From NCBI GenBank assembly GCA_044368305.1, contig JBIPLS010000001.1:1-59763 (forward strand): a stretch of 59,763 nucleotides of DNA, read 5' to 3'. Position numbers and translations under genes: made by a program. Each line of letters starts with the position of its first letter. Positions within the stretch are counted from its first letter, which is position 1. This DNA comes from Pirellulales bacterium. Lineage in GTDB: Bacteria; Planctomycetota; Planctomycetia; Pirellulales; UBA1268. The notes under the pieces were generated by a model, which worked only from the letters and a program-made list of their open reading frames with translations, did no database searches and was not told where the DNA came from. Positions 1 through 59,763 of the stretch are shown in pieces.

Positions 1-2
1 GG

Positions 3-863
3 GTGTACGTGGACGGCGCGAACATGAACGCCCTGGTGGGCCTGGCGGCGCCCGGCCGGTTCGGCGGCGACGTCAGCCACCTGAACCTCCACAAGACGTT
101 CTGCATCCCGCACGGCGGGGGCGGGCCGGGCGTGGGCCCGGTATGCGTCGTCGAGGATCTCGTCCCCTTCCTGCCGGGCCACGTGACGGGCGGCCTGCCG
201 CCGGCCGCCGTGGGCGCGGTGTCGGCCGCGCCGCTCGGCAACGCCGCGGTGCTGCCGATCAGCTGGATGTATTGCCGGATGATGGGTGCCGAGGGGCTGC
301 GGCATGCCACCGAGGCCGCGATCCTGGCGGCCAACTACGTCAGCGTTCGACTCCGCGGCCACTTCCCCACGCTCTACTGCGGCCCGAACGGCCGCGTGGC
401 CCACGAGTGCATCCTCGACCTGCGGCCGCTCAAGGAGACGAGCGGGGTGACGGCCGAGGACGTGGCCAAGCGGCTCATCGACTACGGCTTCCACGCGCCG
501 ACCTTGAGCTTCCCCGTGCCGGGCACGCTCATGGTGGAGCCGACGGAGAGCGAGCCGCTCGCCGAGCTCGACCGGTTCGTCGCGGCGATGATCGCCATCC
601 GCGGCGAGATCGCCCGCATCGAGGCCGGCGAGTGGCCAGAGGACGACAACCCGCTGAAGAACGCCCCGCACACGGCGGCCACCGTCGCGGCGACGGCCTG
701 GGGGCACCCCTATTCCCGCGAGACAGCGGCCTTCCCGATAGCGGCGCTGCGGCGGACGAAGTATTGGCCGCCGGTGGGCCGCGTGGACAACGTCCACGGC
801 GATCGCAACCTGTTCTGCAGCTGCGTGCCCGTGTCGGCCTGGGCCGAGGCCGCGGCCCGCTGA
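3..863 (+). CDS. gcvP: Glycine dehydrogenase (decarboxylating) P-protein, C-terminal part; the 5' end lies outside the window
   Basis: The ORF is open at the window edge. It contains [24 protein letters not shown], the PLP-lysine region of GcvP/GcvPB. Composition is natural, unlike the Arg/Pro-rich overlapping frames. TGA stop at 861-863. Confidence 0.9.
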
Positions 864-875
864 GGGCCGCCGCAC

Positions 876-1868
876 TCACTGCACGACGCTCTTGCTCCCC
901 TCGGTCGAGCCGCCGATCGGAGCGCCGTCGGGCATCGGCCGGCCGGCCGACGGGATCCCGAGCCGGTGCAGCTCCTCGCGAATCCGGCGGTACTCGGGAA
1001 AACTGTCGGGGTAGCACCACAGCGTGACGGTCGTCTCCGGCTTCGCGCCGGAGACCGCGCGACGGAACCGCGACGTCGCGGCCAGCGCCTCGTCGGCCGT
1101 CTCGCCGAGCGCCGGCTGCTGCGGTCGCACGACCCATTCGCGGGAACGGATCAACACCTGGCCGCGGGCCTGATCGATCTTCGCCTCGATGACGTAGTCG
1201 AGAGCGAACCCCTGCTCGGGCCCCACGGTCTCGATGCGGTTGGCGAGCTGGGCGATCGAACCGCCCTGCCGCTGGGTGCGGTTCTTGGCGAGCTCGAACA
1301 GCTCCTCGAGCGGGATGTAGGCGATCCGCCCCGCCGCCAGCCGGAAGTGGATCTCCTCGCCGTTCACCGTGCGGCCGATGGGCGTGGGGTAGGCGAGCAC
1401 CTCCTTGGTCGTGGCGGCCGCGTGGGCCAGGCCCTCGGCCTGGAGCGCGTAGCCGCGGATCTCCTCCTCCAGCGTCCGACGCCGCACGGCGGACTCGGCC
1501 GCGGCCACCCGCGCGGCGTCGCTCGCCTGCTTCCAACGATCGAGACCGGCGTTCGCGGCGGAGACGGCCGTGGCCATTTGCAGCCGGGCGTCGGCGGCGA
1601 AGGCGGCGGCGGTGGCCACCGTCCGCTTCTGGGACTCGAGCTCGTCGATCTCGCTCTCGGTCGAGGCCAGCGTCTCCTCGAGGTCGGCGACCGCGGTCTC
1701 CAGGGCCGCGGCCTCGGGCGCGGCCTGCGTCGCCGAGAGCACGATCCGCTGCACGCGACCCCCGATCACCATCACGAGGATGATGAGGATCCCGACGATG
1801 TTCGTGACGACGTCGAGGAACGAGTCCTGTCCGGCGTCGCTGATTTCTAACGGCTTGCGGCGGGGCAT
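876..1868 (-). CDS. Single-pass membrane protein: ExbD/TolR-like N-terminal anchor, coiled coil, C-terminal alpha/beta module (third gene of the MotA/ExbB-like operon)
   Basis: The N-terminus DSFLDVVTNIVGILIILVMV resembles the ExbD/TolR anchor and has an Asp at the membrane border. About 110 residues are Ala/Glu/Leu-rich and helical. The C-terminal TVTLWCYPDSFPEYRRIREELHRLGI is ExbD-like. GAGGA lies 7 nt before the ATG at 1868, and the gap to the upstream gene is 21 nt. Confidence 0.6.
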   Translation of the reverse strand: MPRRKPLEISDAGQDSFLDVVTNIVGILIILVMVIGGRVQRIVLSATQAAPEAAALETAVADLEETLASTESEIDELESQKRTVATAAAFAADARLQMATAVSAANAGLDRWKQASDAARVAAAESAVRRRTLEEEIRGYALQAEGLAHAAATTKEVLAYPTPIGRTVNGEEIHFRLAAGRIAYIPLEELFELAKNRTQRQGGSIAQLANRIETVGPEQGFALDYVIEAKIDQARGQVLIRSREWVVRPQQPALGETADEALAATSRFRRAVSGAKPETTVTLWCYPDSFPEYRRIREELHRLGIPSAGRPMPDGAPIGGSTEGSKSVVQ

Positions 1869-1889
1869 GGGCGGATCCTCGGCATGCGA

Positions 1890-3914
1890 TCAACGCTTCG
1901 ACGGCAGCGATCCGGTGCGATCGACGGGGGGCAGCGGCCGCACGCCGTCTTGGCTCGCGGCGGGCCGCGTCTCCAGGCCGCTGTCGGCGAGCAACCGTTC
2001 CAGTTCCTCGCGCCGCGAGCGGCCGTCGGCGGTCGCCGAGAGGACGAGTTCCGGCTTCCAGTACATCCGGTCGCCGGCGATTCCCCAGCGGCCCACCTTG
2101 GCATGCACGGCGGCCACGAGCGGATCGATGGAGTCGGCCGTCGTCCCGCCGATGGGAATCCGGGTCTCCACGCGGCCGCCGCCGTCGTCGAGGATGCGGA
2201 ACTCGTGGGCCGCGCACTCCAGCCGGATCGGGCGGCGGAGCGGAATCGGCCGGTCGCGGGTCGCGAGACTCGCCCAGTTGCTGCCCCGCTTGCCGGCCAG
2301 CGACGCCGAGCCGGGGGCCTCGCTCGCGCCTTCGAGCATGCCGCCGGCGGCGCCGCCCGGCTGGGCGAGGCCCGGCATGGAGGGCCCGCCGAGGCTGCCG
2401 CCGGCGCCGGCCGGTTGGCCGCCGGCCGATGCCATCCCACCCGCGGCGCCGGAGCCTCCCGGAGTCGATCCCGCGCCGCCCGTCATCTGTCCGCCGCTGG
2501 TCTGTCCGCCGTTTGCCTGCCCACCGCTCGTCTGTCCGCCGCTCGTCGCGCTGCCGGCCGTCGGGCCGTCGCCGGCCGCGGTCGATCCGGCCGCCGCGTC
2601 GCGTTGCGTGGCGTAGAACTTCGAGGGACCCGCGTAGCGGTCGCCGAGGATGGCATCGCCCGGCCCCGATCCGCCGCCGGCGGATCGCCCCGCATCGGGG
2701 CCGCCCGGGCCGCTGCCGGCCTGAGGTCCGCCCACGCCGGCCGCATCCCCGCCCGCACCGAAACCGCGGCCGGCGGCCCCGCGGCCGAGGATCGCGTCTC
2801 CGCCCGAGCCGTCGCCGCCCGGCAGCCCGTCTCGGTCCTGGCTCGCAGCGGCGTTGCCGGCGACGAAACCGCGACCGCGCCGGCCCGCCGCCTGCTCTTC
2901 CGTCCAATCGAACCGCGACTGGTCGCCGAGCACACTCGGCCCACCCTCGGCCACCACGCCGCCCCGCGTGGTCGCGGCTCGAAAATGCTGCACCGGCGGC
3001 GCCGGCCGCGACTTTCGCACCTCGCCCAGCCAGGCCATGCGGCGCCGGGACTCCTCCACGGCCCGCATCTCGGCGTCGGCGAGCGCCGGATCGCGGGGCG
3101 GATAGTCGAGCGTCCAATCCTCGTCCACGAACTGGTAGCCGAACTCGCTGCCCCACGACTGGATCGCCTCGCGGGCCGCGTAGTAGGCCATCACGCCCGA
3201 CGGGCGGACGAGCAGGAGCGGATAGGGCTGGGCCGTCGGTTCGCCCGACTCCCGCGGCCCGGTGGCGATGTGCTCCCGGGCGGCCCGCAGCGCGCTGGCG
3301 AGCGGGTTGCCCGGGCCGGGCGGGCCCTCGAAATCAGCCGGCCCGAGCCGGATGCCCTCCGGCTGGAGGAACACGCCGTCGATGCAGCACTCGATGTACA
3401 GGGGGCGGCGGTGCGTGCCGCTGGCCCCCTCGTACGGCACGACCGCGTAGGCCGGCGGCTTCGCCGCCTGCTGCCGCTTGGCCTCCTCGACCGCCTCCCG
3501 CGCCCGTTCGAGTCGGCGCTCGAGGTCGGCCAGCGCCGCGGCGTCCTCCGGCCGCGGCCGGGCGTCCTCCGCGAGGGCGGCGGCCATCCGCTCCAGCCGC
3601 TCGAGCTCGTCGGCCAGCTTGCGGTTGTCGTCCTCGACGCCGGCGAGCTGCATCCGCGCCCGCGACAGGTCGGCCAGCGTCCGCTCGCGGATCTCCCTGA
3701 GCTGGCGCAGCCGCCAGGCGAGCTCGTCCTGCGCGAGCCGGAGGTCGTCTTCCTGCTGCCGCAGCGCCGCCTCGGCTGCGGCCCGCTCCTGCTCCCGCGC
3801 CGAGCGGCTGAAGAGCACGAGCAGGACGAGCAGCGCCCCCATCGTGCAGAGGAGCACGGCCAGGAACGGAAACAGCGAGATCGAGGCCCCGGATGCGGGG
3901 CGGGCACGGCTCAT
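1890..3914 (-). CDS. Single-pass membrane protein: TM anchor, coiled coil, two ExbD-like modules separated by a roughly 200-residue Gly/Ala/Ser-rich spacer (second gene of the MotA/ExbB-like operon)
   Basis: The ATG at 3914 overlaps the upstream TGA (ATGA). The MSRARPASGASISLFPFLAVLLCTMGALLVLLVLF anchor is followed by a heptad-like segment (residues about 40-150). Modules: PLYIECCIDGVFLQPEG...PLLLVRPSGVMAYYAAREAIQSWG and IRLECAAHEFRIL...ELVLSATADGRSRREELERLLADSGL. The tracked ORF runs on to 4370, but that extension is Arg/Pro-rich. Confidence 0.6.
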   Translation of the reverse strand: MSRARPASGASISLFPFLAVLLCTMGALLVLLVLFSRSAREQERAAAEAALRQQEDDLRLAQDELAWRLRQLREIRERTLADLSRARMQLAGVEDDNRKLADELERLERMAAALAEDARPRPEDAAALADLERRLERAREAVEEAKRQQAAKPPAYAVVPYEGASGTHRRPLYIECCIDGVFLQPEGIRLGPADFEGPPGPGNPLASALRAAREHIATGPRESGEPTAQPYPLLLVRPSGVMAYYAAREAIQSWGSEFGYQFVDEDWTLDYPPRDPALADAEMRAVEESRRRMAWLGEVRKSRPAPPVQHFRAATTRGGVVAEGGPSVLGDQSRFDWTEEQAAGRRGRGFVAGNAAASQDRDGLPGGDGSGGDAILGRGAAGRGFGAGGDAAGVGGPQAGSGPGGPDAGRSAGGGSGPGDAILGDRYAGPSKFYATQRDAAAGSTAAGDGPTAGSATSGGQTSGGQANGGQTSGGQMTGGAGSTPGGSGAAGGMASAGGQPAGAGGSLGGPSMPGLAQPGGAAGGMLEGASEAPGSASLAGKRGSNWASLATRDRPIPLRRPIRLECAAHEFRILDDGGGRVETRIPIGGTTADSIDPLVAAVHAKVGRWGIAGDRMYWKPELVLSATADGRSRREELERLLADSGLETRPAASQDGVRPLPPVDRTGSLPSKR

Positions 3915-5203
3915 GCGGCCCTTCCGACGCGGCGGGCCGACTGGAGATCGACGGTGCGGTGCTCGGAGGAGCCGCGGGACGCGAGCAGCTGGACCGCCGC
4001 GGCGAGCGTCGCGAGCGTCTCCTCGAAACGGCCGGCCGTGGAGAGCGTCGCCAGGTTGGCGTCGAGCGCCCGCTCCAGCGACGCGATGTCGCGGGTGGCT
4101 CCGACGACCTCGCCGAGCAGCGCCGTCTGGCCGGCGAGCGCGTCCTGGTGCCGCTCCAGGCCGCGGACCGCGCCGGCGAGCGACTCCGCCGCCTCGGTCC
4201 AGCGGGCCTCGCGGCGGGCGGCATGCTCGTCGTGCACGCGACCGAGCGACTCGGCCCAGCGCTCCAGGCTGTGGTCGAGCGACCGGGCGAGCGCCGTGTG
4301 GATCCGGTCCCCGGCCTCGTCGAGCAGTTGCCGGACGCCCGTGGCGGCCGTCCGCTCCAGCGATTGCCAAGCCTGTTCCTGGGCCTCGAGCAGCCGCGCG
4401 GAGCCCCGGCCGAGCGTCTCGCCGAGCCGGGCCACCGCCAGCGCCGTGCCCTCGTCACCGGAGAGCGACTGGAATCGCCCGGCCAGGGCCGCCCAGGCCC
4501 GCTCGTCCACCGCGGCCAGCAGCTGCGACTCGGACCGGTCGATCACGAACTGCAGGAACATCAGCACCATCGACAGTGCCAGGGCGGTGGCCGTGGTGTC
4601 GAACGCCGTGCCCAGCCCGGCCACGACGCCGGAGATGTTCTCCAGTTGCGTGGGGGAGAGGCTCGCGATCGCGACGGTGATGCCGATCACCGTCCCCAGG
4701 AAGCCCATGATGGGGATCGCCCAAATCACGAACCGCACCAGGCCGTAGCCCTGCGCCGCGCGGGCGGCGTCGAGGTCGGAGAGGTATTTGACGTGGTCCT
4801 CCAGGCCGTCGGCCGATCCGGTGCGGACGACGAGATCGAGCGCCTCCCGCAGGCGACGGACGAGGTGGTCGCCGCCCGCCTCGCCGTCGGGCAGGGCCGC
4901 CACGAGCGCGGCCGCCTCGGCCGGATCCTGGCCGCCGGTGGGAACCTCGGGCAGCGGGCATTCGCCATGGACGCGACGCATCTGCCTGGCCACGTCGGCG
5001 GCCTTGATGGCCAACGCCGCGAGCCCCACGCAAAACATCGCCGTCTCGACATACTCGACCCAGTGCCCGGCCAGGTAGCGAACGACGTTCGCGTCGGTGA
5101 TCACGCCGCCGTGGATCAGCGCGAAGAAGCAGAAGGCCAGCGCGCCGCCCCAGAGCAGCGGGGAGCGGAGCAGGATCGCGGACAGGGCGTTGACCTTCGA
5201 CAC
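3911..5203 (-). CDS. MotA/TolQ/ExbB-family proton-channel protein with a roughly 230-residue C-terminal helical tail
   Basis: Signature IWAIPIMGFLGTVIGITVAIASL ... GLGTAFDTTATALALSMVLMFLQFVI, with predicted TM helices before and within it. The chosen GTG start at 5203 is preceded by GGAGG with about 7-nt spacing. The tracked ORF extends to 5326. The tail is Ala/Leu/Glu/Arg-rich up to the stop. Confidence 0.8.
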   Translation of the reverse strand: MSKVNALSAILLRSPLLWGGALAFCFFALIHGGVITDANVVRYLAGHWVEYVETAMFCVGLAALAIKAADVARQMRRVHGECPLPEVPTGGQDPAEAAALVAALPDGEAGGDHLVRRLREALDLVVRTGSADGLEDHVKYLSDLDAARAAQGYGLVRFVIWAIPIMGFLGTVIGITVAIASLSPTQLENISGVVAGLGTAFDTTATALALSMVLMFLQFVIDRSESQLLAAVDERAWAALAGRFQSLSGDEGTALAVARLGETLGRGSARLLEAQEQAWQSLERTAATGVRQLLDEAGDRIHTALARSLDHSLERWAESLGRVHDEHAARREARWTEAAESLAGAVRGLERHQDALAGQTALLGEVVGATRDIASLERALDANLATLSTAGRFEETLATLAAAVQLLASRGSSEHRTVDLQSARRVGRAA

Positions 5204-5452
5204 CGTGCACCTCCGGAAACGCTGGCCGCCACCGCCGCGAACACCGCGGCCCTGGGGCGATCCAGCGTCGTTATCGGTACGCCTTGCGCAGCCGATTGAA
5301 TCCAAACATCCGGCACTGGGAAACATCGGTTCCAGGCCGCGGCTGCGCGAGGCCGGGCAGGCTGGGCAAGCCCGCGGCGGTCTTGCCGTAGGGCGGTGGT
5401 CGGCCTACCGTCCGACTCCATTCCCGCCGGTTCCGCTCCCGGAGTTCACCCC

Positions 5453-5818
5453 ATGCCCTGCTCGTGGTCCGCGATCCGCCGCGGATTCGGCCTCGCGGCG
5501 GTCGTCGGCCTCGCGGCCGCGTGGATCGCCGCCGTCGGCCGCGAGACCGCGGCCCAACGGCCGGCGGCGGCGGACCCGCATGCCGGCAACGGGCTCTGGA
5601 TCTCGGCCGGACCGCTCGACGATCAGCGCCGCCTGCTGATCGTGATCGACCCGCACCTCAAGAACGCGGCCGTCTACCACGTCGACGCCGCCGCGGGCAC
5701 ACTGGCCCTCAAAAGCACCCGCGACATCAGCTACGACCTCATGGTCGGCGACTTCAACGCCCAGGCCCCCAAGCCGGCCGACATCCGCAAGATGCTGGAA
5801 GTCGCCCCCGGCCGGTAA
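5453..5818 (+). CDS. Small secreted hypothetical protein
   Basis: An internal ATG with GGAG 9 nt upstream is followed by a signal-like MPCSWSAIRRGFGLAAVVGLAAAWIAAVG. Composition is natural. The gene is divergent from the MotA-like operon. Confidence 0.5.
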   Translation: MPCSWSAIRRGFGLAAVVGLAAAWIAAVGRETAAQRPAAADPHAGNGLWISAGPLDDQRRLLIVIDPHLKNAAVYHVDAAAGTLALKSTRDISYDLMVGDFNAQAPKPADIRKMLEVAPGR

Positions 5819-5982
5819 CCCCCGCGCCGAGGTGGCCGGGCCGCCGCCGGAACCGCCCCACCACCCTGGGCGGCCGTGCCGGTGGCGCCGGTCGCACGTT
5901 CCGGGCCGACTACACGTAGAATGCAGGGACGGCCCCTGACGATTTCCAGACGACGGGCCGTGGTGAACCGGGGGACGCCCTG

Positions 5983-7050
5983 ATGATGGCCGGAAGATTC
6001 CTGTCGCTCGAAGAAGCCGCCCGCCAGCTCGGGGTCAGCGTCGACGAGGTGAATCGCCTCGTCGACAGGAAGAAGCTGTTCCCCATGCGCGATGGCGCCG
6101 CCGTCAAGTTCAAGGCCGACGACATCGAGCGTGTGGCCCGCGACATGGGCGACGAGTCGCAGGCGGACGACTTGGCCCTCGACCTCGACCTGCCGGCCGC
6201 CGCCGAGGAGCTGTCGATCGGCGACCCGCTCGACGGCACCGAGTCGATCTTCTCCGCGGACCAGTCGCGGGCGCCGGGCGCCTCGCAGACGATCGTCCGC
6301 GGCCCGGGCGGGCAGCCCGCGGCCTCCGGCCTGACCGGCGACGTGGCCGCCGGATCCCTCGCCGGGGCGCTCGACGACGACCTGGCACTGGAGTCGATCA
6401 TCGGCGCGTCGTCGCCCGGAATCGCCCGCGGCGGCTCGGTGACTGGCCTGGGGGCCGGCAGCGATCTGGCGATCGGCCTCGGAAACTCGGGCCCGGCCGC
6501 GGGTGGTCCGGGCTCAATCGCCGGGCTGTCGGCCGCGTCGGGAACCGGGGCCGCGTTGTCGGGCGCCCTCGACAGCGGGCTGTCGCTCGAGGATGCCGAC
6601 GTGCAGCTCTCGGGGATCGACGTCGGCGGGGCCTCGGCCGTCAACGCGTCGTCCGCATCGATCGTCGCCCAGGGATCCTTCCTCGGGGGCGACGAGTTCC
6701 AGCTGGGGAGCGACACGACGGACGACGAGAGCGCCTCGGTGGTCATCGCCACCGAGGAGACCGGTGACTCCAGCTTCTTCGGCGCCGCCATCGAGGGCGA
6801 GGGGTCGATCCTCTCCGACGAATCAGTGAGCGACAGCGCCTCCGTGCTCCTCGGGGGGGAGGTCGGCGAATACGCCCTGGAGACGCCCTTCAGCCCGCTG
6901 CAGATCGCGGGCCTCGTGTGCTGCTCCCTGATGCTGTTGTTCGGCGGCTTCGTGCTCTACGACCTGGTGCGGACGATCGGCTCGCCCGAAGGCCCTTCGT
7001 TGTCCAACCCGCTGCTCAACGCGATGGCCGAGACCTTCGGCTGGCGGTAG
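5983..7050 (+). CDS. Excisionase/MerR-type helix-turn-helix protein with an acidic low-complexity middle and a C-terminal transmembrane helix
   Basis: The N-terminus FLSLEEAARQLGVSVDEVNRLVDRKKLFPMRDGAAVKFKADDIE is HTH_17-like. It is followed by a long Asp/Ser/Gly/Ala-rich region. The C-terminus LQIAGLVCCSLMLLFGGFVLYDLV is a TM helix. Confidence 0.7.
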   Translation: MMAGRFLSLEEAARQLGVSVDEVNRLVDRKKLFPMRDGAAVKFKADDIERVARDMGDESQADDLALDLDLPAAAEELSIGDPLDGTESIFSADQSRAPGASQTIVRGPGGQPAASGLTGDVAAGSLAGALDDDLALESIIGASSPGIARGGSVTGLGAGSDLAIGLGNSGPAAGGPGSIAGLSAASGTGAALSGALDSGLSLEDADVQLSGIDVGGASAVNASSASIVAQGSFLGGDEFQLGSDTTDDESASVVIATEETGDSSFFGAAIEGEGSILSDESVSDSASVLLGGEVGEYALETPFSPLQIAGLVCCSLMLLFGGFVLYDLVRTIGSPEGPSLSNPLLNAMAETFGWR

Positions 7051-7148
7051 TTTTCCCGTCCGGCGGCGGCCCGATCGCCGCGGCCTGCTACCATTGAACG
7101 GGGCCGGCCGCCCGAGATTCGCCGGCCTCGCCGCCCACGCTCCCGCCC

Positions 7149-9173
7149 ATGGCCCGCCGCCGGCTCGCATCTCCCGAACAGCCCGCCGCCGTCCGGGCCC
7201 TGCTCGGCGGCTACGAGTTTTGCGCGTCGCTGCAGTTCGCGGTGGTTCTCATCGCCCTGCTGGCGGTGGTGCTCGGCCTGGGCACGTTCGTGGAGAGCGG
7301 CTTCGGCACGGAGGCGGTGAAGTTCGGCGTCTGGAACACCTGGTGGTTCACCCTGCTCAACGCCCTGCTCGCCGTCAGCATCTTCTGCGCCGCGGCCATT
7401 CGCTTCCCCTGGAAGCGGCACCAGACCGGGTTCGTGATCACGCACGTGGGGCTGCTGGTCCTGCTCGCCGGCTGCCTGATGTCGCAACGCGGCGGCATCG
7501 ACGCCCAGATCCCGCTGCTGGAAGGGGAGCGGGGCAGCCGGGCCTACGAGGACTCCCACCACTTCCGCATCGAATTGGAGCCGCGGGCGGGAGGCGGCCG
7601 GGAGGTGATCGGCCCGATCCCGTTCCGCTCCGGCCCCTTCAACTGGTCGGAATACGGCACGACGCGGAGCTGGTTTCCCTGGGGTCTCGCCCCGCGGGAC
7701 ACCGGCCCGATCCACGACGCCGACGGCGTGCGGCTGGAGGTGCTCGACTTCCTCGCCGACTCGACGGCCGCCCTGGCGCCGGGCGTGAGGCTGCGACTGG
7801 GCAGCGACGCGTTCGCCGCCGCGCCATCCGGGAGCATGTGGATCCCCGTCGATCTCGCCTGGCAGCCCGACCCGCTGCGGGCCGCCGAGGTCCGGCACCG
7901 CCAGCAGGCGGGCGGAGGGACGGTGGTGTTCTGGAAGACCGCTTCCACGGCGGAGGCCGAGGCGTTCCTGGCCGGCGTTCCCGATCCGGCGCTGGGCTAC
8001 GGCGAAAAGGGGCAGTTGGTGCTCGTGTGCGACGGGAAGCCGCACCGCATGCTCGTGGACGACGTGCTCGGCAAGGAGGCCTTCGCACCCGCCGGCGAGG
8101 CCGGCGACGCACCGCTGTTCGTCGAGGTGCACGACTACGAGCCGCGGCTCTCCGGGGCGCGGATCCGCGTCCGTCGCGGCCGGGAGGGACAGGCCGAGGA
8201 GATGGTCGTGCTCGCCGACCTGCCCGAGGTCACGATCCACGCGCCGCGGGTCGGCGTCTATGGCACGCTGTGGGTCGAGCGCCAGGTCGCCGACGCAGCG
8301 GAGCGGATGCAGGGCAAGGGCCGCAGCCGAATCGACGTGATCCAGGCCAAGGGCCTGCCGGCGGCGATCGCGGCCGAGCGGACGCCGGCCGGTTTCTCGC
8401 TGCTCTACAGGCGCTGGCAGGCGCCGACGGCCGTAGCGGCCGCGCTGCCGCTCGACGGGCGACCGGTGCCGGCCTTCGAGATGCCGCGGGCGAAACTGGA
8501 GTTGCGCGTGGATCGTTTCCTGCCGGCCGACGCCCTGGAAATCGCCACGCTGCCGGTGCCCTTCGACAAGGCCAAGGCCCCGTCCGCCAAGCGCCGAGCC
8601 GCGAAAGTGCGGCTCACCGTGGACGGCCGGGCGGAGGAGTTCTGGCTCGCCGGCATGCCGATCCAGCCGATCGAGGAGCCGCCCGGCCCTGCGGAGCGGC
8701 GGGTGGTGGAGTCGCCGACCCGCTCGGCGGCGATCACGTTCCAGCCCGACGCGGTGGACGTGGGCTTCGACGTGCGGCTCGACAACTTCGAGCGCCGGCT
8801 CGATCCGGGCACCAGCCAGGCGTCGCACTTCTCGAGCGTCGTCGAGTTCTTCTCCAAGGAGGGCCGCCCCCTGGTCGACGATCCGGTGACGATCACGATG
8901 AACGCCCCGGTGGACTTCTCCGATCCGCGGACGGGCCGCTCCTATCGGCTCTTCCAGGAGAGCTTCATGGGGCCTTGGCTCCCGGGCGACGACCTCTACG
9001 AGCGGTTCACGCAGGGGACGTCCGCGAAGCCGGCGCGGCTGGAGGCGTCGGTGCTGACCGTCAATTACGACCCCGGCCGCGGCGTCAAATACGCCGGCAG
9101 CGGCCTGATCGTCATCGGCATCTTCACGATGTTCTACATGAAGGCCTATTTCTTCGGTCCGCGACGGCACTGA
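7149..9173 (+). CDS. ccsB: Cytochrome c biogenesis protein ResB/Ccs1 (system II)
   Basis: ResB-like N-terminus: CASLQFAVVLIALLAVVLGLGTFVES ... WWFTLLNALLAVSIFCAAAIRFPWKRHQTGFVITHVGLLVLLAG. There is a large periplasmic domain and a C-terminal TM helix, and the gene lies directly upstream of ccsA. Confidence 0.85.
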   Translation: MARRRLASPEQPAAVRALLGGYEFCASLQFAVVLIALLAVVLGLGTFVESGFGTEAVKFGVWNTWWFTLLNALLAVSIFCAAAIRFPWKRHQTGFVITHVGLLVLLAGCLMSQRGGIDAQIPLLEGERGSRAYEDSHHFRIELEPRAGGGREVIGPIPFRSGPFNWSEYGTTRSWFPWGLAPRDTGPIHDADGVRLEVLDFLADSTAALAPGVRLRLGSDAFAAAPSGSMWIPVDLAWQPDPLRAAEVRHRQQAGGGTVVFWKTASTAEAEAFLAGVPDPALGYGEKGQLVLVCDGKPHRMLVDDVLGKEAFAPAGEAGDAPLFVEVHDYEPRLSGARIRVRRGREGQAEEMVVLADLPEVTIHAPRVGVYGTLWVERQVADAAERMQGKGRSRIDVIQAKGLPAAIAAERTPAGFSLLYRRWQAPTAVAAALPLDGRPVPAFEMPRAKLELRVDRFLPADALEIATLPVPFDKAKAPSAKRRAAKVRLTVDGRAEEFWLAGMPIQPIEEPPGPAERRVVESPTRSAAITFQPDAVDVGFDVRLDNFERRLDPGTSQASHFSSVVEFFSKEGRPLVDDPVTITMNAPVDFSDPRTGRSYRLFQESFMGPWLPGDDLYERFTQGTSAKPARLEASVLTVNYDPGRGVKYAGSGLIVIGIFTMFYMKAYFFGPRRH

Positions 9174-9213
9174 TCCACGGTCCGCGATTCCACCCGCAGA
9201 AGGAACCACGTCG

Positions 9214-11991
9214 ATGCCTCCCATGATCGCCGGCCCGAAGAACACTGGTCGCCGGCCCGGTGCCGCGCGGCCGGCCGGACCGCCGGCTGGCGGCGGTCGC
9301 GGCCGGCGGTCGCCGCATCCCGCGGCGGCCCGGCTGTTCGCGGGCCTGCTGGCGCTCGCCGCCGCCTCCGGCCACGCCGCGACGCCTGCCGACCGCGCCG
9401 CGGCGCCGCTGCCCGGGCTGTCGCCGGCCCTGCGGGAGTGGCGGGAGATCCCCGTTCTCGAGGACGGACGGATCATGCCGCTCGACACCTTCGCCCGCCG
9501 CATGGCCGAGACGATCTGCCACGCCCAGGCCCCGAAGCTCGCGACCGGGCCGGGCGGCGCGGTCGTCCGCTGGCAGGCCGACGAACTGCTGCTCGACTGG
9601 CTCGCGCGGCCCGCGGCCTGGGAGGAGATCCCGTTCCTGATCGCGGAGCACGAGGAGGTGCGCGAGCTGCTCGGCCTGCCGCTGTTCACCGTCACGGCCA
9701 CGGGCCGCGAGCGGCTCAAGCATGCCGCGCCGACCGACGTGGAGGGCTGTGAGAAACTGCGGGCCCGGCTGATGGCGATCGACGAGCGGCGCCGCCAGGC
9801 GGCCGCGACGGGAGGCCAGTTCCGCCTCGAGGGGGCCGACGCCAAGGTGGAGCAGGTGTGGCGGGCGTTCGTGGCCTGGCGGCGGCTGACCTTCCGCGCG
9901 GAGACCGCCGACATGGGCCGCACGCGGTTCGTGCGGCTGTTCGAGAAGACTGCCGGGGCGTGGCGGTCGCTCCGCGGCCGGATCGCCACCGCCGGCGCGG
10001 GCGCGACGTCCGCCGCCGCCCAGTCCGTCGACGACGCGCTGCTCGCCCTCGCCGCGGCGGTCGGTGAATCGACGCGGTTCGACACGGCCGACGCCGCCGC
10101 GGCGATTCCCGAGATCCGCGCCGCCCTCGACCGGTTGGCCTCGGCCCCCGGGCTCGACGCCGGCACCGCGCGGGCCGTGGCCCGACTCGGCGACCGCGTC
10201 GGCATGCTGGCGGAGGCGATGTACGACGACGGCGGCGGCCTGCTCGTCGCGCCCGCGCTGCACGCGGAACCCCTCGAGGCCGAGCGCGACGCCGACGACG
10301 ACGCCCCGCCGTGGATCGGGCTCGCCGCGCTGCTCGACGCGCCGCAGGCCCTGCTCGCCGACTACCCGCCGGCGGCGGTGCAGGGCGTGCGGTCGGCCTT
10401 CGCCGCGCTCACGGCGGCAGTCGTCGCGCCGGCCGGGGCGGGCCGGGAGCGGGACGCGGCCGGCGCGGCGGGCCGGTTCGCCGCGTCCCTGCGCACGCTC
10501 GGCGACGCGGTCGAACCACTGCGGGCACGGCTCCCGGTGGAGCGAATCGACGCCGACCTCGTCCGGCACACTGCCTACCCGCCGCCCGGCAGCACCCGGC
10601 GCGAGACCCGCTACAACGAGGGCGATCCGTTCCGGCTCTCCTGGGTGCTGAGCCTGGCGGCGCTGTTCGCCTTCGCTCTGGCCTTCGGCCGCGCCCGCGG
10701 GCCGATGTTCTGGCTGGCCGCCACGCTGCTCGCCGCCGAGATCGGCTGGACGGCCTTCGCCTTCGCCCAGCGGGTGGCGATCACCGGCTGGGCGCCGGTG
10801 ACGAACATGTACGAGACCGTGATCTACGTGCCGTTCTTCCTCTCCATCCTCGGCCTCGGCTTCCTGCTGGCGCCCATCTGCCGCGGTGGCTTGGGTGACG
10901 CCTGGCGGATGACCGCCCTGCCCGCGCCGGTGGGAAGCATGCTGCCGGGGGAGGCGACGCCGCTCGACGATCGCCGCCGCAGCCTGCTGCCTGGCGGCGC
11001 GGGGGGCTGGACCCTGGCGTCCTGGGCCCTGCTGCCGGCGCGGCTGGCGCTCGCGGCGGTCGTCGTCGGCGTGCTGGCGCTGGCGCCGTACGCCGCCGGC
11101 GGCCGGACGATCATCAACCTTCTGCCCCAGACCGACGTGGATCGGTCGCTCCCGAATCTCAACAACCTCGTCGTCTGGCTCGTCGGCCTCGGCATGCTCG
11201 CGCCCGCCGCCTGGTATCTGCCGCGGCTCGTGCTGTCGGCGGTGCTCGGTCTGGTGACGGTGCCGCTCTCCTGGCGGGGCGGCCGGCTGGCCGCGATGCT
11301 GCCGGAGACCTACGCCCGACGGTCGTTCGGGCTCGTGGTCACGGCCGTCGCCTTCGCGGGCACGTTCATCGCCTGGTTCTTCCCCATTCCCGGCAAGCAG
11401 TTCAGCCCGCTCCAGCCGGTGCTCCGCGACAACTTCTGGCTCACGATCCACGTGCTCACGATCGTCTCCAGCTACGCCGCGGGCGCGCTGGCCTGGGGGC
11501 TCGGCTGCCTGTCGCTCGGCCACTACCTGCTCGGCCGCTACGAGCCGCGGCCGGGGGGCGGACGAAGGCCGCCGGAGGCCTGTGCGGCGCTCGCCGGGTT
11601 CACCTACAAGGCCATGCAGGTGGCGGTGCTGCTGCTGGCGGCAGGCACGATCCTCGGCGGCCTGTGGGCCGACGTTTCCTGGGGACGGTTCTGGGGCTGG
11701 GATCCGAAGGAAGTCTGGGCGCTCGTCTCGCTCCTGGCCTACATCGCGATCCTCCACGGCCGCTTCGCCGGCTGGATCGGCAACTTCGGCCTGGCGGCCG
11801 GCAGCGTGATCGGCGCCGCCGTGATCGGCATGTCCTGGTACGGCGTCAACTTCCTCCTCGGCGCGGGCCTGCATTCCTACGGCTTCGGCCAGGGCGGGCA
11901 GACCGAGTTCTTCGCGTTCCTGCTGCTCAACTTCGCCCTGCTGGCCGCCGCGGCCTGGCGCTGGCGGCGGGAGACCGGCGGCGTCGCGTGA
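9214..11991 (+). CDS. ccsA: Cytochrome c biogenesis protein CcsA/ResC with a roughly 470-residue N-terminal extracytoplasmic extension
   Basis: Trp-rich heme-handling motif WADVSWGRFWGWDPKEVWAL, a multi-TM C-terminal half, and a signal-like LFAGLLALAAASGHA near the N-terminus. Confidence 0.85.
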   Translation: MPPMIAGPKNTGRRPGAARPAGPPAGGGRGRRSPHPAAARLFAGLLALAAASGHAATPADRAAAPLPGLSPALREWREIPVLEDGRIMPLDTFARRMAETICHAQAPKLATGPGGAVVRWQADELLLDWLARPAAWEEIPFLIAEHEEVRELLGLPLFTVTATGRERLKHAAPTDVEGCEKLRARLMAIDERRRQAAATGGQFRLEGADAKVEQVWRAFVAWRRLTFRAETADMGRTRFVRLFEKTAGAWRSLRGRIATAGAGATSAAAQSVDDALLALAAAVGESTRFDTADAAAAIPEIRAALDRLASAPGLDAGTARAVARLGDRVGMLAEAMYDDGGGLLVAPALHAEPLEAERDADDDAPPWIGLAALLDAPQALLADYPPAAVQGVRSAFAALTAAVVAPAGAGRERDAAGAAGRFAASLRTLGDAVEPLRARLPVERIDADLVRHTAYPPPGSTRRETRYNEGDPFRLSWVLSLAALFAFALAFGRARGPMFWLAATLLAAEIGWTAFAFAQRVAITGWAPVTNMYETVIYVPFFLSILGLGFLLAPICRGGLGDAWRMTALPAPVGSMLPGEATPLDDRRRSLLPGGAGGWTLASWALLPARLALAAVVVGVLALAPYAAGGRTIINLLPQTDVDRSLPNLNNLVVWLVGLGMLAPAAWYLPRLVLSAVLGLVTVPLSWRGGRLAAMLPETYARRSFGLVVTAVAFAGTFIAWFFPIPGKQFSPLQPVLRDNFWLTIHVLTIVSSYAAGALAWGLGCLSLGHYLLGRYEPRPGGGRRPPEACAALAGFTYKAMQVAVLLLAAGTILGGLWADVSWGRFWGWDPKEVWALVSLLAYIAILHGRFAGWIGNFGLAAGSVIGAAVIGMSWYGVNFLLGAGLHSYGFGQGGQTEFFAFLLLNFALLAAAAWRWRRETGGVA

Positions 11992-11992
11992 C

Positions 11993-14620
11993 TCACGGGC
12001 GCGGCGGCCGCCACCGGCCGTCGGCGAAGCGGGCCACGTTCACGGCGGCCGCGGTCAACGTCACGGCGATCGCCCCCTCGCCACCGGTCTTGAGCACCCG
12101 GGCGCCGCCCGCGGCCGCGGCGTAGGCCGCCCGCACCTCGTCCCATGCCGGCCCGCCGCGGCCGCTGACGAGCACGAAGCCCGGCCGCGTGGCGCTGGCG
12201 ATCGCCGGCGGCAGGCTCGTGCGGGAGCCGTGATGCGGGGCCACCAGCACGTCGCACGAGTCGGGCCCCGCGGCCGCGAAGGCGGCCAGCGCGGCGCCCT
12301 CCAGGTCGCCGGTGAGCAGCACGCGGCGACCCGCCGATTCGACGGCCAGCACCAGGCTGCGCTCGTTGTCGGCCGCGGCTGCCGGCCCGGCATCGGCGAG
12401 CAGCACACGGGCGCGGCACAGGGCGTCGACCGCGAACGAGTCGCCCGCCCGCACCGTGCGGATCGGCACCCCGCGCCGGGCCGCACGGTCGAGCAGGTCG
12501 GCGACGCCGGCGGCCGGGCTGCCGACGAACGCCTCCGAGACCACGATCTCGCCGACGGCGAAGCGATCGAGAAGTTCGGGCACGGCGTTGAAGTGGTCGG
12601 CATCCGCGTGCGAGACGACGAGCGTGTCGATCCGCGTCACCCGCTCGTCCCAGAGCACGGCGGCCATCGCGCGGCGGGCCGCCCCCGGCGCGCCGAGCCG
12701 GCCCGCGTCGTAGACGAGGCAGCGGCCCGTGGGCGAGCGGACGACGATCCCGCAGCCGTGCCCCAGGGCCGCCACGACGACCCGCATCTCCCGCGGCCCG
12801 CCCGCGACGGCCTGTGCCACGGCCATGCCCCCGAGGCCCAGGGCTGCCCAGCCGGCCGCCACGGTCGCCCAGGTTCCGACCCGCGCCAGCCGCGGACGCG
12901 GCAGGCAGACCAGGGTCGCGGCCAGCACCGCGTACCAGCCCGCCACCCACCACGCCCACGGCCCGGCAACCCAGGCATGCCCGCCGGGAACCTCCGCGCC
13001 GCGGGCCACGAGCCAGGAGATGCAGGCGAGCGACACGTCGCAACCGGCCCCGCACCAGCCGGCCAGCCAGGCGGAGCAGGGGGCCGCGAGCAGGCAGCCG
13101 AATCCGCAACCCATCGCCGCGGCCACGAAGGGCGCGACGAGGACGTTGAGCACGAGGCCCACGGGGCTGACGACGTGGAACCGCGCGGCCACCAGCGGCG
13201 CCGTCACGAGCCAGACGGCAGCGCCGGCGGCGAACATCGTCCACAGGCTCCAGCCGCACCGCCGCAGGCACCGCTCGGCGGGCGGCCGGCTGCGGTCGAT
13301 GAGCCGCTCGATCGGATCGCTCGGCGTCCGCCGCGCCGGCAGCAGCCGCGCGGCCCCGACCAGCACCCCGGTGGACAGAAACGAGAGCTGCGCGCCCGCG
13401 GCGAACACCTCCGCCGGCCGCCAGGCGAGCACGACGATGGCCGCCACGGCCAGCCCGTTCACCGCGGCGCTCGGGCGGCCGACCGCCGCCGCCACGCACC
13501 CCAGCCATACCAGCAGCGTGGCCCGCAGGACGGGCGTCTCCGCTTGCACGACCAGCATGTATGCCCCCGTCGCCGCCGCCACCGCCACCAGCGCGAGCCG
13601 CCGCGGCAGGCATGCGAGCCGCAGCGCCTTGAACAGCGCCAGGGCCAGCAGGCCCACGTGCAGGCCGGAGATCGAGAGGATGTGGACGGTGCCGGTGGCG
13701 AGGAAGTCGTCGGTCTCGTCGCGGGGCAGGGCCTCGCGTCGGCCCAGGAGGAGAGCCGCCGCCAGCGCCGCCCGCTGCGGGGCCACGTGCACCCCGAGCG
13801 CGGTCGCGCCCTGCCGGCGGAGTCGCTCGAGCGCCGCCGGTGGCCACCACCAGGCCGCCGCGGAGACCACCCGCACGGCCGCGGCCGAGTGCACCCGCAC
13901 GATCGACAGGCAGCGGTCGGCCCGGGCCCGGAGCCGAAAGTCGAACTCGCCCGGGTTGAGAGCCGCGGCGGGCCGCAGTCCGCGGCCGACCACACGCACG
14001 CGGGTGCCCGGCAGGAGGTCGGGCGGCGGCCCGTCGATGACCATGGCGGCCCGTCCACCGGCCCGCAGCCACCGGCTGCCGTCGCGGATCAGCTCGACGG
14101 CCACCACGCACTCGCTGGACGGGCCGATCGCCGCCGCCCGCCGCGGATCACCGCCCGGCGGCGGCAGGGCCCGCGGCGACTCGACGACCACGCCAACGAT
14201 GGCGACCGGCGCGGCCGTGTCGCCCAGATGCCAGGCCAGGTCGTCGGCACCGAACAGGTCGAACCGGGCGGCGGTCCACGCGGCTCCGACGCAGACGACC
14301 GCAGCCCCCAGCCCGACCGCGGCGCGAACGGTGCGGCCACGACGGGCGTCCCAGGCCCAGGCCCCGAGCCCGATGACCGCACCGCACCAGCCCGGCACGG
14401 CCCAGCCACCCGCCAGCGGCGGCAGGAAGCGGACGATCGCGCAGCCGGCCGCGAGCAGCCCGGCGATCCACACGAGCGGGCGACAGGGGAGCGGATCGGA
14501 CCGCAGATGGGTGCGGGCGACCCGCCACCAGGCCCGCGCCCACTCCACGCCGCGCCGGCACCCCTCGATCCCGCCGTGCCGCCAGGCCGCCAGCAGCCCC
14601 GCCAGATCCGCCATGCCCAT
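11993..14620 (-). CDS. comEC: ComEC/Rec2 DNA-internalisation channel protein with a C-terminal metallo-beta-lactamase domain
   Basis: Multi-TM competence domain (HILSISGLHVGLLALALF) and the beta-lactamase motif LVVSHADADHFNAV ... LVAPHHGS. Confidence 0.85.
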   Translation of the reverse strand: MGMADLAGLLAAWRHGGIEGCRRGVEWARAWWRVARTHLRSDPLPCRPLVWIAGLLAAGCAIVRFLPPLAGGWAVPGWCGAVIGLGAWAWDARRGRTVRAAVGLGAAVVCVGAAWTAARFDLFGADDLAWHLGDTAAPVAIVGVVVESPRALPPPGGDPRRAAAIGPSSECVVAVELIRDGSRWLRAGGRAAMVIDGPPPDLLPGTRVRVVGRGLRPAAALNPGEFDFRLRARADRCLSIVRVHSAAAVRVVSAAAWWWPPAALERLRRQGATALGVHVAPQRAALAAALLLGRREALPRDETDDFLATGTVHILSISGLHVGLLALALFKALRLACLPRRLALVAVAAATGAYMLVVQAETPVLRATLLVWLGCVAAAVGRPSAAVNGLAVAAIVVLAWRPAEVFAAGAQLSFLSTGVLVGAARLLPARRTPSDPIERLIDRSRPPAERCLRRCGWSLWTMFAAGAAVWLVTAPLVAARFHVVSPVGLVLNVLVAPFVAAAMGCGFGCLLAAPCSAWLAGWCGAGCDVSLACISWLVARGAEVPGGHAWVAGPWAWWVAGWYAVLAATLVCLPRPRLARVGTWATVAAGWAALGLGGMAVAQAVAGGPREMRVVVAALGHGCGIVVRSPTGRCLVYDAGRLGAPGAARRAMAAVLWDERVTRIDTLVVSHADADHFNAVPELLDRFAVGEIVVSEAFVGSPAAGVADLLDRAARRGVPIRTVRAGDSFAVDALCRARVLLADAGPAAAADNERSLVLAVESAGRRVLLTGDLEGAALAAFAAAGPDSCDVLVAPHHGSRTSLPPAIASATRPGFVLVSGRGGPAWDEVRAAYAAAAGGARVLKTGGEGAIAVTLTAAAVNVARFADGRWRPPRP

Positions 14621-14764
14621 GTCAGCCGCCCTCGTCGCAGCCCGCCTGGTTCCGGCGGCACCACCGCCGCCTATCCTTTAAAGCGGGCGCCGCGGCCCCC
14701 AGGGGCAACGGTCGAGAAACCCCGCGGCCCCGGGTTGGCGCCGCGGCCGACGAGCCGGCGGCTG

Positions 14765-15664
14765 TCAGCCGCGCCGCCGGGCCTGCACGATCCGCGGCAG
14801 ACCGGCCAGATCCTTGATCGTCGGGCCGGAATCGAGGGCCGCACCCGCGGCGAGCGCCGCCTCGGCCGCCGCCGCCACCGCGGGCCCGATTTCCACCACC
14901 AGCCAGCCCCCCGGCACCAGCGCTCGCGCCGCCGCGTCGGCCAGCCGCTCCACCACTTCCACGCCGGTCGGCCCCGCCACCAGGGCCGCCCGCGGCTCGT
15001 GCTCGCGAACGTCCCGCGGCAGGCCGGGGAACTCGTCCTCGCGCACGTAGGGCGGGTTGCTGACCACCACGTCCCACGGCCCTGCGGCCGCCGGGTCGGC
15101 AAGCAGGTCGCAGTGGACGAAGGCGATCCGCTCGGCGACGCCGTGCCGCACGGCGTTGGCCCGCGCGACCTCGATCGCCGCCGCCGAGACGTCCGTGGCG
15201 GCGAACGCCGCCCGGGGCAGGTGCTTGGCCAGGGCCACGACGATCGCGCCCGAGCCCGTGCCCACGTCCACGATCCGCGGGGCCGCCGCGGCGCGGCACA
15301 GGTCGAGCACGCGGACCACGAGGCCCTCGGTCTCCGGCCGCGGCACGAGCACCGCCGGGCTCACCGCGAAGGGCAGCGAGAAGAACTCGCGGTTGCCCAC
15401 GAGGTAGGCCACTGGCTCGCCCGCCCCGCGCCGCTTGACGAGCTCGCGAAACCGGCCGCGCTCGGCGTCGCCGACGGGCGTGTCGAAGGCCGTGTAGAGG
15501 GCGATCCGCGGACAGCCCCGGACGTGGGCCAGCAGCACCTCGGCGTCGAGCCGCGGTGACTCGGCCCCGCGGGCCGCCAGCCAATCGGTGGTCCAGGCGA
15601 GCAGCCGGCCGACCGTCCACGCCGCGGCGGCGTCCGCGGGCTCGGGCTGGGAAGGGGCGGTCAT
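14765..15664 (-). CDS. prmC: Release-factor glutamine N5-methyltransferase
   Basis: SAM motif VDVGTGSGAIV and NPPY motif VVSNPPYV. It lies immediately upstream of prfA on the same strand. Confidence 0.9.
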   Translation of the reverse strand: MTAPSQPEPADAAAAWTVGRLLAWTTDWLAARGAESPRLDAEVLLAHVRGCPRIALYTAFDTPVGDAERGRFRELVKRRGAGEPVAYLVGNREFFSLPFAVSPAVLVPRPETEGLVVRVLDLCRAAAAPRIVDVGTGSGAIVVALAKHLPRAAFAATDVSAAAIEVARANAVRHGVAERIAFVHCDLLADPAAAGPWDVVVSNPPYVREDEFPGLPRDVREHEPRAALVAGPTGVEVVERLADAAARALVPGGWLVVEIGPAVAAAAEAALAAGAALDSGPTIKDLAGLPRIVQARRRG

Positions 15665-15698
15665 CGACGGCCCTCCTGGGGCGCGGAGCGGAAGTCGG

Positions 15699-16793
<1,095 letters not shown>

Positions 16794-17054
16794 TCAGGAG
16801 GCGGGCGACTCGGCGGCCGCCGCACCGGCCTTCTTCTTCTTGAGGCTGGCGTAGCCGGCACCCGCGAACTTGCTCTTGAACTTCTCGATCCGGCCCGCCG
16901 TGTCGACGAACTTGAGCTTGCCGGTGAAGAACGGATGGCAGACGTTGCAGATGTCGACCTTGATCTCGGGCACGGTGCTCCGCGTGGAGAACGTGTTGCC
17001 ACAGCCGCAGCGGACGACCGTCTCGCCGTACTTCGGGTGAATGCCGTCTTTCAT
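16794..17054 (-). CDS. rpmE: 50S ribosomal protein L31
   Basis: [27 protein letters not shown]...[11 protein letters not shown] (the CxxC zinc form), 86 aa. The tracked ORF continues upstream, but that part is Arg/Gly-rich shadow. Confidence 0.95.
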
Positions 17055-17173
17055 GATCCTCATTCCTTCGGGAAGCCCTGTAAGGTACCCGCTGCCGCGT
17101 CGGCGGGCAACGCGACCGGCCAGCGGCACTGGAGAAATCGGCTTTTCAGGGCCTGGGATCCAGTCGCGGCCGC

Positions 17174-18793
17174 TCATTCGGCGGCCGGCGCCTCGGCCTG
17201 CGGGGCCGCGCGGCCCAGGCGGTCGGCCCGCAGGCGACTCCCGAATCGCTGCGGCGAGGCGTCCGCGCGGAGGAGCTTCAAGGCGTCGGCCTCGCGGCCC
17301 AGCCCGAGGAAGGCGTCGGCCAGGTTGAGGCGGGCGGCGTCGCTCCAGCGGCTGTCGGGGGCCACCCCGAGCGTCATCCGCTCCAGGTAGTCCACCGCGG
17401 CGTCGAACTCCCCCTCGGCCAGCGTGAGGATGCCCAGCCAGTAGGTGGCGTCTTCCTTCATCTGCTCGAAGAGCCGGCGCCGGGCCTCCGCCTGCTCCGG
17501 GCCGGCGCCGGCCACTGCCGCCGCGATCGCCTGACGGCTCGGCCGGGCGGCAAGGTACGCGGCCCTCGCGCCCTCCGGACCGTCGAGGTCGCCGCGGAAC
17601 TCGCGGATCCGCGCCGCCAGCAGAGGCCGCGCGCCCCCCGGCCGCAGGCGGCCTTGCTTGCCGGCCTCCACGGCCACCAACGACACGGCCAGCGGCGCCA
17701 GTTCGCGGCGGAGCATCGCGGCGGTGGCGGCCTCGTCGCGACGGCGGGCCAGCGTCTCCCAGGGAAACTCCCACAGGCCGGCGGCCACGGCGCCGGGCAG
17801 CGCCGCGCGGGCCCGCTCCGCCAGCGGTGTGGGCTCGACTGCGAGCCGCCAGCCGACGGTGTCGCCGAGTTCCGCCTCCAGGTCGGCCATCCGTCGTGAC
17901 AGGGACCACGGATCGGCGGCCACCAGCGCCGTGAGCCGCTTCATGTCGGCCGCCTGCACCGGATAGGGGCGGTCGGGCAACGACATCGCCGCGAGCAGCG
18001 CCGCGTCCGTCGCCGCCTGCCGCGCCGTGGCCACCCCGGCACCGTCCGGCCCGGGGATCGGCATGCCGTAGGCCGGGTCGAAGAGGTAGGCCTCGCCGCC
18101 GGAAATCAACGCCGGTAGCCAGGGCCGCGGCGGCCCGCTCGCCGGATCCCCGGTGGCGAGCATCACGCCGTCGAGGCCGGCATGCCGCAGCAGGGCGAGG
18201 AAGATCCAGGCCCGCTGCGCGGCGCTGCCGCGCCCGGAGAGCAGGATCTCTCCCGGCAGCATCCAGCGAGTGCCGGGATTGGAGTCGGTCGGCACCATCG
18301 GCGGATCGCCGACCGGGGCCAACCGGCGGATCGTCCACCGAAACAGGGCCGTGGCGGTCGCGAGGTCGTCGTCCGCGGGGAAGCCGCCCCGGACCTGGCG
18401 GGCGATGTCCGCCAGCCAGCGGGCGTCGCGGAGCGCCGAGACGTCGCCCGCCGCGTCGAACGTCGCCGCCGCGAGCGTCGCCTCGGCCGCCAAGGGGCGC
18501 AGCGGTTGCGGCAGCGTGGCGACGAGCGGATCGGCCTGCCACGGCCTCGACGCCCCGGTCCGAGCCTGACCCCACTGGTTGAGCCGGTCGAACACTTGCG
18601 CGGTGGCCGCGACCTCGTCGAACTCGTCGAGCCGCTCGAGGACCGATACGGCGCCGTCGAGCAGCTGCCGCCTGAACTGGGGCGTCATGGCGGCCGCGGC
18701 GGCGGCAGGGCGGGGCGGGGCGACCGCGGCGGGACCACAGCCGACGACCGCGCAGACGGCACACGCCACCAGGCTTGCCGAAGCGGTTCTCAT
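17174..18793 (-). CDS. Lipoprotein with a transglutaminase-like core (catalytic Cys position is Ser) and a C-terminal TPR-like region
   Basis: The ATG at 18793 overlaps the kdsA TGA (ATGA). Lipobox [46 protein letters not shown]...[10 protein letters not shown] resembles the transglutaminase-like core. The C-terminal helical repeats are TPR-like. Confidence 0.6.
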
Positions 18794-19596
18794 GCCGGCT
18801 CCATGGCGACCGCCGGCTCCCCGGCGAGGCGGGCCTCGTGGATCCGCAGCACCCGCTCCACGACGCCGCGCAGCCGGCCGAGCGGCACCATCGTGGGGCC
18901 GTCGCTGGGGCTCGTGTCGGGGTCGGGATGGGTCTCGAAGAACAGACCGTCGATGCCGACGGCCGCCGCGGCCCGGGCGAGCGGCTCGACGAGCCCGCGA
19001 TCGCCGCCGGTCGATTCGCCGAGGCTGGCGGGCTGCTGCACGGAGTGCGTGGCGTCGAAGATCACCGGCACCCCCAGCGCCCGCATGGCCAGCAGGCCGG
19101 CGAAGTCGTTGACGAGCCGGCCGTAGCCGAAGAACGTGCCCCGCTCGCAGAGCAGGACGTCGCGACATCCTCCCGCGAGGAGCTTGGCGACGACGTGCCG
19201 CATGTCGCCCGGCGCGACGAACTGCCCCTTCTTCACGTTCACCGCCTTGCCGGTCGCGGCAGCGGCGAGCAGCAGATCGGTCTGCCGACAGAGGAACGCC
19301 GGCACCTGGAGCATGTCGCACACCTGCCCCGCCGCGGACGCCTGCTCGGGGAGGTGCACGTCGGTGGTCACCGGCAGCCCGGTGGCCGCCCGGACGCGGT
19401 CGAGCACGGCCAGGCCCTCGTCGATGCCCGGCCCGCGAAAGGCGGCGGCGCTGGTCCGATTGGCCTTGTCGTACGAGGCCTTGAAGACGACCTGCACCGG
19501 CAGCTGCCGGGCGATCTCGGCGAGGACGTCGGCGATCTCGAGGCACAGCGATTCGGCCTCGATGACGCACGGTCCGGCGATCAGCAGCAGCGGCAT
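18790..19596 (-). CDS. kdsA: 3-deoxy-8-phosphooctulonate (KDO-8-P) synthase
   Basis: [10 protein letters not shown] ... [13 protein letters not shown] ... [14 protein letters not shown] ... VNVKKGQF ... FDATHSVQ ... ETHPDP. The first plausible ATG is at 19596; a slightly longer N-terminus cannot be excluded. Confidence 0.92.
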
Positions 19597-19774
19597 CCCG
19601 GGGCCGCAACGATGGGGGCCGACGACGGCGGGCAGGCGAGGGCTCACGGGGTGGCTCCGCGGGAAGCGGCACGCCGGAAGCGGCTGCGCCGCAGGCATCA
19701 TACCGGTGCCGATTCGATCGGTCCCGGGCTGCGGGGCGGCGGCGACCTCCCCCGGCCGGAACCCCGGGGCCGGC

Positions 19775-19880
19775 GGAAAGAAAAAGGCGGGGCCTACGAC
19801 CCGACAGGAGCATCCTGTCGTGGGCGGCGGGGTCAGGGGCATGGCGCCCGCGCGCCCGGTATCAAGTCGCAGGCCCCGCC
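19775..19880 (-). promoter_or_regulatory. Structured RNA element: 15-bp closing stem enclosing two hairpins, followed by a U-tract (terminator-like; candidate leader attenuator or sRNA 3' end)
   Basis: The minus-strand RNA is GGCGGGGCCUGCGAC...GUCGUAGGCCCCGCC UUUUUCUUUCC. Internal hairpins are GGCGC-GCGG-GCGCC and CGACAGG-AUGCU-CCUGUCG. One pair is G-U on the minus strand but A-C on the plus strand, which favours a minus-strand transcript. The element lies about 180 nt upstream of the kdsA ATG. Confidence 0.4.
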
Positions 19881-20172
19881 TTCGAATGGTGTTGGCAGTT
19901 CGGGAGGCGGGCGTGCCGAGCCCGGCTGGCCGGCACGATGCCTCACCGCTGCACACCGCGTGCCGAACTGGCCGGCGGGCGAACGAATCCGGCCGCTCCG
20001 CAAAAACCTCGGTTTTCCTGGCCATCGGCGTCGCGGAGACGGCACGCGGGGGCGGCAGTGAAGGCCCCACGGGCGATCGTTTTCGCGGCGCGGCGCCGCA
20101 TTTTGCGGCGCCGCGGCCGGCGCCGTACCCGGCTCCACGGTGGACGAAAACCCCTGGAAATCGTGGCCAGAC

Positions 20173-20202
20173 TTGACGTTCGCGGGGTGCGTGCGCTACT
20201 GT
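20173..20202 (+). promoter_or_regulatory. Candidate sigma-70-type promoter for tRNA-Thr
   Basis: TTGACG (20173-20178), an 18-nt spacer, then TACTGT (20197-20202), about 58 nt upstream of the tRNA 5' end. Motif match only. Confidence 0.3.
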
Positions 20203-20259
20203 GCGGGGTTCCGGTTGCCGGTGACCGCGCCGCCCCTGGGCCGGCCCGCCGCAGGCCGC

Positions 20260-20333
20260 GCCAGCGTAGCTTCAATTGGCAGAGCACCGCATTCGTAATG
20301 CGGGGGTTGCGGGTTCGACTCCCGCCGCTGGCT
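20260..20333 (+). tRNA. tRNA-Thr (anticodon CGU)
   Basis: Hand-folded cloverleaf. Acceptor stem GCCAGCG/CGCTGGC with discriminator T. D arm GCTT-CAATTGGCA-GAGC. Anticodon stem CCGCA/TGCGG with loop TTCGTAA. T arm GCGGG-TTCGACT-CCCGC. 74 nt; CCA is not encoded. Confidence 0.93.
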
Positions 20334-20373
20334 GTTCCCGGATCCATCCGTCTCGCAGGAGATACCCGCGCCC

Positions 20374-21699
20374 ATGATCGCTTCCACCCGCCTCGACGTT
20401 CGTGACATGATCACCGGCAACGGCCCCTTCGGCCCGGCGGAGATCCGCGCCCTGGTCGATGCCCTGGCCGGAGACGCGGCGGCCCACCGGGAGTTGCGGG
20501 CGGCCGTCAAGGAACTGGAGTCGCATGCCGACCGCAGCCCGGCGGCTTCGGTCAAACTCGGCGTCTGCCAGCACCTGCTCGGCCGGTCGCAGGACGCCCT
20601 CGGAACGCTCAAGGCGGGGGACGGCGGGGCCTTGGCGCTGTTCTACCAGGCGCTCGCCCAGGCCGCGGTCGATGCCCACGACAAGGCACGCGAGGCGTTC
20701 GAGGCCGCGAAGAAGGCCGGGTACGACGCCGCGGCGTGCACGGCCGGAATCGCCGAGTCGCTGCGGGCGACGGGCCGCGCCGAAGACGCCCGCCAGGAAC
20801 TGGAGCGGCTGGGGGCCAAGGGAGAGTCGTCCGCAGATTACTGGGCAGCACGGGCCGCCATCCTCGCCGACACCGGCCTGCCGCTGGCCGAGATCGTGGC
20901 CGCCTTCGAGAAGGCCCTGGCCATCGATCCTGGCCATCCCGCCGCGCTGTTCGCCATGGGCCTGATCAACGACCGGCTCGGCAACGACGACGAGGCGGTG
21001 ACCTGCTACGAGCGGTCGCTGAAGCGGTACCCCGCGCGGCTCGGCGCCCTGCTGAACCTCGGCATTCTGTTCGAGGATCGCAACGACTTCGCCCGGGCGC
21101 AGGAGTGCTACCGGCGGATTCTCGAAGCCTACCCGGACCACCCGCGGGCCCGGCTCTTCCTCCGTGACTCGTCCGCCTCGGGCGACCTCCAGCTCGACGA
21201 GCAGGAGCAGAAGCAGCGGGATCGGCTCGATCAGGTGCTGGGCCTGCCGGTCAGCGACTTCGAGCTCTCGGTGCGAAGCCGCAACTGCCTGCAGAAGATG
21301 GGAATCCTCACGCTCGGCGACCTCGCCCGCACGACCGAGGAGGAGATTCTGGCGAGCAAGAACTTCGGCGAGACGAGCCTCGTCGAGATCAAGGAGATGC
21401 TGGCGTCGAAGCAGCTCACGCTCGGCCAATTGGCCCAGCCGGTGGGCTTCGAGGAGGTGGCCGCGCAGCCGCTCGAGGCCACGGCCGACGAGCAGGAGGT
21501 ACACGCCTTGCCGATCGCCGATCTGAGCCTGTCGGTGCGGGCCCGCAAGTGCACGACCAAACTGGGCATCGCGACGATCGGGGATCTGATCCGCAGGACG
21601 GCCGAGGATCTGCTGGAGTGCAAGAACTTCGGCGTCACGAGCCTCAACGAGGTGCGCGAGAAACTGTCGGAGCGGGGTTTGAAGCTCCGCGGCGACTGA
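20374..21699 (+). CDS. TPR-repeat protein with two C-terminal RNA polymerase alpha-subunit CTD-like (helix-hairpin-helix) domains
   Basis: TPR-like helical repeats cover residues about 60-260. They are followed by ELSVRSRNCLQKMGILTLGDLARTTEEEILASKNFGETSLVEIKEML and LSLSVRARKCTTKLGIATIGDLIRRTAEDLLECKNFGVTSLNEVREKL, which closely resemble RpoA CTD. AGGAG lies upstream of the ATG. Confidence 0.85.
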   Translation: MIASTRLDVRDMITGNGPFGPAEIRALVDALAGDAAAHRELRAAVKELESHADRSPAASVKLGVCQHLLGRSQDALGTLKAGDGGALALFYQALAQAAVDAHDKAREAFEAAKKAGYDAAACTAGIAESLRATGRAEDARQELERLGAKGESSADYWAARAAILADTGLPLAEIVAAFEKALAIDPGHPAALFAMGLINDRLGNDDEAVTCYERSLKRYPARLGALLNLGILFEDRNDFARAQECYRRILEAYPDHPRARLFLRDSSASGDLQLDEQEQKQRDRLDQVLGLPVSDFELSVRSRNCLQKMGILTLGDLARTTEEEILASKNFGETSLVEIKEMLASKQLTLGQLAQPVGFEEVAAQPLEATADEQEVHALPIADLSLSVRARKCTTKLGIATIGDLIRRTAEDLLECKNFGVTSLNEVREKLSERGLKLRGD

Positions 21700-21894
21700 C
21701 GGCGATCCCGGGCCGACGCCGCGGCACGTGGCTGGCCTAGGCAGCCTTTCGGCTGGCAGATTTTGCGCAAGGTGCTGTCGCAACGAGACTTGCGTCGAGC
21801 GTCGAGCGGCCTGAAATTTGCTTGACGCCCCGTCTGTCGGTAGGGTTTCTCGGACGGGGACGTTCGTTCCCCGCCCCGCAGAGGACGAGCCCGC

Positions 21895-22995
21895 ATGACG
21901 TCGGCGAGCCTGAAGGACAAACGCGTCCGCGACCTGGCCAGGCTGGCCAAGCAGCACGGCGTCGCCGGCTGGCATTCCATGCGGAAGGATCAGCTCATCA
22001 AGGCGCTCGTGCGCAAGGCGCGAACCGGGCTGCCGGAGGATGGCGGCGAGCGGGTCGCTGCCGGCCGGCCCTCCCCGGCCGCCGTCGAGCCGGCCGTCGA
22101 TCCGCAGGTCGCCCGGCGAATCGCGGAGGCGCGAACGCGGCTGGAGCGGGCCAAGATCCTCGCCACCCGTCCCGAGCCGGGCCGCGCGAACCGGGCCGCA
22201 CGCGATCGCATGGTGCTCATGGTCCGCGGGCCGCACTGGCTGCACGCCTTTTGGGAAGTGACGCCCCGCAGCATCGCGCGGGCGCAGGCGGCTTTGGGCC
22301 AGGAGTGGCACGCCGCCCGGCCGACGCTGCGCGTGCTCCAGCTGGAGAACGCCGTGCAAGCGTCGCCCTCGGAGCGGGTGATCCGCGAGATCACCGTGCA
22401 CGGCGGGGTGAAGAACTGGTTCATCGACGTGCGGGACCCGCTGCGGTGCCGCGTGGAGATCGGCTATCGCACCCCGAGCGGCCGGTTTCACGCCCTGGCG
22501 CGCAGCAACGCCGTGACTACGCCGGCGGCTTCGCAGGGCGACACGCTCGACACCCATTGGGGCGACATGGTCGGCGATTGCGAGCGGATCTACGCCATGA
22601 GCGGCGGTTTCTCGCCCGAGAACGCCAGCCCGGAACTGCAGGAGTTGTTCGAGGAGCGGCTCCGGCGGCCGATGGGACCGCCGGCCACCAAGGCCGTGGC
22701 CGCCGACGCGGAGGATGGGGAGGAACTGCCGGTCGATTTTCAGTTGGAGATCGACGCCGAGATGATCGTCTACGGCGCGACGCGGCCCGACGCCTACGTG
22801 ACCCTGCAGGGCGAGCCGGTCAAGGTTCAGTCGGACGGCACGTTCCGCGTGCGGGTCGAGATGCCCAACAAGCGGCAGGTTCTGCCGATCGTGGCCAGCG
22901 CCCGCGACGGCTCGGCCCGCCAGACCGTGGTGGTGGCGGTCGAGCGGAACACGAAGGCCATGGAACCACATGGCCGCGACCTGGGCGAGTGGTGA
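21895..22995 (+). CDS. Rho_N-like N-terminal domain protein with a DUF4912-like body
   Basis: The N-terminus LKDKRVRDLARLAKQHGVAGWHSMRKDQLIKALV matches the Rho termination factor N-terminal helical motif. The remainder resembles DUF4912 (WLHAFWEV...). GAGGA lies 9-10 nt before the ATG. Confidence 0.7.
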   Translation: MTSASLKDKRVRDLARLAKQHGVAGWHSMRKDQLIKALVRKARTGLPEDGGERVAAGRPSPAAVEPAVDPQVARRIAEARTRLERAKILATRPEPGRANRAARDRMVLMVRGPHWLHAFWEVTPRSIARAQAALGQEWHAARPTLRVLQLENAVQASPSERVIREITVHGGVKNWFIDVRDPLRCRVEIGYRTPSGRFHALARSNAVTTPAASQGDTLDTHWGDMVGDCERIYAMSGGFSPENASPELQELFEERLRRPMGPPATKAVAADAEDGEELPVDFQLEIDAEMIVYGATRPDAYVTLQGEPVKVQSDGTFRVRVEMPNKRQVLPIVASARDGSARQTVVVAVERNTKAMEPHGRDLGEW

Positions 22996-23067
22996 GGGCC
23001 GACGGGCCGCGGACGGCCGCTGGCCCGATTCCCACCGTTCGGACGGAAAGCCGCTAGAATGGTCAGC

Positions 23068-23128
23068 GGAGCGTGAGGCGATACGTTTTCTGCCATGTTC
23101 GTGATGATGTCGACCCATGCCGGTGAGC
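23068..23128 (+). repeat. 61-nt direct repeat, copy 1
   Basis: GGAGCGTGAGGCGATACGTTTTCTGCCATGTTCGTGATGATGTCGACCCATGCCGGTGAGC, identical to 23239-23299. It is visibly less G+C-rich than its surroundings and lies in an intergenic region between convergent genes. Confidence 0.95.
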
Positions 23129-23238
23129 ACCGGCTGCACGCAGGCAGGGCCATCCATGGCCCCTGCCTGCTGGGTCCGTCGGAGCCGAAGCCAAGGTTCG
23201 GCTCGACGGACGAGGGCGTCGCTCCGGCGACGCAGAAG

Positions 23239-23299
23239 GGAGCGTGAGGCGATACGTTTTCTGCCATGTTCGTGATGATGTCGACCCATGCCGGTGAGC
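23239..23299 (+). repeat. 61-nt direct repeat, copy 2
   Basis: Perfect copy of 23068-23128, offset by 171 nt. Confidence 0.95.
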
Positions 23300-23424
23300 T
23301 CTTAACGAGGCTCGTTGGGGGCCGATGATCGGGGTTGCGTGCCCCGCCGGCGGTTTCGGCTTCGGCCGGATCGATCCGGATCGCATGCCCCCCGATCCAG
23401 GCACCCCCGTCTTTATTTCAACGA

Positions 23425-23477
23425 GCTCTCCGCATTACACGACACCACGGCATCGCGGTGGAAAGCGTATCGCCCCG
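23425..23477 (-). repeat. Diverged inverted third copy of the 61-nt repeat
   Basis: The minus strand reads GGGGCGATACGCTTTCCACC...GTCGTGTAATGCGGAGAGC. The core GGCGATACG[T/C]TTTC matches 13 of 14 positions, and the 3' part aligns at roughly 14 of 20 with one gap. It begins 15 nt after the stop of the minus-strand gene at 23492. Confidence 0.55.
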
Positions 23478-23491
23478 CGCTCGCCTGCCGG

Positions 23492-25087
23492 TCACCGGGG
23501 CCGGGGGGCCCGCTTCGCTTCCCTGGCGGCCCAGGCCTCGAAGGCCGCCTGCGGCGTGGCCCGAAACACCTTGGCGAACGAGTCGTCGAACGAGCCCCCC
23601 GCGTCCACGGCCGCGACGATCTGCCTCAACCGGGCACCCGTCGCGATCGCCGACACGAACCCGCCGGCGGCCGTCGTCGCGGCGCCGGGATCCGACCGCC
23701 CGGCCAGGAAATCGGCCGCCGACCCCAGCTTCACGACCGCGGCCGAAACGTCCCGCTTCCACTCCTGGATCAGCGGGGCCTTGGGCGCGACCCGCATCGC
23801 CACCACCCGCGCGGCCCCGCGGGTGAACCATTCCGGAAACATCCGCCCGGCCAGGGCCGCGCCGGCGATCTGCTCGGCGACCAACAGCTCCCGATTCCCG
23901 GCATCGTCGTCGTCGGCCGGCAGCAAGGCCGCCCCGTAGGCCACGTCGCCCACCACGCCGGCGTTGCCGGTGAGCCCCTTGGGCCGCTCGGCGCCGATCA
24001 CGTTCTGCCACAGGGCCGAGTAGTCGTAGGCGTGGCGAAACACGTAGATCACCACGCCGCCCCGGAGCAGCGGCGCGTCGTCCGCCACCAGCTCCTTGCC
24101 CACCCGCCGCGCCAGCGGCCCGGCCGTCGCGGCGAGCTGCTCGATTCGCGCCGCGGGCAGGTTGCCGATCAGGCACACGCCGTCGGCCATCTGCCCCACG
24201 GGCTCCTCGTCGGGAAGCGCCCGGCGCCAGAGCTTGCGGCCGGCCTCGAACCGGAGCCGCTCGAGCTCCGCGGCCGGCATGCCCCGGGCCCGGCCCGCGG
24301 CGACCAGCGTCTCCAGCGGCGTCTTCGCCGCCAGCATGTCCAGCCGCGCCCCTTCGTCGATCCAGCGCTCGATCCGCGCGATCACGTCATCGGCGAGCGG
24401 ATCGGCGTTGAGGGGCATCCGCTGGCCCTGGATCTCGCGGCCGCGCAGCTTGCGGACCAGCAGGCTGGTCGCCCCCTTGCCGGCCGTCACCGCCGCACCG
24501 CCCCGTCCGCCCTCCATGAGGGTCGCCAGGCTGGTCATCCGCAGATTGGATTCCGCATCCTCCGCCCCGTGACAGACGACGCATTCCTTGAGCAGCACGG
24601 GAGCCACGTCCGTCGCGAACGAGACCGCGCCCCGCTCCAGCGGCGTTGCGACGATCGGCGCCGACGGCGGCGGCGGCGCGGTGCCGATCCGGGCCACCTG
24701 GTCGAGTGGGAGCGTCGGGTCGGCGACGTCGCAGCCCGCGCCGGCGTCGATCCACTTGAGCAGCGTGCCCACCTCGGCCGGCGACACCGTGCCGCCGCCA
24801 CGCGGCATGTCGCCCGACAGGATGACCTCGATCAACCGGCTGGCATTGCCTTGACCCGCCTGCACGACGCCGGTCTGCATGAGCCCGGCGTAGGAGGCCA
24901 TCTGGAAGCCCCCCTTGCGGCCCGCGACGTGGCAGCCCCCGCACTTGGCGACGAGGATCGGCGCGACCTGCTTCGCGAACGAAACCGCGGGCCCCGGGGC
25001 CTGGGCCGCGACCGGCGGGCAGCAGCAGGCCGCGAGCATCACGGCCAACGCCCCGGAGGATCGCATGCCGACCGCGCCAGCCTTCAT
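23492..25087 (-). CDS. Secreted c-type cytochrome-domain protein with two CxxCH sites (planctomycete cytochrome C / PSCyt-like)
   Basis: Signal peptide, then FAKQVAPILVAKCGGCHVAGRKGG and FATDVAPVLLKECVVCHGAED, the typical PSCyt1 context. The C-terminal half is of unknown function. Confidence 0.8.
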   Translation of the reverse strand: MKAGAVGMRSSGALAVMLAACCCPPVAAQAPGPAVSFAKQVAPILVAKCGGCHVAGRKGGFQMASYAGLMQTGVVQAGQGNASRLIEVILSGDMPRGGGTVSPAEVGTLLKWIDAGAGCDVADPTLPLDQVARIGTAPPPPSAPIVATPLERGAVSFATDVAPVLLKECVVCHGAEDAESNLRMTSLATLMEGGRGGAAVTAGKGATSLLVRKLRGREIQGQRMPLNADPLADDVIARIERWIDEGARLDMLAAKTPLETLVAAGRARGMPAAELERLRFEAGRKLWRRALPDEEPVGQMADGVCLIGNLPAARIEQLAATAGPLARRVGKELVADDAPLLRGGVVIYVFRHAYDYSALWQNVIGAERPKGLTGNAGVVGDVAYGAALLPADDDDAGNRELLVAEQIAGAALAGRMFPEWFTRGAARVVAMRVAPKAPLIQEWKRDVSAAVVKLGSAADFLAGRSDPGAATTAAGGFVSAIATGARLRQIVAAVDAGGSFDDSFAKVFRATPQAAFEAWAAREAKRAPRPR

Positions 25088-25115
25088 CGTCCGCCCCCCC
25101 TCCCGGCCGCGAGCG

Positions 25116-25457
25116 TCACGATGGCCGTTCCCGCGCGTCCCGCTCGGCCGCGAGCCGCTCCGCGACGAGCCGGTCCACGCGTCGCGACCGTCGGCGGCCG
25201 CGGGGCGGCCCCGGGGCCCGGGGCCGCGGATCCCCGGCCAGGACGGAGGCCGCGGTCACGGCCACCGTGCCGACGATCCCGGTCAGCCAGGCCACGCCGA
25301 CGACGATGCCGATGCGGCCGCACGCCATGGCGCCCGCCGTGTCCCCGAGTTGGCCGAGCAACGCCCCGAGCCCGAGGACGACGGCCAGCAGCACCGGCAG
25401 CACGAGCGTGGCCACCAGGCCCCAGGCCAGCCCGCGTCGCAGACCGTCTCGATTCAT
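25116..25457 (-). CDS. Small two-TM membrane protein (hypothetical)
   Basis: Two hydrophobic helices (LVATLVLPVLLAVVLGLGALLG and IGIVVGVAWLTGIVGTVAVTAASVL). The gene ends 28 nt upstream of the PSCyt gene start. The SD is weak. Confidence 0.45.
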   Translation of the reverse strand: MNRDGLRRGLAWGLVATLVLPVLLAVVLGLGALLGQLGDTAGAMACGRIGIVVGVAWLTGIVGTVAVTAASVLAGDPRPRAPGPPRGRRRSRRVDRLVAERLAAERDARERPS

Positions 25458-25621
25458 CGGCTTCGTGTTCCGGCGGGACGACGGTCGGCCCGATAGCGGC
25501 CGAGCCCGAATTGTCGCGGCCTCGGCCGTTCCCAGTCAAGGAAGGCGATCCGCACGCCACACCGTACAATGCGGGCAGGGCCGCGAACGGAAGCCGCGGC
25601 ATCACAGCCGGAGTTGCACTC

Positions 25622-27961
25622 ATGATCCGGTTCCCAGCCCGGCAGCCGGCCGCCGGAGTCTGCGCGGTCGTCGCCTGCCTCGTGGTCGCCGCCGCGGCCC
25701 GGGCCGACCGCGTGGAGATGAACGACGGTCGCGTCCTCGAGGGGCGGTTCGCGTTGCTGCCGGGCGTGGCCGTCGATCCGTTGGCGCCGCAATCGTCCTC
25801 CAGCGGCACGCCGATCCTGATGTGCGACGACGACCTGACCCGCACGATGGTCTCGAAGCGGCAGGTGGCGAAGACGGAGACGGCGCCGGTCGATTTCGGG
25901 ATGGAGAAGATCCGCATCCCGCAGCGGGTTCCGGAGACCGGCCGCCGCGTGACGGGCATGGGGGTGGCCATCGAGACCACCCCGTTCGACGAGTTCGGCC
26001 GCCGCATCCTCTCGCTCTCCACGGCCGGCGGCCGCGTGGACGTGGTGCAGGGGATCACCGAGATCACGCCGCGCTGGACGCGGATCGAGGGCGTGGTCAC
26101 CGAGAATCCCGTGATGCTCGACATGCGCATGGCGACGACGGCGCTGCCCCGCGACGTGCTCAAGCGCGTGATCGAGCAGCACATCGACCGCACGGACGCG
26201 GATCAGCGGCTCCGAGTCGTGCGGCTCCTCATTCAAGGTGGACGCTACGAGGACGCCCGCCACGAACTGGACGCTGTGCTGGAGGACTTTTCCAGTCTGG
26301 CCGACCTGGTCCGGGAGCGGAAGCGGATCTCCGACCTCGCCGCCCGGCGGCTCTTCGAGGAGATCCGCATGCGGGGCCGCGTCGGGCAGGACCGGTTCGC
26401 CCTCCGGCTCCTGGAAAACTTCCCCACCGAGGACGTCGGCGGCGAGTTGCTGGAGGAAGTGCGTGAGGAACGCGATCGCTACCGGGAACGGCAGGAATCG
26501 GCCCGCCGGCTCGTCGCGGCGATCCGCGGCCACGTCGCCGGGCTGGCGGATGCCGGTGATCGTGAGGCCGCCGGCGCGGTGGCCGACGAGATCGAGCGGG
26601 AGCTGTCCTTCGGCACGGTCGACAGGCTGGCGACGTTCGCCCGCCTCGGCGGCGACCCGAACCTGCCCGCGGAGCGGGCGGTGGCGATCGCTGCCAACGG
26701 ATGGCTGCAGGGTCCAGCCTGCGGCGACGACAACCTCAAGCTGGCGCTCTCGGCCGCCCGCCTGAGAACGCTGCTCCGCGACTACCTGCGGTCGCCCGAC
26801 GCGGCCGCCCGCGAGGCCACGCTGGCGCGGATGCGCGAGGAGGAGGCCTGCAGCCCGACGACCTTGGCCGCGCTGGCGCGGCACATGCGGCCGCCGCTCG
26901 AGCCGCCCGCGGCCGTCGAGCAGGGCCTCCACGAATTCGACGTGCCGGGACTGCCCGGGGAAGGGGCGGTCCGTTGCCTCGTGCAGCTGCCGCCCGAGTA
27001 CGACCCGCTCCGCACCTACCCGACGATCGTGACGCTGCACGCCGCCTGGACGACGCCCCGCAACCAGGTCGAGTGGTGGGCCGGGATGCCCGGCGCCGAC
27101 GGCGTGCGACTCGGGCAGGCGACCCGCCACGGATTCATCGTCATCGCGCCTGCCTGGGGCCGCGAGCACCAGGCCGCCTACGAATACTCCGCCCGCGAGC
27201 ATGCCGTCGTGCTCGACGCGGTCCGCGAGGCCTGCCGGCGGTTCGCCATCGACACCGACCGCGTCTTCCTCTCCGGCCACTCGATGGGCGGCAATGCCGC
27301 CTGGGACATCGGCCTGGCCCATCCCGACCTGTGGGCCGGCGTGGTCGCGATCTCGGCCGCCGCCGACCGCTATGTCCACCACTACTGGCGGAACGCCGCC
27401 GGCCTGCCGCTCTATTTCGTGGGCGGCGAACTCGACGGCGACACGCTGCAGCGCAGCGCCGTCGATCTCGACCGCTACTTCTCCAAGGGCTACGACGCCA
27501 CCTACGTCGAGTACCGCGGCCGCGGCCACGACCACTTCTCCGAAGAGCTGCTGCGAATCTTCGATTGGATGGGGCGCAAGCGGCGGAAGCCGCCGGCGGA
27601 GATCGAGACCGTGTCGATGCGGCCCTGGGATCGGTTCTTCTGGTGGCTCGAGTTCGCGACGGCGCCGCCGAAGACGGTCACGCTTCCGTCCAATTGGCCG
27701 CCAGCGAAGGGAGCCACGCCGTTCGAGATCGAGGGCCGGGTCACGCCCGGCAACACCATGGCCGCCAGCTGCGGCGGCCGCGGCGTCCGCATCTGGCTGG
27801 CCCCCGAGTTCACCGACATGACGCGTCCCGTCACGGTGACGCTGGGGGGCGAGCGGCTCTTCAAGGGACCCGTGGTGCCCGACGTGCGCGTGATGCTCGA
27901 GGATCTGCGGCAGCGGGGCGACCGCCAGCACCCGTTCTGGGCCGTCGTCGAAGGCCGCTGA
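25622..27961 (+). CDS. Secreted protein with a C-terminal alpha/beta-hydrolase (esterase/peptidase S9-like) domain
   Basis: The ATG at 25622 has GGAG 8 nt upstream. Signal-like MIRFPARQPAAGVCAVVACLVVAAAARA. Nucleophile elbow FLSGHSMGGNAAWDIGLAHPDLWAGVV. The tracked 1548-aa ORF upstream of 25622 is antisense shadow of the PSCyt gene. Confidence 0.75.
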   Translation: MIRFPARQPAAGVCAVVACLVVAAAARADRVEMNDGRVLEGRFALLPGVAVDPLAPQSSSSGTPILMCDDDLTRTMVSKRQVAKTETAPVDFGMEKIRIPQRVPETGRRVTGMGVAIETTPFDEFGRRILSLSTAGGRVDVVQGITEITPRWTRIEGVVTENPVMLDMRMATTALPRDVLKRVIEQHIDRTDADQRLRVVRLLIQGGRYEDARHELDAVLEDFSSLADLVRERKRISDLAARRLFEEIRMRGRVGQDRFALRLLENFPTEDVGGELLEEVREERDRYRERQESARRLVAAIRGHVAGLADAGDREAAGAVADEIERELSFGTVDRLATFARLGGDPNLPAERAVAIAANGWLQGPACGDDNLKLALSAARLRTLLRDYLRSPDAAAREATLARMREEEACSPTTLAALARHMRPPLEPPAAVEQGLHEFDVPGLPGEGAVRCLVQLPPEYDPLRTYPTIVTLHAAWTTPRNQVEWWAGMPGADGVRLGQATRHGFIVIAPAWGREHQAAYEYSAREHAVVLDAVREACRRFAIDTDRVFLSGHSMGGNAAWDIGLAHPDLWAGVVAISAAADRYVHHYWRNAAGLPLYFVGGELDGDTLQRSAVDLDRYFSKGYDATYVEYRGRGHDHFSEELLRIFDWMGRKRRKPPAEIETVSMRPWDRFFWWLEFATAPPKTVTLPSNWPPAKGATPFEIEGRVTPGNTMAASCGGRGVRIWLAPEFTDMTRPVTVTLGGERLFKGPVVPDVRVMLEDLRQRGDRQHPFWAVVEGR

Positions 27962-28013
27962 TTTGAACTGCCCAGCCCGCGTCGTTATTCTTGGGTTTTC
28001 CGGAGGTGACGCG

Positions 28014-29462
28014 ATGCACAGGGCGGCGTGGCTGATCAGCGGCGTGGTGTGCTGGATCGCGGCCGCCGCCGTCCCCGCCCCGGGCGGCGAGTTTTCCCGG
28101 GCCGACGCCGCCGCGGCGTTGCGGCGGGCGACCGACTTTTTCCGCGGGCAGTGCGGGCTCGAGGGGGGCTACGTCTGGCGGCACAGCGCCGATCTCACCA
28201 AGCGCGAGGGCGAGCAGGCCACGACCGCGACCCAGGTGTGGACGCAGCCGCCCTCCACCGCGACGGTCGGCGAGGCATTCCTGGAGATGCACCTGCTCAC
28301 CGGCGAGGAGGCGTTCCTGGCGGCGGCCCGAGAGACCGCCGAGTGCCTGATCCGCGGCCAGTTGCGGAGCGGCGGCTGGGACAAGTTCATCGAACTCGAC
28401 CCCGCGGCCCGACGGAAGATCGCCTATCGCGTCGATCCACCGGCCGACCAGGTTGAGCCACCTTTCGACACCACGACGCTCGACGACGACAAGACCCAGT
28501 GCGGCATCCGCTTCCTGATGCGGCTCGACGCGGCGACGGATTTCGGCGACCCGCGGCTGCACGAGGCCGCCCGCTACGCGCTCGACGGGCTCGTCACGGC
28601 CCAACGGCCCAACGGCGGCTGGCCGCAGAGGTTCACCGGCCCCGGCGATCCGGCGCGGTATCCGGTGCGGTCGGCCTCGTATCCCGAGAGCTGGTCGCGA
28701 TCCTGGCCCGGCGCCGACTTCATCGACCACTACACGTTCAACGACGGCAACATCTCCGGCGTCATCGGGGTGCTCCTCGAGGCCGCGGCCACCTATGCCG
28801 AGCCACGCTACCGGGCCGCGGCCGAGAAGGCCGGGGACTTCATCCGCCTGGCGCAGATGCCCGAGCCGCAGCCCGCCTGGGCGCAGCAGTACGACGCCGA
28901 CATGCACCCCGCCTGGGCCCGGAAATTCGAGCCCCCGGCGGTGACGGGGGGCGAGTCGCAGGGAATCATCCGCGCCCTGCTCGCGCTGTACCGCGCGACC
29001 GGCGAGCCGCGGTTCCTGGAACCCGTCCCTCCCGCCCTGGCCTGGATGCGCCGCTCGCGGCTGCCCGACGGCAGCCTCGCCCGGTTCTACGAACTGCGGA
29101 CGAACCGGCCGCTGTATTTCACGAAGGACATGGTCCTCACCTACGAGGACGGCGACCTGCGGAACGGCTACGGCTTCGAAGTCGGCTACCGGGCCGAGGA
29201 ACTCGAGGCCGCCTACCGGGCAGCCCGCGAGGCGACGGTGCCCGCGGCGGTGCGGCCGTGGCGGCCGCGGCGCGAGCCCTGGACGGCCGACCTCGCCGCC
29301 GCCGCGGCCCGCGCCGCCGCGGCCCTCGACGATCGCGGGGCCTGGGTGGAGGACGGGCGGCTCGGCACCTACGGCGCGGACGACGGGACGCGGCGGGTCA
29401 TCCGGACGGGAACCTTCGTCCGTAACGCCCTCGTCCTGGCCCGCGCCGCGTCCGCCGAGTAG
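28014..29462 (+). CDS. Secreted alpha/alpha-toroid protein resembling PL10-type pectate lyase
   Basis: GGAGG lies 7 nt before the ATG at 28014 and a signal peptide follows. Repeated ..GGW.. motifs (RSGGWDKF, PNGGWPQRF) and the overall pattern recall the Pec_lyase family. The assignment is from memory only. Confidence 0.5.
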   Translation: MHRAAWLISGVVCWIAAAAVPAPGGEFSRADAAAALRRATDFFRGQCGLEGGYVWRHSADLTKREGEQATTATQVWTQPPSTATVGEAFLEMHLLTGEEAFLAAARETAECLIRGQLRSGGWDKFIELDPAARRKIAYRVDPPADQVEPPFDTTTLDDDKTQCGIRFLMRLDAATDFGDPRLHEAARYALDGLVTAQRPNGGWPQRFTGPGDPARYPVRSASYPESWSRSWPGADFIDHYTFNDGNISGVIGVLLEAAATYAEPRYRAAAEKAGDFIRLAQMPEPQPAWAQQYDADMHPAWARKFEPPAVTGGESQGIIRALLALYRATGEPRFLEPVPPALAWMRRSRLPDGSLARFYELRTNRPLYFTKDMVLTYEDGDLRNGYGFEVGYRAEELEAAYRAAREATVPAAVRPWRPRREPWTADLAAAAARAAAALDDRGAWVEDGRLGTYGADDGTRRVIRTGTFVRNALVLARAASAE

Positions 29463-29495
29463 GCCGGCCGGTCCGCACCGGGTTCACTCGGGAGC

Positions 29496-29525
29496 GACGG
29501 CCGGCACGTGCCGTGCGGTCTTTTT
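29496..29525 (+). terminator. Possible intrinsic terminator after the PL10-like gene
   Basis: An imperfect GC stem around the palindrome CGGCACGTGCCG is followed by TTTTT (29521-29525), 34 nt after the stop at 29462. Confidence 0.35.
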
Positions 29526-29543
29526 CGCCGCCCCGGCGGCCGC

Positions 29544-31565
29544 TCACCGGCCCGACGGCGCCTCGGGAGTGCGGGCCACGACCGGCTCGCGGCCCGGCCG
29601 CGGCAGCGAGGCGCCGGCGATATGCCAGCCGTCCGCGGTGGACTCCATGCCGAGGCAGGTGCAGCCGAAATACCGCCGCACCTGCTCGAACTCCGGCAGC
29701 GTGCTGCCGTCGATCTTCTGCTCGCGGACCGAGCCGGGCTTGCCGTCGCCGAGGATCCCGTTGAGCAGCTGGCCGAACACGCTCTTCGACTTCGGCATCG
29801 CCCCCTGGCGAAGCAGCTCATACGTGGGTCGGATGGCCTCGTCCTCGCGGCCGAACGACCGCAGCGCCGCCTTGCCGGGCAGCAGCCTGGCGAGTTCCGT
29901 CGCGGTCGCCCGGTAGTCGGCCGCGGAAGCCAGGGCCTCCGCCCCACCCGGGGCGGTGAGCACCTGCTCGAGGATGTCGCGGTGCGACGCGATCAGCAGG
30001 TGCCCGTGGGCGACGGTGACGGCCGAGTGGGGAAGGAGTTTTTCCTCCTTCTCCCGCCGCCGCTGCCGGCGGCGATGGGCGGAGTCGTCGTCCCCCTCGT
30101 GGCCGTCGGCGTGCTGGACGGCGCCGCCCGGCGTCTCCACCTCGATCTTGGGGATCGCCATCGACCGGTCGATCAGCTCCCAGGCCTCGTGGCCCGCGAT
30201 CTCGACCCGCTGCATGTCGGAGTCGGCCGCCATCGTCTTGGCGATCGTCGCCGCGACCCGCTGCGGGTCGGTGGTCTCGATGGCGATCACGAGCCGCTCG
30301 CTGTCGGTGCCGATCGGCTCGACATGGTGCGAGATCAGGGTGACCTGCTTGCCGAGGCAGGCGACCATATCCCGCTCGAGGTCGATCTGCGGACCGTCTG
30401 GATCCTCCTTGAGCGAGGCGATCACGTCGTCGAACGTGCCCTTCTCACCGACGACGTCGTCGAACAGCGACTCCACGGATGCGAACGCCGTCTGGATGTC
30501 CCACTGCAGGGCCGTCCATCCGGCCACGCCACGCGGCACCCAGGCCGGCGGGGCGACGCCCTCCGCGTCCGGAAACCGCAGCATGCGGGCCGCGAGGTCG
30601 AACCGCTCCGGGCCGAACGGATCGCGGCCGGGCAGGGCAGGGGCGTGGATGAAGGCGTGATGCCGCAGGGCGTGGCCGCCGTGGTCGAAGGCCAAGACGC
30701 CGCCGATGCCCCGGATGGCGTCGAAGCCCTGGCGAACCAGGATCGCCACGTAGTCCGGACCCTTCCGCTTCTCCCGCGGCGGGTTGGCCGCCTGGTAGGC
30801 CTTGGCGAAGCGGAGCGGATCGACGAACCAGCGGAGCGGGGCCGAGGCCGCGGGGATCTCCTTGCCGCAACGGCCCATGGCCATCGTGAAGGAGGCGTTG
30901 GTCGCCAGGCTGTCCTGACGCCCCTGGGCGAGCACCGCGAACGCCTGCCCGACCTGCAGCGCGTCGTCGCCGACGACGAGGGCGGCCGGCGCCAGCGCGA
31001 AGGCCACCCGTCGCGGCGCGGCCGCGTCCACACGGCCGTCATCCTCGGCCGGCAGTTGATAGACGGTGAGTTGGGCGGGCGCGTTGGCGACCGCGACCTT
31101 CGTCGCCTTCCGCTCCAGGAGTCGCGCGGCGATCCGATCCACCAGCGCCTTGGCCTCGGCCTCGTGGCCGGTCGTGTCCACCAGTAGCACGGTGCAGAGC
31201 GTGCCGGGCTGGGCCTCGATCGCGGCGGCGGCCACCTCGCCCCCGGGCACCTTCTCCAGGTCCTCGAGCGTGAGGCCGAGTTTCGCCAGCCGCTGCTTGC
31301 CGTTCTTAGAAACCTGCTCGCGGAAACCGTCCACGAAGGCCTTCATGGCCGGATCGGAGACCAGCTGCCCATACGGCGACCGGTCGAAACGCTCGTGCAG
31401 CCCGCGGACATCGGGAACGCTCAGCCAGGCCCGGGTGGTGTCGGGAAAGATCGTCTCGCTGGGCGGGAGACTCCCGGCCATCGCGCACCGGGCCAGCATC
31501 GCGCACGACGCGAACAGGGCGAGCGCGGCGGCCCGGGAGTGGGCCTTCAATCCTTTGAATCGCAC
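29544..31565 (-). CDS. Large secreted hypothetical protein
   Basis: The chosen GTG at 31565 is preceded by AGGAG at 7 nt. Signal-like RFKGLKAHSRAAALALFASCAMLARCAMA. Composition is natural throughout. There is a His/Asp/Arg-rich insert (HADGHEGDDDSAHRRRQRRREKEEK). Confidence 0.6.
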   Translation of the reverse strand: MRFKGLKAHSRAAALALFASCAMLARCAMAGSLPPSETIFPDTTRAWLSVPDVRGLHERFDRSPYGQLVSDPAMKAFVDGFREQVSKNGKQRLAKLGLTLEDLEKVPGGEVAAAAIEAQPGTLCTVLLVDTTGHEAEAKALVDRIAARLLERKATKVAVANAPAQLTVYQLPAEDDGRVDAAAPRRVAFALAPAALVVGDDALQVGQAFAVLAQGRQDSLATNASFTMAMGRCGKEIPAASAPLRWFVDPLRFAKAYQAANPPREKRKGPDYVAILVRQGFDAIRGIGGVLAFDHGGHALRHHAFIHAPALPGRDPFGPERFDLAARMLRFPDAEGVAPPAWVPRGVAGWTALQWDIQTAFASVESLFDDVVGEKGTFDDVIASLKEDPDGPQIDLERDMVACLGKQVTLISHHVEPIGTDSERLVIAIETTDPQRVAATIAKTMAADSDMQRVEIAGHEAWELIDRSMAIPKIEVETPGGAVQHADGHEGDDDSAHRRRQRRREKEEKLLPHSAVTVAHGHLLIASHRDILEQVLTAPGGAEALASAADYRATATELARLLPGKAALRSFGREDEAIRPTYELLRQGAMPKSKSVFGQLLNGILGDGKPGSVREQKIDGSTLPEFEQVRRYFGCTCLGMESTADGWHIAGASLPRPGREPVVARTPEAPSGR

Positions 31566-31621
31566 GAGGAGTCTCCTGACCACGGTGGCGAAACCGGCAC
31601 GACCGGCACCGCTGCCTCTAT

Positions 31622-32791
31622 TTATCGTTCCCACCGGGCCATTTTCTCAACCTGGGTTTCCGACGGCCCTTTGGGCAGGGGAGGCGGATCGGGCAATCCC
31701 GCGGCGGTCGCCACCGCGGCCGCCGTCACCACGGCGATCACGATTCCCGCCCCCCATGCGACCGCGGTCTCGCCCGCCAGGCGGCCCGCCTCCGCGACGA
31801 CCGCGAGCCCCACGAGGCACGCCGTCGCCAGCGCCAGGACCGCCACGGCGGCCCATGGCCAAATCGCGTCCACCGGCCATTGCACCTGGGCCTCGGCCGC
31901 CCGCAGCAGTCCCGCCACGAGCGGTGGCCAGCCGAGCACGGCGGCGTGGCCCGCGGCGACCGCCGTCGCCCATCGCCACTGCCGCAGGCCGCCCGCGAGC
32001 AGGCCCCGGCCGCCGTCGTCCGGCGGGGCGAGCAAGGCCGCGGGCACCGCCAAGGCGGCGAACCAGCCAGCCGCCACCACCGCGCCCATGGCGCCCGTCT
32101 CCGGCGCCAGGAAATACCAGGTCGCCATGCCCGCCAGCGACGTCGCCATCGCCGCGACCGACAGGCCGCTCCGCAGGCCCCCGCGGGCCATGGCGACCTC
32201 CGCCCACGAGCCGCGCGTGCGCCCCTGCCCGCCGAGCAGCGGCGCGAGGGCGAGCCACCGTCGCCGACAGAGCCAGGTCGCGGTCAGCACGGCCAGCGCC
32301 GCGCCGCCGGCCCAGCCGACCGCGGTCGTCGCGGAAGGTGCGCACCATCCGACCCAGCCAGCCGCAGAGGCCACCACGACGCCGAAACTCGCCGCGTCCT
32401 CCGCCGCCGCTCCGCTCCGCGCCGCAGCCCATGCCGAGGCGGACGCGGCGGCGATGCCGACCGCGGTTCCCACCGCGACCGCCCCGCCGTCGCCCGCGAC
32501 GAGCCACCGGGCGCCGCCGGCCAGCAGCGCGGCCGCCAGCGGCCAGGCCGCCCGCTCCAGACACCAGGCCGCGTCCACGGCCGGCACGCCCGGGACGAAC
32601 CCGCGTGGCGGCCGGCCGCGCGCGGCCACGGCCGCCCAACCGCCGCAGGCGACAGCGGCCGCGGCGACGGCGGCTGATTCCGCGGCCGCGGCGAGCAGCG
32701 CGATGGTCGCGGCGGCGCTGCCGGCGGCCAGCCACGAAGCCGGCCGCCGCGCGTCGATCCGCAGGAGCAGCGGCAGGATCGCAGCGGTCAC
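31622..32791 (-). CDS. Ala/Trp-rich polytopic membrane protein (hypothetical)
   Basis: Continuous hydrophobic helices rich in Ala, Gly and Trp. It sits 14 nt after argG and 56 nt before the next gene on the same strand. All alternative frames are Arg/Pro-rich. Confidence 0.5.
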   Translation of the reverse strand: MTAAILPLLLRIDARRPASWLAAGSAAATIALLAAAAESAAVAAAAVACGGWAAVAARGRPPRGFVPGVPAVDAAWCLERAAWPLAAALLAGGARWLVAGDGGAVAVGTAVGIAAASASAWAAARSGAAAEDAASFGVVVASAAGWVGWCAPSATTAVGWAGGAALAVLTATWLCRRRWLALAPLLGGQGRTRGSWAEVAMARGGLRSGLSVAAMATSLAGMATWYFLAPETGAMGAVVAAGWFAALAVPAALLAPPDDGGRGLLAGGLRQWRWATAVAAGHAAVLGWPPLVAGLLRAAEAQVQWPVDAIWPWAAVAVLALATACLVGLAVVAEAGRLAGETAVAWGAGIVIAVVTAAAVATAAGLPDPPPLPKGPSETQVEKMARWER

Positions 32792-32805
32792 GCCCGCCTC
32801 CGCGG

Positions 32806-34023
32806 TCAGCCCCGGCGCGGACGCACGTTGCCCTGCACCCGCAGGGGCAGGCCCAGGATCCGCAGAAAACCCTCGGCGTCGGTCTGGTCGTAGGAGCCGC
32901 CCCCCTCCATCGACGCGATGGCGGCGTCGTAGAGGCTCTGGCCGCTCTCGCGGCTCTTCACGAGCACGTTCCCCTTGTAGAGGTTCAGTTCCACCGTGCC
33001 GCCGACCGGCTTCTGGGCGTCGCGGATGAAGGCCAGCAGGGCGTCCATCTTCGCGCAGTACCAGAAGCCGTAATACACCATCTCGGCGACCTCCGGGGCG
33101 AGACGGTCGCGGAGATGCACGAGGTCGCGGTCGAGCGTCATCTGCTCGACGAGCCGGTGGGCCTCGTAGAGGAGCGTCATGCCGGGCGCCTCGTAGACGC
33201 CGCGGCTCTTCATGCCCACCAGCCGGTTCTCCACGATGTCGGTGCGGCCGATGCCGTTGCGGCCGCCGATGCGATTGAGCTCGAGCACGATCTCGTGCGC
33301 GGGCAGCGTCCGGCCGTTGACCCGCACGGGCAGGCCGCGATCGAAGTCGATCCGCACCGTCTCCACCGCCTCGGGCGCCGCCTGCGGTGACACCGTCATG
33401 CCGAACTCGACCAGGCCGAAGCCGTCGGTCGTGAGCTCCTCCAGCGCGCCGGCCTCGTAGCTCGTGTGCAGGCAGTTCTCGTCGGAACTGTAGGGCTTGC
33501 CCTTCGACGCCTTGACGGGGATGTTCTTCGCCTCACAGAACTCGATCAGTTCCTTGCGGCCCGGGAACCGCTCCCGGAAGGCGGCGATCCGCCAGGGCGC
33601 CAGCACCTTGATGCCCGGATCGAGGGCCTCCGCCGCCAGCTGAAAGCGGCACTGGTCGTTGCCCTTGCCGGTGGCCCCGTGGGCGAAGACGGAGCAGCCC
33701 TCGCGATGGGCGATCTCGACGCACACCTTGGCGATCAGCGGCCGCGCGATCGACGTGCCGAGCAGGTAGGTGCCCTCGTACCGGGCCTGCCATTGCATCG
33801 TGGGGAAGGCGAAGTCGCGGCACAGCTCCTCGCGGACGTCCACGATCATGGCCTTCACCGCCCCGCAGTCGCGGGCCTTCGCCAGAATCGCCTCGCGGTC
33901 CTCGCAGGGCTGCCCGAGATCCACGTACACAGCCACCACCTCGTGGCCCTGCTCGATCAGCCAGCCGAGGATCACCGAGGTGTCCAGGCCGCCCGAATAC
34001 GCCAGCACGCACCGCTTGCTCAT
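32806..34023 (-). CDS. argG: Argininosuccinate synthase
   Basis: MSKRCVLAYSGGLDTSVILGWL (ATP-binding SGGLDTS), FAHGATGKGNDQCRF, and a full-length body. GAGGTG lies before the ATG at 34023. Confidence 0.96.
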   Translation of the reverse strand: MSKRCVLAYSGGLDTSVILGWLIEQGHEVVAVYVDLGQPCEDREAILAKARDCGAVKAMIVDVREELCRDFAFPTMQWQARYEGTYLLGTSIARPLIAKVCVEIAHREGCSVFAHGATGKGNDQCRFQLAAEALDPGIKVLAPWRIAAFRERFPGRKELIEFCEAKNIPVKASKGKPYSSDENCLHTSYEAGALEELTTDGFGLVEFGMTVSPQAAPEAVETVRIDFDRGLPVRVNGRTLPAHEIVLELNRIGGRNGIGRTDIVENRLVGMKSRGVYEAPGMTLLYEAHRLVEQMTLDRDLVHLRDRLAPEVAEMVYYGFWYCAKMDALLAFIRDAQKPVGGTVELNLYKGNVLVKSRESGQSLYDAAIASMEGGGSYDQTDAEGFLRILGLPLRVQGNVRPRRG

Positions 34024-34128
34024 CCGCCACCTCGCGAGGATCGAACTTCCGCACCGCATTCGGATGCATCCCCGGCCGGGATGCAAGCCGGGCCGCCCAA
34101 TCGGCCGTGTTTTCCGCCGCCGCGGGCG

Positions 34129-35619
34129 TCAGGCCTCGTGGACGACGGCCATGTTGTGGCCGCCGGTGCCGAAGCCCGTGCCCGCCACCAGCAGGATGCG
34201 GTCGCCGCGCCGCAGGCGGCCGGTGGCCAGGCCCCAGGCGGTGACCCGCTCGAGCAGGTCGTTGGTGTCGGCCCAGCCGTCCATGGCCAGCGGCGTGACG
34301 CCCCAGTAGAGGGCCATCTGCCGCAGCGTGGCCGGGCTGTCGCTCACCCCCACGGTGGGCACGGCGCCGCGCCGCTTCGAGCGGGCGATCGCCGTCAGGC
34401 CGCTCTTGCTGGCCACGACGACGAGCCTGGCGTCGAGCTCGGCGGCGATCCGCCCCGCGCCGTCAACCACGGCCTGCGTGATCGGGTGCAGCCCCTCCAC
34501 GAGCTTCTCGGGAGGCGGCGGAAACTCCATGGCCGCCACCGCGGCCCCGGTCTCGTCGCGGCCGAACCGCCCCTCCAGGTATTTCCAGCGGTCGGCGAGG
34601 TACTGCCGCTCCGTCGCCGCGGCGATCCGCCGCATCATCTCCACGGCCAGCCGCGGATGGGCCCCGATCGCCGTCTCGCCGGAGAGCATGCAGGCATCGG
34701 CGCCGTCGAGGATGGCGTTGGCCACGTCGGTCGTCTCGGCGCGGGTCGGCCGCCGCGAGTGCTGCATGCTGTCGAGCATCTGCGTGGCCACGATCACCGG
34801 CTTCTGCCAGCGCTGGCAGGCGCGGATGATCTGCTTCTGCACCATCGGCATCCCGGCGACGTCGATCTCCACGCCCAGGTCGCCGCGGGCCACCATCACG
34901 ACGTCGGCGGCCGCGACGATCGCGTCGAGGTCGTCGACCGCCTCGCGTTTCTCGATTTTGGCGACGACGCGGGCCCGGGACCCGCGGGTGCGGAGCAGTT
35001 CCTTGAGCAGCCTCACCTCCACGGCCGAGCGGACGAACGACAGGCTCACGAAGTCGGCGCCCGCCCCGGCGGCCCACTCCGCGTGCCGCCAGTCGGCCTC
35101 GCTCATGGCCGCCACCGAGAGCTTCACGCCCGGCAGGTTCACCCCCTGCCGGCTGCGGACGGTGCCCGCCTGGACGACCCGGCAGCGGACGCGGCCGGGC
35201 AGCCGCTGCTCCACGACCAGGCTCACGGTTCCGTCGGCGAGCATCACGGCGTCGCCGACGGCCAACTCATCCACGAGCGGCTCGTATGTCGTGGTGAACT
35301 CGCCGGGGCCGCCGCCCGGGCCGCGGACGAAGCAGAACTCCGCGCCCTCGACGCATTCCACGGCTCCGCCCGGCAGTTCGCCGAGGCGGATCTTCGGCCC
35401 GGCCAGATCGACGAGCGCGGCGATCGGCCGACCGGCGGCATCGGCCACCCGCCGCACCCGCTCGAGCGTCTCCCCGTGCTCGTCAAGCGAGCCGTGGGCC
35501 ATGTTGAGGCGGAACACGTCCACCCCCGCCGCCACGAGCGTCTCCAGCATCGCGGCGGAGCGGCTGGCGGGGCCGACGGTGGCGACGATCTTCGTGCGGA
35601 CGACCTGGGGCTCGGTCAT
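34129..35619 (-). CDS. pyk: Pyruvate kinase
   Basis: RTKIVATVGPAS, VDVFRLNMAHG, MVARGDLGVEI, ATQMLDSM, and a C-terminal regulatory domain. ATG at 35619. Confidence 0.95.
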   Translation of the reverse strand: MTEPQVVRTKIVATVGPASRSAAMLETLVAAGVDVFRLNMAHGSLDEHGETLERVRRVADAAGRPIAALVDLAGPKIRLGELPGGAVECVEGAEFCFVRGPGGGPGEFTTTYEPLVDELAVGDAVMLADGTVSLVVEQRLPGRVRCRVVQAGTVRSRQGVNLPGVKLSVAAMSEADWRHAEWAAGAGADFVSLSFVRSAVEVRLLKELLRTRGSRARVVAKIEKREAVDDLDAIVAAADVVMVARGDLGVEIDVAGMPMVQKQIIRACQRWQKPVIVATQMLDSMQHSRRPTRAETTDVANAILDGADACMLSGETAIGAHPRLAVEMMRRIAAATERQYLADRWKYLEGRFGRDETGAAVAAMEFPPPPEKLVEGLHPITQAVVDGAGRIAAELDARLVVVASKSGLTAIARSKRRGAVPTVGVSDSPATLRQMALYWGVTPLAMDGWADTNDLLERVTAWGLATGRLRRGDRILLVAGTGFGTGGHNMAVVHEA

Positions 35620-35714
35620 GGTGGGTGCGAACGCGGGAGGAGGAGACCGGTCGGGCGTACTGTAGCAGCCGCGCGGGTTTCGCGGGCGTCCGGCGGCCGG
35701 CGGGTACACTGACC

Positions 35715-36572
35715 ATGCCTGGGAGCCTGTGGCCGATGTGGCGAGACCGACGCGTGATCGTGACCGGCGGCACGGCCGGCTTCGGCTTCGTGCTCGCCCG
35801 GCACCTGGCGGCGGCGGGGGCGCGGGTGCTCGTCGTGGGTCGATCGAGCGAGGGCGTGCGGATGGCGCTGGCGGCGCTCGAGGCGGCGGGGCCGGGCGTT
35901 CGGGGCCTGGCGGCCGACCTTACCGGGGCGGGCGAGGGAGGCCGCGTGGTCGGTGAATGCCTGCGGATCCTCGGCGGCGTGGACGACGTGTTCTGCTGCG
36001 TCGGCCGCTCGGGCCGCGGCCGGATGCTGGAGACCTCGGAGGCCGAGCTGCGGTCGTACCTCGAAGCCAACCTCCTCGCCGCGGCCGAGATCACCCGGGC
36101 CGCGGCCGACGACGTCGCCGCCGCCCGGGGGCACGTCGTCTACGTCGGCAGCCTCGCGGGCAAGCTCGTCGTGCCGTTCATGGGTGCCTACAGCGTGGCC
36201 AAGGCGGCGTTGGCCGCCTACGCCGACGCCGTGCGTCTCGAGCTCGCCCCGCGCGGGGCCCACGTCCTCCTCGTCTCGCCCGGGCCGATCCGCCGCGCCG
36301 GCGACGACCCGGCCGCCGACCGGGCCGCGGATCGCTACGCGGCCGACGTCGCCCGCGGCGGCCTGCCAGCGGAGGCCGCCGTGCCCGGGGGCACCGCGGC
36401 CCTCGCCCGGCTCGACCCCGATGCGCTCGCCCGCCGCGTGCTCGACGCCTGCCGGCGGCGGCAGCCCGAGCTGGTCGTTCCCGGCTCGGCCCGTCTGCTC
36501 GCGGGCCTGATCGCATGGTTTCCCGGGCCCGGCCGCCGGCTGCTCGCCCGCCTGGTGGCCCGCCGCCGCTGA
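35715..36572 (+). CDS. Short-chain dehydrogenase/reductase (SDR)
   Basis: Rossmann motif VIVTGGTAGFGFVLA and the catalytic context YSVAKAAL. The start could instead be the downstream Met at 35736. Confidence 0.8.
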   Translation: MPGSLWPMWRDRRVIVTGGTAGFGFVLARHLAAAGARVLVVGRSSEGVRMALAALEAAGPGVRGLAADLTGAGEGGRVVGECLRILGGVDDVFCCVGRSGRGRMLETSEAELRSYLEANLLAAAEITRAAADDVAAARGHVVYVGSLAGKLVVPFMGAYSVAKAALAAYADAVRLELAPRGAHVLLVSPGPIRRAGDDPAADRAADRYAADVARGGLPAEAAVPGGTAALARLDPDALARRVLDACRRRQPELVVPGSARLLAGLIAWFPGPGRRLLARLVARRR

Positions 36573-36624
36573 CGCCGCTGACGCCGCTGGGCGGCGGCCC
36601 ACCCCCGACTATCGTTGTTTCGTC

Positions 36625-37047
36625 ATGACCGCTCCACACCCCGCCGCGCCCGCCTGGATGCGCTGGTGCCTCGTCGCCGCGGGCGTCTACAACCTCGCCT
36701 GGGGCGGCCTCACGGTGCTCGTGCCGTACTGGCTCTTCGACCTCACGGGCATGGCCCGGCCCAACTATCCGTTCATCTGGCAGTGCGTGGGGATGATCGT
36801 CGGCGTCTACGGCGTGGGCTACCTGGCGGCCTCCCGCGACCCGGCCCGGCACTGGCCGATCGTGCTCGTGGGCCTGCTCGGCAAGATCTTCGGGCCGCTG
36901 GGGTACCTCATGGGCCTGGTGCGGGGCGACGTGCCGGCGGAGTTCGGCGTGACGTTGCCCACCAACGACCTGGTGTGGTGGGTGCCCTTCGCCCTGATCC
37001 TCCTGCACGCGTGGCGGGCGGAAGCCGGGGCGAGGACCGGGCGATGA
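36625..37047 (+). CDS. Small four-TM membrane protein (hypothetical)
   Basis: Four hydrophobic segments rich in Trp, Tyr and Gly. The stop overlaps the next start (ATGA at 37044-37047). Confidence 0.55.
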   Translation: MTAPHPAAPAWMRWCLVAAGVYNLAWGGLTVLVPYWLFDLTGMARPNYPFIWQCVGMIVGVYGVGYLAASRDPARHWPIVLVGLLGKIFGPLGYLMGLVRGDVPAEFGVTLPTNDLVWWVPFALILLHAWRAEAGARTGR

Positions 37048-37478
37048 CGGCCGCGATCCTCGCCGCCCAGGCGATCGCCTCGGCCGTGATGGCCGGCATC
37101 GTGTGGTTCGTGCAACTCGTCCACTATCCGCTCTTCGCGCGGCTGCCGCCCACCGGTTCCGCGGCCTGGTGCGCCGAGCATCGACGGATCACGCCGCGGG
37201 TCGTGCTGCCGCCGATGCTGGTGGAAGCCGGCACCGCTCTCTGGCTGGCGGCCGCCCCGCCGCCCGCGGTCGGCCGGCCGGCGGCCCTCGTCGGCCTGGC
37301 CCTGGTGGCGGTGGCCTGGGCCTCGACCCTGTTCGTGCAGATGCCGCTCCACGCCCGGCTCGGCCGCGAAGGCGCCGCCGCCGCCACGGTGGCGGCCCTG
37401 GTGCGTTCCAACTGGCTGCGGACGGCCGTCTGGACGGCCCGCGCGGCCTTGGCCGCGTGGATGCTCCGCGTCGGCTGA
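37044..37478 (+). CDS. DUF1772-like membrane protein
   Basis: IVWFVQLVHYPLFARL ... TLFVQMPLHARL resembles the DUF1772/anthrone-oxygenase-like family. It is translationally coupled to the preceding gene. Confidence 0.55.
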   Translation: MTAAILAAQAIASAVMAGIVWFVQLVHYPLFARLPPTGSAAWCAEHRRITPRVVLPPMLVEAGTALWLAAAPPPAVGRPAALVGLALVAVAWASTLFVQMPLHARLGREGAAAATVAALVRSNWLRTAVWTARAALAAWMLRVG

Positions 37479-37557
37479 GCCGCCGGCGACACACCCGCCC
37501 AGGCCGCTGTATCCTGTCCGGAAGTGTCATGCTTCAGTGGCCTGAAGGGAGTCGACG

Positions 37558-38880
37558 ATGGCAGAAAGAGACGGGGCGTTCGCGGGGATCGGCCGGATCC
37601 CGTTCGAGGGTCCGGCGACGAAGAACATGCTGGCTTTTCGCCACTACGACGCCGCCGCGCTCGTGGAGGGCAAGCCCATGAAGGACCACCTCCGCTTCGC
37701 CGTCTCCTACTGGCATGCCTTCCGCGGCACCGGCGCCGACCCCTTCGGCCCCGGCACCATGCTCCGCCCGTGGGAGAACGAGGCCGACCCGCTGAAGATG
37801 GCGGTCAAGCGGGTGGACGTGGCCTTCGAGTTCCTGGAGAAGCTCGGCGTCGGCTTCTACTGCTTCCACGACCGCGACGTCGCGCCCGAGGGGGCCACGC
37901 TCGCCGAGACCAATCGCAATCTCGACGTCGTCGTCGCCGCGCTGGAGCGGCACCAGCAGCGGACCGGCATCAAACTCCTCTGGGGCACGGCGAACCTGTT
38001 CTCCAACCCCCGCTACGTGCACGGCGCCGCGACCAGCCCGAACGTCGAGTCGTTCGCCTACGCCGCCGCGCAGGTGAAGAAGGCGATCGAGGTCACCCAC
38101 CGTCTCGGCGGCGCGGGCTACACCTTCTGGGGCGGCCGCGAGGGCTACCAGTGCCTGTGGAACACCGACATGAAGCGGGAGACGGACCACCTCGCGAAGT
38201 TCATGCACATGGCGGTCGACTTCGCGAAGGAGATCGGGTTCACGGGCCAGTTCTACTTCGAGCCCAAGCCTCGCGAGCCGATGAAGCACCAATACGACTT
38301 CGACGCGGCGACATGCATCAATTTCCTGCGTGCCTACGGCCTGGAGAAGCACGTGAAGATGAATCTCGAGACCAACCACGCCACGCTCGCCGGCCACGAG
38401 ATGCAGCACGAGCTGGAGTATGCCGGCATGCAGGGCTTCCTCGGCTCGGTCGATGCCAATACCGGCGACACGCTGGTCGGCTGGGACACGGATCAGTTTC
38501 CCACCAACGTCTACCTGACGACGCAAATGATGTACACGATCCTCAAGTACGGCGGCCTCGCCCCGGGCGGGATCAACTTCGACGCCAAGGTGCGACGCGA
38601 GAGCTTCGAGCCGGTGGATCTCTTTCATGCCCACATCGGCGGCATGGACGCCTTCGCCCGCGGGTTGAAGATCGCGGCGGCCATGCGGGCCGACGGGGCG
38701 ATCGAGAGGCTCGTCGCCGACCGCTACGCCTCCTGGTCGGGCCCGCTGGGCAAGCGGATCGAGGCCGGCAGCGAGTCGTTCCGGTCGCTGGAGGCGGAGA
38801 TGCTCGCGAAGGGCGAGGCGGCCGCCTGCGCGAGCGGGCGTCAGGAGCTGTTCGAGAACGTCGTCAATTCGTATCTGTGA
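37558..38880 (+). CDS. xylA: Xylose isomerase
   Basis: [39 protein letters not shown] and [12 protein letters not shown] motifs; 440 aa. Confidence 0.95.
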
Positions 38881-38923
38881 GCACCGCGCGCGGGCCGGCA
38901 CCGGCCCCGTGGGGAGGACGGTC

Positions 38924-40438
38924 ATGTGTTCGCTCGCCGCAGGATCCGACATCCACCTGCCGGCCGCGGGCCGCCGCCGATCACCGTGCCGGAGGGCCGC
39001 GGGCCTGGCGGGCTGCCTGGCCGGGCTGGCGGTAACGCTGGTGCTGACGCCATCGCCGGCCGAAGACGAGCCCGGGCGGAGCCTGAGGACGGCGGCCTGG
39101 AAGCTGGAGGCGATCGAGCTGCGGGACGGGCGGCGGCTGGAGGGCCTGATCACCGCGCCGCCGCCGGGCGCCGAGGCCGACGCCGACGTGACCTTCGTGC
39201 AGGTCGTGCGGCGGCCCGGCCGGCCGACCTTCATGGTCACCTGGGGCCCGCTCGCGGGCGAGCGGGTGGCCGCTTTCGACCGCCTGCCGCCGGCCGAGCA
39301 CGAACGGCTCGCCGACAAAATCCGCGGCCTGCGCGAAGACCGCGCTCGGCGACGCGACATGGAGCAGGCGATCGCGCTCGAGCGGGCCGGCGACGAAGCG
39401 CCCTGGCGGCACGTCGCCGACGAGTTCGTGCTGGAGAGCACGGCCGATCAGGGGATCACCCGCGAGGCGGCGCTGCGGCTCACGCAGCTCTTCGACGCGC
39501 TGGCGAACCTCGTGCCGCCGGCGGTGCCCGCCGGTCAGCCGACCCGGGTCAGGCTGTGTAGCACCCACGCGGAATACCTCGCGGAGCAGCAAGCGCTGGG
39601 CATCCGGGTCGCGAATCCGGCGTTCTTCGTCCCCGACCGCCGCCTGATCGTGGCCGGCAGCGATATGCCGGTTCTCGTCGCCCAGTGGCGGGCCGCCGCC
39701 GCGGCCAACGCCGACGTCGCCCGCCGGCTCGGCGAGCTCGACCGCGAGCTCGGTTCCCGGCTCAAGCAGTTGGCCGCCGACCTGGAGCGCCAGGGCACGC
39801 CACCGAACGCGCGGGCGGAGGTGGTGAAGAACGCCCGCACCCGCTGGCAGCGGGAGCGGGCCGCCGAACAGGCACGCATCGAGGCCGCCGACCGGAAGAA
39901 CGAGAACCGCGTCGCCGCGGCCCGACGCGACTTCTACGGACGCCTGGCCCACGAGGCCTGGCACGCCTACGCGGCGAGCCGGCTGCGGCCGGCCGCAGGC
40001 CAGGGCCTGCCGCCATGGCTCGACGAGGGCCTGGCCCAGGTGCTCGAGTCGGCCCCCCTGGAGGCCGGCGAACTGCGGCTCGACGCGGCCGATCCCGCCC
40101 GCCTGGCGGCGCTGCAGGCGTTGCTCCGCGAGGGCCGGGCGCCGCCGCTGGCGGCCGTGCTCCGCGCGGGCGGCGACCAGTTCATCGCGGGCCACGCGGC
40201 GGCCGCCGAGGTATCCGGCCACGCCTATCTCGTCGCCTGGGGCCTGGCCTTCGACCTGGCCGTCACGCAGCCGCTGCTGGCGCCGGCGGCGGTCGTCGCC
40301 CTTGGCCGCGGCGGCGACGAAGACCAGGTGGCGCGGTTCGAGCGGCTCGTGGCGGCCCCGCTGGAGACATTCGAGCCGCAGTGGCGGCGGCGGATGGCGG
40401 CGCTACGGCCGGCCGCGGCGGTCAGCCCGGCCCCGTGA
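38924..40438 (+). CDS. Secreted DUF1570-like protein with an HExxH site (putative zinc metallopeptidase fold)
   Basis: GGAGG lies 6 nt before the ATG at 38924. LAHEAWHAY ... WLDEGLAQV gives an HExxH plus a downstream Glu. There is a central coiled-coil-like insert. The 3' end overlaps the convergent glnD by 17 nt. Confidence 0.6.
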   Translation: MCSLAAGSDIHLPAAGRRRSPCRRAAGLAGCLAGLAVTLVLTPSPAEDEPGRSLRTAAWKLEAIELRDGRRLEGLITAPPPGAEADADVTFVQVVRRPGRPTFMVTWGPLAGERVAAFDRLPPAEHERLADKIRGLREDRARRRDMEQAIALERAGDEAPWRHVADEFVLESTADQGITREAALRLTQLFDALANLVPPAVPAGQPTRVRLCSTHAEYLAEQQALGIRVANPAFFVPDRRLIVAGSDMPVLVAQWRAAAAANADVARRLGELDRELGSRLKQLAADLERQGTPPNARAEVVKNARTRWQRERAAEQARIEAADRKNENRVAAARRDFYGRLAHEAWHAYAASRLRPAAGQGLPPWLDEGLAQVLESAPLEAGELRLDAADPARLAALQALLREGRAPPLAAVLRAGGDQFIAGHAAAAEVSGHAYLVAWGLAFDLAVTQPLLAPAAVVALGRGGDEDQVARFERLVAAPLETFEPQWRRRMAALRPAAAVSPAP

Positions 40439-43043
40439 CCGGCGCGACGACCGCCTCGATCGCCCGGCGCAGGGACGCCATGCGGTCCGGGTCGATGAGC
40501 TTGCCGCCGTCGCGATCGACCAGGTGGAAGGCATCCACGACCTGGTCGAGGTGCGTGCCGATCTTGGCCGACTTGACAGACAGCCCGGCGTCGAACACCG
40601 CCTTGGCGACACCGTAGAGCAGCCCCGGGGCGTCGTGGGCGAAGACCTCCAGGATGGTGTCGGTTCGCGAGCTCTCGTTGTCGAAGAGCACCCGCGTGGG
40701 AAACCGGGGCGTCGCCGCGACCTGCGGCGCGAACGGGTTCCACCGGCGGGTGAACACCGGCGGCCCGCCCGCCCGCAACGCCAGGCGGATGGCCGCCGCG
40801 ACTTCGGCCAGCCGCTCGGCCGGCGGCTCCCCGGTGAAGTCGGGATCGTGGACCGTGAAGTGGTCGATCACCAGACCGTCGTCGAGCGTATGGATGTCGG
40901 CGGCGAGGATCTCGAGCCGCTGGCTGGCGAGGCCGCCGACCACGCGGTGGAAGATGCCGGCCGCCAGGCTCTCACGGGTGCCGACGCTCACCGCCACGGT
41001 CGCGGTCTCCGGCTGCCAACGGGCCTCGACGAAGACGCCCGCGACGGGCAGGCGGGCGAGCCGGCCGAGTTCCTCGACGATCCGCGCCGGGGGCGTGTCG
41101 CGCAGGTACGACGGCGGCAGCAGTCGGGCGATCCCCCGCACCGGGTCGGTCGCGGGCCGGTCGGCGAGCAGCAGGTCGAGCGTCCGGCGGGCTCGGTCGG
41201 CGGCGGCCGACGCGCTCGCCCCGTCGAGGTGTCCGAGCGTGCGGAAATGCAGGTCGGCGAGCAGGTCGGCCTTCCACTTCGTCCACGTGCCGGGCCCCAC
41301 GGCGGCGACGTCGGCCGCGGTCAGCAGGGCGAGCATCCGCAGGACCTCCGGCGCGCCCACCTCGCAGGCGAAGCCGACGACGATGCCGTCGTCGCCCGCG
41401 TCGCGGCGGAACGCGAGATGCGCCATCGCGAGATGCTTGGCCACCAGGAACTCGACCAGCGCGGCCTCTTCGGCCGGCAGCCCGAGGCGGTCCGCGGCCG
41501 CGCGGGCCATGCGGGCGCCGAGGGTGCTGTGATCCTCCTCGCACCCCTTGCCGAGGTCGTGCATGAGCACCGCCAGCAGCAGCGGCCGCTTGCGGTTGAG
41601 TTCCCGCCACGTGGCCCCCAGCCAGCCCTCGTCGCCGGCGAAGCCGCAGGCCATCTCGACGGCCAGCAGGCAGTGCTCGTCCACCGTGTACTTGTGATAC
41701 GTGTTGAACTGCAGCAGGTCGCGGGCGTGGGCGAAGCCGGGCACGAGGATCTCGAGCACGCCCAGCTCGTGGAGCCGTCGCAGGGCCGTGCCGAGGCCCT
41801 CGGTACGGGCGAAGAGCCCGAGGAAGGCGTCGGTCGTGGCCCGGTCGGGATCGCGGGGCAGCGCCGGAGCGGCGGCCCGCACGGCCTCCCAGGTCGCCGG
41901 CTCGATCGGCAGTCCGTGGAGCATCGCCAGTTCCACGAGGCGGACGACCGCCGCGGTGCTCGCGGCCACCCGCGCGGCGGCGGCCGGCAGCACGGCCACG
42001 TCGCCGGGGCCGACGCGGAACATGCCGTCCACGCGGTGGCCCAGCGTGCCGGCGGCCCAGGCCCGCACCGGATGCGGCCGCCGGCGGGCCAGCCGCAGCG
42101 ACTCGACCGCGGCGGCGATCCGCCGGGTGTGGCCGAAATATTCCCGCATGAACCGTTCGACGCCGAGCAGCCCGGGCATCGGCTCGATGCCGCGGGCCTG
42201 GGCGATCCGCAGCTGCTGGTCGCGGGTCAGCTCGTCGGCCGCCCGCCCGGCGGCGAGGTGCAGGTCGTTCCGCACCCGGAGGAGGAACTCGGCGGCCGCC
42301 CGCACGGCTGTCACGGCGTCGCCCGCCAGGGGGATCGCGTCGAGCGACTCGGCCCCGTGAAGGATGCGGCCCAGCCAGCCGACGACCTGGAAGTCGCGGA
42401 GAGCGCCGGGCGACCGCTTGACGTTCGGCTCCAGGAGGAACATGGTGTGGCCGAACCGCTCCGCCTCAGCGCGGCGGGCGGCGAGCAGCATCTCGGCGAG
42501 CCGCCGCGGCGACCGGCGGATCAACCGCGTCAATCGACCCGCCAGCCGCTGCCGCAGCTCGTCGGGCCCGGCCAGCGTGCGGCAGTCGAGGAGCGTGGTG
42601 AGGATCGTGGCATCGGCCGCGGCGCGGCGGCAGGCCTCGGACACCCCGCGGATGCTCTGCCCCACCTGCAGGCCGGCGTCGAAGAGATCCTGCACCAGCC
42701 GTCGGGTGACGTCCGCCGCGCCGGCGGCGTCGCCGTCCGCATGGAGGACCATCAGGTCGACGTCGGAGAAGGGGGCCATCTGGCGACGGCCGTAGCCCCC
42801 GTGCGCCACCAGCGCGACCCGCCGCCGCAGCGCGGCACCGTCGGCTCGCTCGGCGAGCACCGCCTCCCACAGCCCGAGCACGAGCGCGTCGCAGAGGTCG
42901 GTGGCCAGGCCACAGGCCTGGAATCCGGAGGCCCCAGCGGCGTGCTCGACGGCGATCCGGGCCCGCAAGTCGGCCAGCAGCGCCGCCGCCCGCGTGACCG
43001 CCGGCCGGAAGCCCGCCGCCGCGGCCGCCAGGGGAGCTTTCAT
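40422..43043 (-). CDS. glnD: [Protein-PII] uridylyltransferase / uridylyl-removing enzyme
   Basis: N-terminal nucleotidyltransferase (GGYGRRQMAPFSDVDL), HD domain (LLAVLMHDLGKG), and two C-terminal ACT-like segments; 873 aa. Confidence 0.88.
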   Translation of the reverse strand: MKAPLAAAAAGFRPAVTRAAALLADLRARIAVEHAAGASGFQACGLATDLCDALVLGLWEAVLAERADGAALRRRVALVAHGGYGRRQMAPFSDVDLMVLHADGDAAGAADVTRRLVQDLFDAGLQVGQSIRGVSEACRRAAADATILTTLLDCRTLAGPDELRQRLAGRLTRLIRRSPRRLAEMLLAARRAEAERFGHTMFLLEPNVKRSPGALRDFQVVGWLGRILHGAESLDAIPLAGDAVTAVRAAAEFLLRVRNDLHLAAGRAADELTRDQQLRIAQARGIEPMPGLLGVERFMREYFGHTRRIAAAVESLRLARRRPHPVRAWAAGTLGHRVDGMFRVGPGDVAVLPAAAARVAASTAAVVRLVELAMLHGLPIEPATWEAVRAAAPALPRDPDRATTDAFLGLFARTEGLGTALRRLHELGVLEILVPGFAHARDLLQFNTYHKYTVDEHCLLAVEMACGFAGDEGWLGATWRELNRKRPLLLAVLMHDLGKGCEEDHSTLGARMARAAADRLGLPAEEAALVEFLVAKHLAMAHLAFRRDAGDDGIVVGFACEVGAPEVLRMLALLTAADVAAVGPGTWTKWKADLLADLHFRTLGHLDGASASAAADRARRTLDLLLADRPATDPVRGIARLLPPSYLRDTPPARIVEELGRLARLPVAGVFVEARWQPETATVAVSVGTRESLAAGIFHRVVGGLASQRLEILAADIHTLDDGLVIDHFTVHDPDFTGEPPAERLAEVAAAIRLALRAGGPPVFTRRWNPFAPQVAATPRFPTRVLFDNESSRTDTILEVFAHDAPGLLYGVAKAVFDAGLSVKSAKIGTHLDQVVDAFHLVDRDGGKLIDPDRMASLRRAIEAVVAPVTGPG

Positions 43044-43056
43044 ACGGGATCGTCGA

Positions 43057-43596
43057 TCACTGCGGGTGCCAGGGGTCGTCGATCACGCCCGCCCGCCGGT
43101 TGGCCACCCGGGCGAGGACGAAGAGCAGGTCGCCGAGGCGGTTGAGATACTCGATCGCATTGGCGGGGATCGTGGCGCCGGGCTGGCCGGCGAGGGTCAC
43201 CACCCGCCGCTCCGCCCGCCGGCAGACCGTCCGCGCCACGTGGATCGCCGCGGCCAGCGGCGTGCCCGCCGGGAGGATGAAGTTCTTCAGCGGCTCGAGT
43301 TCCTCCTCGTGCCGATCGATCTCGGCCTCGAGCGCGGCGACGTGCGCGGCGGTGATCCGCTCGTCGGCCGGGCCCGGTGTGGCGAGCTGGGCGCCGAGGT
43401 CGAAGAGCTCGCTCTGGATGCGGCGGAGCAGGGGATCGAACGTGGCCGCCGGGGCGTGGGTGCGGACGATGCCCAGCTCGCTGTTGAGCTCGTCCACCGT
43501 GCCGAAGGCTTCGATGCGGGCGTGGTCCTTGCGGACCCGCGGCCCGCCGAAGAGCCCCGTCTCGCCCGCGTCGCCGGTCTTCGTGTAGATCTTCAT
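43057..43596 (-). CDS. ATP:cob(I)alamin adenosyltransferase, PduO type
   Basis: MKIYTKTGDAGETGLFGG.RV.KD..RIEAFGTVDELN and NFILPAGT. AGGAGG lies 9 nt before the ATG at 43596. 179 aa. Confidence 0.9.
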   Translation of the reverse strand: MKIYTKTGDAGETGLFGGPRVRKDHARIEAFGTVDELNSELGIVRTHAPAATFDPLLRRIQSELFDLGAQLATPGPADERITAAHVAALEAEIDRHEEELEPLKNFILPAGTPLAAAIHVARTVCRRAERRVVTLAGQPGATIPANAIEYLNRLGDLLFVLARVANRRAGVIDDPWHPQ

Positions 43597-43644
43597 CGCG
43601 GTCTGCCTCCTGCGGAGCGGAATCCGCGGCGTATACTGCGGGGC

Positions 43645-44754
43645 ATGGCCGAATCCTGCAACTTCCGTTTCCGGGCGACGCTCGTCGCCGCCCTGGCGAT
43701 CGTGGCGACCCCCGGCCGCGCCGAGTCGAACGAGGCCCGGTTCCTGTCGCCGCCGGCGCAGGTCACCGCGGGCATGCCGAAGGCCGGCGAGGGCTATTTT
43801 TCGCCCGACGGCCGGTCCATCTGCTACCAGGCCGTGCCCGACGGCTATCCGTTCTATCAGATCTTCGTGCAGACCTTCGACGCCGCGACGCCGCGGCCGA
43901 CGCCGCCCCGCCGCGTGAGCACCGGCCGCGGACGCACGACCTGCGCCTGGTTCGCCCCCGACGGGCGGCGGCTGCTCTTCGCGTCGAGCCACCTCGACCC
44001 GCGGCTCGACGCCACGGAGACGGCCGCCCGCGAGCAAGCGGCGGAGGACGCGCGGACCGGCCGCCGGCGGCGCTACCAGTGGGACTTCGACCCACAGATG
44101 GACCTGTTCACCGCCAACCTCGACGGCACCGATCTCGTGCGGCTCACGCACGAGCCCGGCTACGACGCGGAGTGCTCGTTTTCCCCCGACGGCACGCGGA
44201 TCCTGTTCGTCAGCGACCGCGACGGAGATCCCGACATCTACGTGATGAACGCGGACGGCAGCGACGTACGGCAGCTCACCGACGCGGCCGGCTACGACGG
44301 CGGCCCGTTCTTCTCCCCCGACGGCCGCTGGATCTGCTACCGCACCGACCGGGCGGAGAAGGATCTGCTGCAGATCCACGTGATGCGGGCCGACGGCTCC
44401 GGCGACGTGGCGGTCACCGCCGGTCGCAGCGTGAACTGGGCCCCCTTCTGGCATCCCACGCGGCCCTGGCTCGTGTGGACCGGGGCCGACCACTCCGACC
44501 CGGACCGCCGGCCCAACTACGACCTGTGGATCGCCCGCTTCGACGCCGCGGGCGACCGCTTCCGCGCCGGGCCGCCGCTGCGGCTCACCGACCACGAGGG
44601 GGCCGACGTCCTGCCCGCCTTCTCGCCCGACGGCGCGGTCCTGCTGTGGACCGCCAGCCGCGCGGGCCCCGGGGCCGCGAGCCAACTGTGGGCGAGCCGG
44701 CTCGACCTGGAGAAACTCGACGCCGCGCTCCCCGCCCCGCCCGCCGCCCAGTGA
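43645..44754 (+). CDS. Secreted TolB-like beta-propeller protein (PD40/WD40-like repeats)
   Basis: Signal peptide, then repeated FSPDG motifs (YFSPDGRSI, WFAPDGRRL, SFSPDGTRI, FFSPDGRWI, AFSPDGAVL). Confidence 0.8.
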   Translation: MAESCNFRFRATLVAALAIVATPGRAESNEARFLSPPAQVTAGMPKAGEGYFSPDGRSICYQAVPDGYPFYQIFVQTFDAATPRPTPPRRVSTGRGRTTCAWFAPDGRRLLFASSHLDPRLDATETAAREQAAEDARTGRRRRYQWDFDPQMDLFTANLDGTDLVRLTHEPGYDAECSFSPDGTRILFVSDRDGDPDIYVMNADGSDVRQLTDAAGYDGGPFFSPDGRWICYRTDRAEKDLLQIHVMRADGSGDVAVTAGRSVNWAPFWHPTRPWLVWTGADHSDPDRRPNYDLWIARFDAAGDRFRAGPPLRLTDHEGADVLPAFSPDGAVLLWTASRAGPGAASQLWASRLDLEKLDAALPAPPAAQ

Positions 44755-44765
44755 GGAACCAGCCC

Positions 44766-45602
44766 ATGCAGACCGTCGGACCCGCGTCCGGACCGCTGGC
44801 GTTGATCGGCGGCGGCCAGATGGCTCTGGCCCTCGCCGAGGGCTTCTGCCGCGCCGGGCTCGTGCGGCCCGCCGACATCATCGTCCACGATCCCCATGCG
44901 GCGGCCCGCGAGCGGCTCGCCGCGCGGGTGCCCGGCGTCCGCTTCGCCGCCTCCGGGGCCGAGGCCGCCAAGGCCGCGCGAACGGTGTTCCTGGCCGTCA
45001 AGCCGCAGCAGGCGGCCGCGGCCTGCCGCGAGTTCGCCGGCGGGCTCGCGGCCGACGCCGTGCTGGTCTCGATCGTCGCCGGTCTGGCGACCGCCACGCT
45101 GGCCGATCTCGCCGGCACGCGGCTGGTCGTCCGCGTCATGCCCAACACGCCCTGTCTGGTGGGCCGCGGCGTGTCGGTCGTCTGCCGCACGCCCGAGGTG
45201 CCGGCCGCCGCCCTCGACCAGGTGCTGGCGCTGCTCGGCGCCGTGGGCCACGTCCACGAGGCCGACGAGTCGCTCCTCGACGCCGTCACCGGTCTCTCCG
45301 GCTCCGGCCCGGGATTCCTGGCGCTGATGGTCGAGGCCCTGGCCGACGGCGGCGTCAAGGCGGGCCTGCCCCGGCCGCTCGCCCAGGCGCTCGCCGTGCA
45401 GACGCTCTCCGGCACAGGCGCCCTGCTCGAGCAGACGGGCGAGCACCCCGCCCAGGTGAAGGACCGCGTTTCGAGCCCGGGCGGCACCACGATCGCCGGG
45501 CTCGCGGTGCTGGAGCAACGCGGCGTGCGCGGCGCGGTCATCGACGCAGTGGTGGCGGCCGCCGCCCGTTCCCGAGAGCTCGGCCAGCCGCCGACACGGT
45601 GA
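44766..45602 (+). CDS. proC: Pyrroline-5-carboxylate reductase
   Basis: LALIGGGQMALALAEG, VRVMPNTP, TGLSGSGPGF and VSSPGGTT motifs. Confidence 0.93.
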   Translation: MQTVGPASGPLALIGGGQMALALAEGFCRAGLVRPADIIVHDPHAAARERLAARVPGVRFAASGAEAAKAARTVFLAVKPQQAAAACREFAGGLAADAVLVSIVAGLATATLADLAGTRLVVRVMPNTPCLVGRGVSVVCRTPEVPAAALDQVLALLGAVGHVHEADESLLDAVTGLSGSGPGFLALMVEALADGGVKAGLPRPLAQALAVQTLSGTGALLEQTGEHPAQVKDRVSSPGGTTIAGLAVLEQRGVRGAVIDAVVAAAARSRELGQPPTR

Positions 45603-45608
45603 CGGGGC

Positions 45609-45809
45609 CTACTTGCGGCGCCGGCCCTTGGCCTTGCGGACGGCAGCCGGCTTCTTGGCGGCGACCTTCGGCCGCTTCTTGCCGGACTTCGCCGCCTTCT
45701 TCTTCGCGGCCTTGGGGCCGGTGGCCGGGCGGGCCTTCCGGGAGCCGCCGAAGATGGCGTCCCATCCGACCGCGTAGGTGCTGCTGCTGCCGACGCGCAC
45801 AACCGACAT
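45609..45809 (-). CDS. Small basic protein with a Lys/Ala/Pro-rich histone-H1-like tail
   Basis: AGGAG lies 8 nt before the ATG at 45809. MSVVRVGSSSTYAVGWDAIFGG is followed by KAAKKKAAKSGKKRPKVAAKKPAAVRKAKGRRRK. 66 aa. Confidence 0.6.
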   Translation of the reverse strand: MSVVRVGSSSTYAVGWDAIFGGSRKARPATGPKAAKKKAAKSGKKRPKVAAKKPAAVRKAKGRRRK

Positions 45810-45953
45810 GCGATAGACTCCTGGACGAGGTTCCGGCACTCGGCGACGGGCGTCGCGCCCGTGGCCGAATCGTCCCTGGTAGGTAGCAAGTTCGCCATGG
45901 TCGCGTCAAGCCGCGGCTCGGACGCCTGCCATCGTCCCGTGCAGGAGTCGTCG

Positions 45954-48047
45954 ATGCGCGTCGCTTCCATCCTTCGCTTGGCGGCGCTCGCCGCCGCGGT
46001 CGCCTGGTCCGCGGGTGGCGTCGCCGCCGAGCCGAAGACGACGACCGACTTCAACCGCGCCTTCGGATCCTGGCTGGAGGCGAAGCTGCGGTCGGACTTC
46101 CAGGCCCGGGGCCGCAAGGATGCCGACTGGGCGGCACGGCTCGGCGAGTTCCACAGGGCCTTCGCGGCCGGCGTCGTCGTCGATTTCACCGTGGCCGACC
46201 AGCTCGAAAAGCTGGAGCGGCTGGCGGCCGACCTGGCCGCCGCGGGCTGCGACGACCCGATCTTCCAGGTCTGTCGCGGCCGCATCGACCTGGCCCGCAA
46301 CCGCCCCAAGGAGGCGCTGGCCGCCATTCGCAGTGGCATCGTCGCGGCCCAGAAGGCCGGCTACCCGCCCGTCTACGCCCTGATGGCGACCTACTGGTCG
46401 CGGCATGCGAAGGTGCTCATCGACCCGAAGGTCACGGTCCCGAATCCGGACACGACCCTCTTCGAGATCGGCGTGGCCGCGGCCCGCGACCCGTCCTTCA
46501 CCGACGGGAACCAGACCGCCTACGTCCGCACCATGATGCCGGAGGGCGAGGCCTTCCAGGCCTTCGCCGCGCCGCGGTTCGCCCGGCCCGACAGCGGCGT
46601 CGACCCGTGGATCGCGGCGGTCGTGGTCGGCCGCGACGAGATCCGCCGGGCATGGGAGGCCCGGGGCTCGGGATCCGCCGACGAGGTCACGCCCGAGGGA
46701 TGGAAGGGCTTCCAGGAGCACCTCGCCCGGGCCCGCGAGCAGCTCACCAAGGCCCACGAGATGCACCCGGAGTTTCCCGAGGCGGCCGCCGCCATGATCA
46801 CGGTCAGCATGGGCGACGGCAGCGACGAGGAGCGGCTGTGGTTCGACCGGGCCGTCGCGGCGCAGTTCGACCACGAGCCGGCCTACCGCAGCTTGGGCCT
46901 CAACGCCCTACTGCCCAGATGGGGCGGCAGCCACGAGGAGATGCTCGAGTTCGGCCGACAGTGTCTCGACTCCGGCCGCTTCGACACGATCGTGCCGTCG
47001 ATCTTCCTGGACGCCGTGCTCGCCATCGGCGCCGAGCTGCCCGGGATTCGCGACGCCCTGGCGATGCCCGGCGTCTACGACGACTGCGTGCGGCTCTGCC
47101 GCGGCTACGTGGCGGCGAAGGCGTCCCCGCAGTACGTGCGACTGTGGCAGTCGCACCTGGCGATGCTGCAGTGGCTCACGGGCCACTACGCGGATGCCTG
47201 CGCGACCCTCGACGAGCTGCAGGACGAGCCGCTGCGACAGTCGCTCGACGTCTTCCGCGCCCGGCTCGATGACGTCGTCGGCGAGTCGCGGCTCTTCGGC
47301 GGGCCGCATGCCGAGGCGTTCGCGGCCGCCGAGGAGCTCATCGCCGCCGATCGGCTGGAGGAGGCGCGGGCCGCGTACGAGTCCCTGGCGCGGAAGGACG
47401 GCGTCCACGCCGCGGCGCGGAAAATCGTCGCCGCGCGGATCGCGACCCTGAAGACCGCCGTGGCCCTTGCCCGTTACGATTGGGTCGATCTCCAGCCGCC
47501 GGCCGACCTCGCCGGCTGGCGGGTCGTGACCGGAGACTGGAAGGCGGAGCCCGACGGCACGCTCGTCGGCACCAGCGGGGAGGGGGGCAGGCTCAAGCTG
47601 CTCTGCGAGGCGGAACTCGGCCCGGACTTGGAAGTCACGGCCGAGTGCGACCTCGTCCCGCGGCCCGCGCCGGGGAAGACCCGGGAGCGAATCACGTTCC
47701 TGCTGGCGCATGCCGCGGGCGAAGACAGGGTTCACGAGGCGATCTGCGTGCGGTTCCTCGGCCCACGGCAAGCGGTGCAAGTCGGCCACGGGGCCATCGG
47801 GGGAACGGGCCCGGCCGCCCGCTGCCAGTTCGAGGACAAGAACGCCCTGCGGATCGTGCTCTGGGACGGCAAGCTCTCCGTCTTCGTCAACGGCAAAAAG
47901 GTGTTCGACAAGCTCGAGGTGCCGGCCGAGTGGCTCGCGGGTGGCGGCCTGGGCGTCGGCGAATACGCGGGCCAGGGCCCGGCTGTCGAGCTGGGGATCC
48001 GGAAGCTGCGGGCCCGCCGACTCGACAAGGCCCCGGACGATTTCTGA
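45954..48047 (+). CDS. Secreted protein with a DUF4034-like region and a C-terminal DUF1080/LamG-like jelly-roll
   Basis: AGGAG lies 6 nt before the ATG at 45954, followed by a signal peptide. ...LLPRWGGSHEEMLEFG recalls DUF4034. The C-terminal WRVVTGDWKAEPDGTLVG ... LRIVLWDGKLSVFVNGKKVF recalls DUF1080. Confidence 0.6.
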   Translation: MRVASILRLAALAAAVAWSAGGVAAEPKTTTDFNRAFGSWLEAKLRSDFQARGRKDADWAARLGEFHRAFAAGVVVDFTVADQLEKLERLAADLAAAGCDDPIFQVCRGRIDLARNRPKEALAAIRSGIVAAQKAGYPPVYALMATYWSRHAKVLIDPKVTVPNPDTTLFEIGVAAARDPSFTDGNQTAYVRTMMPEGEAFQAFAAPRFARPDSGVDPWIAAVVVGRDEIRRAWEARGSGSADEVTPEGWKGFQEHLARAREQLTKAHEMHPEFPEAAAAMITVSMGDGSDEERLWFDRAVAAQFDHEPAYRSLGLNALLPRWGGSHEEMLEFGRQCLDSGRFDTIVPSIFLDAVLAIGAELPGIRDALAMPGVYDDCVRLCRGYVAAKASPQYVRLWQSHLAMLQWLTGHYADACATLDELQDEPLRQSLDVFRARLDDVVGESRLFGGPHAEAFAAAEELIAADRLEEARAAYESLARKDGVHAAARKIVAARIATLKTAVALARYDWVDLQPPADLAGWRVVTGDWKAEPDGTLVGTSGEGGRLKLLCEAELGPDLEVTAECDLVPRPAPGKTRERITFLLAHAAGEDRVHEAICVRFLGPRQAVQVGHGAIGGTGPAARCQFEDKNALRIVLWDGKLSVFVNGKKVFDKLEVPAEWLAGGGLGVGEYAGQGPAVELGIRKLRARRLDKAPDDF

Positions 48048-48092
48048 TCCGACCCGCCACCGTCGCGGCTTGCGGTGCAACGCGGACGCGGC

Positions 48093-48491
48093 TCACCGCG
48101 TTGTCACGCGACAGGCCCACACGCCCGTCCCCATGAATTCGGCAAGGGCGCGGGCCACGGCCGGGGAAACGGCGGTCAGGCCGTTGAGATGCAGCCGCTT
48201 TCCCTCGAAGGCGGCCAGGGCACGGGCGGCCTCGGGCGACAGCGTCTCCAGGCCGTCGAGGGACAGCGACCGTCCTTTGAACGCCGCCAACTCCTACGCC
48301 TCGGCGACCGACAGCGTGGTCAGCCCGTCGAGGACGAGATCCTCGCCCTGGAACGACGTCGCCAGCCGCCTGGCTCGCCTGGCATCGAGCCTCCGAATGC
48401 CGCTCGTGACCTGCGACTGCTCGTCGACACCGGCCGCCGCGCCCAGGAACGAGCCCATGACCACGAGGATCAACCGTGCGAGAACTGTCAT
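48093..48491 (-). pseudogene. Small secreted protein built from 24-residue Leu-rich repeats, interrupted by one in-frame TAG (48294-48296)
   Basis: Signal-like MTVLARLILVVMGSFLGAAAG. The repeat L.xF.G..L.L.GL..LS.E.A continues in the same frame across the stop: ...GLTTLSVAEA*ELAAFKGRSLSLDGLETLSPEAARALAAFEGKRLHLNGLTAVSPAVARALAEF. The stop aligns with Arg in the other units. Confidence 0.6.
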
Positions 48492-48886
48492 GGCTTCACC
48501 GGCGCCTGGTGGCGTGTGGCGGGCCGTTCGCGGTCGCCGCCGCCGGTCACGATCTCGAGCCGGACGCGGCCGATCGCTGCCGGCAGCGGACCGCGGCCCG
48601 GCCGCGCGGCACCGCCCGCCAGGGGCACGAGCCGGAGCCGGTTGCGGTCGCCTAGCATCCTGGTCACCTCCACGCGGCACGCCGCGCTCGTCGTGATCGC
48701 CGGCAACGCCGCGCCATTGAGCGTGATCGCACAGGCATCCGCGGCGTCGATCACGAGCCACACCGCATCGTCGTCCGTCAGACCCGTGGGCCGGCCGAAG
48801 CGGCGCAACCACGCCGCCGGTTCCCCGGCGGGATCGGCCTCCACCTCCCAGGCGTCGCCCAGCCCGATCGCGTGGATGCCGCTCAC
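48488..48886 (-). CDS. Small conserved-looking hypothetical protein (W..RRFGRPTGL ... V.LNG motif family)
   Basis: The GTG at 48886 overlaps the upstream TGA (GTGA). AWLRRFGRPTGLTDDDAVWLVIDAADACAITLNGAAL resembles a family I recall as common in planctomycetes. Its stop overlaps the next ATG (ATGA). Confidence 0.55.
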   Translation of the reverse strand: MSGIHAIGLGDAWEVEADPAGEPAAWLRRFGRPTGLTDDDAVWLVIDAADACAITLNGAALPAITTSAACRVEVTRMLGDRNRLRLVPLAGGAARPGRGPLPAAIGRVRLEIVTGGGDRERPATRHQAPVKP

Positions 48887-49932
48887 GGCAGCACCACGCC
48901 CCGGCCGACCGTCTCGCCGCGGAGCATCCGCCCGGCCCAGTCTCCCACCTGTTCCAGGCCGAGCACGGTGACGGGGAAGTGGTCGCGCACCCGTGGCCAG
49001 AGCGCCGCCAGACGCGGCCACAGCGACCGGCGATCCTCCGGCGTGGCCGTGGTGGCGGTGTCGATGCCGACGAGCGTCACGCCGCGGAGGATGAAGGGGT
49101 GCACGGTCGTGGGCAGGTCCACGCCCCCCGCCATGCCGATGGCCGCGACCGCGCCGCCGGTCCGCACGCCCTTGAGCACGCCCGCCAGCAGCGGCCCGCC
49201 CACGGTATCGACGACGCCGGCCCAGCGGCCGGCGGCGAGCGATTTGGCGGCGGGATCGACGATCGCCGAAGGCTCCACGATCTCGGCGGCACCGAGCGCC
49301 GCCAGGGCCGCGCGGGCCGCGGGCTTCCGCGAACAGGCGACCACCCGCCGCCCCGCGGCGGCCAGGCTCGCGACGGCGAGCATCCCCACGCCGCCGCTGG
49401 CGCCGGTCACCAGCCAGGGCTCATCGGGCCGCGCGTGCCGCGGATCGACGAGGGCCGCGAGCCGGTCGCAGGCGAGCAGCACGGTGAGACCCGCGGTGCC
49501 CATGGCCATCGCGTCGCTGGCGGCCAGGCCCGCGGGCCGCGGGAGGACGGCCGCGAGTGGCGGCCGGACCATCGTCGCGAACCCGCCATGGCGGGTCTCG
49601 CCCATGCCCAGCGCCGTGGCCACGACGGCCGCCCCGGCGGGCAGGCCGACGGCCGGCTCGAGGAGCACGCCCGCCACGTCGATCCCCGGCACGAGCGGCG
49701 AGATCCGCATCACGCCGGGTTGGGCGGCACAGGCCAATGCGTCCTTGTAGTTGAAGCCGGCCGCCTCGACGCGGATCACCGCCGCGGGCCCGCCGTCGGA
49801 AGCCGCGGCCGGGAACGGCAGGGGGGCCACACCCGCCGTCGCGGCACCGTCAGCGCCACGCACGACGAGCCAGCAACGCTCGGCGGCCGATGCTGGAGAC
49901 CCGGGCGGGGTGGTGTTTCGATCAGGCGGCAT
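48883..49932 (-). CDS. MDR-family NAD(P)H oxidoreductase, YhdH/AcuI-like
   Basis: VEAAGFNYKDALA, PLVPGIDVAGV and LVTGASGGVG; the architecture matches quinone oxidoreductase / acrylyl-CoA reductase. Confidence 0.75.
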   Translation of the reverse strand: MPPDRNTTPPGSPASAAERCWLVVRGADGAATAGVAPLPFPAAASDGGPAAVIRVEAAGFNYKDALACAAQPGVMRISPLVPGIDVAGVLLEPAVGLPAGAAVVATALGMGETRHGGFATMVRPPLAAVLPRPAGLAASDAMAMGTAGLTVLLACDRLAALVDPRHARPDEPWLVTGASGGVGMLAVASLAAAGRRVVACSRKPAARAALAALGAAEIVEPSAIVDPAAKSLAAGRWAGVVDTVGGPLLAGVLKGVRTGGAVAAIGMAGGVDLPTTVHPFILRGVTLVGIDTATTATPEDRRSLWPRLAALWPRVRDHFPVTVLGLEQVGDWAGRMLRGETVGRGVVLP

Positions 49933-50054
49933 GGCTGCTCCCTTTCGCTGCGAAAATCGTTCGAGTCACTATACTGTCGGAGTGCGGCCCGGATGACGGC
50001 CGCATGTTAGCCGACGCCAGTCGGCATCCCCCACTACAGGAGCCCGCGCGCATC

Positions 50055-50384
50055 ATGGGAAACGCCCTCGAGTTCACCGACGACAACTTCCAGAGCGACG
50101 TGCTCGGCTCCTCGGTGCCGGTGCTCGTCGACTTTTGGGCGCCGTGGTGCGGCCCGTGCCGGCTGATCGGCCCGGTGATCGAGGAATTGGCCGCCGAGAA
50201 CGCCGGCTCGTTCAAGATCGGCAAGGTGAACGTGGACGAGAACAGCCGGCTGGCGATGGCCTACAACGTGGCCAGCATTCCCACGATCATGATCTTCAGC
50301 GGCGGACGGCTGGTGCAGCAGTTCATGGGCGTGCAGCCCAAGGCGAAACTCCAGCAGGCGCTCGACGAGGCGAAGACCGCCTGA
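50055..50384 (+). CDS. trxA: Thioredoxin
   Basis: VLVDFWAPWCGPCRLIGP active site; 109 aa. Confidence 0.95.
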   Translation: MGNALEFTDDNFQSDVLGSSVPVLVDFWAPWCGPCRLIGPVIEELAAENAGSFKIGKVNVDENSRLAMAYNVASIPTIMIFSGGRLVQQFMGVQPKAKLQQALDEAKTA

Positions 50385-50390
50385 CGCGGC

Positions 50391-51905
50391 TCACGGGCCG
50401 GCGCCGACGGGCTGGAGTGCCGCGGCCGGGCGTCGGCCCGGGGCCGCGACGCCCCGCCAGCGCTCGACGATCGAGTCGTCCACGAAGCTCGCCAGATCGA
50501 CGTCGCTGCCGGGCTGGCGGAGTTTCTCCACCGCCTTGGCCTCGATCTGCCGCACCCGTTCCCGTGTGACGTCGAAGATCGTGCCCACCTCCTCGAGCGT
50601 GTAGGAATAGCCGTCGGCCAGGCCGAATCGCAGGCGGATGATCTCCCGCTCGCGGTACGACAGGCCGTCGAGGGCCCGGGCGATCGACGACCTCAGCGCC
50701 GCCTGGTTCGTGCCCTTGAGCGGGTCGTCCTCGCGCTGGTCGCGAACGAGTTCGCCCACGGCGCTGTCGTCGGAGTCGCCGAGGGGCTGATCGAGGGACA
50801 CCGGCCGACGGGACATCCGCCACACGCACTCCGCGTCGTCGAGCGAGATCCCTGCCCGGGCGGCTAACTCCTCGACCGTGGCCTCGCGGCCATGCTCCTG
50901 GAGGAAGCTGCGGGAGATGTTCCGCAGCTTGGTCATCGTGTCCACCATGTGCACCGGCACACGGATCGTCCGGCTCTGGTCGGCGATCGCCCGCGTGATC
51001 GCCTGCCGGATCCACCAGGTGGCGTAGGTCGAAAACTTGAATCCCCGGGCATGCTCGAACTTGTCCACGGCCCGCATCAGCCCGGAGTTGCCCTCCTGGA
51101 TGAGATCGAGAAAGGAGAGCCCGCGGTTGCGATACCGCTTGGCGATCGAGATCACGAGCCGGAGATTGCCCGCGGCCAGGTCCCGCTTGGCCGCGTCGTA
51201 GCGGTGCTGGAGGTCGTCGAGCCGGTCGAGCCGGCGCCGGAGCGTGTTGCGGCTCTCCCGGGTGGCGAGGAGGATCCGCCGCTGCTCGACCGCGATGCCC
51301 CGCCGGGCTGTCTCCTCGCAGTCGCGAACCTGCTCGCCGAGGGTGTCGAAGCGGGCCGCCATGGCCCGCAGCTGCTTGAGCAGCGGATAGAGACGCTGGA
51401 TCCGCAGGTGCATTTCCTCGACGAGTCGCACCGCCTTGTTCCGCTGCCGCACGAGCCGCCGCCAGGCCGCCCGGCGGCGCTCCAGCGGCGCGCTCCGCGA
51501 CATCGCCACGCGAAACAATCGGCGCTTCTCCTCCTCGATCCGCCGCAGCGTGACGAGATTGGGGGCGAGCCGCTTCAGAAGCCGCTTCTTCTCGCTCGTG
51601 TTCGTCACCGACACCTCGATGGTGCGATCGAGCCGCACGGTGCCGGCCAGCACCTTCTCCAGCAGCTGCACCGCGCCGGCGAGCACAAAATCGTTGGCCA
51701 GCATCGTGTGCCGGAACCGGCGCCGCCAACGCTCGATCTGCCGGGCGCTCGACACCTCCGACTCGCGGGTCAGCAGGGGGATGCCGCCCATCTGCAGCAG
51801 GTAGAGCCGCACCGGATCGTCGATGGCGGCGGTGGCCCTGGCCTTGCGCGGCCGGCTGGGCCGCAACGCGGCAGGGCGGGGAGGGGTGCCGACGGCGGAT
51901 CGCAT
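50391..51905 (-). CDS. rpoD: RNA polymerase sigma-70 factor, primary (RpoD/SigA) type
   Basis: Region 1.2 [21 protein letters not shown]. Region 2 [58 protein letters not shown]. Region 4 [34 protein letters not shown] lies 6 nt before the ATG at 51905. Confidence 0.88.
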
Positions 51906-52221
51906 GGAAGACCTCCGGGGTGGAAACGCGGCCGGTAGGCGACCGGTGCAGATCCGGTGCCGGAGCCGGAAAAGTCTGCCCGGGCCGCGATTTCCAGGGC
52001 CTTTGGGGCGGGCCACGGCCGGCGGTGTCGCCGCCCGGCCACACGGCACGCGGCGACGCGCCGTCGGGATGCAACGCCGCCCCGGCGCCGGTTCAAGAAC
52101 GCCGCCCCCGGCGCACGAAGACACCGGGGTCGGGGGCGGTGCGCCGCTATACTCCGGAAGTTCCTCCGGCACCGATCATTCCGGTCGTGAGCTGCGACCG
52201 GCGGCGGGAGCAGGGTCGAGC

Positions 52222-53796
52222 ATGAACATCGTCGTCCCCGCGATCGTCGGCCTGGTGCTGCTCGCCGGCCTGGTCACGCTCGCCTTGGGCCACAAGGGCT
52301 GGAACTTGGGGACGGTCGCCGCGGCGATCCTCACGCTCCTCGCCTCGGGCGGCTACGTCTACCTCGCCGCCCGGATCGCGGAACGCGAGCGGGCATGGAC
52401 CAAGGTGGTGCGGAAGTACGAGGCGGACGTCATCCGCGCGCGGGACGCGGAGACGGTGACGGCCGACGGCCGCCGGCAGCCGATTCCCGGCGAGAAGTCG
52501 CTTGCCGCCCTGGCCGACGAGGAGGCACGGTGGCGGCGGGTGCTGGAACGGGTCGAGACCTGGCGCGGCCGCACCTGGAAGCGATCCTCCTTCGCCCCGC
52601 CGCAGGGCGATGCCCCGGGCACGATCACGCTGCCGGAGCAGGAGGTAGCCGCAGCCGAGCCGGCCCCGGCGGCCGAGCCGGCGGAGGGCGGCCCCGCGGA
52701 CGCACCGCCGGTGGCTCCGGTGGCCGCTCCCGTCGTGCCGATCACCGCAGGCGCCGAGGTGTCGGTGTTCGACGACGCACCGCTCGAGGAAGGGGGCCGC
52801 TTCCTGGGAATCTTCCGCGTGGTGGCCGCCACCTTCGACGCGGCCGCGAAGCGGACGACGCTCCAGGTCGTGCCAGCGACGCCGCCGGATCAGCGGGATC
52901 GCGGTGCCTGGTCGAAGACGTACGACGCGGTGACGGTCTTCGAGGATCCGCCCGTCGATCGCTGGATGGCCTTCCACCGGATGCCGCAGCGGATGGATGG
53001 CGACGCCCTTCCCGACCCCGCCAAGGCGCCGCCCGAGCGGCTCCTCGATCAACTGGAGCGGCTGGAGGCCGATCTCGAGCGGCACGGCACCGAGGTCGAA
53101 GGCGAGCCGGCGGAGATCGCGGCCCGGCTCGCGGCCGATCAGGTGACGCCGGGCCGCTACTGGGCGGTGGTCGAGTTCACCGCCGCCCGGGACTTGGAGC
53201 CGGCCGTCGTCAAGCGGATCACCGACCTGCTGGCGCCCGACTTCGACGATGCCATGGTGAGGAAGTCGTTCGAGCCGGGCGACGTGGCCGAGTTCGACCT
53301 GCAGTCGGCGTTGGCCCTCGGCGGGGACGTGAAGATCGTCAAGGTCTTCGATCGCCGACCCCTCACCGACGCGTTCACGTCGCTGCGCGGCGGCACGATC
53401 GCCGGCGGGGCCGACAATCCGCTCAAGGCCGACGGCATGGCGGCCCTGCGCCGCGGCCTGGAGGCGGAGATGGCCGCGCTCGAGCGGGCGACGATGCGGC
53501 TGGAGACGGCCCGCGGCGACGTGCAGAAGCAGCACGAAGGCTTCGACGCGGAGCGACAGGCCCTGCGGGACGACCTCGGACGCTGGCTGACAGACGTGAC
53601 CGCTGCGGAACGGACGGCCGCCGCCTTCGAGAACCGGCTACAGCGAATCCAGGGCGAGCTCACCGCCGCGGAACAGGCCATCGGCGCGCTGGGCGCCGAA
53701 CTCACGGCCGGCATCGGCAGGCTGACGGCGACCATCGACGGCCAGACCCCCCCGCCGCGCGGCGGGGCGGTGCCGCCGGCCGGACGAACGCGTTGA
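52222..53796 (+). CDS. Two-TM membrane protein with a large C-terminal domain ending in a coiled coil (hypothetical)
   Basis: The N-terminus MNIVVPAIVGLVLLAGLVTLALG ... TVAAAILTLLASGGYVYLAARI gives two TM helices. A Pro/Ala linker follows. The C-terminal roughly 120 residues are heptad-like (LRRGLEAEMAALERATMRLETARGDVQKQ...). Confidence 0.6.
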   Translation: MNIVVPAIVGLVLLAGLVTLALGHKGWNLGTVAAAILTLLASGGYVYLAARIAERERAWTKVVRKYEADVIRARDAETVTADGRRQPIPGEKSLAALADEEARWRRVLERVETWRGRTWKRSSFAPPQGDAPGTITLPEQEVAAAEPAPAAEPAEGGPADAPPVAPVAAPVVPITAGAEVSVFDDAPLEEGGRFLGIFRVVAATFDAAAKRTTLQVVPATPPDQRDRGAWSKTYDAVTVFEDPPVDRWMAFHRMPQRMDGDALPDPAKAPPERLLDQLERLEADLERHGTEVEGEPAEIAARLAADQVTPGRYWAVVEFTAARDLEPAVVKRITDLLAPDFDDAMVRKSFEPGDVAEFDLQSALALGGDVKIVKVFDRRPLTDAFTSLRGGTIAGGADNPLKADGMAALRRGLEAEMAALERATMRLETARGDVQKQHEGFDAERQALRDDLGRWLTDVTAAERTAAAFENRLQRIQGELTAAEQAIGALGAELTAGIGRLTATIDGQTPPPRGGAVPPAGRTR

Positions 53797-53875
53797 TTCC
53801 GCCACCGGCGGATCGATGCCGGACCGGCTGCTACACTGCGTGCGTTCCCGTCCCGACCGCCCGCACCGCCTCCCC

Positions 53876-54568
53876 ATGAGCGACTCCACCGGCTCGCCGC
53901 CCGCGCCGCCCGCCGACCAGGCGGCCGCCATGGACCGGATGTACCGGCTCACCAGGCACGTCTACGACCTGACGCGGGCCTACTACCTGCTCGGCCGAGA
54001 CCGCATGCTCGCCCAGGTGGTCACGTCGCCGACGACCGCCACGCTGGAGGTCGGCTGCGGCACGGCCCGCAACCTCATCAAGCTCGCCCGCCGCGCGGAG
54101 CCGGGGCTGCTCTGCGGAATCGACGCCTCGGCGGAGATGCTGGAGACGGCCGCGCGGAGCATCGCCCGGGCCGGCGTGCCCGCGGCCGGCCGCGAGCCGA
54201 TCCGCCTGCGGCAGGGGCTCGCGGAGCAGCTCGACCCGGCCGCGATGTTCGGCCGCGACGCGGCGTTCGACACGGTCTTCTTCTCCTACTGCCTGTCGAT
54301 GATTCCCACCTGGCCGGGAGCGCTCGAGGCGGCGCTGGCGGCGGTGCGGCCCGGTGGACGGCTGCTGATCGTCGACTTCTGGGACCAGGCGGAGCTGCCG
54401 GGACCGTTCGCCGCCGGGCTGAAGAAGTGGCTGTCCCTGTTCCACGTCCACTACCGGCCGGAATTGCACGACGCGTTGGCCGCCCTGGGCCGCTCGGGCC
54501 GTGCCGACGTCGCCTTCGCGTCGGTGGCCCGCCGCTACGCCTACATCGCCACGATCACGAAGCGTTGA
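53876..54568 (+). CDS. Class I SAM-dependent methyltransferase, BtaB-like (lipid head-group N-methyltransferase family)
   Basis: MDRMYRLTRHVYDLTRAYYLLGRDRML, LEVGCGTARN, GGRLLIVDF and LFHVHYRPEL. As I recall it, this pattern matches diacylglycerylhomoserine N-methyltransferase BtaB. Confidence 0.55.
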   Translation: MSDSTGSPPAPPADQAAAMDRMYRLTRHVYDLTRAYYLLGRDRMLAQVVTSPTTATLEVGCGTARNLIKLARRAEPGLLCGIDASAEMLETAARSIARAGVPAAGREPIRLRQGLAEQLDPAAMFGRDAAFDTVFFSYCLSMIPTWPGALEAALAAVRPGGRLLIVDFWDQAELPGPFAAGLKKWLSLFHVHYRPELHDALAALGRSGRADVAFASVARRYAYIATITKR

Positions 54569-54575
54569 CGCCGGG

Positions 54576-55016
54576 GTGACACGCGCCGTGCCCGACGAAG
54601 ACACCGTTCCTCCACACCGCGGCCATGGCTGGACGTGGGGCGACATCAACCTCGTGCTCGACGCGGTGCTGCTCGTCGTCTTCACGGGGCTGTGTTTCGC
54701 CGCGGTGGTCGTGCGGTTCGTGTTCCCGCCGGGCCCCGGAGCCAAGGGCTGGATCCTGTGGGGGCTCGACTACGACGCCTGGGGCGGGATCCAGTTCGGC
54801 CTCCTGGCGGCGCTCGCCCTCGGCGTGCTGATCCACCTCATGTTCCATTGGTCTTGGGTCTGCAACATGCTGGCCGGACGGTTTCTGGGGAGCCGGAAAG
54901 GCCGGGTCGACGACGGCCTGCAGACGATCTACGGCGTGGGCCTGCTGATCGTGCTCCTGAACGTCGTGGGCGGCGCCGTGGCGGCGGCCGTGCTCACGAT
55001 CCGCGGTCCCGGCTGA
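54576..55016 (+). CDS. DUF4405-like membrane protein
   Basis: Three to four TM helices with His residues (LIHLMFHWSWVCNML). GTG start chosen at 54576; the start is uncertain. The 3' end overlaps the convergent gene by 23 nt. Confidence 0.45.
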   Translation: MTRAVPDEDTVPPHRGHGWTWGDINLVLDAVLLVVFTGLCFAAVVVRFVFPPGPGAKGWILWGLDYDAWGGIQFGLLAALALGVLIHLMFHWSWVCNMLAGRFLGSRKGRVDDGLQTIYGVGLLIVLLNVVGGAVAAAVLTIRGPG

Positions 55017-55719
55017 TGGTCTCGGGCGAGCAGATCAGGCAGCCGGCGGGGAGTTCGCCGGGCCACGTCAGATACCCGGCGCCCCGGGCCAGCGAGACGG
55101 CGCCGGTGAGAACCAGGCTCCACGCGGCGACGGCGTGAAGCCGGCGTCGCGCGGCGACGCCGAGGATGCCGCCGCCGAGGCCGGCGGCCACCAGTGCCGG
55201 CACGGTGCCGACCCCGAAGGCGGCCATCGTCGCGAGACCCCGGAGGACGTCGTGCGTGCTCGCGGCGAGGGCGAGCATGCCGTACAGCAGGCCGCACGGG
55301 AGCAGGCCGGTGAACAGCCCGGCCACGAACATCTCGGTCGCACCACGGGCGGTGAGCAGGGCACGAAAGCCGGCGGCGCCGGGGCAGGCGGCCGCGGTGG
55401 CCACGGCCCGCTTCGGCAGCAAGCCCGCGGCCAGGAGCCCCTGCACGACGAGGAGCATGCCGGCCGCGATCGCGAGGATGGCCGGCACGTTGACCCAGGC
55501 GGCCAGGGCCACCGCGAGCCGCAGGCCGAGAAACGCCACCGTGGCACCGAGGGCCGAGTAGGTGAAAATCCGGCCGGCCGAGTAGCAAACCTGCCGCTGC
55601 AGATTCGCCCGCCAACCCGGCGCGGCGGAGCCGATCGCGACCGCGAACGGGCCGCACATGCCGAGGCAGTGGGCCGAGCCCAGCAGGCCCGACATCACGA
55701 GCAGCGGCCACTCGATCAT
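54994..55719 (-). CDS. DsbD_2 / TauE-SafE-like membrane protein downstream of ccoI
   Basis: The ATG at 55719 overlaps the ccoI TGA (ATGA). MIEWPLLVMSGLLGSAHCLGMCGPF ... FTGLLPCGLLY gives paired Cys motifs typical of this family. Confidence 0.7.
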   Translation of the reverse strand: MIEWPLLVMSGLLGSAHCLGMCGPFAVAIGSAAPGWRANLQRQVCYSAGRIFTYSALGATVAFLGLRLAVALAAWVNVPAILAIAAGMLLVVQGLLAAGLLPKRAVATAAACPGAAGFRALLTARGATEMFVAGLFTGLLPCGLLYGMLALAASTHDVLRGLATMAAFGVGTVPALVAAGLGGGILGVAARRRLHAVAAWSLVLTGAVSLARGAGYLTWPGELPAGCLICSPETISRDRGS

Positions 55720-57773
55720 ACGGCCGGCCCTCCGCCTTCGCCCGCCAGCCGCAGCGAGTTGGTGACGACGAGCAGGCTGCTGGCCACCATCGCGGCGGCG
55801 GCGAGCGCCGGATGGACGAGGCCGCAGGCGGCCAGTGGCAGGCAGGCGGCATTGTAGGCGAAGGCCCAGAACAGGTTCCAGCGGATCGTGCCGCGCGTCC
55901 GCCGGGCGAGCTGCACGAGCCAGGGGATCTTGGCCAGGTCGTCGTCGAGGATGCAAATGCCGGCCGACCACCGCGCGACGTCGGCCCCGCAGCCGAGGGC
56001 CATGCCCACGTCGGCTGCGGCGAGCGCCGGGGCATCGTTGATCCCGTCGCCCACCATGACGACGCCGCGGCCCCGGCCGCGGAACTCGGCGATCAGGTCG
56101 AGCTTGCCCGCCGGCAGCAGCGGGGCGTGGCACTCCAGGCCGAGCGGGCCCGCGACCGCGGCGGCCCGGTCGTGGCGGTCGCCGGACAGGAGGAGCGTGG
56201 CGAACCCGGCTCCGCGCAGGGCCGTCATGGCCGTGGCTGCCTCGGGCCGCACCGCCTCGGCGAACGACAGGCCGCCGACGATCGCGTCGCCCTCGGCGAC
56301 CAGGCACTGCATCGCGGCGGCGATCGAAGCAGGCGGCTCGACGGCCGTCGTCGCGCGGATCCAGCGCGGGCTCCCGAGCCGCACGACGGCGGCCGTGTCG
56401 GCCCGCACCGCCTCGACGCCCGCGCCAGGGACCGTGCGGACGTCGCGGACGGCGAGTGGCGCGACACTCCGGGCCGCCGCGGCCGCGACGATCGCCCGCG
56501 AGAGGACGTGCGTCGAACCTGCGGCCAGGGCCGCGGCCCGGGCGAGCACCGCGGCTTCACCATCCGTCCCGGCCATGGCGAGCGATTCCAGGCGGCAACC
56601 GCTCGTGAGCGTGCCCGTCTTGTCGAAGCAGGCCATGTCGGCCCGCGCCAGGGACTCGAGCGCGTCGCCCTCGCGGACGAGCACGTGCCGCCTGGTCGCC
56701 TGGCCGATCGCCGCCCAGAGTGCCAGCGGAGTGGCCAGACCGAGCGCACAGGGGCAGGCCACCACGACCACGGCCAGCCCCGCGAGCACCCCGGCGGCCG
56801 GGCCCGACCGCCGCCAGTGCGTGGCGCAGGCGACGACCGCGATGCCCACCACCAGCGGCAGAAACCAGGACGAGATGCGATCCGCGAGCCGCTGCTGGCG
56901 GCTCGCGCCCGCGGCCGCCGTCACCGCGTCGATGAGCCGCTCGAGCGTCCCGCCGCCGCCCGCGGCCGTCACCTCCACGTCGAGCCGGCCGTCGAGGTTG
57001 GTCGTGCCGCTGTACACCGCGTCGCCGGGCCGCTTCTCCGCCGGCAGACTCTCGCCGGTGACGGCCGCCTCGTCGAGCGCCGCGGTGCCGGCGACGATCA
57101 TGCCGTCGGTCGGAAGGTGCTCGCCCGGCAGGATCCGCAGCCGGTCGCCGACGCGGACCGCGGCCAGGTTCACCTCCCGCTCGCCACCGGCTTCGAGCAA
57201 CCGCACGCGATCGGGCAGCAGGCCGCGGAGTTCCCGCAGGGCCGCCGTGGTGCGGAGCTTGCCGCTGGCCTCGAGCCAACGGCCGAGCGTCACCGCCACC
57301 AGCACCATGCAGGCGACCTCGAAGTAGACGTGCCCGCCGCCGGTCCACGTGGCCCAGGCCGAGAGGCCGTAGGCCGCGACGACGCCCGCCAGCAGGAGCA
57401 GGTTGACGGCGGGCCGGCCGCGGCGGATCTCGGCCACCGCCTCCTCGAGGAGCGGCCCGCCGAGCAGCAGGATCACCGGCGCCGTGAACAACAGGCAGGC
57501 GTGCCGGGCGAGGTCGTAGAACGCGGCCGCGGCCTCCCCGCCGCCCGATCCCCGCTGCGACCAGAGGAGCATCGTGAACACCATCACGTTCATCGTGAAG
57601 AAAATCGCCAGTCCCAGGCGGGTCATCATCCACCGGGCCCGGCCGTCGTCCCCGCCGGCGCCGGCGATGGCGGCCGCGAACCGGCAGCCGTGGCAGCAGT
57701 AGGCGGGCCCGTCGGCCGGCCGGCCGGCGACGGGCAGCCCGCAGTAGTCGCAGCCGGGCGCTATCCGCTGCAT
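55716..57773 (-). CDS. ccoI: Heavy-metal (copper) translocating P1B-type ATPase, CcoI/FixI-like
   Basis: N-terminal CDYCGLP...CCHGCRFA metal-binding region, CPC motif VVACPCALGLATP, phosphorylation site CFDKTGTLT, and hinge GDGINDAPAL. Confidence 0.88.
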   Translation of the reverse strand: MQRIAPGCDYCGLPVAGRPADGPAYCCHGCRFAAAIAGAGGDDGRARWMMTRLGLAIFFTMNVMVFTMLLWSQRGSGGGEAAAAFYDLARHACLLFTAPVILLLGGPLLEEAVAEIRRGRPAVNLLLLAGVVAAYGLSAWATWTGGGHVYFEVACMVLVAVTLGRWLEASGKLRTTAALRELRGLLPDRVRLLEAGGEREVNLAAVRVGDRLRILPGEHLPTDGMIVAGTAALDEAAVTGESLPAEKRPGDAVYSGTTNLDGRLDVEVTAAGGGGTLERLIDAVTAAAGASRQQRLADRISSWFLPLVVGIAVVACATHWRRSGPAAGVLAGLAVVVVACPCALGLATPLALWAAIGQATRRHVLVREGDALESLARADMACFDKTGTLTSGCRLESLAMAGTDGEAAVLARAAALAAGSTHVLSRAIVAAAAARSVAPLAVRDVRTVPGAGVEAVRADTAAVVRLGSPRWIRATTAVEPPASIAAAMQCLVAEGDAIVGGLSFAEAVRPEAATAMTALRGAGFATLLLSGDRHDRAAAVAGPLGLECHAPLLPAGKLDLIAEFRGRGRGVVMVGDGINDAPALAAADVGMALGCGADVARWSAGICILDDDLAKIPWLVQLARRTRGTIRWNLFWAFAYNAACLPLAACGLVHPALAAAAMVASSLLVVTNSLRLAGEGGGPAV

Positions 57774-57890
57774 GTGCGTGCCTCGCGTGCTGGCGACGAC
57801 CCCGACCCACGCGAGCGTCCGAAGATCACGACGGCAGCCGGCTGTCTCATGCAGGCGGCCCCTGCCGCGTCGACGGGGCTGTGGCGAACG

Positions 57891-58082
57891 TCACGGCTTC
57901 TGCAACAGCTCGACCTGCATCGCCGGCAGGAGGTAACGGATGGTGTAGGTCACGGCGAAGATCCAGAACCCGATCCAGATGGCCCGCACGTACCACGGGA
58001 TGTCGTTGCCGACATAGTCGTGATGGCGGTTCTCCACGTCGGGCGTCGACGTCGAGGACGGCGGAGGCGACAGATCTGGCAT
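57891..58082 (-). CDS. Small single-TM membrane protein in the cbb3 cluster (hypothetical)
   Basis: DIPWYVRAIWIGFWIFAVTYTIRYLL TM helix; 63 aa; 10 nt after the preceding gene. Confidence 0.5.
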   Translation of the reverse strand: MPDLSPPPSSTSTPDVENRHHDYVGNDIPWYVRAIWIGFWIFAVTYTIRYLLPAMQVELLQKP

Positions 58083-58092
58083 GGCGTTCTCC

Positions 58093-58398
58093 CTAGGGGC
58101 CGTCGAGCAGCCGCTCGTTCTCGAGGAACTGCTCCTTCGGCCGCTCGACGTCGCGAAACATTCCGTTCCAGGCGGCCCACAGGAGCATGCAAAAGAAGCC
58201 GGCGCTCGCCAGCAGGTAGTTGAGGATCGGGGCCACGGCGAACTCGCCGCCGCTTTCGCCCCGGTAGATGTGGACGAACTCCACGAACTTTCCCACGAAG
58301 CCGTACATGCTGGGAATGAGGATCAGCACGGCCATGGCGAGCGTGATCCAGGCCTGTCGGCTCCAGCCGGGGCGGAGCGTGCGCGGCGGGTCACTCAC
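58093..58398 (-). CDS. Small three-TM membrane protein in the cbb3 cluster (hypothetical)
   Basis: The GTG at 58398 overlaps the ccoO end by 8 nt (GTGAGTGA). Hydrophobic segments WITLAMAVLILIPSMYGFV and ILNYLLASAGFFCMLLWAAW. Confidence 0.55.
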   Translation of the reverse strand: MSDPPRTLRPGWSRQAWITLAMAVLILIPSMYGFVGKFVEFVHIYRGESGGEFAVAPILNYLLASAGFFCMLLWAAWNGMFRDVERPKEQFLENERLLDGP

Positions 58399-59029
58399 CG
58401 GTCACCTCCGCCAACTCCTCGTAGTAGGGATACTCGTCGAGCCACGAGCCGAGCCACTGGACGTAGGTGATGATCGCGAGGCCACGGCGGTTGGGCTTGT
58501 CGGGGCTGCCCTCGAAGAACCACGGATACTCGGGCATCGGCGAGTTGTTGGAGACCGTCCGCGGCTTCCAGAAGTGGACGGTGTGCCAGTCGTTGCCGCG
58601 GCGGCCGCCCTCGCGGGACAGGTCGGGCCCCACCCGGCGGGTGCCGAAGAGCACCGGCCGCTGCAGCTCGTTGTCGTACTCCTCCGTCTTCGACACCGGA
58701 CCGTATCGCTTCGACTCGTTCGACACCGGCCGGACGAACTGGCTGTGGCAGTGCCAGCAGCCCTCGCCTACGTAGATCTGCCGGCCGAGCCGCAGGGCCT
58801 CGGCGCACTTCTCCACGGACACCTCCCCGAAGGCCTGCTGGAACTGCTCCGGATACCGCTCGGCGAGGTCGCGAAACTGGTTGAGCACCCGCTTGTTGAC
58901 GACCTCCTCGGCCGTCTGCTCGTGCCGGTCCTTGTACATGATCATGGGCACGACGCCGTTGCCGAGGAACGCGAGCAGGAAGAACCCGATGCCCGCGATG
59001 AAGAAGATGCCGGACTTGCTCTCGAACAT
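58391..59029 (-). CDS. ccoO: cbb3-type cytochrome c oxidase subunit II (monoheme CcoO)
   Basis: N-terminal TM helix, heme site GEGCWHCHSQFVRP, GPDLSREGGRRGNDWH, and Met ligand region NSPMPEYPWFF. Confidence 0.92.
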   Translation of the reverse strand: MFESKSGIFFIAGIGFFLLAFLGNGVVPMIMYKDRHEQTAEEVVNKRVLNQFRDLAERYPEQFQQAFGEVSVEKCAEALRLGRQIYVGEGCWHCHSQFVRPVSNESKRYGPVSKTEEYDNELQRPVLFGTRRVGPDLSREGGRRGNDWHTVHFWKPRTVSNNSPMPEYPWFFEGSPDKPNRRGLAIITYVQWLGSWLDEYPYYEELAEVTGE

Positions 59030-59062
59030 GATCGGCTCCGATTCCCCGTTGGCGGACTGACG

Positions 59063-59763
59063 TCAGGCGGGCGCGGCGGCGATCCGCCCGCGCGACCCCT
59101 CCACTGCCTCCGCCCCCCGCCAGGTCATCCACAGGTTCCAGAGGAAGCACAGCAGGCCGGCGAACATCGTCAGGCCGGCGAACACGCGGACGATCCAGAA
59201 CGGCTGCGAGCCGTCGGTCGAGGCGTCCCACGGCTGCAGGCTCGACCAGTACCAGCCCTGGAAGATGCCGGCCAGCGTGAGGTCGAGGAACATCACGAAC
59301 AGGCCGGTGGCCGACAGCCAGTAGTGGTATTCGCAGAGCTTCGGGCTCCACCACGGTCGGCCGAGGAGCCGCGGAAAGAGGTAGGTCATGATCCCGAACA
59401 GCCACAGGGAGAAGACGCCGAACATCACCAGGTGGGCGTGGCCCACGACCCAGTCGGTGAAGTGGATCAGCTTTTGGAAGGTGAGCGTCACCTGCAGGGC
59501 GCACTGGAAGCAGGTGATGAAGTAGAAGACCATCCCGGTATAGAAGTAGCGGATCGGCAGGTTCGTGAAGAACTCCGAGCCCTTCTTGCCGAGGGTGCCG
59601 AAGAAGTTGATCACCACGGTGGCCACGACGAGTTCCACGGCGATCGTCGAGATCACGGCGCCGTACTGGAGGAACATCGGGATCGGCGTGTAGAGGAAGT
59701 GGTGGATGCCCTGGAGCGGATAGAAGAAGGCCAGCCCCCAGAAGCCCACGAGCGACAGGCCGT
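59063..59763 (-). CDS. ccoN: cbb3-type cytochrome c oxidase subunit I (CcoN), C-terminal part; the 5' end lies outside the window
   Basis: HFTDWVVGHAHLVMFGVFSLW (heme/CuB His ligands) and a polytopic Trp/Phe-rich sequence. The ORF is open at the window edge. Confidence 0.92.
   Translation of the reverse strand, partial: GLSLVGFWGLAFFYPLQGIHHFLYTPIPMFLQYGAVISTIAVELVVATVVINFFGTLGKKGSEFFTNLPIRYFYTGMVFYFITCFQCALQVTLTFQKLIHFTDWVVGHAHLVMFGVFSLWLFGIMTYLFPRLLGRPWWSPKLCEYHYWLSATGLFVMFLDLTLAGIFQGWYWSSLQPWDASTDGSQPFWIVRVFAGLTMFAGLLCFLWNLWMTWRGAEAVEGSRGRIAAAPA

Follow-up and report, generated by a model that had tools for sequence, protein, structure and literature searches.

Flagellar rotation, gliding, transport at the outer membrane, envelope constriction during division and phage defence all draw on ion-driven 5:2 motors, and newly recognized variants of these motors have each revealed another way to export inner-membrane energy. 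In the GldLM/PorLM motors of the T9SS and of gliding, the ring is MotA-like, has a cytoplasmic tail and drives a dimer of single-pass subunits, the long shaft of which spans the periplasm without a peptidoglycan-binding domain; in GldLM, it is the ring subunit that bears the key acidic residue, and Ig-like domains make up the homodimeric shaft. A T9SS is not known from Planctomycetes. The AglR-AglQ-AglS motor of Myxococcus gliding combines one TolQ-like subunit with two different TolR-like subunits, AglQ and AglS, which are short, ordinary TolR-like proteins; AglRQS has no coiled-coil stalk, extra modules or long ring tail. The tail of ZorA, in turn, extends over several hundred residues. Finally, TolQ-like genes have been described in tight linkage with heterologous pairs of non-ExbD single-pass proteins whose transpore helix contains an Asp, with no tolR or exbD (PMC12204202); these TPH-vWA pairs were reported mainly from Proteobacteria and Verrucomicrobia (PMC12204202).

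Here, we analyze a three-gene operon from a 59,763-nucleotide stretch of DNA of a Pirellulales bacterium (contig JBIPLS010000001.1, positions 1 to 59,763; hereafter, the window), which probably encodes a 5:2 motor akin to MotAB, ExbBD and TolQR that is driven by the proton motive force, is confined to Planctomycetota and is built around a heteromeric axle. Our literature search found no described planctomycete system of this kind, and no experimental data for any member of the family. The original prediction, made from the sequence, was of a candidate uncharacterized ion-driven machine with lengthened periplasmic arms, and this reading stands, resting on a channel subunit, two TolR/ExbD-type helices, conserved synteny and the absence of accompanying Tol-Pal, TonB, flagellar or Zorya partners.

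Operon layout and the channel subunit

The trio consists of three ORFs, all on the minus strand, in DNA of 73% G+C:

3911..5203, minus strand: g1, 430 aa, GTG start; MotA/ExbB-family channel subunit, putative pentameric A subunit (Pfam PF01618; hhalign against ExbB)
4523..4852, minus strand: g1 MotA_ExbB core, residues 118-227, containing both channel helices (AIPIMGFLGTVIGI, TAFDTTATALAL)
3914..4531, minus strand: g1 C-terminal tail, residues 225-430, proline-free, A/L/E/R-rich, putatively cytoplasmic
1890..3914, minus strand: g2, 674-aa single-pass protein and g3 paralogue; putatively the other axle subunit, acting as a tethered force transducer
876..1868, minus strand: g3, 330-aa single-pass protein; Asp-bearing putative axle subunit

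The tight packing originally described is borne out at these coordinates, with an ATGA overlap at the g1/g2 junction, through which, judging from the sequence, g2 is translationally coupled to g1, and a 21-nt gap between g2 and g3, where GAGGA lies upstream of the g3 ATG. We favor the g1 start at 5203 over an alternative ATG upstream at 5326, because the homologue alignments open at the residue encoded at 5203. On the g3 side, gcvP is convergent with the trio, and on the g1 side the upstream genes are transcribed divergently.

The MotA/ExbB signature proposed for g1 is confirmed by a Pfam match to PF01618 (MotA_ExbB) over residues 118-227 (E 2.2e-10, 40.8 bits against a cutoff of 22.9 bits), and the g1 orthologues at distant loci likewise carry PF01618. 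In an alignment of homologues (A7), P164, G167, G170, T171, T203 and T204 are invariant. When TM2-TM3 of E. coli ExbB was compared with g1, hhalign returned a probability of 89% (E 2e-6), with T171, T204 and P164 of g1 aligned to T148, T181 and P141 of ExbB, respectively, the two pore threonines and the helix-kink proline. Thus g1 shows both hallmarks of a channel-family protein, namely the PF01618 profile over the channel helices and the conserved pore threonines and kink proline.

The long tail of g1 is indeed present and rich in A/L/E/R (56%), with zero proline, although at 206 residues it is shorter than the ~230 first estimated. Its middle is variable in length (with deletions in L065 and L085), and its last ~70 residues are conserved, ending in G[KRQ]AA (A7). 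The composition suggests that the tail is helical, and the four hydrophobic segments of g1, taken together with ExbB/MotA topology, would place it in the cytoplasm.

The two single-pass partners

The features of g2 and g3 are as follows:

1755..1826, minus strand: g3 membrane helix DSFLDVVTNIVGILIILVMV, residues 15-38 (AF2 helix 15-38); Asp19 codon at 1812-1814
1425..1715, minus strand: g3 stalk helix, residues 52-148, a single 97-residue helix (AF2 pLDDT 94-97 over 61-150)
879..1376, minus strand: g3 alpha/beta domain, residues 165-330, conserved (AF2 pLDDT mostly >90)
3807..3878, minus strand: g2 membrane helix SLFPFLAVLLCTMGALLVLLVLFS, residues 13-36, with Ala19 at the TolR/ExbD Asp position
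3462..3806, minus strand: g2 long helices, residues 37-151, 71% A/L/E/R with a 3.5-residue hydrophobic period, putatively periplasmic
3015..3437, minus strand: g2 globular module 1, residues 160-300, b-b-b-a-b-a-b followed by a helix at 276-299 (AF2), with highly conserved columns
2310..2879, minus strand: g2 tether, residues 346-535, Gly/Ala/Ser-rich and disordered (pLDDT <50)
1950..2282, minus strand: g2 globular module 2, residues 545-655, b-b-b-a-b-a-b (AF2 pLDDT >87 over 561-650)

The single membrane helix carries the motif FLDVV (Asp19) in g3 and FLAVL in g2, so that the membrane-border Asp is, as first read, kept in the former and missing from the latter. Asp19, the third residue of the g3 helix, is Asp in 63 of 65 homologues and Asn in the other two (2/65), down to ~30% identity; the corresponding g2 position is Ala in 48/58 homologues and Asp in 9/58. 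In the Asp-bearing g2 variants the helix reads NLLPLLDVLLCTMG, with the PLLDVLL of E. coli TolR. Taken alone, the membrane helices match E. coli ExbD/TolR weakly (hhalign E 0.004-0.02, probability 3-9%). We note that g3 nevertheless has the helix expected of a B subunit: it is single and N-terminal, has a conserved Asp near its cytoplasmic end, and is encoded in an operon with an A subunit. No other candidate B subunit is present in the operon or at any related locus, and no canonical ExbD/TolR gene was seen in the window or at 81 loci.

The inserted coiled coil of about 110 residues predicted for both partners corresponds to long helices of ~100-115 residues in the AF2 models, which are of g2 and g3 monomers. 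In g3, the helix at 52-148 is a putative coiled-coil stalk of ~14 nm; in g2, helices 15-116 and 122-151 are modeled mostly with pLDDT of ~88-96, falling to 76-83 around the break at 117-121. The N-termini of g2 and g3 are homologous (hhalign probability 94%, E 1e-7), with the homology running in register from the N-terminus through the stalk and into the first hairpin, and by their sequences the two proteins are paralogues. The number of globular modules given earlier, two in g2 and one in g3, agrees with the AF2 models. The two g2 modules resemble each other over 19 columns (hhalign probability 93%, E 4e-7), their first hairpins being related, and the g3 C-terminus ends in an invariant GAPIGGS-x-x-GSKSVV. 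The modules of g2 are separated by the ~190-residue tether, which is variable in length and sequence across homologues and 33% Gly over 340-540; this Gly-rich disordered segment was not mentioned in the original prediction.

The assignment of these modules as ExbD-like did not hold up. Pfam gave no PF02472/ExbD match in g2 or g3 at E ≤ 1, no match of any kind, ExbD included, on 65 g3 homologues at E ≤ 0.01, and no ExbD match in six g2 homologues that keep the Asp (E ≤ 10); an OmpA-like domain is likewise absent from g2 and g3. Each module scored a probability of ≤0.5% against E. coli ExbD and TolR in hhalign, and sequence-profile searches of the PDB with alignments A1, A2 and A3 returned coiled-coil noise only. 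Foldseek searches of the PDB with the g2 and g3 models gave nothing at E ≤ 1e-3, with ExbD/TolR absent from the top 50; the weak top matches (all E ≥ 0.004) were RNase-H-like, SnoaL and AMPK-beta for g3, and uS11 and sugar-kinase for g2. All four approaches were thus negative, and the globular domains of g2 and g3 are not detectably ExbD and match no described family. The strand order b-b-(b)-a-b-a-b is compatible with ExbD, but with RNase-H-like and uS11 folds too.

The data on the two helices bear on whether g2 belongs in the axle at all. In an alternative arrangement, which we consider unlikely although by no means negligible, a g3 homodimer would be the Asp-bearing axle of the 5:2 motor and g2 a TonB/TolA-like force transducer, attached by its Asp-less helix to the outer face of the ring and reaching the outer envelope with its tether and distal domain. 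Such an arrangement would have an established precedent in ExbB5-ExbD2-TonB, and it is consistent with both the Ala found in 48/58 g2 homologues in place of Asp and the TonB/TolA-like layout of g2 (helix, long linker and C-terminal domain). However, the paralogy of g2 and g3, with helix and stalk in register, favors a heterodimeric coiled coil, and in 9/58 g2 homologues the Asp persists within a TolR-like motif. Furthermore, TolA and TonB bind the ring via an SHLS/His helix motif (PMC12204202), and both the motif and His itself are absent from the membrane helices of g2 and g3.

It is very unlikely that g2 and g3 are instead structural coiled-coil envelope or division proteins, with g1 a degenerate channel acting as a scaffold. 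Two g3 homologues are annotated as "cell division protein FtsB" at JGI and the sequence-profile matches are mostly to coiled coils, but there is no FtsB family match, the label being explained by coiled-coil composition. The invariant pore threonines of g1 and the near-invariant Asp of g3 are maintained over deep divergence, pointing to a functional proton path. A point that does count against a motor is that the periplasmic domains contain no recognizable anchor (ExbD, OmpA or other).

Distribution and genomic neighborhood

In 80 species-level genomes, g3 has homologues with 62-85% full-length identity, and the g3 family comprises ~1,800 clusters at 50% identity, 708 of them with E < 1e-30; the trio is therefore not a chance arrangement. 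The three genes occur in the same order at every sufficiently flanked locus among the 80 genomes, and are found together in 11/11 distant contexts, where identity is 30-40% and the flanks differ, with g1 adjacent but inverted in one of these. All relatives bearing taxon names are Planctomycetota, and the synteny is conserved across this phylum. A mobile-element origin was rejected, with zero matches to plasmid or phage copies. The trio occupies a fixed core-genome position beside gcvP and ResB, and behaves like a housekeeping locus.

The trio is flanked by gcvP, by genes for a secreted protein of 140 aa and a membrane protein with HTH_17, and by ResB; two of these neighbors are possible accessories:

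5396..5818, plus strand: small secreted or membrane-anchored protein, divergent from g1; possible accessory
5983..7050, plus strand: HTH_17 protein, with N-terminal HTH_17, acidic/Gly-rich disordered region and C-terminal membrane helix; possible accessory

The small protein, which has no Pfam match and probably starts at a Met near 5450, adjoins the trio at all close loci and at the distant loci L086, L088, L089 and L090. The HTH_17 protein (Pfam E 9e-8; hydrophobic segment at residues 308-326) shows the same pattern of co-location, and at L090 sits downstream of the g1 orthologue in the same orientation. As neither protein is near the trio in L081, L084, L085 and L091-93, any accessory link is limited to a clade.

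In line with the absence of partner genes noted originally, no TonB, Pal, OmpA, flagellar or ZorC/D-like genes are adjacent to the trio in the window. It is highly improbable that the trio is a diverged ortholog of Tol-Pal, ExbBD-TonB, AglRQS or the flagellar stator with its partners encoded elsewhere. Such an origin could account for the weak NCBIfam matches of g1 to ExbB, TolQ, MotA and PomA, and for an OmpA-family lipoprotein three genes from the g1 orthologue at L090, but these matches reach only 10-20 bits (14.6-19.7 bits for ExbB/TolQ against cutoffs of 135-402, and 10-14 bits for MotA/PomA against cutoffs of 340-380), there is no ExbD/MotB match in g2, g3 or 71 homologues, TolA, TolB, Pal, TonB and TonB-dependent receptor genes are absent from the window flanks and from every distant-locus flank, and none of those systems has an equivalent of the coiled-coil stalks or of a g2 with two modules. 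The low MotA/PomA scores and the lack of an OmpA domain in g2/g3 place the trio outside the MotAB/PomAB stators, while the low TolQ/ExbB scores and the absence of linked partners and of an SHLS/His helix do the same for Tol-Pal/Ton. We give almost no credence to a Zorya-like anti-phage or envelope-damage sensor, a version of the envelope sensor suggested earlier in which a ring with a long tail would signal envelope perturbation to a cytoplasmic effector, because the PADLOC ZorA matches that, together with the long g1 tail, speak for it are weak (E 2e-5 to 2e-2) and span ~60-70 residues of the membrane core only, full-length ZorA, ZorB (with its OmpA-like domain) and ZorC/D/E-like effector or nuclease genes are missing from the trio and from the flanks seen in the window and at distant loci, and the locus is fixed and conserved in core genomes with no plasmid or phage copies.

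Of the refuting outcomes set out with the original prediction, one has occurred by half, namely the absence of an ExbD match; g1 does match MotA_ExbB, the trio is syntenic, and no orthology to a characterized system emerged.

Proposed mechanism and comparison with known systems

In the proton-driven motor that we favor, g1 would form a pentameric channel ring, each subunit with a long cytoplasmic tail, and the N-terminal helices of g3 and g2 would lie side by side within it as a heterodimeric axle, to which g3 would supply the proton-carrying Asp, with g2 lacking it in most lineages. By pairing, the matched helices of ~100-115 residues would build a coiled-coil stalk of ~15 nm in the periplasm and keep the novel globular domains at a distance from the membrane, with the second g2 domain on its disordered tether of ~190 residues, as in TonB and TolA. 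Driven by proton flow, the axle may then rotate, or act as a lever, with respect to the ring and so do work on a putative envelope partner, while the g1 tails may engage a cytoplasmic partner or anchor. The data show the family membership and pore residues of g1, the conserved Asp, the paralogy of g2 and g3, the predicted architecture and the conserved synteny, and we infer the stoichiometry, heterodimer, topology, rotation, targets and physiological role. For the role, our low-confidence guess is Tol-like envelope maintenance or division, and a link to the enlarged planctomycete periplasm, as originally envisaged, is speculation.

A bolder version, which we regard as distinctly doubtful, is a hitherto unrecognized envelope-spanning rotary machine specific to Planctomycetota, in which the proton-driven ring would turn a heterodimeric coiled-coil driveshaft with its heads acting on the wall or outer membrane, and the ring tails would be linked to the HTH_17 protein and a small periplasmic partner. 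If true, such a machine could be the missing source of force for FtsZ-independent budding or division, for the handling of the chromosome or the envelope where the bud is attached, or for the macromolecule uptake described in these bacteria. The trio is broadly conserved in a phylum with largely unexplained division, envelope organization and uptake; its conserved Asp and Thr suit clean point-mutant tests, and its compactness makes it tractable for cryo-EM and for genetics in those planctomycetes that can be cultivated.

Among the described systems, the trio resembles ExbB-ExbD and TolQ-TolR in that g1 belongs to the same Pfam family and keeps the P-x-x-G-x-x-G-T and T-T-A pore motifs, and in that each partner has a single helix at its N-terminus, where an Asp lies close to the cytoplasmic end. 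It differs from them in lacking the ExbD periplasmic domain, a separate TonB/TolA and Pal/TolB, in having two different partners, one usually without the Asp, and in its 100-115-residue coiled coil and a g1 with four hydrophobic segments and a 206-residue tail. The long linker and distal domain of g2 are reminiscent of TonB/TolA. Like ZorA, g1 is MotA-like with an extended C-terminal tail (and weak PADLOC matches), but this tail is only ~200 residues, and the peptidoglycan-binding ZorB partner and ZorC/D/E have no equivalents in the trio.

As in AglRQS, one ring subunit is combined with two different partners; the trio is set apart from that system, as described, by its stalk, extra modules and long ring tail; by sequence, the comparison covers ExbD family matches, which are missing. 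With the TPH-vWA systems it shares a TolQ-like gene, a heterologous pair with a TolR-like Asp helix, and the absence of tolR/exbD (PMC12204202), whereas its periplasmic parts are a coiled coil and alpha/beta domains rather than vWA, and one of its partners is usually Asp-less. For the possible working of the stalk, GldLM/PorLM offers the nearest analogy, even though the trio carries its Asp on an axle subunit and has no Pfam or NCBIfam match to GldL or GldM at E ≤ 1, such that the resemblance is architectural only. Compared with all of these systems, the trio has a combination of features that is without parallel: two different axle subunits as an obligate pair, of which one has usually lost the proton-binding residue, a rigid stalk of ~15 nm, heads without a family or fold match, and a TonB-like tether within an axle subunit.

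Operon Layout and Neighboring Genes

The G+C content of the window is ~73%, and as a result the region of the trio is overlapped by numerous long but spurious ORFs. The trio comprises the MotA/ExbB-family channel gene g1 and its single-pass partner genes g2 and g3. The three-gene map originally predicted here proved correct, with agreement in coordinates, ATGA overlap, and 21-nt gap.

Features of the trio locus in the window, and one feature of a related locus (L090)
3-863, plus strand: GcvP (glycine dehydrogenase), C-terminal part; flanking housekeeping gene
876-1868, minus strand: g3, ORF
1890-3914, minus strand: g2, ORF
3911-5203, minus strand: g1, ORF with GTG start at 5203
5396-5818, plus strand: small ~120-aa protein with N-terminal signal or anchor; real start probably a Met near 5450
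5983-7050, plus strand: HTH_17 protein, 355 aa; N-terminal HTH_17 DNA-binding domain, C-terminal membrane helix
7149-9173, plus strand: ResB-like cytochrome c biogenesis protein; flanking housekeeping gene
20260-20333, plus strand: tRNA-Thr (CGT), the sole Rfam or ARAGORN match in the whole window
L090:2139-2936, minus strand: OmpA-family lipoprotein; lipobox ...SSTGC, N-terminal coiled coil, directly after the HTH_17 gene

g1 ends and g2 begins within a shared ATGA, an overlap that couples g2 translationally to g1. A gap of 21 nt then separates g2 from g3, whose ATG is preceded by GAGGA. As the g1 start, the GTG at 5203 is better supported than the ATG further upstream at 5326, since alignments with homologues from 80 genomes begin at residue 1 of the GTG reading. 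On the opposite strand, 12 nt separate the end of gcvP from the g3 stop, and the genes beyond g1 run divergently from it. We note that the public protein collection contains the exact g3 protein (P0001) and did not return the exact g2 protein (best match 81% identical), which suggests that the source record either starts g2 elsewhere or misses the gene in its calls.

The small protein belongs to no Pfam family and has a conserved C-terminal domain with the motif ...V.D....v.svYh.e...G...L.s.R....D... Its gene always immediately precedes the HTH_17 gene; it runs divergently from g1 except in L090, where it and g1 are co-directional. The HTH_17 protein, with a long acidic/Gly-Ser-rich disordered region between its DNA-binding domain and membrane helix, is predicted to be a tail-anchored DNA-binding protein. 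Both genes adjoin the trio in the window, in all close loci, and in the related loci L086, L088, and L089, and are not near it in L081, L084, L085, and L091-93; these genes may encode accessory partners confined to one clade, or their placement may simply be deep synteny.

Channel Subunit and Membrane Helices

Residues 118-227 of g1 match MotA_ExbB in Pfam (E 2.2e-10, 40.8 bits vs a 22.9-bit cutoff), whereas the NCBIfam equivalogs for ExbB, TolQ, MotA, and PomA score 10-20 bits against cutoffs of 135-402. As the Pfam match is significant and the equivalog scores fall far under their cutoffs, g1 is, on these profiles, a member of the MotA_ExbB family and orthologous to none of the named systems. 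A ten-orthologue g1 profile matches residues 128-200 of E. coli ExbB (prob 89%, E 2e-6), placing P164, T171, and T204, which are invariant among g1 orthologues down to 30-40% identity, on ExbB P141, T148, and T181. The protein has four hydrophobic segments (14-35, 50-72, 155-182, and 200-222), followed by a C-terminal tail of 206 residues (no proline, 56% A/L/E/R) that would be cytoplasmic by analogy with the family topology. The middle of this tail differs in length among orthologues (L065 and L085 have deletions), and its last ~70 residues are conserved, ending in G[KRQ]AA.

In the case of g3, the membrane helix (DSFLDVVTNIVGILIILV) keeps Asp19 in 63 of 65 homologues and has Asn in the remaining two. 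At the aligned position g2 carries Ala in 48/58 homologues and Asp in 9/58 (variants NLLPLLDVLLCTMG or SLFPFLDALIC), and in L084 both partners carry Asp. The PLLDVLL of the Asp-bearing g2 variants also forms the core of the E. coli TolR helix. The simplest history would be duplication of a TolR-type helix protein, after which one copy lost its Asp in most lineages. Compared on their own with E. coli ExbD/TolR by hhalign, the g2/g3 membrane helices score weakly (E 0.004-0.02), as expected for a segment of only ~20 residues.

Stalks and Modules of g2 and g3

Both partners are strongly conserved and, coiled-coil noise aside, match no Pfam, NCBIfam, or PADLOC family. Their AlphaFold2 models were built from alignments of 58 (g2) and 65 (g3; mean pLDDT 85.5) sequences.

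Segments of the AlphaFold2 models
g3, 15-38: membrane helix
g3, 52-148: single 97-residue helix
g3, 165-330: confident alpha/beta domain
g2, to 151: membrane helix continuing into helices
g2, 171-262: module 1, b-b-b-a-b-a-b, then helix 276-299
g2, 346-535: disordered stretch (composition: Gly 33% over 340-540)
g2, 557-651: module 2, b-b-b-a-b-a-b

By hhalign, the homology between g2 and g3 runs in register from N-terminus through stalk into the first hairpin (prob 94%, E 1e-7), and the first hairpin is common to both g2 modules (prob 93%). The ExbD-like identity originally proposed for the modules failed every test and is not supported: PF02472 matched neither g2 nor g3 (E<=1), none of 65 g3 homologues, and none of six g2 homologues that carry the Asp (E<=10); PDB profile searches with g2/g3 returned no ExbD, TolR, or MotB; each module scored prob <=0.5% against ExbD and TolR by hhalign; and Foldseek against the PDB found nothing at E<=1e-3, with ExbD/TolR absent from the top 50. 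Since the secondary-structure order of the modules is compatible with ExbD, but equally with weak uS11 and RNase-H-like Foldseek matches, we leave them without a fold assignment.

Conservation and Motor Interpretation

Among 80 loci compared, each from a species-level GTDB genome with a Planctomycetota label, the g1-g2-g3 order is the same in every locus with enough upstream DNA, and g3 homologues in related genomes are 62-85% identical over full length. A g3 profile search of 1.84 billion representatives gave 1,782 clusters (50% identity) at E<=1e-3 and 708 at E<=1e-30; the best 150 of the 1,782 are nearly all full-length (~320-390 aa). No g3 relatives were found on plasmids or phages. Eleven further contexts, reached via distant representatives of g3 or g2 (identity of g1 30-40%), each combine a MotA_ExbB gene with a 570-910 aa and a 320-372 aa protein, while the flanks change; in L085 a frameshift splits g3. 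In L090, g1 is inverted and co-directional with the small secreted protein, the HTH_17 membrane protein, and the OmpA-family lipoprotein, and the other strand carries queC and a PTPS gene, then g2 and g3. This lipoprotein, seen in this one relative only, is a possible wall-binding partner.

Several records (L002, L005, L019, L025, and others, from binchicken and other MAG sets) are titled 'Candidatus Kuenenia', which looks like a taxonomic mislabel given their 65-85% identity to Pirellulales MAGs. Two MAGs each hold two different trio copies (L018 and L049 in JBIIOM01; L035 and L053 in VGYR01), representing paralogous systems or else bins of mixed strains. ResB (and CcsA) remain neighbors of the locus in some distant relatives (L086, L088). 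The queC and PTPS (queD-like) genes recur upstream of g1 or g2 in L086, L088, L089, and L090 (and L084), inserted in distant relatives between the trio and the divergent pair that includes the HTH_17 gene, probably as synteny without functional meaning.

The trio is most likely a newly recognised form of a known ion-driven motor type, and we found no description of the g1-g2-g3 module in the literature searched. Its pieces fit a 5:2-type motor, because the ring subunit has intact pore residues and the Asp that the coupled single-helix partners carry at the helix's cytoplasmic end is conserved; that no alternative B subunit occurs anywhere nearby also counts toward g2/g3 as motor partners. We favor a g2-g3 heterodimer in the ring (5:1:1), as the paralogous stalks match in register; stalk and heads would reach ~15-20 nm into the periplasm, and the g2 tether could carry the distal module further out. 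A g3 homodimer as axle, with g2 acting from the periphery as a transducer like TonB, is viable but disfavored, in light of the Asp-bearing g2 variants and the absence of an SHLS/His motif. A Zorya-type defence role is unlikely, as the locus behaves like housekeeping genes.

The original prediction was therefore largely right in observation and partly so in interpretation: the reading as an ion-driven motor stands, on pore residues, conserved Asp, single-helix partners, and synteny; the reading of the modules as ExbD domains does not, and a Zorya-like sensor is unlikely. As to role, our low-confidence guess for the machine is a Tol-like one, in envelope maintenance or division. The nearest functional analogues are GldLM/PorLM, whose periplasmic shaft is likewise long and lacks a wall anchor, and the motors proposed in PMC12204202, in which a TolQ-like protein is combined with a heterologous pair of transpore-helix (TPH) vWA proteins.
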